From the NCBI GenBank assembly GCA_018263405.1, contig JAANXG010000004.1, positions 1-32,617 of the forward strand: 32,617 bases of DNA. Reading direction: 5' to 3'. Positions 1-32,617 of this stretch are shown one piece after another. Each line of letters begins with the position of its first letter. Within the stretch, counting starts at the first letter, position 1. The notes beneath the pieces were generated by a model. The model saw only the letters and a list, made by a program, of their open reading frames with translations. It was not told the origin of the DNA and ran no database searches. The stretch is from Gammaproteobacteria bacterium (GTDB lineage: Bacteria > Pseudomonadota > Gammaproteobacteria > Arenicellales > JAANXG01). Made by a program: the position numbers and the translations under genes.

Positions 1-126
1 GGTCGGAAAAGCCCCTCGCCGGCGTTACGCTCGCTTGAATTGACCGGGCCAGTCCTGCGCTCGCGTGCCTTGGCGATCGGCTTTTCCGATCCCGCTGAAC
101 GTGTGTGTATTTATGCCCAAGGGTAC
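1..126. mobile_element. Partial palindromic MITE/REP-like element (family E), left end outside the window
   Basis: ggtcggaaaagcc (1-13) pairs with ggcttttccgatc (79-91), with nested inner stems. Non-coding. Ends ...cccaagggtac, followed by TTA and another element end. Confidence 0.55.
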
Positions 127-129
127 TTA

Positions 130-150
130 GGGCTCGCGCAAAAATAACTT
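130..150 (+). repeat. Solo terminal inverted repeat of MITE family A
   Basis: gggctcgcgcaaaaataactt preceded by TTA, identical to the TIRs at 29150 and 30678; similarity stops after 21 nt. Confidence 0.85.
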
Positions 151-187
151 TTAGGACCTACAGGATAAACTATGGCCGAGGTCGATA

Positions 188-1333
188 TTGCCTATGAGTA
201 CGCTTTCCCCGGTGAATCCGCAAGGTCGAGCTACGCCACCCAGCGCCAAGGATGGCGATGGTTTGCGGTTCTTGACCCAGTTGTTACAAACCGCTGTCCG
301 CTGGAAGGCCTCGGACGTTCATCTCAAAGTTGGGATTCATCCTTATCTCCGCGTTGATGGCGTTCTGAGGGCGCTGCGGGAGTTTCCGGTACTCGCCGTG
401 CCGGACATGGAGGCGCTCATCCCGATCGTGTTCGACGAAGGCCACCGAAAACAGCTCAGCATGAATTACCAGGTGGACGGTTCGTTAGGTCTCAAAAACA
501 TTGGGCGGGTTCGCGTGAACGCTTATTACCAGCGTGGCTCGGCTGCCATGGCATTGCGTGTAATCGAAACGCAGATTCCGAAGCCCGAAGCGCTGGGTTT
601 GCCCGCAGCGGTAAAGGAGTTCACCCGCTTCGAGCGCGGTCTCGTGATCCTTACCGGCGCCACCGGCTGCGGGAAATCAACTACGCTTGCTTCGTTGATC
701 AATGAAATGAATTTCAACTATGCCAAGAACGTAATTACGATTGAAGATCCCATCGAATACTTGTTCAGCGATCAACGCAGCATTATTTCACAGCGGGAGA
801 TCGGCGCCGATGCGAAGTCGTTTCCGGATGCCATGGTGTCCGCCCTGCGTGAAGACCCCGACGTGATTTTCCTCGGTGAAATGCGTGATACCGATTCGAT
901 CGATACGACTTTGACCGCGGCGGAAACCGGTCATCTCGTATTCACGACGTTGCACGCACCGAGCGCTGCCGACACCATTGCGCGCATCATTTCAAGCTTC
1001 GCGCCGGATGCACAGGCCACGATCCGCACCAAACTCGCACAGAACCTGCGGGCCGTAGTGGCTCAGCGCCTGGTTTCACGCGCCGACGGCAAGGGCCGCG
1101 TCGTGGCCTGTGAGGTGATGACGGTCGGTCCTCGCGTGCGGGAATTGATCCTGGATCCGCTGCGGGCCAAGGAAATTTCCGACTTGGTCAAAAGCGGCGC
1201 GATAGTGGAGGGTATGCTGTCGTTCGATAAGCACCTGTTCGAGTTGTGCCGAAAGGGCGACATTACGGATGAAACCGCCTTGCAGTACGCGACGAGCCCG
1301 ACGGATCTCAAGCTCAAGCTCGACGGGTTCTGA
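188..1333 (+). CDS. Type IV pilus retraction ATPase, PilT/PilU family
   Basis: ASDVHL, Walker A GATGCGKST, TIEDPIE, Walker B region ALREDPDVIFLGEMRD, His box AETGHLVFTTLH. The PilT AIRNLIRE motif is replaced by RVRELILD. Start TTG188 (GAGGT RBS) or ATG194. Confidence 0.9.
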   Translation: MPMSTLSPVNPQGRATPPSAKDGDGLRFLTQLLQTAVRWKASDVHLKVGIHPYLRVDGVLRALREFPVLAVPDMEALIPIVFDEGHRKQLSMNYQVDGSLGLKNIGRVRVNAYYQRGSAAMALRVIETQIPKPEALGLPAAVKEFTRFERGLVILTGATGCGKSTTLASLINEMNFNYAKNVITIEDPIEYLFSDQRSIISQREIGADAKSFPDAMVSALREDPDVIFLGEMRDTDSIDTTLTAAETGHLVFTTLHAPSAADTIARIISSFAPDAQATIRTKLAQNLRAVVAQRLVSRADGKGRVVACEVMTVGPRVRELILDPLRAKEISDLVKSGAIVEGMLSFDKHLFELCRKGDITDETALQYATSPTDLKLKLDGF

Positions 1334-1492
1334 TCGGGCGTGTCCGATGGCAACAAAGCGATTGCCGCGCGCTCGTTTCAGATCGATTCCGAGGCGCTTT
1401 GTTGGTAGTGCATCCGAAGGGCATTTTCGCAGGGCGCATTCTTCCAGTCTGTACCGAAACGAACGGGACGACGATATCATCTTGAAGGAGTA

Positions 1493-2143
1493 CTAAAATC
1501 GACGAATCGGCCAATTCCGGCGAAGGGCCTCGCATTCTAGTACCGCGTCCGGGTTGACCGCCACGGGATGATCGACACATTCAAGAAGTGGTAGATCGTT
1601 CCAGGAATCGGTATAGAACCAGCTTCCTCGCGGTTCACAGCCGGAACGCGCCAACCAATCATTAAATTTCGCTACTTTGCCTTCCCGGAAGCACGGCTCG
1701 CCGATGATCTTTCCGGTAAAGGCGCCGTCTATGAACTCGAGCTCGGTGGCGATAAGATGCTCGATTCCGAACAAGTTCGCAATCGGCCGCGTGATGAAGC
1801 TATTCGTGGCGGTGATGATCGCCAGAGTGTCTCCCTGCCCACGGTGGTACGCCACGAGAGTCCTGGCAGACTCCGTCACCAGGGGCTGAATTTTTTCTTC
1901 AATGTATTCTTCTCGCAGCTGGGCCAGCGCTTCATAGCGCTCCTCGACCAGCGGTGTGAGCTGGAAATCGAGAAATTCGCGGATATCCAGCCGGCCGGCG
2001 TCGTACTCTGCCATGTAGTAGTTACTGCGCTGTTCGAATATTTCGGGTTCTACGATGGTGCGTTCAGCCAGAAACAGCCCCCACGCATGGTCGCTGTCTC
2101 CCGATAACAGCGTGTGATCGAGATCGAACAGCGCTAATGCCAT
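1493..2143 (-). CDS. HAD-IB family phosphatase (SerB-like; possibly histidinol-phosphatase)
   Basis: Motif I FDLDHTL, motif II ITAT, motif IV YTDSWND. Divergent from rppH, as in pseudomonads. ATG2143 preferred over TTG2149. Confidence 0.85.
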   Translation of the reverse strand: MALALFDLDHTLLSGDSDHAWGLFLAERTIVEPEIFEQRSNYYMAEYDAGRLDIREFLDFQLTPLVEERYEALAQLREEYIEEKIQPLVTESARTLVAYHRGQGDTLAIITATNSFITRPIANLFGIEHLIATELEFIDGAFTGKIIGEPCFREGKVAKFNDWLARSGCEPRGSWFYTDSWNDLPLLECVDHPVAVNPDAVLECEALRRNWPIRRF

Positions 2144-2241
2144 GGACAATAACTAATTTTGAGCGCGGCGGCGCCCGGAATTTTCCGTGAATGCCGGATC
2201 ATGGAAAAATCTTCGTTGAGCTGGATGGTAAGATGTCGGTA

Positions 2242-2808
2242 ATGAATTTCAATCTACCGCATAGCATATACGAAGAACTGCGCCGGGACGACGGGTATCG
2301 CCCCAACATCGGTATGATACTAATGAACTGCTTTGGCAAGGTATTATGGGCGCGACGGGCGAGCCGTGACGGTTGGCAATTCCCGCAGGGCGGTATCGAG
2401 CGCAACGAGTCGTTCGAGGACGCATTGTTGCGGGAGTTGTACGAAGAAGTCGGGTTGGGGGTTCATCAGGTGAACATGCTGGCGCACACTTTGAGGTGGA
2501 TGCATTATGACTTGCCAGGGAGCTATCTCAAGCGGGCACGCCGGCGCGGAGATAGCAAATTCCGTGGCCAGAAACAGATCTGGTGTCTGCTCGTTCTGCT
2601 TGGCGACGACTCGCAGGTGTGTTTATCGGCTTCGAAAAAGCCTGAGTTCGACAAATGGATCTGGACCGATTGGTGGACGGCGGTCCAGCAGATCGTCGAC
2701 TTTAAACGTCCTGTTTATGAATCCGTATGGTCCGAACTCAATCCGTTTTTAAGCACGTACATGAATTTCTGGTTCCCTGAAACCAGACCAGGGCGTCCCA
2801 AGGCCTGA
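2242..2808 (+). CDS. rppH: RNA pyrophosphohydrolase (Nudix)
   Basis: DGYRPNIG, WQFPQGG, Nudix box GIERNESFEDALLRELYEEVGL, GQKQIW, PEFD-W-W, FKR-VY. Start uncertain (2191/2233/2242). Confidence 0.92.
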   Translation: MNFNLPHSIYEELRRDDGYRPNIGMILMNCFGKVLWARRASRDGWQFPQGGIERNESFEDALLRELYEEVGLGVHQVNMLAHTLRWMHYDLPGSYLKRARRRGDSKFRGQKQIWCLLVLLGDDSQVCLSASKKPEFDKWIWTDWWTAVQQIVDFKRPVYESVWSELNPFLSTYMNFWFPETRPGRPKA

Positions 2809-2838
2809 GCGGCTTTTGTGAAGTTACCCCGATTTACT

Positions 2839-3051
2839 GTAATTTCTTAAAAAGTCCGTGCAATGCCGGCGATCATGTAGGGGCAGGGTTGTCTTTCAGG
2901 GACGCTGTAAGAAGTGGCATAGGGAAGTGCCGTTTACGGAGCTAAGGATGCAATACATCCTTGTACGCTCTGTCGAAAGCCTCCGTGCTTTCGACAGCCC
3001 CGAAAGACAACCCTACCCCTACATTCTTGCACGGGGTTATTGAGAAATTAC
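2839..3051. mobile_element. 213-bp MITE (family C) with 8-bp target duplication
   Basis: Ends gtaatttct...agaaattac. Long imperfect arms (atgtaggggcagggttgtctttc / gaaagacaaccctacccctacat). Flanked by direct repeat gatttact at 2831-2838 and 3052-3059. Internal 11-bp hairpin 2970-2997. Confidence 0.85.
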
Positions 3052-3054
3052 GAT

Positions 3055-3573
3055 TTACTTGGGCGGGAACAACCGGATTTTGCTGACCTGTCCATGATCC
3101 AGGACAAATCCTATGCCGCGGTCGTTGTAATTCAACCTTTCGGAATCCGTCTCTTTGGGTCCGTAGATAGTGGCAAGCTGGTGTTGTGCCATACCGAAGG
3201 ATGCCCCCTCGGTAGTGACATAAGGAGAAGTAAATTTCCCGGTGATATTCATGACTTCCACGCTGTCGCCGCCGATGAGGGTAATCATGGTGTGGTCAGC
3301 GATCTTGTATGTCCATCTATTGCCAAAGATGTTGTCCCGTTTCTTTTGGGTCGGCGGCCCCCACGTTTGAAGCACTCGATCGAAAGCCGTGCCGATTTTT
3401 ACTTTTTTAAGACCGACCCCGGGCTGTAGAAATATATCCCGCTGGAGATAGTCGGTAACCAATTTCGCCGCGCTGGAAGTCCCCTGGTCCTGGGCGGTGA
3501 CCACGAGCGGGGCCAATGCGGCGCCCATCAGGCAAAACGCCAGGTACAGTACGGCATGTTTATACGCTGCCAT
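3055..3573 (-). CDS. Hypothetical exported protein (172 aa)
   Basis: N-terminal hydrophobic signal-like segment. Two similar segments (KIGTAFDRVLQTWGPP / SFGMAQHQLATIYGPK) suggest a duplicated small domain. Confidence 0.7.
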   Translation of the reverse strand: MAAYKHAVLYLAFCLMGAALAPLVVTAQDQGTSSAAKLVTDYLQRDIFLQPGVGLKKVKIGTAFDRVLQTWGPPTQKKRDNIFGNRWTYKIADHTMITLIGGDSVEVMNITGKFTSPYVTTEGASFGMAQHQLATIYGPKETDSERLNYNDRGIGFVLDHGQVSKIRLFPPK

Positions 3574-3582
3574 GACTTCAAT

Positions 3583-3900
3583 CTACATAACAAACGTATC
3601 TTCGTTGATTAAGAAGTGTTCTACCTCTCGGCCAAGAGTTATTACCGTACCACGGCATCGATAATGATTATCACTGGTGTAATAGAAATCGTAATGGCGT
3701 CTTAGCCGGCGATGTGTAAAACTAAATACCATGGCTTGGAGACACACGCTACCGTCAAGAAACTGATAATTCTGCTTATGACAAAAGTTCTTCACATAAT
3801 CAATTGCGGTCTCACGGGCGCGCATGTTGTCATACCAACACCAAATAACGCCGAGTACCCCACATATCGCGGCCAGATTGTACAATGTCGAACTACCCAA
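3583..3900 (-). CDS. DUF3301-like small membrane protein
   Basis: TM helix then WYDNMRARE-A---C---QFLDGSV, Y-F-Y-SD---R-RG----G pattern. No ATG near the expected start; TTG3900 or TTG3885 likely. The ORF-track start at 4083 runs through a repeat. Confidence 0.7.
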   Translation of the reverse strand: MGSSTLYNLAAICGVLGVIWCWYDNMRARETAIDYVKNFCHKQNYQFLDGSVCLQAMVFSFTHRRLRRHYDFYYTSDNHYRCRGTVITLGREVEHFLINEDTFVM

Positions 3901-4006
3901 GTCTGGTAAGTCGTGATTGAAATCGTGAAGGGGGATAGTACCACCCTTCAAGATGATATTTACGGGTACAGAACCCCGCAGGAGTGCACTTGCACAATTC
4001 CCTAAT

Positions 4007-4052
4007 GACAACCCTGCCCCCACATTCTTACACGGGGTTACTGAGAACTTGT
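4007..4052 (+). repeat. Degenerate right end of MITE family C
   Basis: 39/46 identical to 3006-3051 by manual alignment; possible decayed left arm near 3972-3987. Confidence 0.8.
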
Positions 4053-4069
4053 CAGGTATTTGAATCCAT

Positions 4070-5290
4070 ATGAAATCCCGCAAGCGCTATCTGGGGGTTG
4101 CATGTGCAGGTTTGCTCGTGTACCTCAGTGTCTTGCCGGTCGAGCTGGCGGCGGTCAGATTCAGTCGCGCACAAATTACCGGCGTCGATACTCGGATTGT
4201 TCGTGTGGCGCTCAAAGATGCAATGATACGGGAGCAATTTCCCGACAGGTTTCGCATAAAGAGCCGGGACCAGTGGGTGGAAGTGAACGCTGAATATACG
4301 ATCCGCCCCAAACTGCAGGAATATCTTGACGATATCTACCAGCGCTGGAAGCCGGATTATGCGGCGTTCTTCGCCATGGATGCGGTCACCGGATCCGTGC
4401 TCGCCTACGCGGATTTTGTACGGCATGCTGAGGACGATGTCTACGGTCACCTTGCGCTTAACGCGCTGTTTCCCGCCGCCTCGGTTTTTAAGATAATTAC
4501 GGCTGCTGCTGCTTTGGATACTGACACCGTGCGACCCGATTCGATCTTGCCCTATAACGGAAAATCGACCAGTTTGTACAAGAAACAAGTGTTGCACCAT
4601 AAGGACCATAAATGGACCCGGCGCCCCACTTTGAAGAAAGCATTCGCCACATCGGTGAACACCGTGTTCGCGCGTCTGGGTGTATATGAGCTCGGTGCGG
4701 ATGCCATGAACGAATATGCGCAACGTTTTGCATTCAATCGTCACGATTTGCTCACGGATATACCCATCGATTTGGGGGTTAGCAATATCGAGGACGAGCA
4801 GTGGGTGCTGGCCGAGGTAGCGTCCGGCTACACCGAACGCAATACACTGAGCCCCGTTCACGGGGCGATGCTGGCCAGTGCTATTGCCAATGACGGGCGT
4901 ATTGCTGTTCCCTACGGGGTGAAACGTCTCACCAACTCCTACGGATGGCCGTTGTATGTCAACGAGCCGCGACATCTGACAGAGGCGATCGGGGCTGACA
5001 CTGTGGAGCAGATGCGGGTGCTGATGCAGGAGACCGTGCGCCGCGGCTCAGCCCGCCGTTTTTTTCGCGGATTCTTCAAAGGCCGCGATATCGAAGTCGG
5101 CGGCAAAACAGGCTCTTTGTCCGGCGACCACCCGAAGGGTCGTAACGAATGGTTCGTGGGTTACGCCCGGAGAGGCGATGAGCGCATCGCGTTTGCTTCT
5201 TTGACGGTTAGCAAGAAAAAGTGGCGGGTCAAGCCGGCCCGTGTTGCAAGGAAATTTGCCGAAAAATATTTCGCTAGTCGTGATAACTAA
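4070..5290 (+). CDS. Penicillin-binding protein, transpeptidase domain only
   Basis: N-terminal anchor; SxxK (ASVFK), SxN (SVN), KTG (GGKTGS), WFVGYA. No glycosyltransferase or full dimerisation domain. Confidence 0.88.
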   Translation: MKSRKRYLGVACAGLLVYLSVLPVELAAVRFSRAQITGVDTRIVRVALKDAMIREQFPDRFRIKSRDQWVEVNAEYTIRPKLQEYLDDIYQRWKPDYAAFFAMDAVTGSVLAYADFVRHAEDDVYGHLALNALFPAASVFKIITAAAALDTDTVRPDSILPYNGKSTSLYKKQVLHHKDHKWTRRPTLKKAFATSVNTVFARLGVYELGADAMNEYAQRFAFNRHDLLTDIPIDLGVSNIEDEQWVLAEVASGYTERNTLSPVHGAMLASAIANDGRIAVPYGVKRLTNSYGWPLYVNEPRHLTEAIGADTVEQMRVLMQETVRRGSARRFFRGFFKGRDIEVGGKTGSLSGDHPKGRNEWFVGYARRGDERIAFASLTVSKKKWRVKPARVARKFAEKYFASRDN

Positions 5291-5300
5291 AAGTAAGAAA

Positions 5301-5345
5301 AACAATCCCGCCCCCATATTCTGCACGGGGTTATCGATAACTTAG
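5301..5345 (+). repeat. Degenerate right end of MITE family C
   Basis: aacaatcccgcccccatattctgcacggggttatcgataacttag aligns with 3006-3051 and 4007-4052 in the same orientation. Confidence 0.72.
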
Positions 5346-5349
5346 GGCT

Positions 5350-5823
5350 CTATCTCGAACGGATGCGCTCGATCAGTTCGGTTGTAGAACAGTCGTATTC
5401 GAATGGAATAGAGTGTATCTGACCGCCCCGGTACTTTACTGCCTCACCGCCGGCGATTTCATCGATGCTCCAGTCTCCTCCCTTGACCAGGTGGTCGGGT
5501 TCCACGAGATTAATTAGCTGTTCCGGAGTGTCTTCGTCAAAGGGAACGACAATATCGACGCTTTCGAGCGCTGCCAGCACAGCCATGCGGTCTTCAAGGC
5601 AGTTAACGGGACGGTCCGGCGATTTATCGAGCCGTTTGACGGAGGCGTCAGTATTAACCCCTACGACCAGGGATCTGCCGAAGGCAGCCGCCCGGGCCAA
5701 GTACGTCACGTGGCCCCGGTGTAGTATGTCAAAACATCCATTGGTAAAGACAATTGGTTTCGTCAGCCCTTCCAGGATATTTTGTAGTTCGCTTCGATCA
5801 CGAACAATCTTTTCGTCCACCAC
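5350..5823 (-). CDS. rfaE2: D-glycero-beta-D-manno-heptose 1-phosphate adenylyltransferase (stand-alone RfaE domain II / HldC)
   Basis: [43 protein letters not shown] motifs. Confidence 0.92.
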
Positions 5824-5825
5824 GA

Positions 5826-5990
5826 TTAATCCACGTATTCGAATACCTTGACAACAGGGATGACACCGTCAACGTGGCGCACGACGTCGATGGTGGTGAC
5901 AGTGGCTGCGCCTGCAATTGTTGCAACGCATCTGTTCAACAATACGATACAAGCTAAAACACCAAACAGACGGCACAAATTAATCGCCAT
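5826..5990 (-). pseudogene. dolP: Internally deleted BON-domain lipoprotein (DolP/YraP) remnant, 54 codons
   Basis: Manual translation: [55 protein letters not shown] signal peptide with degenerate lipobox is fused to the typical ...GV..VVKVFEY.D C-terminus, at the yraP position after gmhA. Confidence 0.75.
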
Positions 5991-6573
5991 GCCCAAAGAT
6001 CTTCCAGTCGATCAGGTCGCATATGCAGTGAATTATCAGCCCATGTATCTCCTGGACTCTGGCCGTGGACTTGCCGGGAGCGAGGATATTGATATCTTCA
6101 CCCCTCATGACTTGGGCGGCTTGACCACCGTCGCGGCCATTCAGTGCAATGCAAATCATGTCTTTTTCATGCCCGGCATGCAAAGCTTTGGTGATATTGG
6201 CAGAATTTCCAGATGTAGTGATGGCAAATAAAATGTCATCCGGTTGGCCGAGTGCGTGAATTTGTCGTCCGAATATATCGCTGTAGTCGTAATCGTTCGC
6301 GATAGAGGTCAGTGTTGATGCGTCTGTCGTAATGGCCACGGCAGGTAGCCCGGGACGTTCGGCTTCGAAACGATTCAATAACTCCGACGAAAAGTGCTGA
6401 GCGTCGGCAGCGGATCCGCCGTTGCCACAGATCAATATTTTCCCACCATTAAGCAACGTCCGGGAGATACGGTCGGCAGCGAGGGATATCGGTTCAACCA
6501 GTGGCTCAACCGCCGCTTGTAGATTTGCGATACATTCGTTGAAGTGCGCGGCGACCCTGTCTGTCTGTTTCAT
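5980..6573 (-). CDS. gmhA: Phosphoheptose isomerase (SIS domain; GmhA/DiaA family)
   Basis: CGNGGSAADAQH, NDY, TSGNS, RVQEIH...H; position after yraN; same orientation as and close to rfaE2. Confidence 0.85.
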   Translation of the reverse strand: MKQTDRVAAHFNECIANLQAAVEPLVEPISLAADRISRTLLNGGKILICGNGGSAADAQHFSSELLNRFEAERPGLPAVAITTDASTLTSIANDYDYSDIFGRQIHALGQPDDILFAITTSGNSANITKALHAGHEKDMICIALNGRDGGQAAQVMRGEDINILAPGKSTARVQEIHGLIIHCICDLIDWKIFGHGD

Positions 6574-6621
6574 GGGCTCTTATATTCGTGTAAGCAATGC
6601 AGCTTGTCGAGTGAATACACT

Positions 6622-7017
6622 TTACAAAGCATTCGGTATCCAGTCCACTTGTGCATTGTCATCGATGTCGGCATCCGGGTCGCTACCGAAGCCGGAAATA
6701 AGTACCACATCGAATCGACACGGAAAGTCCACTCCGACGCGTCGGCGCTGCAAATAACGTTCGGCCGAAGCGCGCAATTTACGCTGCTTGTGGAAATCGA
6801 TACTCTCGAGTGCACCACCGTAGCGTTTATTTTTACGGTATCGGACTTCCACGAACACAATCGTGGATTGGTCCCGCATTACCAAATCGATTTCACCGAA
6901 GCGGCAACGGTAATTCGCTTCAACGCAGGTAAGACCCTGATTTTCGAGATATCTTCTGGCGCGGCGCTCCGCATTCCGACCCTTGATCAGATGCGCGGGT
7001 AAACGGGTCGGTTTCAC
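6622..7017 (-). CDS. yraN: YraN family putative endonuclease (UPF0102)
   Basis: G--AE, NYRCRFGEIDLVM, VFVEVRYR, CRFDVV, WIPNA. GTG7017 has an AGGA RBS. Confidence 0.92.
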   Translation of the reverse strand: MKPTRLPAHLIKGRNAERRARRYLENQGLTCVEANYRCRFGEIDLVMRDQSTIVFVEVRYRKNKRYGGALESIDFHKQRKLRASAERYLQRRRVGVDFPCRFDVVLISGFGSDPDADIDDNAQVDWIPNAL

Positions 7018-7036
7018 TGGTATTTTTCCTGTTTCG

Positions 7037-8941
7037 TCAATGGGTCCAGATTCGCGCGGGTACACCTTTTATGAATTTCGCCCATTCCGGGTGGCGGTGC
7101 ACACGGCCGTCTTTTCCGATAATCAACTCGGACGTCAGCCCGTTCAATCGCGTATCGCCGGCCTGGGGTGGACGAGCGGCCAGAAGAGCGAGTTGGTATG
7201 AACCATAACCAAATGCGAACAACTCTGACGAAACATCGGTAAACCCGGCGTTTTTCAGCAATGTTTTCAGTTTGTCGATACGCGCGGTATTTGCGATCGT
7301 CCAGGGCATGTCCGGGAACATGATGCCGTCAAGATCGGTGTCCTTGATGGTGTCCGCTGCTCCCGTGTATACGTGCGAGGTGCTGTAAACCGGCAGGTCA
7401 TGGCCCTGGAAAAAATTAATCTGTGGTTTGAGAAGCCTTGCTTCGTCGGGTCGGGCGGCCATGAACAGTGCGTCAATATCGCGGCGGCGGCGTGCGTCGA
7501 AGTGCAGGTTTAGCCGGCTTTTCGCTTGCAGGAATGCCTTGCGATTCTCGCTTTCGGTGAGGTTGAACAATTTGTTAATGGGCACCGTAAAGTCATCGGA
7601 AGCCGGCGCATAGGGCTGTGATTCGGCCAAGGTCCCACCGAGCGTCTCCCAATGCCCGACAAATGCGTCGTAGATTCGACGACCCCATTCGTCGTTTGGA
7701 TACAAAGTAGCGAGTCGACGATGCCCCGAGGCATACATGAACTCCGCGACTTGTTTCGCTTCCGATTCCGGCGCCAGGTCAAACTGGTAGGACCCGGTTG
7801 CCAGTGAATATTCCGTCGAGGAGCCGCCGAGCAGCACGATCGGCTTTTCTGGTTGCCGCGACTCGAGCAAGGCATTTACCGCCGATCTTCCCAGCGGTCC
7901 CACGATCACATTCGCGCCATCGGATGCCGCGACACCGACATAGTTGCCGGCCAGCGACGGTTCTCCGCCTACGTCATAGAAGACCACATTGGGGCGACGT
8001 GGATCGGTGTCGGTATGGTGGCCCGCATAGAATCCGTTGTAGACCCTCTGCGCGGCGGTGCCGAAATTAGACGAAAGTGGCAGCAGCAGCGCGACCTGGC
8101 GGATCTCCGGCGTACGGAGAGGCGGCAGCAATGCAGTGGTGAAATCGACCGCGGGGTGAAAGCTGTTGGCGTTGATCCACTGGGTTACGGCGGATCGCAA
8201 ACCGTGCCGATCTCCCACAAACTCCAAAAACAAAATTGCGATGTCCAGCCATCCGCGGAGCTCGTCCGCTGCACCGACCTGGCCCGCCAACTGCAGTTCC
8301 AGTCCATTCAAATGGCCGAGCGCAAACCAGATTCGATTATGGTTATCGTCGATCGCCTGCGCATCGGTTAGTAAGTTGCCCCGTCCAATCCAGGCCTTGG
8401 CGGCATCCAGGGGTTGCCCTTGAAGTAGGTCGATGCGCGCCTTAAGATCCATGCCGCGGGAGACGTACGTTGGGTCAATGTTTTGGGCGCGGAGACTGCG
8501 CTCCACGAGCCGCATGGCTCGATCCAGGTTATCTTCCTGAAAGCTTATTTCCGCCCGGAGCAGGCGTTTACGGGCACGATGCACGGGTGCCAGTCCGCGC
8601 ACGTCTATCTTGTTTAGAACGGCTTCGGCATCTTGTAGATCGCCCTTGTCGATCAGCTTATGGACCGCATCAAGATACGCGGTTTGACGGAACGGTGGCG
8701 GGGAGTCGAGGGCTTCGCGCAAATCCGCCCTGATCGATTCTTCCGGGCTCTTGGCTTGCTCGCCCGTATCGAATCCGGAATCCAATTCCAGGTCCTCTAG
8801 CGGAATCACCTGGACATTATCCGATTGTTCGGTCGATTTTTCCGCACCCTGCTCCTCGTCGCCGCGCACGGGTATAGTATCGCAGGCGCTTAGGAGTAAC
8901 ACCGCGAGGGCGACGACAAAAAAGCTGAATGGTGCGGACAA
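7037..8941 (-). CDS. lpoA: Penicillin-binding protein activator, LpoA/LppC lipoprotein
   Basis: Lipobox LSAC, TPR-like N-domain, ALLLPLS, IVGPLGR, RRRDIDALF, LLKPQINF, YSTSH. Divergent from rsmI. Start uncertain (TTG8941; ORF open to 9028). Confidence 0.9.
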   Translation of the reverse strand: MSAPFSFFVVALAVLLLSACDTIPVRGDEEQGAEKSTEQSDNVQVIPLEDLELDSGFDTGEQAKSPEESIRADLREALDSPPPFRQTAYLDAVHKLIDKGDLQDAEAVLNKIDVRGLAPVHRARKRLLRAEISFQEDNLDRAMRLVERSLRAQNIDPTYVSRGMDLKARIDLLQGQPLDAAKAWIGRGNLLTDAQAIDDNHNRIWFALGHLNGLELQLAGQVGAADELRGWLDIAILFLEFVGDRHGLRSAVTQWINANSFHPAVDFTTALLPPLRTPEIRQVALLLPLSSNFGTAAQRVYNGFYAGHHTDTDPRRPNVVFYDVGGEPSLAGNYVGVAASDGANVIVGPLGRSAVNALLESRQPEKPIVLLGGSSTEYSLATGSYQFDLAPESEAKQVAEFMYASGHRRLATLYPNDEWGRRIYDAFVGHWETLGGTLAESQPYAPASDDFTVPINKLFNLTESENRKAFLQAKSRLNLHFDARRRRDIDALFMAARPDEARLLKPQINFFQGHDLPVYSTSHVYTGAADTIKDTDLDGIMFPDMPWTIANTARIDKLKTLLKNAGFTDVSSELFAFGYGSYQLALLAARPPQAGDTRLNGLTSELIIGKDGRVHRHPEWAKFIKGVPARIWTH

Positions 8942-8982
8942 TGCGGTTTGTCGAATGTATAGATTGGGCAGGAGTATAGCGA

Positions 8983-9819
8983 GTGGATGACGTACGAGGC
9001 AAAGCGGGCACGCTCTACGTGGTAGCAACGCCTATCGGCAATCTTGCGGATATGAGCCACCGGGCGACATCTACACTGCAGTGCGTGGACCTCATTGCCG
9101 CAGAAGACACCCGCCAAACCGGTAGGCTGTGCTCGCATTTTTCGATCGACACGCCGATGGCGGCATACCACGAGCACAACGAAGTTCAACAAACGCCGGT
9201 GTTGTTGGATCGATTGCTGAAAGGCGATGATGTGGCGTTGGTCAGCGATGCGGGCAGCCCGTTGATTAGCGATCCCGGTTATCGTCTGGTGGCGGCAGCG
9301 CGCGATGCATTACTCACCGTCGTGCCGATTCCCGGCCCTTGTGCCGCTATTGCGGCGATTTCAGTCGCGGGCTTGGCCTGCCACCATTTTCACTTTGAAG
9401 GTTTTCTGCCCGGCAAATCCGGGACGCGGCGTAACCGTTTGCAAAAGTTGCGGGCGATGCCCGATACCTTGATTTTTTATGAGTCCATACATCGCCACGA
9501 AGACATGCTTCAGGATCTGTGTGAAGTTCTCGGCGGCGAGCGCCGGGCGGTATTGGCCCGGGAATTGACGAAGTTGCATGAAACGATTTATCGAAATACT
9601 TTGCAAGAAATTCGGGAATGGGTTGCGGCGAATCCCCATCGGCAAAAGGGCGAGTTTGTCATTCTCGTGGAAGGCGCCGCCGAAGGGGAGGCGGATGCCC
9701 GGGCGGAACATGTGCTTGAATTGTTGAGCGAGCAATTGTCACCGGGCCAGGCGGCGGAACTGGCGGCCAAAATTACCGGTGTGCCCCGCAATCGGCTGTA
9801 TAAGAGTAAATTACGGTGA
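8983..9819 (+). CDS. rsmI: 16S rRNA (cytidine1402-2'-O)-methyltransferase
   Basis: LYVVATPIGNL, AAEDTR, LVSDAGSPLISDPG, ARELTKLHE, KGEFV. AGGAG RBS. Stop codon lies inside a palindromic element. Confidence 0.96.
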   Translation: MDDVRGKAGTLYVVATPIGNLADMSHRATSTLQCVDLIAAEDTRQTGRLCSHFSIDTPMAAYHEHNEVQQTPVLLDRLLKGDDVALVSDAGSPLISDPGYRLVAAARDALLTVVPIPGPCAAIAAISVAGLACHHFHFEGFLPGKSGTRRNRLQKLRAMPDTLIFYESIHRHEDMLQDLCEVLGGERRAVLARELTKLHETIYRNTLQEIREWVAANPHRQKGEFVILVEGAAEGEADARAEHVLELLSEQLSPGQAAELAAKITGVPRNRLYKSKLR

Positions 9820-9885
9820 CAGTTAACTTAATTCGCTCCCAGCAAATATTCGATCGGTCGAATTAAGTTAACTGTCACCGTAATT
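9809..9885. mobile_element. 77-bp palindromic element (family B), copy 1
   Basis: 27-bp perfect inverted arms aattacggtgacagttaacttaattcg plus a 23-nt spacer. 75/77 identical to the reverse complement of 10131-10207. Confidence 0.92.
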
Positions 9886-9902
9886 CCTAATTCAGATATA
9901 TC

Positions 9903-9931
9903 TTGTCCTGCACTGCGCGCGGGCGTATGTT
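9903..9931 (+). promoter_or_regulatory. Putative sigma70 promoter of rnpB
   Basis: TTGTCC-17 nt-TATGTT, with a GC-rich discriminator, 7 nt before the rnpB 5' end. Confidence 0.55.
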
Positions 9932-9938
9932 CCGCACT

Positions 9939-10420
9939 GGGAAGTCAGCCGAACGGTCGCTCGTCATTGTTTGCGATTTGCGGTGTGCGGATCCCCGTCG
10001 CTCGTGCATCTCGAGTGCCGGGTAAGGTGACGGGAGGAAAGTCCGGGCTCCACAGGGCCGGGTGCCAGGTAACTCCTGGGCGGCGTGAGCCGACGGAAAG
10101 TGCCGCAGAAAAGATACCGCCCCGGCACTTAATTATGGTGACAGTTAACTTAATTCGACCGATCGAATATTTGCTGGGAGCGAATTAAGTTAACTGTCAC
10201 CATAATTAAGTGCCGGGGTAAGGGTGAAAAGGTGCGGTAAGAGCGCACCGCGCTTCTGGTAACAGAAGTGGCAGGGTAAACCCCACCCGGAGCAAGGCCG
10301 AATAGGAGTCCAAAGGCGTGGCCCACGCCGGACTCGGGTAGGTCGCTTGAGGCGGGCGGTGACGTTCGTCCCAGATGAATGACCGTTCTCGACAGAACCC
10401 GGCTTACAGGCTGACTTCCC
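9939..10420 (+). ncRNA. rnpB: RNase P RNA, type A, enlarged to about 482 nt
   Basis: P1 gggaagtcagcc/ggctgacttccc; GAGGAAAGTCCGGGCTC; GGTAAGGGTGAAA; GGTAAGAGCGCACC; GGAGCAAG; AGATGAATGAC; ACAGAACCCGGCTTA. Located between rsmI and mraZ. Confidence 0.98.
10131..10207. mobile_element. 77-bp palindromic element (family B), copy 2, inside rnpB P12
   Basis: Arms aattatggtgacagttaacttaattcg / cgaattaagttaactgtcaccataatt, between the P12 strands ccccggcactt and aagtgccgggg. Confidence 0.92.
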
Positions 10421-10563
10421 GTTTTCCGCTCTCGACGATCCCCCAATTACCTTTTAAATCAGCAGGTTTCGATGATCTTATAAAGCAATACTCTAATAAT
10501 CAGAAACCGTTATAAGTTTCTGTACGGAAAGGACTTTTTGGCCGATCAGTGGGCCAAAATCGC

Positions 10564-10591
10564 TTGACTTGCTCGCAATGCCCTCTATAGT
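10564..10591 (+). promoter_or_regulatory. sigma70 promoter of the mraZ/dcw operon
   Basis: TTGACT-16 nt-TATAGT directly upstream of the MraZ boxes. Confidence 0.8.
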
Positions 10592-10599
10592 GTCACGGA

Positions 10600-10624
10600 G
10601 TGGGGAAAAGTGGGTAATTGTGGG
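10600..10624 (+). promoter_or_regulatory. MraZ operator (three GTGGG boxes at 10-bp spacing)
   Basis: GTGGG at 10600, 10610 and 10620, matching the known MraZ direct-repeat site. Confidence 0.88.
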
Positions 10625-10646
10625 TTGATGCAACAGAGACCGAACC

Positions 10647-11102
10647 TTGTTTAGGGGAGTCACATCGTTGAATCTGGACGCTAAGGGGCGACTTGCTATA
10701 CCGGCTCGTCACCGCGAGGCGCTCGTGCAACAGTGCGACAGTCAACTCGTGATTACCATCAGCGACAGAGATCACTGCCTGTGGCTGTACCCACTGGACG
10801 AATGGGAGGACATCGAACATAAGCTGGTGAAATTGCCGAGCCTAGAGCCGGTGGCCCAACGACTCAAACGACTGCTTATCGGTCATGCGACCGACTGCGA
10901 AGTGGATGGTAATGGTCGGGTGCTGGTGCCGCCGCCGCTACGGGAACATGGCGGTTTGACCAAACGCGTGAAGCTGGTTGGGCAGGGTAACAAGTTCGAG
11001 ATTTGGGACGAGAATCTCTGGAGTGTCCAAATCGAGACCGCGCTGTCGCAAAATCCCGATGAGTCTCCCGTGCCTGCTGATTTGGAATCGTTAGCCCTTT
11101 GA
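10647..11102 (+). CDS. mraZ: Division/cell wall cluster transcriptional repressor
   Basis: MFRG, LDAKGRLAIP, DGNGRVLVP, GQGNKFEIW; TTG start. Confidence 0.97.
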   Translation: MFRGVTSLNLDAKGRLAIPARHREALVQQCDSQLVITISDRDHCLWLYPLDEWEDIEHKLVKLPSLEPVAQRLKRLLIGHATDCEVDGNGRVLVPPPLREHGGLTKRVKLVGQGNKFEIWDENLWSVQIETALSQNPDESPVPADLESLAL

Positions 11103-11111
11103 AAGGCGCGT

Positions 11112-12056
11112 ATGACGATGTCCGCTCACACGCCGGTGCTCTTGAAAGAGGCCATAACGGCGTTGAATATCAAGCCCGGTGGTACATACCTCGACGTGAC
11201 GTACGGTCGTGGTGGGCACAGCTATGCCATCGCCGAGCACCTCTGTCCGGATGGAATGTTGATTGCCATGGACCGGGATCCACACGCCGTTCGGCACGCT
11301 CGGGAATACCCGCCCAGTGGTCCGCGATTCGAGATTATTCAGGCGCCGTTCTCGGAATTGTACCGGGTCCAACAGAGTCTGCCGCCGGGGTGCCTTGCTG
11401 ACGGCATCCTCGCCGATCTCGGCGTTTCGTCGCCACAACTCGAAGACGCCGAGCGAGGCTTTGCGTTCGATCGGGAGGGTCCCCTCGATATGCGCATGGA
11501 TCCGACACGCGGACCGAGTGCTCGCGAGTGGATTGCCGATGCGGAGCAAGCCGAGTTGAAGTGGGCGATCAAAATCTACGGTGAAGAAAAGTACGCCGCC
11601 CGCATTGCGCGTGCCATCGTAGAGAAACGTGAAACTTCGCCGATCGTCAATACACGAGACCTTGCTGAACTTGTCGCCGGCAACGTGCCGGAGCGCGAAT
11701 CGGGCAGGAACCCGGCCACGCGCACGTTCCAAGCGATTCGCATGCACGTAAACGGTGAGTTGGGACAGCTCCGGGCCTTGCTACCACAGGCGGTGCAATG
11801 CCTAAAAGGCGCCGGCCGTCTTGTGATTATCGGTTTCCATTCCCTTGAGGACCGGATCGTCAAACGGTTTATGCGCGACGAGGCACGCGGTGATCCTTTT
11901 CCCTCGGACCTACCGGTAACCGCCGGTGAACTCAAGCCGAGGCTCAGGATAATCGGAAAGCCCATCCGGCCGTCGGAACAGGAACTGCAATCGAACCGCC
12001 GCGCGCGCAGCGCCATCATGCGGGTCGCGGAGCGGACGGAGGCGGCTTATGCGTAA
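11112..12056 (+). CDS. rsmH: 16S rRNA (cytosine1402-N4)-methyltransferase
   Basis: HTPVLL, D-TYGRGGHS, DLGVSSPQL, GPLDMRMD, TRTFQAIR, FHSLEDR, N-RARSA. Confidence 0.97.
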   Translation: MTMSAHTPVLLKEAITALNIKPGGTYLDVTYGRGGHSYAIAEHLCPDGMLIAMDRDPHAVRHAREYPPSGPRFEIIQAPFSELYRVQQSLPPGCLADGILADLGVSSPQLEDAERGFAFDREGPLDMRMDPTRGPSAREWIADAEQAELKWAIKIYGEEKYAARIARAIVEKRETSPIVNTRDLAELVAGNVPERESGRNPATRTFQAIRMHVNGELGQLRALLPQAVQCLKGAGRLVIIGFHSLEDRIVKRFMRDEARGDPFPSDLPVTAGELKPRLRIIGKPIRPSEQELQSNRRARSAIMRVAERTEAAYA

Positions 12057-12312
12057 CGCCATGGTGGTACTGGCTGTTTTGGTCGTTCTAAGCAGTTTTA
12101 CCGCCATATTCGTGCGCCATCAGCATCGCTTGACATTCAATGCGCTTCAGTTCCAGCAACAACAGCGGGACAGTCTCAACACCGAATGGCACCAGCTTTT
12201 GTTGGAGCAAAGCACTTGGTCCTTCCGGCATTTTGTCGAAAAGAAGGCGCGCGACCGGCTCGATATGGTGTTTCCCAAGTCCATCCACCGGTTGGTGGTT
12301 GAAGGGCGATGA
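12049..12312 (+). CDS. ftsL: Cell division protein FtsL
   Basis: TM helix plus coiled coil (EWHQLLLEQSTW, A---L-M--P); between rsmH and ftsI. Confidence 0.92.
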   Translation: MRNAMVVLAVLVVLSSFTAIFVRHQHRLTFNALQFQQQQRDSLNTEWHQLLLEQSTWSFRHFVEKKARDRLDMVFPKSIHRLVVEGR

Positions 12313-14051
12313 ACGATAAGACCAACAAGTTGGTGCACGGTTTCCGCCATTACCTGGTGCTGTCGTTACTGGTAGCCGGACTGGGGTTGCTCGTGGCTCG
12401 TGCCGCCCAGTTGCAGTTGTTCCAGCACGAGTTCCTTCAGTCCAAGGGAAATATCAACTACTTGACGGTGCACGTGTCCCACGCGAACCGAGGCATGATT
12501 CTGGACCGCCATGGAGAGCCACTGGCTGTCAGCAGTCCCGTCGATTCAGTCGTGGCGGATCCCAAATCGGTACTTCGGGAAGGCGCTTTCGAAAACGACA
12601 TTGCATGGAACACCTTGGCGGAATTAATCGACGAACCCGTGGCGAAGATCAAGCAAAAAATTACCCGAAACCCCGAATCGGAGTTCGCTTACCTGAAACG
12701 GCACCTCGATGATCCGGAGCGTGCCCGAGAAGTTGAAGACCTGGGTATACCCGGCATCCAATTAAGACGCGAATACAAGCGCTATTATCCGGGTGGGCCG
12801 GTGTTCGGCCATGTCGTTGGATTTACGGACACGGATCAAATCGGCTTGAGCGGGGTTGAAAAAACATTCAATGAACAATTAGCCGGGACATCGGGTCGGA
12901 CACGCGTGCTCAGGGACGGCCAGGGACGCGTCATCGAATACGTCGAGCAGTTGTCCCCCACGGTCGACGGCGAGGACGTGCGCCTGAGCATCGATGCCCG
13001 CGTGCAATATCTCGCCTTTCGGTATCTCAAAGCGGCGTTCGAAAAACACCGCGCGGATTCGGGGAGTGCCGTGATCCTCGATGCGCGTACCGGTGAAATT
13101 CTGGCGATGGTGAACGAACCGACGATCAATCCCAATACCCGCAATCGCGCGGAACTGGCGTCCGTCAACGCCCGCAACCGGGTGGTGCAGTCGATATTCG
13201 AACCGGGATCCGCCATTAAACCGTTTACCATTGCCGCCGCACTGAATAGTGGAAAGTTCCTACCGGATTCAAGGATCGATACGACGCCGGGTTCGTTCAC
13301 GGTAGGCGGATATCCGATACGCGACTACCGAAACCTCGGTTTGCTGACAGTAGCCCGCGTTCTCATAAAATCCAGCAATGTGGGTGCGGCGAAAGTGGCG
13401 CTCTGACTTGTGCTCTTCCGATCTCCCGGTCAATTCCGCGATCTTGGTTTTGGGCGGCCAACCGGCATTCCTCTGCCCGGTGAAGAATCCGGTCAAGCAC
13501 CGCCCACCGGGCCGCTCCGCCCGCGCGCTCAGGCTTCATTGGCTTACGGCTATGGGCTGTCAACGAATGCCTTGCAGCTTGCTCGGGCCTACACCGTGTT
13601 GGCCGGCGACGGACGGATGCTGGAAGTCCGCTTGACTCCGGGCCCGGCGAGCTACAGCGGCCGGGTCTATGGCTCCGAGGTGGTGCGGCTATTGCAGGGC
13701 ATGCTGGAAAAAGTAACATCCGCGGCCGGTACCGGGGTGAATGCGCAATTGCTGGACTATACCGAAGCCGGTAAGACCGGCACGGTCGTTAAATGGCTGG
13801 AGTCGGAAGGCCGATACGCCGAGGACCAGTACTTGTCCGTGTTTGCCGGTTACGCACCGGCTCGGGACCCGCGGCTGGTCATGGTTGTGGTGGTGGATAA
13901 CCCCAAGGGCGAGGCCTATTACGGCGGCCTCGTGTCGGCGCCGGTGTTCTCCAAGGTGATGAACGGCGCGCTGCATCTCCTTAACGTGCCATTCCGACCC
14001 GGCGAGGACGCGCTGCGTCAGGCGATGTTTAAAGGAGGTTCGGATACATGA
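12309..14051 (+). CDS. ftsI: Peptidoglycan D,D-transpeptidase FtsI (PBP3); single gene with an artifactual in-frame TGA at 13404
   Basis: RGMILDRHG, RYYP, GLSGVE, EPGSAIK, SSNVG, AGKTGT. The two ORF halves are in the same frame; the stop lies in adapter-like sequence. Confidence 0.92.
13401..13424 (+). other. Illumina TruSeq adapter-derived sequence
   Basis: tgtgctcttccgatct (13409-13424) is an exact 16-nt match; 21/24 to TTCAGACGTGTGCTCTTCCGATCT. Confidence 0.9.
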
Positions 14052-15502
14052 GCCCCGGAATTGCCGTTACTGATCTGCTGGCCGGGATGGCTGAACCGTC
14101 CGTCATCCTCGAAGGAACCGTAACGGGTCTGGCGATTGACAGCCGCTGCGTCGAGGGCGGTGAACTGTTTCTCGCGTACCCGGGCGTGCGTCTGGATGGC
14201 CGTTCGTTCATCGACGAGGCACTGAATCGGGGCGCGGCCGCGGTGGCGTTCGAGCCGGAACGGTTCGAATTCGCGAATCGCCGGGTGTCCGGTATTCCCG
14301 TTGCCGGCCTATCGGCTCGGGTCAGTGAAATCGCCGCGCGCTTTTATGCCAGGCCGAGCGGAGAGCTTTGTGTTATCGGGGTAACCGGTACCAATGGCAA
14401 AACGAGCTGCGTGCATTTCCTCTCCCAGAGCCTGGAACGGCTGGGGGAAAAGGTCCGCATGATCGGCACGCTCGGCAGCGGGGTTGTCTGGCGCCCGCGA
14501 ACCAACGGATTAACCACCCCCAGCCCATTGGATTTGCAAAAGCAGTTGAGACAATTTGTGAATGATGGGGCGGCGTATGTCGTGATGGAAGTATCTTCCC
14601 ATGCCCTGAAGCAAGGGCGGATTTCGGCGGTGGATTTCGATGTCGCCCTCTTTACGAATCTTACCCGGGACCACTTGGACTATCACGCCGATATCGACGA
14701 TTATGCGGGCGCGAAAAAATCCCTCTTCGAGCGAGCGTCGTTGCGTTTGGCCGTGGTAAACGTCGACGACCCGGTGGGCCGGCAAATTCGCGAGGAATCG
14801 ACGGCACCGGTAGCGAGTTTTGGGGAACAGGGCGTATTCGGGCCCGGCGCGGTCCGCATCGAGGAGACGGGACTGACGATACGGGTTACCAATCCATATC
14901 GAGCGATTAAGGTGTCCGTGGCCTTGCTCGGTCGTGTGAATGTCGCCAATGTACTGGCTGTTGCCGCTACCTTGCTGGCAATGGGTTTTGATCCGGCGGA
15001 CGTGGAAAAGGCGCTCAATCAGCTGTCGCCGGTACCGGGCCGCATGGAGTTATTCCGGTCTCCTCGCGGGGGGCCGACCGCCGTGGTGGATTACGCCCAC
15101 ACCCCGGATGCGCTGGAACAGGCCTTGCGGTCCGTGCGCGAACACTGTCGCGGCGAGCTGTGGTGCGTGTTCGGGTGCGGCGGAGACCGTGATCGCGGCA
15201 AGCGACCCAAAATGGGGAGAATTGCCGAACAATACGCCGAGCGCGTAGTGCTTACCAACGACAATCCCCGCGGTGAACCACCGGACCGGATTGTAGCGGA
15301 AATTCGTGACGGCATGCACCGCGGTCCGGACGTTGTTCTGGACCGCGGAACGGCGATTGCCGGGGCGCTTGAGGCCGCGTGCCCGGACGATTGGGTATTA
15401 ATCGCCGGAAAGGGCCATGAGACCAGTCAGGTCATCGATGAGAAGGTCATGCCTTTCGACGATCGCGAGGTCGTGTCGGGGTGCCTGGGAAAGGCCGCAT
15501 GA
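14048..15502 (+). CDS. murE: UDP-MurNAc-dipeptide--meso-DAP ligase
   Basis: GVTGTNGKTS, MEVSSH, NLTRDHLDYH, DYAHTPD, CGGDRDRGKR, DNPR, GKGHE. Confidence 0.97.
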   Translation: MSPGIAVTDLLAGMAEPSVILEGTVTGLAIDSRCVEGGELFLAYPGVRLDGRSFIDEALNRGAAAVAFEPERFEFANRRVSGIPVAGLSARVSEIAARFYARPSGELCVIGVTGTNGKTSCVHFLSQSLERLGEKVRMIGTLGSGVVWRPRTNGLTTPSPLDLQKQLRQFVNDGAAYVVMEVSSHALKQGRISAVDFDVALFTNLTRDHLDYHADIDDYAGAKKSLFERASLRLAVVNVDDPVGRQIREESTAPVASFGEQGVFGPGAVRIEETGLTIRVTNPYRAIKVSVALLGRVNVANVLAVAATLLAMGFDPADVEKALNQLSPVPGRMELFRSPRGGPTAVVDYAHTPDALEQALRSVREHCRGELWCVFGCGGDRDRGKRPKMGRIAEQYAERVVLTNDNPRGEPPDRIVAEIRDGMHRGPDVVLDRGTAIAGALEAACPDDWVLIAGKGHETSQVIDEKVMPFDDREVVSGCLGKAA

Positions 15503-16854
15503 TGTGCTTATCCGAGGTGGCCGAGGGTGTGGGCGGCCGGTTGATCGGGCGCGACACCCGTATTCAAGGCGTATCGACGGATACCCGGACGCTGAATCGG
15601 GGGGAACTGTTCGTGGCGTTGAAAGGGCCGTCGTTCGACGGCGATGCCTTTGTGGAGGCGGCCCGCGACGCCGGAGCCGCAGGGGCCATCGTTCAAGCGG
15701 ACATGGAATCCGTGCTCCCGATTATCCAGGTTCGGGATCCCCGCAAAGCACTGGGGGACCTTGGTGGACTTTGGCGGGCGGGGTTTTCCATTCCGGTCGT
15801 GGCGGTTACCGGCAGCAACGGCAAAACCACCGTCAAGGAAATGATCGGCTCGATTCTGACGACCCACGGACCGGCGTTGATCTCCACCGGCAATCTGAAC
15901 AACGATATAGGCGTGCCGCGGATCTTGTGCGGTCTTCGTCCAGAGCATCAGTACGCGGTACTTGAAATGGGGATGAATCAACCGGGTGAAATTCGCTACC
16001 TCTCCTGCCTGGCAAAACCTACCGTGGCGGTCATCACCAACGCATCGCCGGCTCATCTCGAAGGGCTGGGAACGCTGGAGTCGGTGGTCGATGCCAAGGG
16101 CGAAATCATGGCGGGACTCGGGGCCGGTAGCGTGCTCGTGCTCAATCGGGAAGACTCCTTTTTTGATTACTGGTGCCGTATGGCGGGAGGCCATCCGGTG
16201 TTGTCCTTCGGACTCGAACCCGGCTCGGATGTATACGTGTCGGATTACTCGGGAACGGATAATCGATTCCGTCTGCACGTCCGCGGTCAATCCATCGACA
16301 TCAGCCTGCGACTTTCGGGCCGGCACAATGCCGCCAATGCGCTTGCCGCGGCCGCCGCGGCGTTTGCCGTCGGTTTCGAACTGGAGCAGATCAAGGTCGG
16401 ATTGGAGCGAGTCGAACCGGTGCCGGGCCGGCTGTGTTTTCGTCGAGGGGTAGGCGGCGCGCGGGTTCTGGATGACAGCTACAACGCTAATCCGGCTTCG
16501 GTCGCTGCCGGCATCGACGTGCTGGCGGCGCGACCGGGTAAACGCATCGTGGTGCTCGGAGATATGGCCGAATTGGGGTCGGAAGCGAGAGCGCTGCACG
16601 AAAGGGTAGGCACGCACGCACGCAGCAAGGGTGTTGACGAGCTGCACGGATTCGGAGCGTTGAGTGCGGCGGCGGTCGAAGCTTTCGGACCTGCCGGATT
16701 TCATTACCTCGATCGCGATGAACTCGTCGAACGACTCAAAGCCGAGGTGGGCCACGACACGACATTTCTCGTCAAGGGCTCCCGCGGCATGCACATGGAC
16801 GAGATTGTCGATGCGCTCGTTGAAGCTCCGCGGGCGACGGGAGGCGCACACTGA
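15499..16854 (+). CDS. murF: UDP-MurNAc-tripeptide--D-Ala-D-Ala ligase
   Basis: [46 protein letters not shown]. Confidence 0.97.
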
Positions 16855-17936
16855 TGCTCTTGTTCCTGTTTGACGCCTTGGCCGACGAATTCTCCGTGTT
16901 CAATGTGTTTCGTTACATCACCTTCCGCGGCATTTGCGGTGTGCTCACCGCGCTGGCGATTTGTTTCGTTTTAGGCCCTTTGATGATCCGCAGGTTGAGC
17001 CTCTACCAGATCGGTCAGACGGTGCGCCAGGACGGACCGCCGACGCATTTCGACAAGGTGGGGACCCCGACGATGGGCGGGGCGATGATATTGGTTTCAG
17101 TCCTCGTCTCTACGCTGTTATGGGCCGACTTAACCAACCGGTTTGTGTGGGTAGTTTTGCTGGTTTGTGTGGCTTTCGGCGTCATCGGCTGGCTTGACGA
17201 CTACCGCAAACTGGTCGACAAAAACCCGCGCGGCATCGGCGCCGGCAATAAATTCATCGCGCAGAGTGTCGTGGGACTCGCCAGCGCCGTGTTTTTGTAC
17301 GTGACCGCCCAATCGCCGGCCGAGATTTCGTTGATCGTCCCGTTGTTCAAGGAAGTCACCATCTACATGGGCCCTTGGTTCATTCTGTTGACTTACCTGG
17401 TGATTGTCGGGACCAGCAACGCCGTCAATCTGACCGACGGCCTGGACGGTCTGGCGATCGTGCCGACGGTGCTGGTGGCGGGCGGCTTGGGAGTTTTTGC
17501 CTATGCCACCGGCCACAGCATTTTCGCCGGCTACTTGGGGATTCCCTATATTGCGGGCTCCGGAGAAGTTCTGATTGTCTGTGGTGTTCTGGTAGGGGCC
17601 GGATTGGGGTTTTTGTGGTTCAACACTTATCCGGCCCAGGTTTTCATGGGCGATATCGGAGCGCTGGCGCTGGGTGGCGCGTTGGGAACGGTGGCGGTGG
17701 TGGTCCGGCAGGAGATCGTTTTGTTCGTCATGGGTGGGATATTTGTCGTCGAGACCGTTTCCGTGATTCTCCAGGTGGCGTCTTTCAAACTTGTCGGGAA
17801 ACGCGTGTTTAAAATGGCGCCGCTGCACCACCACTTCGAACTTAAAGGTTGGCCGGAGCCCAGGGTCAGTGTGCGATTCTGGATTATCAGCCTGATCCTT
17901 GTACTGGTGGGTCTGGCCACTCTGAAGATCCGCTGA
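16854..17936 (+). CDS. mraY: Phospho-MurNAc-pentapeptide transferase
   Basis: [38 protein letters not shown]. Confidence 0.98.
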
Positions 17937-17938
17937 AC

Positions 17939-19294
17939 ATGATCGCGGCGATGCAAACCCCGGAACTACAAACGCGATACGACGCGATCGTCGTGGGCCT
18001 GGGCAAAACCGGTCTGGCGTGTTTGCGGCATCTCCGGCAACGCGGTTTGACGGTGGCGGTGGCGGATACCCGCTTGGATCCACCTTTGGCGGGCGAGCTG
18101 CGCCGGAACCTACCGGAGGTCGAGCTCTTTACCGGTGAATTGCACGCCGCGTTGCTGAGGCGCGCCCGTCAGCTTGTCGTGAGTCCCGGCGTATCCATTC
18201 GCGAGACGGCCATCGACGAAGCGCGGCAATCGGGGGTCGAAGTCATCGGGGATATCGAGTTGTTTGCGCGAACGGTCGACCAACCAGTGATCGCGATTAC
18301 GGGTTCGAACGGAAAAAGCACCGTCACTCGGCTGGTGGAATTCATGGGCCGTGAATCCGGCTTGGATGTGATAGCAGCCGGCAATATCGGCACGCCGGCG
18401 CTCGACCTGCTGGCGGGAACCGAACACGCGTTTTATGCCGTGGAGCTGTCGAGTTTCCAGCTGGAAACCACGTATACGCTTCGGCCGGCCGCGGCAGCGC
18501 TGTTGAATGTTTCCCACGACCACATGGACCGTTACACCACATTCGCCGAGTACCTTGAAGCCAAGCAGCGTATCCATAACGGCGCCCGGGCCGCGGTCGT
18601 CAACCGGGACGACCCCGCTACGCGTCCACGTCTGCCCGCAGCGAAAATTTATACCTTTGGTCTGGACCGCCCGCCCGGCGACCGGGACTTCGGGATCCTA
18701 AACTTGGGTGGGGAGTCCTGGCTGACGTGCGGCGAGCGGCGACTAATCGATGCCGACGCGCTGCAACTCGCCGGCCGCCACAACTGGGCCAATGTGCTGG
18801 CGGCGCTGGCGCTGGCGAAAGCGGTGGGCTGGGATGTTCAGCGATGCGCGCAGGCGGCGACCCGTTTCCAGGGTTTGCCGCACCGCATGGAGTGCGTGGC
18901 TGAAATAAACGGCGTGTGGTGGGTGAACGACTCGAAGGCGACCAATGTCGGTGCGACCGTATCGGCGCTGTCCGGCGTCGCGACACCAGTGATACTGATC
19001 GCCGGGGGCGATGGGAAAGGCGCGGATTTCACGCCGCTACAGGCGGCGGTCGAACAACATGCCCGAGCCCTGGTCCTGTTTGGCCGCGACGCGACGATGA
19101 TCGACCGGGCAGTGGGTGATGCAGCCGCCAAGTATCGGGTGATCGATCTGGAGCAGGGCGTGCAACGGGCGTCGATGTTGGCCGAGTCCGGTGACACGGT
19201 GTTGTTCTCGCCGGCGTGCGCCAGCTTCGACATGTTTACCGATTACGAGCAGCGCGGTGCGGCATTCCGGGCGGCTGTACGGAGCTTGTCGTGA
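17939..19294 (+). CDS. murD: UDP-MurNAc-L-Ala--D-Glu ligase
   Basis: GLGKTG, VSPG, ITGSNGKST, ELSSFQL, DHMDRY, NDSKATN, SPACASFD. Confidence 0.97.
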   Translation: MIAAMQTPELQTRYDAIVVGLGKTGLACLRHLRQRGLTVAVADTRLDPPLAGELRRNLPEVELFTGELHAALLRRARQLVVSPGVSIRETAIDEARQSGVEVIGDIELFARTVDQPVIAITGSNGKSTVTRLVEFMGRESGLDVIAAGNIGTPALDLLAGTEHAFYAVELSSFQLETTYTLRPAAAALLNVSHDHMDRYTTFAEYLEAKQRIHNGARAAVVNRDDPATRPRLPAAKIYTFGLDRPPGDRDFGILNLGGESWLTCGERRLIDADALQLAGRHNWANVLAALALAKAVGWDVQRCAQAATRFQGLPHRMECVAEINGVWWVNDSKATNVGATVSALSGVATPVILIAGGDGKGADFTPLQAAVEQHARALVLFGRDATMIDRAVGDAAAKYRVIDLEQGVQRASMLAESGDTVLFSPACASFDMFTDYEQRGAAFRAAVRSLS

Positions 19295-20460
19295 ACACGG
19301 TCAGCCGGGTTACGGCCACGCGCTCGGATCCGTGGGCGCATGGAAACGGCTTCGACGGGCTGTTGCTCGGCACCGTGGCGGTAATCCTTGCCTTCGGCTC
19401 GCTAATGGTGGCGTCCGCCGGCGTCGCGAATGCCGGTTCGAGCGGCCCGATGGCGCTGTTCGGCCCCACGCTGCGCCATCTGGTCCACGTCGCGGTGGGC
19501 GTGGCCGCGATGCTCTTGGTGTCACGGGTTCCGGTGGCTTGGTGGGAGGCAATGGGCAAACCCCTGTTGCTGCTGGGACTGGGGTTGCTGGTGGTACTGT
19601 TTTTGCCCGGTATCGGTCTAACCTACAACGGCAGCACTCGATGGCTCGACATCGCCGGCTTTGGATTCCAGCCCGCGGAACCGGCGAAGCTTTTCATGGT
19701 GGTGTATGCCGCCGGTTACTTGACGCGCAAGCACGAAGTACTCGGGGATTTCACCCACGGCGTTTTAACGATCGGCCTGGTGTTGGCCGTTGTGGGTTTG
19801 CTGTTACTGTTGCAGCCGGATTTCGGTAGTTTTGTGGTGATTGCGCTCACCGTTGGGGCCCTGCTGTTTCTGTCCGGCGTCAGGTTTTGGCACTTTCTGC
19901 TTTGCGCGCTGGTCGGCGCCGGCGCCATGGTGTTCCTGATCTGGTCCAAGGCGTATCGAGCCGATCGCGTAACGAGCTTTCTGGATCCTTGGCAGGATCC
20001 CGCTGACACGTCCTACCAGCTCGTTCAGGGTCTGATCGCCTTGGGACGCGGGGAATGGTTTGGCGTTGGCATCGGGGCCAGTGTCCAGAAGCTGTACTTC
20101 CTGCCCCACGCGGAAACCGATTTCCTGCTGGCGGTGATCGGCGAAGAACTCGGGTTCGTCGGCGTCTGCTTCGCGATCGTCCTATACGGCATCCTTTTGT
20201 GGCGATCGTTCGCGATTTCGCGGACCGCCGAACGTATCGGGAAACTCCACGCCGCTCGTTTGGCCCAGGGATTGTCGCTGCTGCTCGTGTTGCAGGCGAT
20301 GATTCATATCGGCGTCAATCTCGGGTCTTTGCCCACCAAGGGGTTGACTCTGCCGTTAATGAGCCATGGCGGCAGCAGCCTGATTACCAGTTGTATTGCC
20401 GTGGGCATGCTGTTGGCAATCGAACGCTCGATACAACCCGGACCGGGGAGAACGCCGTGA
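19291..20460 (+). CDS. ftsW: SEDS peptidoglycan glycosyltransferase FtsW
   Basis: NGSTRW, FQPAEPAK, LQPDFG, FLDPW, LPHAETDF, PTKGLTLP-MSHGGSS. Confidence 0.96.
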   Translation: MNTVSRVTATRSDPWAHGNGFDGLLLGTVAVILAFGSLMVASAGVANAGSSGPMALFGPTLRHLVHVAVGVAAMLLVSRVPVAWWEAMGKPLLLLGLGLLVVLFLPGIGLTYNGSTRWLDIAGFGFQPAEPAKLFMVVYAAGYLTRKHEVLGDFTHGVLTIGLVLAVVGLLLLLQPDFGSFVVIALTVGALLFLSGVRFWHFLLCALVGAGAMVFLIWSKAYRADRVTSFLDPWQDPADTSYQLVQGLIALGRGEWFGVGIGASVQKLYFLPHAETDFLLAVIGEELGFVGVCFAIVLYGILLWRSFAISRTAERIGKLHAARLAQGLSLLLVLQAMIHIGVNLGSLPTKGLTLPLMSHGGSSLITSCIAVGMLLAIERSIQPGPGRTP

Positions 20461-21515
20461 GAACGTTGTTGATCATGGCCGGCGGCACCGGCGGTCACGT
20501 GTACCCGGCCTTGTCCGTCGCCGGTGAAATGAAACGCCGCGGGGTCGAGGTCGTGTGGCTGGGGACACGCCACGGTTTGGAGGCGCGGGTCGTCCCGCAG
20601 GCCGGGTTTGACATTGAGTGGATTACGATTCGGGGCCTGAAGGGCAAAGGGCTCGCCGGTCTGCTACGCATGCCGTTTTTGCTGATGTTGGCCATGCTGC
20701 AAACCCTGGGCGTCGTGTTGCGGCGCCGGCCCGCGGCGGTACTGGGTATGGGAGGCTTTGTATCCGGACCGGGCGCACTGACGGCCTGGCTGCTGCAGAT
20801 TCCCGTGTTGATTCACGAGGCCAATGCGATCGCGGGGTTCACCAACCGTTGGTTGGCCAGGATTGCGCGGCGCGTGATGACCGGCTTCCCCGTCGGTCTC
20901 GGTCCGCGGTCCATCCACGTCGGGCACCCGGTCCGCGAAGAGATCCTGGCCCTCCCGGGTCCCGATGCACGGCTCATCGACCGCCGGGGACCGTTCCGGA
21001 TTCTCGTTGTCGGTGGCAGCCAGGGGGCGAGGGCGTTGAACCAACACATGCCGAAATTGCTGCCGTGCGTGCCGGTGGACGTGGCGATCCGCCATCAGGC
21101 GGGTCGGGACAACGTGGTGGCCGTACGCGAGATTTACGAGACGAGCGGTACCAATGCCGAAGTCCGGGAATTCATTAGTGACATGTCCGCCGCCTACGCC
21201 TGGGCGGACCTGGTTGTCTGCCGTGCCGGTGCGATGACCGTGGCGGAGGTCTGTGCGTCGGGCTCCGCCGCCGTATTTGTTCCCTTTCCGGTAGCCGTCG
21301 GTGACCATCAAACCGCCAATGCCCGTTTTCTGTGCGAGCGCAAAGCGGCCTGGATGTGGCCGGAGACCGGACTGACGCCGGAAACGGTCAACGCTTTTTT
21401 CGCCGTGTTGACCCGACAGGAAATCCGCGAACGGGGCGCGCGCGCCCGCGAACTGGCCGTCCCCGACAGCACGCAGCGAGTCGGCGACGCCTGCATGGAG
21501 GTACTCCATGCGTAA
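20457..21515 (+). CDS. murG: Lipid I GlcNAc transferase
   Basis: [44 protein letters not shown]; GTG start overlapping the ftsW stop. Confidence 0.97.
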
Positions 21516-22896
21516 CCGTGTGAATCGCATCCACTTCGTGGGAATCGGCGGAGCCGGTATGAGCGGAATCGCCGGAGTGCTCCTGAACCTGGGTTACCAG
21601 GTCTCCGGTTCGGATATCGTGGACAGTCCAACGACCGAGCACCTGCGCGAACAGGGCGCGGAGATTCATATTGGACACGACGCACGCTGGGTCGAGAACA
21701 GCGACGTGGTCGTTGTCTCCACGGCGATCCCTTCCGACAACGTGGAACTTGCGGCGGCGCGGAAAGCCAAGATTCCGGCGATCCCCCGGGCGGAAATGCT
21801 TGGAGAGTTGATGCGATTCCAGCGGGGAATCGCGGTGGCGGGGACCCACGGCAAAACGACCACGACGAGTTTGGTGTCAAGCGTCCTGGCCAGCGGCGGC
21901 CTGGATCCGACTTTCGTAGTGGGAGGATTGGTAAACAGCGTCGGAACGAATGCCTCGTTGGGTCGTGGAGAATATCTCGTGGCCGAGGCGGATGAGAGCG
22001 ATGCCTCCTTTCTTCACCTTCAGCCTGTCGTGGCGGTAGTAACCAACATCGATGCCGACCACATGTCCACGTATGGAGGCGATTTCGAGGCCCTGAAACA
22101 GACTTTCGTCGAGTTCCTGCTGAACCTGCCGTTCTATGGCCGCGCGGTGCTGTGTTGGGACGACCCCGTGGTGCGCGCGGTAGCAAGGTCCGTATCTAAG
22201 CCGATGCTGACCTATGGGACATGCCGGGAGGCGGATATACGGGCCGTCGACATCCGGCAAAAAGGTCTGGAGACCCATTTCCGTGTCCCGGGGGATACGG
22301 ATATGCAAGTGAAACTGGCGCTTCCCGGTAAACATAACGCGCTCAACGCCCTGGCCGCGATCGCCGTCGGCCGATATCTCGGTATCGGCGACGAACGAAT
22401 CGGGGCGGGCCTGAGCCGGTTCAAAGGGATCGAACGGCGGTTCCAGCTCAAGGGTAACTTCGCAACGCGGGACGGCGAGGCACTTGTGGTGGATGACTAT
22501 GGTCATCATCCCCGGGAACTGGAAGCCACCCTGGAAGCGGCACGGCAGGCCTGGCCGGACCGGCGCCTGGTGGTGGTATTCCAGCCCCACCGGTACTCGC
22601 GGACGAGGGAATTGCTGGACGATTTCAGTAGCGTCCTGGCGGATCAGGATCCATTGATCGTGACGGAAGTCTATTCGGCGGGGGAAACCCCGATCACGGG
22701 GGCCGACGGGCGTGCTCTGTGCCGCTCGATCCGACAACGGGGCCAAACCGATCCCGTGTTCGTAGAATCGCTGCACGAATTACCGGAGTTGTTGAAGGGC
22801 ATCGTACACGACGGCGACGTCGTACTGACGCTCGGTGCCGGGGACATCGGCCGCAAAGCGTCGGATTTGGTGCGGCGACAGGAGGGTGCAGCGTGA
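21508..22896 (+). CDS. murC: UDP-MurNAc--L-Ala ligase
   Basis: [39 protein letters not shown]. Confidence 0.98.
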
Positions 22897-23801
22897 TGGC
22901 GGCGCACCGGCCCGTCGATTTCGAGCCCCGGGGCAAACTGCTTTACGGTGAGCCCATGTGCCGCCATACCAGTTGGCGCGTAGGGGGACCCGCCGATCTG
23001 TACTTCGCTCCCGCCGACCTCCAGGATTTGCTGGATTTCCTTCGATTTCGTCAACAGAAGGACTGGCCGGTAACGTGGTTCGGCCTCGGCAGCAATACGC
23101 TCGTTCGCGACGGGGGGATCCGGGGCATTGTCGTTGCAACCCACAAGAGCCTCGGTGAAATCGAATTGCGTGACGAACGTACGGTGCACGCGCAAGTAGG
23201 TGTGCCCTGTGCCAAGATTGCCCGGCTGACCGCGCGGAATGGCCTGGCGGATGCGGAATTTTTTGCAGGGATCCCCGGGACGCTGGGCGGTGCTTTGGCG
23301 ATGAATGCGGGAGCCCACGGACGGACGACCTGGGAAGTGGTCCACGACGTCGAGACCGTGGACCCGGGTGGACTGATCCATCGCCGGCGGGCCGTGGAGT
23401 TCGAGATCGGATATCGCAGCGTCCGTTCGCCGCGTGAGGAATGGTTTGTGTCCGCGGTCCTCGCGTTAAAAGCCGGGGATCCGGTCCAGTCACGGGAGCG
23501 GATTCGTGAATTTTTGGAGAGCCGTGCACGCAGCCAGCCCATTCGAATTCCGAACGCGGGTTCGGTATTCATCAATCCACCGAACGATCACGCGGCGCGC
23601 CTGATCGAAACCGCGGGGCTCAAAGGCGTCTGCGTGGGCGGTGCTTGTGTCTCGGAAAAGCACGCCAACTTCATCGTGAACCACGGAACGGCCAGCGCCA
23701 CCGATATTGAAACCTTGATCGAGCAGGTTGTGGGCAAGGTGAAGCAAGTGCATGGCATTGTGCTCCAACCGGAAGTCCGGATCGTCGGAGAAAGGCCATG
23801 A
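22896..23801 (+). CDS. murB: UDP-N-acetylenolpyruvoylglucosamine reductase
   Basis: HTSWRVGGPAD, GLGSN, GIPGTLGGA-AMNAGA, NAGSVF-NP, SEKHANFIVN. Confidence 0.96.
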   Translation: MAAHRPVDFEPRGKLLYGEPMCRHTSWRVGGPADLYFAPADLQDLLDFLRFRQQKDWPVTWFGLGSNTLVRDGGIRGIVVATHKSLGEIELRDERTVHAQVGVPCAKIARLTARNGLADAEFFAGIPGTLGGALAMNAGAHGRTTWEVVHDVETVDPGGLIHRRRAVEFEIGYRSVRSPREEWFVSAVLALKAGDPVQSRERIREFLESRARSQPIRIPNAGSVFINPPNDHAARLIETAGLKGVCVGGACVSEKHANFIVNHGTASATDIETLIEQVVGKVKQVHGIVLQPEVRIVGERP

Positions 23802-24709
23802 ATCCGGCGGCGTTTGGAAAGGTAGCGGTGTTGATGGGGGGGATGTCTGCGGAGCGGGAAGTTTCGTTGAAAAGCGGAGCACAGGTACTCGAGGCACTGC
23901 AGGCCGCCGGTATTGATGCTGTCGCCATCGACGCCGGCCGTGACGTGATGGATCGATTGCGACGGGTTGGAGCCGAGCGGGCGTTTATTGTTCTGCACGG
24001 GCCCTGGGGCGAGGACGGTGTGGTACAGGGTGCGCTTGAAACCATCGGTATGCCGTATACGGGTAGCCGCGTACTTGGGTCGGCGCTGGCCATGGACAAG
24101 CTCCGGACCAAGCAGATCTGGTCGTGCCTGGGGTTGCCCACGCCGGAATACGCGGTCATCCGCCACGCCGACGAATTGCTCGGTGTGCTGGAGCGCCACG
24201 CGCTCCCACTGTTCGTCAAGCCCGGGGCCGAGGGCTCGAGCATCGGTGTCACGAAAGTCGAATCGCCGGAACAACTACGGGGTGCTTTCGATACCGCCGC
24301 GCGGTTTGGCGGTCCCGTGCTCGCCGAGTCTTTCATCGGCGGTCCGGAGGTCACGATATCCATTCTCGGCGACGATGCCCTGCCGATTATCAAGCTGGAA
24401 ACGCCCCGCACATTTTACGACTACGAAGCGAAATACCAATCCGACACCACAGGCTACCTGTGCCCCTGTGGCCTGGACGACGAGCTGGAATCCTCGCTGC
24501 AGTCGCTCGCGCTGGAAGCCTTTCGGGCGCTGGATTGCACCGGCTGGGGTCGTGTCGACCTGATGCTGGATTCGCGAATGAATCCCTATTTACTGGAAGC
24601 GAATACCATTCCGGGGATGACCGACCACAGCCTCGTGCCCATGGCAGCGCGCGAGGTGGGCCTGTCGTTCCCCGAGCTGGTCACGAAAATCCTGGAGACA
24701 TCGCTGTGA
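23798..24709 (+). CDS. ddl: D-alanine--D-alanine ligase
   Basis: GGMSAEREVSL, LHG-WGEDG, MDK, EGSSIG, YDYEAKY, EANTIPGMT. Confidence 0.97.
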   Translation: MNPAAFGKVAVLMGGMSAEREVSLKSGAQVLEALQAAGIDAVAIDAGRDVMDRLRRVGAERAFIVLHGPWGEDGVVQGALETIGMPYTGSRVLGSALAMDKLRTKQIWSCLGLPTPEYAVIRHADELLGVLERHALPLFVKPGAEGSSIGVTKVESPEQLRGAFDTAARFGGPVLAESFIGGPEVTISILGDDALPIIKLETPRTFYDYEAKYQSDTTGYLCPCGLDDELESSLQSLALEAFRALDCTGWGRVDLMLDSRMNPYLLEANTIPGMTDHSLVPMAAREVGLSFPELVTKILETSL

Positions 24710-25491
24710 ATGCCCGAGCACAGGAAAGACTGCACGGGCGCCGCCGGGCGGCGAAGCAGCAACGTATCCAGCGGGCGACGCTGGGTTGGGCCATGGCGGC
24801 TTTGATTCTGCTGGCAGGTGGTGGCCTGCTTGCGGATCGCTTGATGGATCCCGCCGCGTTTGCGATTCGTGAGCTGAGTTTCGAAGGCGAGTTCAACCAC
24901 CTGGAACCCGGGACATTGCGCCGGCGGGTCGAACAAACGGTCGATGCCAATTACTTCGCTATTGACCTCGAGACCATCGAGCGCGCCGCGGAATCCCTGG
25001 ATTGGGTACAGCGAGCCCGGGTACGCCGGATCTGGCCGGATGGTCTGCACATCGCTGTTCGTGAACACCGCTTGATTGCCCGGTGGGGTAACGATGCCTG
25101 GCTCAATGACGAGGGTGAGGTGGTCCGGGTATCGGTGAGCAGGCAAGCGGAAGAACTCCGGTTGGCAGGGCCGAACGGCCACGCCGAAAAGGTGTTGCGC
25201 CAAGCCCGGGAATGGTCCGCCGGCCTTGGCGGCGTGGGGCTTGAACTCAAGGCGTTGACGCTCAATGAGCGGCGGGCCTGGTATGCGGTGGTATCGAGCC
25301 CTGAAACCGGCACGTTATTCAGCGTCGCGCTGGGACGCGACGGTGTGGGAGGCAGGTTCCGACGGTTCGTGAAAGCTTTCCGGGCATTGCCGGGCGAAAA
25401 ATTGCAACGTATCGGTCACGTTGACGCCCGCTATCCCAACGGCATCGCCTTGCGCCTGAAGCCTTCCATGAATTCAGAGGACTCAACCTGA
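24706..25491 (+). CDS. ftsQ: Cell division protein FtsQ
   Basis: TM helix, POTRA domain (WV--A-VRRIWPD-L-I-V-E), C-terminal DARYPNGIA; GTG24706. Confidence 0.92.
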   Translation: MNARAQERLHGRRRAAKQQRIQRATLGWAMAALILLAGGGLLADRLMDPAAFAIRELSFEGEFNHLEPGTLRRRVEQTVDANYFAIDLETIERAAESLDWVQRARVRRIWPDGLHIAVREHRLIARWGNDAWLNDEGEVVRVSVSRQAEELRLAGPNGHAEKVLRQAREWSAGLGGVGLELKALTLNERRAWYAVVSSPETGTLFSVALGRDGVGGRFRRFVKAFRALPGEKLQRIGHVDARYPNGIALRLKPSMNSEDST

Positions 25492-25501
25492 GATCGCGAC
25501 A

Positions 25502-26746
25502 ATGCCCAAGAAAATCAAAGTCGAAGAAAGGTTAATCGTTGGCCTGGATATCGGAACGTCCAAGGTTCTGGCGATCGTCGGTGAAACCGATCCCGCCGGT
25601 GAAATCGGGATTATCGGGGTTGGCCACCACGTGGCGCGAGGGATGCGCAAAGGTGTTGTTGCCAACATCGAGTCCATCGTCCAGTCCATTCAACGCGCGG
25701 TGGAAGAAGCCGAGTTAATGGCGGGCTGCCAGATCTATTCCGTCCACGCGGGGATCGCCGGCGCCCACATCGGCAGCTTTAATTCACACGGTGTTGTGGC
25801 GATTCGGGATGAGGAAGTTCAAGTCGGGGATATCGAACGGGTTATCGAGGCGGCCCGGGCATTGGCAATTCCCAATGACCAGAAGGTCTTGCACATACTC
25901 CCCCAGGAATTCGTTATCGACGGGCAGGAAGGTATCCGCGAGCCCATCGGTATGAGCGGTGTCCGACTGGAAGCCAAGGTCCATATTATCACCGGCGCCG
26001 TGAGCGCGGCTCAGAACGTTATCAAGTGCATTCGACGGTGTGGTCTGGAGGTGGATGACATCATCCTCGAGCAACTGGCGTCCAGTGAGGCCGTGTTGAC
26101 CGAGGACGAACGCGATCTCGGTGTATGCCTGGTGGACATCGGTGGCGGTACGACGGACATCGCGATTTTCACCGAAGGGGCGATCCGCCACACCGCCGTC
26201 ATTCCGATTGCCGGAGATCAGGTTACCAACGATATCGCGGTGGCCCTGCGCACACCCACCCAGGCGGCGGAAGACATCAAGAAAAAGTATGGCTGTGCAC
26301 TGATTCAGCTCGCCCATTCCGATGAAACGATCGAAGCACCGAGCGTCGGCGACCGGCCACCACGGAGGCTCGCGCGCCAGACGCTGGCGGAGGTGATCGA
26401 ACCGCGCGTCGAGGAATTGTTCGGTCTGGTCAAGTCCGAGCTGCGCCGCAGCGGTTTCGAGGAATTGATCGGCTCGGGGATTGTTCTCACCGGCGGCACT
26501 TCCAAGATGGACGGCATTGTCGAGCTGGCGGAGGAAGTGTTTCACGTTCCTGTTCGATTGGGGATGCCGAACCATATCGCCGGACTGAGCGAGGTGGTGA
26601 AAAATCCCATTTATTCGACGGGGGTAGGACTCATTCAATTCGGTTTGCGTAACCAAAGTGAGCGCGAGCCTAAAAAGTCCAAAGAAAGTTATTCCATCAA
26701 TTCCGTTTACCAACGAATGAAGAGTTGGTTCCAAGGCAGTTTTTAA
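25502..26746 (+). CDS. ftsA: Cell division protein FtsA
   Basis: GLDIGTSK, GMSGVRLE, DIGGGTTD, VLTGG, C-terminal amphipathic MKSWFQGSF. Confidence 0.98.
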   Translation: MPKKIKVEERLIVGLDIGTSKVLAIVGETDPAGEIGIIGVGHHVARGMRKGVVANIESIVQSIQRAVEEAELMAGCQIYSVHAGIAGAHIGSFNSHGVVAIRDEEVQVGDIERVIEAARALAIPNDQKVLHILPQEFVIDGQEGIREPIGMSGVRLEAKVHIITGAVSAAQNVIKCIRRCGLEVDDIILEQLASSEAVLTEDERDLGVCLVDIGGGTTDIAIFTEGAIRHTAVIPIAGDQVTNDIAVALRTPTQAAEDIKKKYGCALIQLAHSDETIEAPSVGDRPPRRLARQTLAEVIEPRVEELFGLVKSELRRSGFEELIGSGIVLTGGTSKMDGIVELAEEVFHVPVRLGMPNHIAGLSEVVKNPIYSTGVGLIQFGLRNQSEREPKKSKESYSINSVYQRMKSWFQGSF

Positions 26747-26761
26747 AACGAGGTGAACGCC

Positions 26762-27988
26762 ATGCCACAGTACGAGCGCAAAAAACAGCATCCGGCCGAT
26801 TTTTCCGGCGAAACCGAATCGACTCAAGCGGACAACAGGCCGATATTTGAATTAGTGGACACGATGGGCCAACAAGCCCAAATCAAGGTGATCGGCGTCG
26901 GTGGCGGTGGTGGTAACGCCGTGGACCACATGCTCGAGGCGCAAATCGAAGGCGTCGAGTTCATCGGTAGTAATACCGACGTGCAGACGTTGAACCGCTC
27001 CAAAGCCAACGTACTGCTTCAAATTGGCAATAATCTCACGAAAGGTCTGGGCGCCGGTTCCAGTCCCGATGTCGGCCGTCAGGCCGCCATGGAAGACCGC
27101 GACCGGATCGGCGAAGCCCTGGCGGGCGCCGACATGGTGTTCATCACGGCTGGTATGGGTGGCGGCACGGGCACGGGTGCCGCTCCGGTCGTGGCTCAAG
27201 TGGCGCGTGAGCAGGGTGCATTGGCGGTGGCCGTGGTAACCAGGCCGTTTCCTTTCGAGGGAAACAAGCGTATGCGTGTTGCCGACAATGGAATTCGGGA
27301 GCTATCCGAACATGTGGATTCGTTGATCACCATTCCCAACGAGCGTGTATTGGAGGTCATGGGGAAACAGGCTACCCTGTTGGATGCATTTGCCAGGGCC
27401 AATGAAGTTTTGCTCAATGCCGTCCAGGGAATTTCCGAGTTAATCACCCGGCCCGGCCTGATTAATGTGGATTTTGCGGACGTGAGGACAGTCATGTCCG
27501 AGATGGGTATAGCGATGATGGGGTCGGCCACCGCGAGCGGGGTTGACCGGGCGGTTGAAGCGGCGCGCAATGCAGTGTTCAGTCCCTTGCTGGAGGATAC
27601 CAATATCGCCGGCGCCAAGGGATTGCTGGTCAATGTAACGGCCGGCATGGATATGGCCATCGGCGAATTCGAAGAGGTCGGAAACGTCGTCCGGGAGTTT
27701 ACGTCCGACGATGCGACGCTGGTGATTGGCACCGTACTCGATCCGGAAATGAAGGACGACCTCCGTGTCACCATGGTCGCCACGGGCATCGTCGGCGAGA
27801 CCGAAAAACGCCAGGAACAACCGCGGAGAGTCGTACAATCCATGCCCAAAGCGGTTAACTACGAGGAGTTCGACGCACCGACGGTAATCCGTCACCGGCG
27901 AGAATCGGAAGACATGCCCTCGCCCTCCGACGATAAGGGTTTGGAATACCTCGACATTCCGGCTTTTCTGCGCAAGCAGGCGGATTAA
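26762..27988 (+). CDS. ftsZ: Cell division protein FtsZ
   Basis: IKVIGVGGGGGNAV, GMGGGTGTG, INVDFAD, C-terminal LDIPAFLRKQAD. GAGGTG RBS before ATG26762. Confidence 0.97.
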   Translation: MPQYERKKQHPADFSGETESTQADNRPIFELVDTMGQQAQIKVIGVGGGGGNAVDHMLEAQIEGVEFIGSNTDVQTLNRSKANVLLQIGNNLTKGLGAGSSPDVGRQAAMEDRDRIGEALAGADMVFITAGMGGGTGTGAAPVVAQVAREQGALAVAVVTRPFPFEGNKRMRVADNGIRELSEHVDSLITIPNERVLEVMGKQATLLDAFARANEVLLNAVQGISELITRPGLINVDFADVRTVMSEMGIAMMGSATASGVDRAVEAARNAVFSPLLEDTNIAGAKGLLVNVTAGMDMAIGEFEEVGNVVREFTSDDATLVIGTVLDPEMKDDLRVTMVATGIVGETEKRQEQPRRVVQSMPKAVNYEEFDAPTVIRHRRESEDMPSPSDDKGLEYLDIPAFLRKQAD

Positions 27989-28235
27989 GGTGGCGGCTTT
28001 ACGTGGGGCAGGGGTTTTTGTGGCGCGCCGTATCCGGTGAGGGCTCGGGATGGACTACTGGACGGCCCCGGACGGCGGATATCCGGCGATAACGGGACAC
28101 CTACACAAGCGGTGTGGAATCGTGTAGCATTCCCTGCACTTGGGGCGGCAGTTCGGGCTAACCACATAATCCGGCGCCCGGCTTGATGGCCGTGTGCGCT
28201 GGCAACCGACAAAAGAAAGGCCATTATAAGGCTTC

Positions 28236-29150
28236 ATGATTCGACAAAGAACGCTAAAAAACGTAATTAGGGCCACTGGGGTAGGGCTCCACACTGGAGA
28301 AAAGGTCTATTTAACGTTGCGGCCGGCGGCGCCGAGTACCGGTATCGTATTCCGCAGAGTGGACCTGGATCCCCCCGTTGACGTTCCCGCGTGTTGCGAG
28401 AACGTGGGCGATACACGCTTATCCACGACCTTGCACAAAGGAGATGTCTGGATCTCGACCGTTGAACACTTGATGTCGGCGTTCGCGGGTCTAGGTATCG
28501 ACAACGCCTATGTGGATTTAACGGCGCCGGAAGTGCCGATTATGGATGGCAGTGCGGGACCATTCGTTTTTTTGATCCAATCCGCCGGCATTGAGGAACA
28601 GTTGTGGCCCAAGCGCTTTATCCGGATCAAGAAACCGCTCGTTTTGGAGGAAGGCGATAAATGGGCGCGGTTCGATCCCTTGAATGGGTTCAAGGTGTCG
28701 TTCGGTATCGAATTTAATCACCCGATTTTTAGTCAATCGCTGCAACGATCAACAATCGATTTCTCGACAACATCGTTTGTCAAGGAAGTGAGCCGTGCCC
28801 GGACATTCGGTTTTATGCACGACGTTGAGGCATTGAGAAAATCGGGGCTTGCCAGAGGAGGAAGCCTCGATAACGCCATTGTCATGGACTCGTACCATAT
28901 TCTGAACGAGGATGGACTCCGCTACGAGGATGAATTCGTCAAGCACAAGATCCTCGATGCGATTGGAGATCTGTACCTGCTGGGACATCCGCTGATCGGC
29001 GCGTTCAGTGCTCATAAATCGGGACATGCCCTGAATAACGAAATCTTGCGAATGCTGCTCAAAGCGGAAGAAATCTGGGAGCTGGTGTCCTTTGACGACG
29101 CCGACGATGCGCCACTGGCGTTTGTGCATCCATTGACGGCATCGGCTTAG
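28236..29150 (+). CDS. lpxC: UDP-3-O-acyl-GlcNAc deacetylase
   Basis: [41 protein letters not shown]. Confidence 0.98.
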
Positions 29151-29229
29151 GGCTCGCGCAAAAATAACTTCACAGAATTCGCGCCCGAAGACGGGATGTG
29201 AAAATGGGAAGTTATTTTTGCGCGAGCCC
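29150..29229. mobile_element. 80-bp MITE (family A, internally deleted form), TTA target duplication
   Basis: 22-bp TIR gggctcgcgcaaaaataacttc / gaagttatttttgcgcgagccc; TTA at 29147-29149 and 29230-29232. Confidence 0.92.
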
Positions 29230-29261
29230 TTAGAAAACGCAATAAGCCGAACGGCACGTAG

Positions 29262-29675
29262 TTACTCCAGCGCCTTTCTCAGTTGTGCAAAGAGTTGTTT
29301 GATTCTGGGGCTGACTTCTTCGCGCTCCGTCGCCGGAGAGTCGGTTTGGGAGTGGGGAGGAGGTGAAGTGCGAATACGCAGGTCTCGAACTTCAGACAAT
29401 CCCGAGTTCCGTAATGCGGCAATGGTGGAACGTTCGGTGTTACGGAGTAGGTTGGCCCAAACCGGTGACTCGGCATGAACGGTCAGTGTTCCGTCTTGCA
29501 GGGACACGGCATAAGTATGTCGGCACAACGGCTGGGCCACGGAGCGGTTCCACGCAGTGTTCAAGGGAAAGAGCGCTTGATAACGGTCGACGACCTCGCC
29601 GAGGACTGGATGCCGCGACTGTCGCAGGGTTTGCCCGACGGAAACGAATGTTTTTAATCGATCGGCGCGATGCAT
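29262..29675 (-). CDS. DUF721/DciA family protein (replicative helicase loader-like)
   Basis: W---V---L--HT----L-DG-L-V-A-SPVWA--LR pattern; conserved position antisense between lpxC and the M23 peptidase. ATG29675. Confidence 0.8.
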   Translation of the reverse strand: MHRADRLKTFVSVGQTLRQSRHPVLGEVVDRYQALFPLNTAWNRSVAQPLCRHTYAVSLQDGTLTVHAESPVWANLLRNTERSTIAALRNSGLSEVRDLRIRTSPPPHSQTDSPATEREEVSPRIKQLFAQLRKALE

Positions 29676-29708
29676 GATGCCGGCATTGGAATACGAGTGA
29701 GGTAGGCA

Positions 29709-30677
29709 ATGCAAGTCATACTCCTTCCCAAAGGTTCGGGTCCCAGCCGAGTATATCGGTTTCGGATTGTTCTCGTCTGCTCCATCGTGGCCGGCGTATT
29801 GCTCGCTATCGGTGTTGGCGGCGGTTATTTCGGGTATCGCATCGGTAGCGATCTGGCCCATCTGGAACAGCGCGTGCCCGAGATCCAAGTCGAGAGTTTC
29901 GCCGCGGTTGGCGTGGAAAAACTGTTTGATCTGAAAGCGAGCGTGGATGAACAGCGCCGCATGTTGCAGGAGTCCCGCCGGCGCGTGGGCGATCGCTTTG
30001 ACAGCCTGGGTCGGCGCCTCGGAAGGCTCCAGGCCCATGTCTCGCGCATCGATGCCCTCGGCCTTCGATTGACCGATATGGCGGGACTCGACCCCGATGA
30101 ATTCGGCTTCGATAAGACGCCGGCTTTGGGCGGACCGGGGCGCCCCGCACCCTGGAAGTCGTTTCGAGAACCGGAATTAACGCAATCCCTGGAAATTATG
30201 GAGATCGCGCTTGAGGCAAAGGAGGGTGAATTACGGATTCTCGAGGCCATGATGATGAACCGGGAACTACAGAAAAAGCAATATCCCCGGGGTTGGCCGA
30301 TCCTTGATGGCGGTTGGATAAGCTCCGGCTACGGGGGTCGAACGGACCCGTTCACCGGTGGAAAAGAATTTCATGAAGGTGTAGATATCGCCGCGCGGAG
30401 CGGGTCCGAGCTGCGCGCCATGGCGGCGGGCGTGGTCGGTTTTGCCGGGGAAAAACCGGGTTATGGTCTAGTTATCGAAATCAATCATGGCAACGGCTAC
30501 GAGACGCGCTATGCGCATGCAAAGAAGTTGATCGCAAGCAGGGGCGAGCGCGTTAAGAAAGGCGATATTGTCGCGCTGGTGGGCAGTACGGGACGTTCGA
30601 CGGGCAGCCATGTGCATATCGAGGTTCTGAAAAACGGCAAGGCGGTTAACCCCGGTGGGCATCTGCATCCCTCCTAA
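29709..30677 (+). CDS. M23 family metallopeptidase (membrane anchor + coiled coil)
   Basis: WISSGYGGRTDPF, HxxxD (HEGVD), TRYAH, GSTGRSTG-HVH-EV. Confidence 0.93.
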   Translation: MQVILLPKGSGPSRVYRFRIVLVCSIVAGVLLAIGVGGGYFGYRIGSDLAHLEQRVPEIQVESFAAVGVEKLFDLKASVDEQRRMLQESRRRVGDRFDSLGRRLGRLQAHVSRIDALGLRLTDMAGLDPDEFGFDKTPALGGPGRPAPWKSFREPELTQSLEIMEIALEAKEGELRILEAMMMNRELQKKQYPRGWPILDGGWISSGYGGRTDPFTGGKEFHEGVDIAARSGSELRAMAAGVVGFAGEKPGYGLVIEINHGNGYETRYAHAKKLIASRGERVKKGDIVALVGSTGRSTGSHVHIEVLKNGKAVNPGGHLHPS

Positions 30678-31019
30678 GGGCTCGCGCAAAAATAACTTCC
30701 CATTTTCACATCCCGTCTTCGGGCCATCTTTGAACGATCCTCAATCGAAAAATCCTCATAGTAGCCCTGCTAGGAGCCTGTCGGACTTAGGATGAATCTA
30801 CTGCGGCGGCGGGAGATCGGCCCACTTTCCCGATTTATTTCGTTAAATAGCTGGCTATTCGCCTCAATAAATCGAAAAATTGGTCTCGATTTCCCACCTA
30901 CCTCGCTACGATCCCCTAAGTCCGACAGGCTCCTAGTACTGCGGTTTTGCTCCATCGGATCGTCCAAATCTAACCCAAATTCGGGCGCGAATTCTGTGAA
31001 GTTATTTTTGCGCGAGCCC
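30678..31019. mobile_element. MITE family A, long form (179 bp plus nested insertion)
   Basis: Same 22-bp TIRs as 29150-29229, in opposite orientation; internal stem tttgaacgatcc/ggatcgtccaaa; flanks TAA (left) and TTA (right). Confidence 0.92.
30774..30932. mobile_element. 159-bp MITE (family D) nested in the family A element
   Basis: 18-bp TIR gagcctgtcggacttagg / cctaagtccgacaggctc, CTAG on both sides (30770-30773, 30933-30936); long internal hairpin. Confidence 0.92.
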
Positions 31020-31091
31020 TTACGGTAAATGCCGGAAAACAAGCATCGATTACATCGCCGACTATGTAATTACCCAGAGTCTGTATGAGTA

Positions 31092-32617
31092 TTACAGCTC
31101 GGACGCCAATTCCGCCGCCCGGTCCCGCTGTGCCGGATCCCCTTCGCGCATCACCTCGTCAATGATGCTGCGTGCGCCAACCTTGTCGCCCATATCGAGA
31201 TAGGCACGGGCAAGATCCAGCTTGGTTTCCACCTCGTCATAGGGCGGCGCATCGGTAGGCTCTATGTCATCCGAAGGCGAAGAGGAGAGGGCATCCTCGT
31301 CACTCGTGTGCGGTACATCAGTGGACGGGCCTGCCCAAGTTTCTTCCGGGGGAATATTGTCGGATTCAAACTCAAGCAACCCTTCTCCGGGTTCCCGGGT
31401 CCGCTCCCGGTCCTCGCCTACCAAGTCCGACTCGAGCGCAGAATCGTCACCCGATTCGGGGAGTTGCTGGACACTGCTTTCGTCAAAAGTCAGGTCGAAT
31501 TCGATTTCCGAGTCGTCGCCCGTTGGAAAATCAAGGGTGGCGGATTCCAAATCCTCTTTCTCCCAAGCCGCTTCCCGAGACGGCCCCCCTTCGACGTCGG
31601 TCGACTCCGTTCCAGCCCGCCGGCCCGTTCCCTGCTCTATGTCCGGCTCCAAGTCGACCTGCTCATCCGGCGTCGGATACGACCGTGTGGCGGGATCGGG
31701 TTTTCGAGGCGTTTGCTCCGGTAAGCTTTCTTCTAAATTCAATACGCTATCGCCGCCGCTCCCGGAAGTCGGCGTTTCTGTTTCACTGTCCAGATCGAGA
31801 CCCTGCATTTCGCTGCCCTTCAAACCGGACTCCGTCGCGGTTTGCGTCGGCTCGGAGCCGGGTTCATCCATATCGAAATCCAGTGTCGCCCCGCTTCCGG
31901 CCGATTCCGAACCCGAATCGGTGGCTGCGCCCGTCGGCGACCCGGGTACATCCGCCGTCTCCGCCGACTCTTGCTCCTGGAACAGGGGATTATCCGGATT
32001 CAGCTCACGACCCATTGCGTTGACTTGGCGCCAGACCTCGGGGTCCTCCCGGTCGCCGGCGGGATACAGTTCCTCGGCAATGGTCTCGAAGGATTTAACG
32101 TCGTTGCGCTGTTTGTAGATTTCGAGAAGCTTCAGTTTGATTTCCGAACGCTCGGGGTTCCGGCGTGCAGCTTCCTTCAGCACTTCTTCTGCCTGTTCAT
32201 CCCGACCATAGGCAAGGTATACCTCGGCCTCCGCCAGCGGATCCACTTCGTCCGTCTGCATCGTACCCATGCCGGTCGTTCCGAAGTCACTTAAAAACGA
32301 GGTTTCCGATGCGGACGTTTCGGCGGAATCGGCAGTTTCGGTAGCGCTGTCCGACGCCGTGCCGGATAAGACACTTTTTTCGAACTCCGCCATGGATTGG
32401 CGGCGTCGAACTATCATCAATAATCCCAGGAGCAAAACGATGACACCGACGCCGGCACTCATCATCCACGTACGGTTCGATAAAAACATGCCGGAAATCC
32501 AGCCAGACCAGGACGTCCACGGTGCTCTATTAACCACTTTACGCACTTTTGAATCTTGGGTGGCACTTGCCGTGGTGTCCGCGGCGACCACCGGGCCGTC
32601 AGCGCCATCGCCCCGCG
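31092..32617 (-). CDS. fimV: FimV/HubP polar landmark protein, 3' part (5' end outside the window)
   Basis: TM helix + RRR, EVDPLAEAEVYLAYGRDEQAEEVL, acidic linker, C-terminal ETKLDLARAYLDMGD--GAR-I--EV--EG. Frame open to the window edge. Confidence 0.93.
   Translation of the reverse strand, partial: RGDGADGPVVAADTTASATQDSKVRKVVNRAPWTSWSGWISGMFLSNRTWMMSAGVGVIVLLLGLLMIVRRRQSMAEFEKSVLSGTASDSATETADSAETSASETSFLSDFGTTGMGTMQTDEVDPLAEAEVYLAYGRDEQAEEVLKEAARRNPERSEIKLKLLEIYKQRNDVKSFETIAEELYPAGDREDPEVWRQVNAMGRELNPDNPLFQEQESAETADVPGSPTGAATDSGSESAGSGATLDFDMDEPGSEPTQTATESGLKGSEMQGLDLDSETETPTSGSGGDSVLNLEESLPEQTPRKPDPATRSYPTPDEQVDLEPDIEQGTGRRAGTESTDVEGGPSREAAWEKEDLESATLDFPTGDDSEIEFDLTFDESSVQQLPESGDDSALESDLVGEDRERTREPGEGLLEFESDNIPPEETWAGPSTDVPHTSDEDALSSSPSDDIEPTDAPPYDEVETKLDLARAYLDMGDKVGARSIIDEVMREGDPAQRDRAAELASEL

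What the first reader, a model, noticed from the sequence alone, without database searches (positions are those of the whole stretch)
10120..10218. Mobile palindrome inserted in helix P12 of RNase P RNA creates a 38-bp perfect helix
Seen: a 77-bp element occupies the apex of P12 and is continuous with the host stem. 10120-10157 pairs perfectly with 10181-10218, with a 23-nt loop, and the RNA is about 482 nt versus 377 nt in E. coli. All conserved catalytic motifs are intact. Known: P12 is a variable peripheral helix, and repeat insertions in rnpB have precedent (Rickettsia palindromic elements, tandem repeats in some cyanobacteria). Inference: an essential ribozyme tolerates or has domesticated the element. 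A perfect 38-bp duplex is a plausible RNase III substrate, so the mature RNA may be two-piece, like rRNAs with intervening sequences.
Basis: partly seen in the sequence, partly recalled or inferred. Interest (0 to 1): 0.85.

Follow-up and report, generated by a model that had tools for sequence, protein, structure and literature searches.

The report
REPIN mobile palindrome inside RNase P RNA
A small mobile DNA palindrome of the REPIN type has landed exactly at the tip of a dispensable outer helix (P12) of the essential RNase P ribozyme gene, lengthening that helix without touching the catalytic core.

Summary
rnpB (RF00010, 341.5 bits) spans 9941-10422. A 77-nt palindrome (10131-10207) sits in the P12 loop and, with the host stem, gives a perfect 38-bp helix with a 23-nt loop.

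The element is a REPIN: two inverted 27-nt REP arms around a spacer. The 77%-complete MAG holds six full copies plus variants. Its single REP-associated tyrosine transposase (RAYT) gene, on contig C71, is flanked by the same arms. Orthologous RAYTs in four relatives carry a diverged version of the arm. None of 8 copies has a target-site duplication.

Both junctions appear in independent k-mer contigs of 4 of 4 DNA runs, at flank depth, with no empty allele. The four same-genus rnpB genes have short P12 helices.

A different REP doublet, tied to another RAYT, sits in the P12 tip in a second genus.

The two-piece RNA idea could not be tested, because no RNA run holds this organism. An RNase III gene is present. 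P12-expansion excision giving a fragmented P RNA is already published for Thermodesulfatator indicus.

Verdict: a real, tolerated REPIN insertion and a new variant of known phenomena.

The parts
9941..10422 (+). rnpB, bacterial class-A RNase P RNA, 482 nt
   Evidence: RF00010, 341.5 bits, E 1.5e-111, model 1-367. It is the only RF00010 match in the MAG.
10120..10130 (+). Host P12 5' strand: 9-bp stem plus the first two bases of the former UUAA loop
   Evidence: Aligned to model P12 positions. It lies outside the element as bounded by the other copies.
10131..10207 (+). REPIN copy B in the P12 apex: left REP arm 10131-10157, spacer 10158-10180, right REP arm 10181-10207
   Evidence: (I1, I4, D1). 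No target-site duplication. Junction k-mers present in 4 of 4 runs.
10208..10218 (+). Host P12 3' strand
   Evidence: Perfectly complementary to 10120-10130 (I4; 11 uninterrupted Watson-Crick pairs across the insertion point).
9809..9885 (-). REPIN copy A, sister copy in opposite orientation, 245 nt upstream of copy B and between the upstream ORF and rnpB
   Evidence: 97% complementary to copy B over 77 nt (I1). Identical spacer. The only differences are the two sides of one compensated pair, C-G versus T-A. It overlaps 11 nt of ORF 8983-9819, including its TGA stop.
9961..10031 (+). Expanded, branched P3 of rnpB, not a repeat
   Evidence: About 51 bases inserted relative to the model. Absent from the four same-genus genes. 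Single copy in the MAG by blastn-short.
8983..9819 (+). Upstream 278-aa ORF (RsmI-like by my reading of the translation; no family search run) whose last codons and stop lie in REPIN A

Best explanation
The 77-nt palindrome in P12 is a REPIN. It is a non-autonomous doublet of two inverted 27-nt REP units around a 23-nt spacer. It belongs to a small family in this genome and is most likely mobilised by the genome's single REP-associated tyrosine (HUH/Y1) transposase, which lies on contig C71 and is flanked by the same REP units. One copy lies in the normal extragenic place between the upstream ORF and rnpB. Its nearly identical sister was copied 245 nt away, in opposite orientation, into the middle of the UUAA tetraloop of helix P12. 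P12 is a peripheral, length-variable helix of the specificity domain, and the element is itself a perfect hairpin. The insert therefore simply extends P12 coaxially from 9 to 38 bp and leaves all conserved core elements in place, so the ribozyme is expected to stay functional. Insertions elsewhere in rnpB would be lethal and are not seen, so the position reflects survivorship. Shown: the anatomy, the family, the RAYT link, the presence of the junctions in the DNA, and the short P12 in relatives. Inferred: mobilisation by this RAYT, the local-hop origin, and retained RNase P activity. A further step is inferred at about 35%: the long A/U-rich perfect duplex or its A/U-rich loop is cut in vivo by RNase III or RNase E, giving a two-piece RNA like that of T. 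indicus.
For: Anatomy. Family: six full-length 77-78-nt copies (85-97% identical to the P12 copy) on five contigs, plus two longer variants and solo arms. The arm pattern occurs 19 times in G000 against 0-8 times in four same-genus genomes, with reversed controls at 0. Hairpin kept by covariation: pair 6/73 is G-C in 3 copies, C-G in 1, U-A in 1 and G-U in 1. 97.5% of cells pair, and 2 of 500 shuffles reach that value. RAYT: a 222-aa ORF on C71 matches PF01797 at 53.4 bits (cut-off 23) and NF047646 REP_Tyr_transpos at 80 bits (cut-off 80). It aligns with E. coli TnpArep (4ER8), including the H-x-H and Tyr-containing stretches. It is the only Y1_Tnp match in the MAG. It is flanked by two direct arms on one side and one inverted arm on the other. 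RAYT orthologues at 61-62% identity in G003, G013, G015 and G017 are flanked by inverted copies of a diverged arm (GGGGACAGTTTACTTAATT). No flank repeat of 2 nt or more at 0 of 8 copies fits a Y1 transposase rather than a DDE transposase. The other copies lie between long ORFs. Real in DNA: Logan contigs 9850-10149, 10120-10166 and 10189-10700 have 0 differences in 4 of 4 runs, at depths equal to the flanks, and no contig joins 10130 to 10208. Insertion rather than ancestral state: same-genus P12 intervals are 19-36 nt against 106 nt here. Tolerance: relatives carry natural P12 intervals up to 108 nt. P12 is described as sometimes dispensable (PMC2858038 passage). The bit score equals that of relatives.
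Against: Transposition by this RAYT is not demonstrated, and REPIN mobility is slow and inferred even in model systems. The REP arms lack the GTAG or CGTC tag seen in most REP families (abstract of PMC3733652; arms read). Each arm is only weakly self-palindromic. Copy number is low for a REPIN population. In 2 of 6 relatives' RAYT loci examined (G001, G005) no related arm was found at 3 mismatches or fewer. The four DNA runs come from one study and may be the source of the MAG, and only contigs were laid, not raw reads. No single listed contig has 31 or more bases on both sides of a junction, because the palindrome collapses the k-mer graph. Activity of this RNA was not tested. rnpA was not found in the 77%-complete MAG.
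Confidence: 0.8

Rival explanations
1. Two-piece ribozyme (adds to the best explanation). The 38-bp perfect duplex or its loop is cleaved in vivo by RNase III or RNase E. The distal P12 is removed, and the mature RNase P RNA is a 5' piece of about 190-200 nt and a 3' piece of about 215-225 nt held together by the remaining P12 stem and tertiary contacts.
For: A perfect 38-bp, A/U-rich helix with a 23-nt loop that contains AAUAUUU. An RNase III domain gene is present in the MAG (PF14622, 131.6 bits). There is a direct precedent: T. indicus P RNA loses about 70 nt of a P12 expansion in its native host and in E. coli and still complements, and the paper cites halves of E. coli P RNA split in P12 reconstituting activity (PMC9945441 abstract and passages). 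Transcribed Correia repeats can bind RNase III and be cleaved or protected (PMC2649163 abstract).
Against: There are no RNA data for this organism (best RNA run share 0.09). RNase III cleavage depends on sequence antideterminants and accessibility, which were not assessed. The nuclease in T. indicus is unidentified, and its cut region is described as A/U-rich and possibly RNase E-like.
Confidence: 0.35
2. Domesticated extension. The REPIN-derived P12 arm is kept because it helps folding, stability, localisation or regulation of RNase P.
For: The arms are still perfectly paired, and the one difference from the sister copy is compensated. A second REP doublet sits in the P12 tip in another genus and is shared by two species. 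In T. indicus, replacing the P12 expansion impaired complementation.
Against: Perfect pairing is equally expected for a young copy, since it is 97% identical to its neighbour. Compensated pairs are a general REPIN property (PMC3116915 passage). The four other species of the genus do well with P12 stems of about 4-11 bp. The insert was not seen in any other species.
Confidence: 0.1
3. The element is a MITE derived from a DDE insertion sequence (Correia-like or IS630-like), not a REPIN.
For: Long perfect terminal inverted repeats, a size of 77 nt and A/T-rich ends, which superficially resemble a MITE.
Against: No target-site duplication at 0 of 8 copies. The only gene bounded by the arms is a RAYT. 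Co-diverged arms flank RAYT orthologues in four other genomes. Solo arms on C79 and C5 are not next to a transposase-like ORF.
Confidence: 0.05
4. Assembly artefact: a repeat copy was wrongly threaded into rnpB by the assembler.
For: The genome is a fragmented MAG (163 contigs). The palindrome breaks the k-mer graph, and no single listed contig spans a junction with 31 or more bases on each side.
Against: Junction-specific 31-mers exist in 4 of 4 runs, inside contigs with 0 differences and at the depth of the single-copy flanks (51/28/26/45 against 60/29/30/44). The breaks fall exactly where a perfect 38-bp palindrome and a two-copy repeat must break a k=31 graph. No contig gives an insert-free join in this organism.
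Confidence: 0.03
5. The insertion has disabled this rnpB, and another RNase P (a second rnpB or a protein-only enzyme) does the work.
For: 23% of the genome is missing.
Against: The core is fully conserved, with a score equal to relatives. The insertion is at the one kind of site known to accept large expansions. There is no second RF00010 match and no PIN_5/HARP-type match, though both negatives are weak in an incomplete MAG.
Confidence: 0.04

Closest known systems
REPIN-RAYT systems (Pseudomonas fluorescens SBW25, E. coli; Bertels & Rainey 2011, PMC3116915, passages read)
   Same: Two inverted REP units with a less conserved spacer form a hairpin. Compensatory changes keep the hairpin. Copies are dispersed and mostly extragenic. 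A single RAYT gene is flanked by the same REPs. There is no target duplication. REP and RAYT are found together across related genomes.
   Different: This copy lies inside an essential RNA gene. The population is small (about 19 arms, against hundreds to more than 1000 in SBW25). The arms have no GTAG or CGTC tag and little internal palindrome. The arms pair perfectly over 27 bp.
P12 expansion segment of Thermodesulfatator indicus RNase P RNA, excised in vivo (PMC9945441, abstract and passages)
   Same: A class-A P RNA with an extra A/U-rich P12 arm of about 70-87 nt. That paper shows such an arm can be cut out, leaving a working fragmented RNA.
   Different: The origin of the T. indicus segment is not described as a repeat, and I could not test it. 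Here the arm is a perfect duplex of identifiable mobile origin, but no RNA data exist. T. indicus also has a protein-only RNase P, which was not found here (incomplete MAG).
STRR repeats within rnpB of heterocyst-forming cyanobacteria (Vioque 1997; only the title was seen, in a reference list; paper not held)
   Same: Genome-wide repetitive DNA is tolerated inside the RNase P RNA gene. PMC2858038 cites this paper for P12 being dispensable in cyanobacteria.
   Different: These are tandem short repeats, not an inverted-repeat mobile element with a dedicated transposase. That they lie in P12 is my recollection plus that citation context.
Intervening sequences of 23S rRNA (for example Coxiella burnetii helix 45 IVS, PMC4990558 abstract)
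   Same: A selfish insert at a helix of an essential structural RNA. In rRNA, RNase III removes it and the RNA works in pieces.
   Different: These are in rRNA, not RNase P RNA. IVS elements are larger and not RAYT-dependent. Processing here is unproven.
Correia repeat-enclosed elements of Neisseria (PMC2649163 abstract)
   Same: Small palindromic mobile elements whose transcribed hairpin can bind RNase III and be cleaved or protected.
   Different: They are DDE-type MITEs with a target duplication (recalled), located in mRNA leaders and trailers rather than inside a ribozyme.
Rickettsia palindromic elements (recalled; no held paper links them to rnpB)
   Same: Palindromic repeats that survive inside genes at structurally permissive places.
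   Different: They are mostly in protein-coding genes and have no known dedicated transposase. The rnpB claim could not be verified here.

Membership tests
REPIN (REP doublet forming a hairpin) | Two REP units in inverted orientation separated by a short spacer and predicted to form a hairpin | tested here: met
   27-nt arms, 23-nt spacer, 100% complementary (I4 and I8). 97.5% of cells pair across 6 copies.
REPIN (REP doublet forming a hairpin) | Member of a dispersed multi-copy family, mostly extragenic | tested here: met
   Six full copies on five contigs plus variants and solo arms. 19 arm matches against 0 in the control. The other copies lie between long ORFs, with C69 ambiguous. Copy number is low.
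REPIN (REP doublet forming a hairpin) | Cognate RAYT gene flanked by the same REP units | tested here: met
   The C71 222-aa ORF matches NF047646 at 80 bits (exactly at the cut-off) and PF01797 at 53.4 bits. Arms lie at C71:4683 and 4710 (+) and 5459 (-). It is the only Y1_Tnp match. Related arms flank orthologues in 4 of 6 relatives' loci.
REPIN (REP doublet forming a hairpin) | Each REP has an imperfect palindromic core and, in most families, a GTAG or CGTC tag | tested here: not met
   Neither tetranucleotide occurs in either arm on either strand (sequence). Within an arm only AGTTAACT and AATTA/TAATT are self-complementary. The abstract of PMC3733652 says 'most', not all, REPs carry the tags.
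REPIN (REP doublet forming a hairpin) | Mobilised by the RAYT (cleavage and joining of REP single-stranded DNA) | not testable with these tools
   Only indirect support: no target duplication in 0 of 8 copies, and a sister copy 245 nt away.
Bacterial RNase P RNA class A (RF00010) | Covariance-model score above gathering, over the full model including the P4 and J11/12-J12/13 conserved stretches | tested here: met
   341.5 bits against 100, model 1-367.
Fragmented RNase P RNA with excised P12 expansion (T. indicus type) | P12 expansion segment in the gene | tested here: met
   P12 interval of 106 nt against 19-36 nt in the same genus.
Fragmented RNase P RNA with excised P12 expansion (T. indicus type) | Post-transcriptional excision giving separate 5' and 3' pieces in vivo | not testable with these tools
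DDE-transposase MITE (Correia-like or IS630-like) | Target-site duplication and a parent IS with the same terminal inverted repeats | tested here: not met
   No direct flank repeat of 2 nt or more at 0 of 8 copies. The only gene bounded by the arms is a Y1 transposase.

The most novel reading that the evidence does not exclude
Terminal loops of structured-RNA genes, and P12 of RNase P RNA in particular, are recurrent safe harbours for RAYT-mobilised REPINs: at least two independent hits by two different REP/RAYT families in one bacterial family. Such insertions would be the evolutionary source of P12 'expansion segments'. The perfect dsRNA they create would be cut out by RNase III or RNase E, so this organism would run on a naturally split RNase P RNA whose break was made by a mobile element.
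Probability: 0.2. Interest if true: 0.7.

Novelty: new variant of a known kind. Interest (0 to 1): 0.5.

Why it matters
REPINs are treated as strictly extragenic passengers. This case, and a second one in a neighbouring genus, shows one living inside an essential ribozyme gene at the single spot where a hairpin can be added without harm. That gives a concrete, datable origin for at least some of the P12 length variation long noted in RNase P RNAs. It also offers a natural construct with a 38-bp perfect duplex on a ribozyme, on which to test whether RNase III or RNase E generates split RNase P RNAs beyond the one published T. indicus case. Finally, it is a caution for annotation: repeat masking or length filters could miss or truncate such rnpB genes.

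Tried and rejected
Empty site. Three exact-pattern scans found no insert-free allele or close relative. A P3-specific 22-mer in metagenome contigs gave 0 hits. The 5' junction 19-mer gave 1 hit, which was not rnpB. The P12 stem with a 0-14-nt loop in genome contigs gave 1 hit, a Lewinellaceae MAG, which I took as coincidence and did not read. In run X3 a low-depth contig (6.9) joins 10122 to 10216 with 8 other letters. I read it as another organism's short P12, not as an allele.

RNA evidence. The best RNA runs held 0.08-0.09 of the sampled words, which is the conserved core of relatives. None was laid, so nothing can be said about expression or cleavage.

Hairpin-targeting idea. I asked whether the REPIN prefers centres of palindromes. 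Only the P12 copy has complementary flanks (11 of 12). The other seven copies have 2-6 of 12. I rejected targeting in favour of survivorship. Two copies (C118, C96) are nested beside older arm fragments.

P3 expansion as a second mobile insert. Rejected: it is single copy in the MAG.

Long P12 arms of G010 and G012. No second copy was found in five genomes of that genus. The long P12 of genus g6 is imperfect and shared across species, so it looks ancestral. Neither counts as a mobile insert.

The G008/G016 palindrome is low copy: 1, 2 and 1 places in G008, G016 and G014, and 0 in G010 and G012. Its link to a RAYT rests on 3 of 9 RAYT-like loci examined (L081, L082, L083).

rnpA (PF00825) and the PIN_5/HARP family (PF08745) were not found in the MAG. 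At 77% completeness this says little.

The promoter/terminator scan found nothing on the + strand inside or just before rnpB. The TTGTCC-17-TATGTT promoter I see at 9903-9931 is my reading by eye and falls below the tool's threshold.

Literature. No held paper contains both rnpB and REPIN. The searches 'RNase P RNA' + P12 + repetitive + insertion, rnpB + REP + palindromic + inserted, 'RNase P RNA' + 'miniature inverted-repeat', and the Rickettsia searches gave nothing relevant. Subscription papers are not searched, so 'not in print' is not established. Supplements were not opened. The supplementary figures of PMC9945441 (P12 cleavage sites) may bear on the comparison.

Structure prediction, fold search, complex prediction, the search for homologous proteins and the protein atlas were not used, because nothing here needed them.
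Full report
**What is there.** The Rfam scan finds one RNA gene in the window. It is a complete class-A RNase P RNA at 9941-10422 on the + strand (341.5 bits, gathering score 100, model 1-367, 482 nt).
- Two stretches do not align to the model: about 51 nt in the P3 loop and about 79 nt in the P12 loop, between model positions 136 and 137.
Arms 10120-10157 and 10181-10218 are 38 nt, 100% complementary and 23 nt apart (I4).
- The isolated P12 region folds into this hairpin at -72.5 kcal/mol, and the hairpin persists in the MFE fold of the whole RNA.
- The rest of the alignment is unbroken. The score is in the range of the four same-genus genes (337.4-344.3 bits).

**The insert is a repeat family member.** A second copy lies at 9809-9885 in the opposite orientation. 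It is 97% complementary over 77 nt (I1).
- The window belongs to a MAG of 1.93 Mb in 163 contigs, 77% complete.
- Full-length 77-78-nt copies, 85-90% identical to the P12 copy, lie on contigs C88, C76, C69 and C118.
- Longer variants lie on C4 (108 nt) and C96 (120 nt, different interior). Solo arms lie on C79, C5 and C71.
- The alignment of the six full copies bounds the element at 10131-10207. The arms are conserved and the spacer is more variable.
- The outer 11 bp of the 38-bp helix are therefore host sequence: a 9-bp P12 stem plus U-A, U-A from what must have been a UUAA tetraloop.
- Pair 6/73 of the hairpin is G-C in three copies, C-G in copy A, U-A in the P12 copy and G-U in one. Overall 97.5% of cells pair, and 2 of 500 shuffles reach that.
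- Copies A and B share an identical spacer and differ only by that compensated pair, so they are sister copies.

**It is a REPIN with its transposase.** On contig C71 a 222-aa ORF matches Pfam Y1_Tnp (53.4 bits, cut-off 23) and NCBIfam REP_Tyr_transpos (80 bits, exactly at the cut-off).
- It aligns to E. coli TnpArep (PDB 4ER8, E 7e-4), covering the H-V-H / H-M-H stretch and the Tyr-containing NPV stretch. Calling these the HUH motif and the catalytic tyrosine is my knowledge of the family.
- It is the only Y1_Tnp match in the MAG.
- Two direct arm-like units lie just beyond one end of the gene, and one inverted arm lies beyond the other.
- Homologues at E of 1e-10 or lower occur in 19 of 20 genomes of the family. 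The best orthologues are 56-62% identical.
- In four of the six relatives' loci I examined (G003, G013, G015, G017) the gene is flanked by inverted copies of a diverged arm, GGGGACAGTTTACTTAATT. In G001 and G005 I found none at 3 mismatches or fewer.
- None of 8 copies has a direct flank repeat of 2 nt or more. That fits a Y1/HUH mechanism and argues against a DDE-type MITE.
- The definition used is that of Bertels & Rainey 2011: inverted REP doublet, spacer, hairpin, compensatory changes, nearby RAYT (PMC3116915 passages).
- One usual REP feature is missing: the arms have no GTAG or CGTC tag (abstract of PMC3733652).
- The population is small. The arm pattern matches 19 times in G000, against 3, 0, 8 and 7 in the four same-genus genomes, with controls at 0.

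**Is it an insertion, and is it real?** The four same-genus rnpB genes are 339-362 nt. Their P12 stems are about 4-11 bp, with sequences unrelated to the element.
- The interval between the conserved CAGAAA and GUAAGGG motifs is 19-36 nt in the same genus and 106 nt here.
- Four DNA runs from one study hold 0.98 of the sampled words. They may be the MAG's source, so they are not independent samples of the biology, but Logan's contigs are an independent assembly.
- In 4 of 4 runs, contigs 9850-10149, 10120-10166 and 10189-10700 match with 0 differences. The 300-nt contig has depths 51/28/26/45, against 60/29/30/44 for the left flank. No contig joins 10130 to 10208.
- The contig breaks fall where a k=31 graph must break for a perfect 38-bp palindrome and for a segment shared with copy A.
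- No single listed contig has 31 or more bases on both sides of a junction, and raw reads were not available. I treat misassembly as very unlikely rather than excluded.

**Why P12, and how unusual is it?** P12 is the most length-variable place in these RNAs.
- Among 35 relatives of the order whose P12 interval I could extract, lengths run from 19 to 108 nt. Two of the 37 fetched loci did not match my motifs.
- Genus g6 has conserved, imperfect P12 arms of about 80-100 nt.
- In a class-level sample, 150 of 151 genomes have a match (148 over the cut-off). Only one listed full-model match (G149, 526 nt) is longer than 482 nt; 5 matches were not listed.
- In G149, G112 and G172 the extra length also sits in P12.
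- A 100-nt P12 is therefore tolerated in nature. What is special here is the perfect duplex and its mobile origin.
- The other REPIN copies lie between long ORFs. C69 is overlapped by two short ORFs of doubtful reality.
- Only the P12 copy sits in a palindrome centre: 11 of 12 complementary flank positions, against 2-6 of 12 for the other seven.
- The simplest reading is survivorship. A hairpin dropped into the tip of a solvent-exposed helix is the one kind of rnpB insertion that is not lethal.

**A second, independent case.** In genus g5, G008 and G016 are 97% identical over this 1951-nt locus, so their shared insert counts as one event.
- Both carry a perfect 22-26-bp palindrome, GGGGTCAGAGTAAA...TTTACTCTGACCCC, at the P12 tip.
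- The same doublet occurs at G016:C189 just after an ORF end, and at G014:C9. It is absent from G010 and G012, and controls are 0.
- Arms with 0-2 mismatches flank, in inverted orientation, a RAYT paralogue about 35% identical to the G000 protein. This holds in G008, G016 and G014, which is 3 of the 9 RAYT-like loci I examined.
- Two different REP/RAYT families have therefore each put a doublet into the P12 tip within one bacterial family.
- The long P12 arms of G010 and G012 have no second copy and are not counted.

**The two-piece idea.** It could not be tested. The best RNA runs hold 0.08-0.09 of the words, which is the conserved core of relatives.
- What bears on it: the MAG has an RNase III domain gene (131.6 bits). 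The helix is 38 bp, perfect and A/U-rich, and its loop contains an A/U-rich single-stranded stretch.
- Gossringer et al. (PMC9945441, abstract and passages) showed that T. indicus P RNA loses about 70 nt of a P12 expansion both in its own host and in E. coli.
- In that work the fragmented RNA supports growth in complementation, and replacing the expansion abolishes fragmentation but weakens complementation. The nuclease (RNase E or III) is not identified.
- That paper also cites reconstitution of E. coli P RNA from halves split in P12.

**Novelty.** The REPIN/RAYT kind is known. Repeats inside rnpB are known (the cyanobacterial STRR paper, title only). P12 expansion and excision are known. I found no held paper that puts a REPIN or any MITE inside rnpB, though subscription journals are not covered. 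I rate it a new variant of known kinds and of moderate interest. It is a neat, well-supported case with a second independent example, and it offers a testable origin for P12 expansion segments.

**Limits.**
- Gene names for the neighbours (RsmI-like 8983-9819, MraZ-like 10647-11102, RsmH-like 11112-12056) are my reading of the translations. No family search was run on them.
- Supplements were not opened.

Noticed in passing
window 126-154, 29146-29233, 30674-30724, 30980-31022: A second repeat family (core AGGGCTCGCGCAAAAATAACTT). It includes a hairpin doublet at 29146-29233 and 51-nt and 41-nt perfectly complementary arms about 1.4-1.8 kb apart. All copies lie between ORFs. It may be another REP/REPIN-like family without a RAYT in the assembled 77% of the genome.
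   Followed up: partly
window 2875-3050, 3989-4051, 5322-5344; also the start of contig C5: A third repeat family (ATGTAGGGGCAGGGTTGTCTTTCAGGG with TGCACGGGGTTATTGAGAA), which contains a GTAG. On C5 it lies next to a solo arm of the REPIN family studied here.
   Followed up: no
window 9961-10031: Helix P3 of the same rnpB is also expanded, to a branched structure of about 70 nt. It is absent from the four same-genus genes and single copy in the MAG, so it is not a recognisable mobile insert.
   Followed up: yes
window 9809-9819: REPIN copy A supplies the last three codons and the TGA stop of the upstream 278-aa ORF (RsmI-like by my reading), a 3'-end fusion of the kind described for other small repeats.
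   Followed up: partly
L022 (G008:C201:286-324) and G016:C14:2929-2967: Another genus of the same family carries a different perfect palindromic REP doublet in the P12 tip of rnpB. Copies also lie at G016:C189:3998-4039 and G014:C9:1422-1468, and related arms flank a RAYT paralogue (L081, L082, L083).
   Followed up: yes
G000 copies on C88, C76, C118, C4 and C96: Several REPIN copies are preceded by a partial tandem duplicate of their first 12-15 nt (AATTAGGGTGAC...). C118 and C96 look nested beside older arm fragments. This may be a footprint of the copying mechanism.
   Followed up: no
L090 (G149), L091 (G112), L092 (G172): The few very long rnpB genes in a class-wide sample (526, 469 and 427 nt) also owe their extra length mainly to P12 inserts of about 45-150 nt. 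Whether these are repeats in their genomes was not tested.
   Followed up: partly
window 9809-9885 and 10131-10207: The two REPIN copies form 77-nt inverted repeats bracketing the 5' half of rnpB. Recombination between them would invert that half and destroy the gene. The compensated variants (C-G in A, T-A in B) show that no such exchange has happened in the assembled form.
   Followed up: partly
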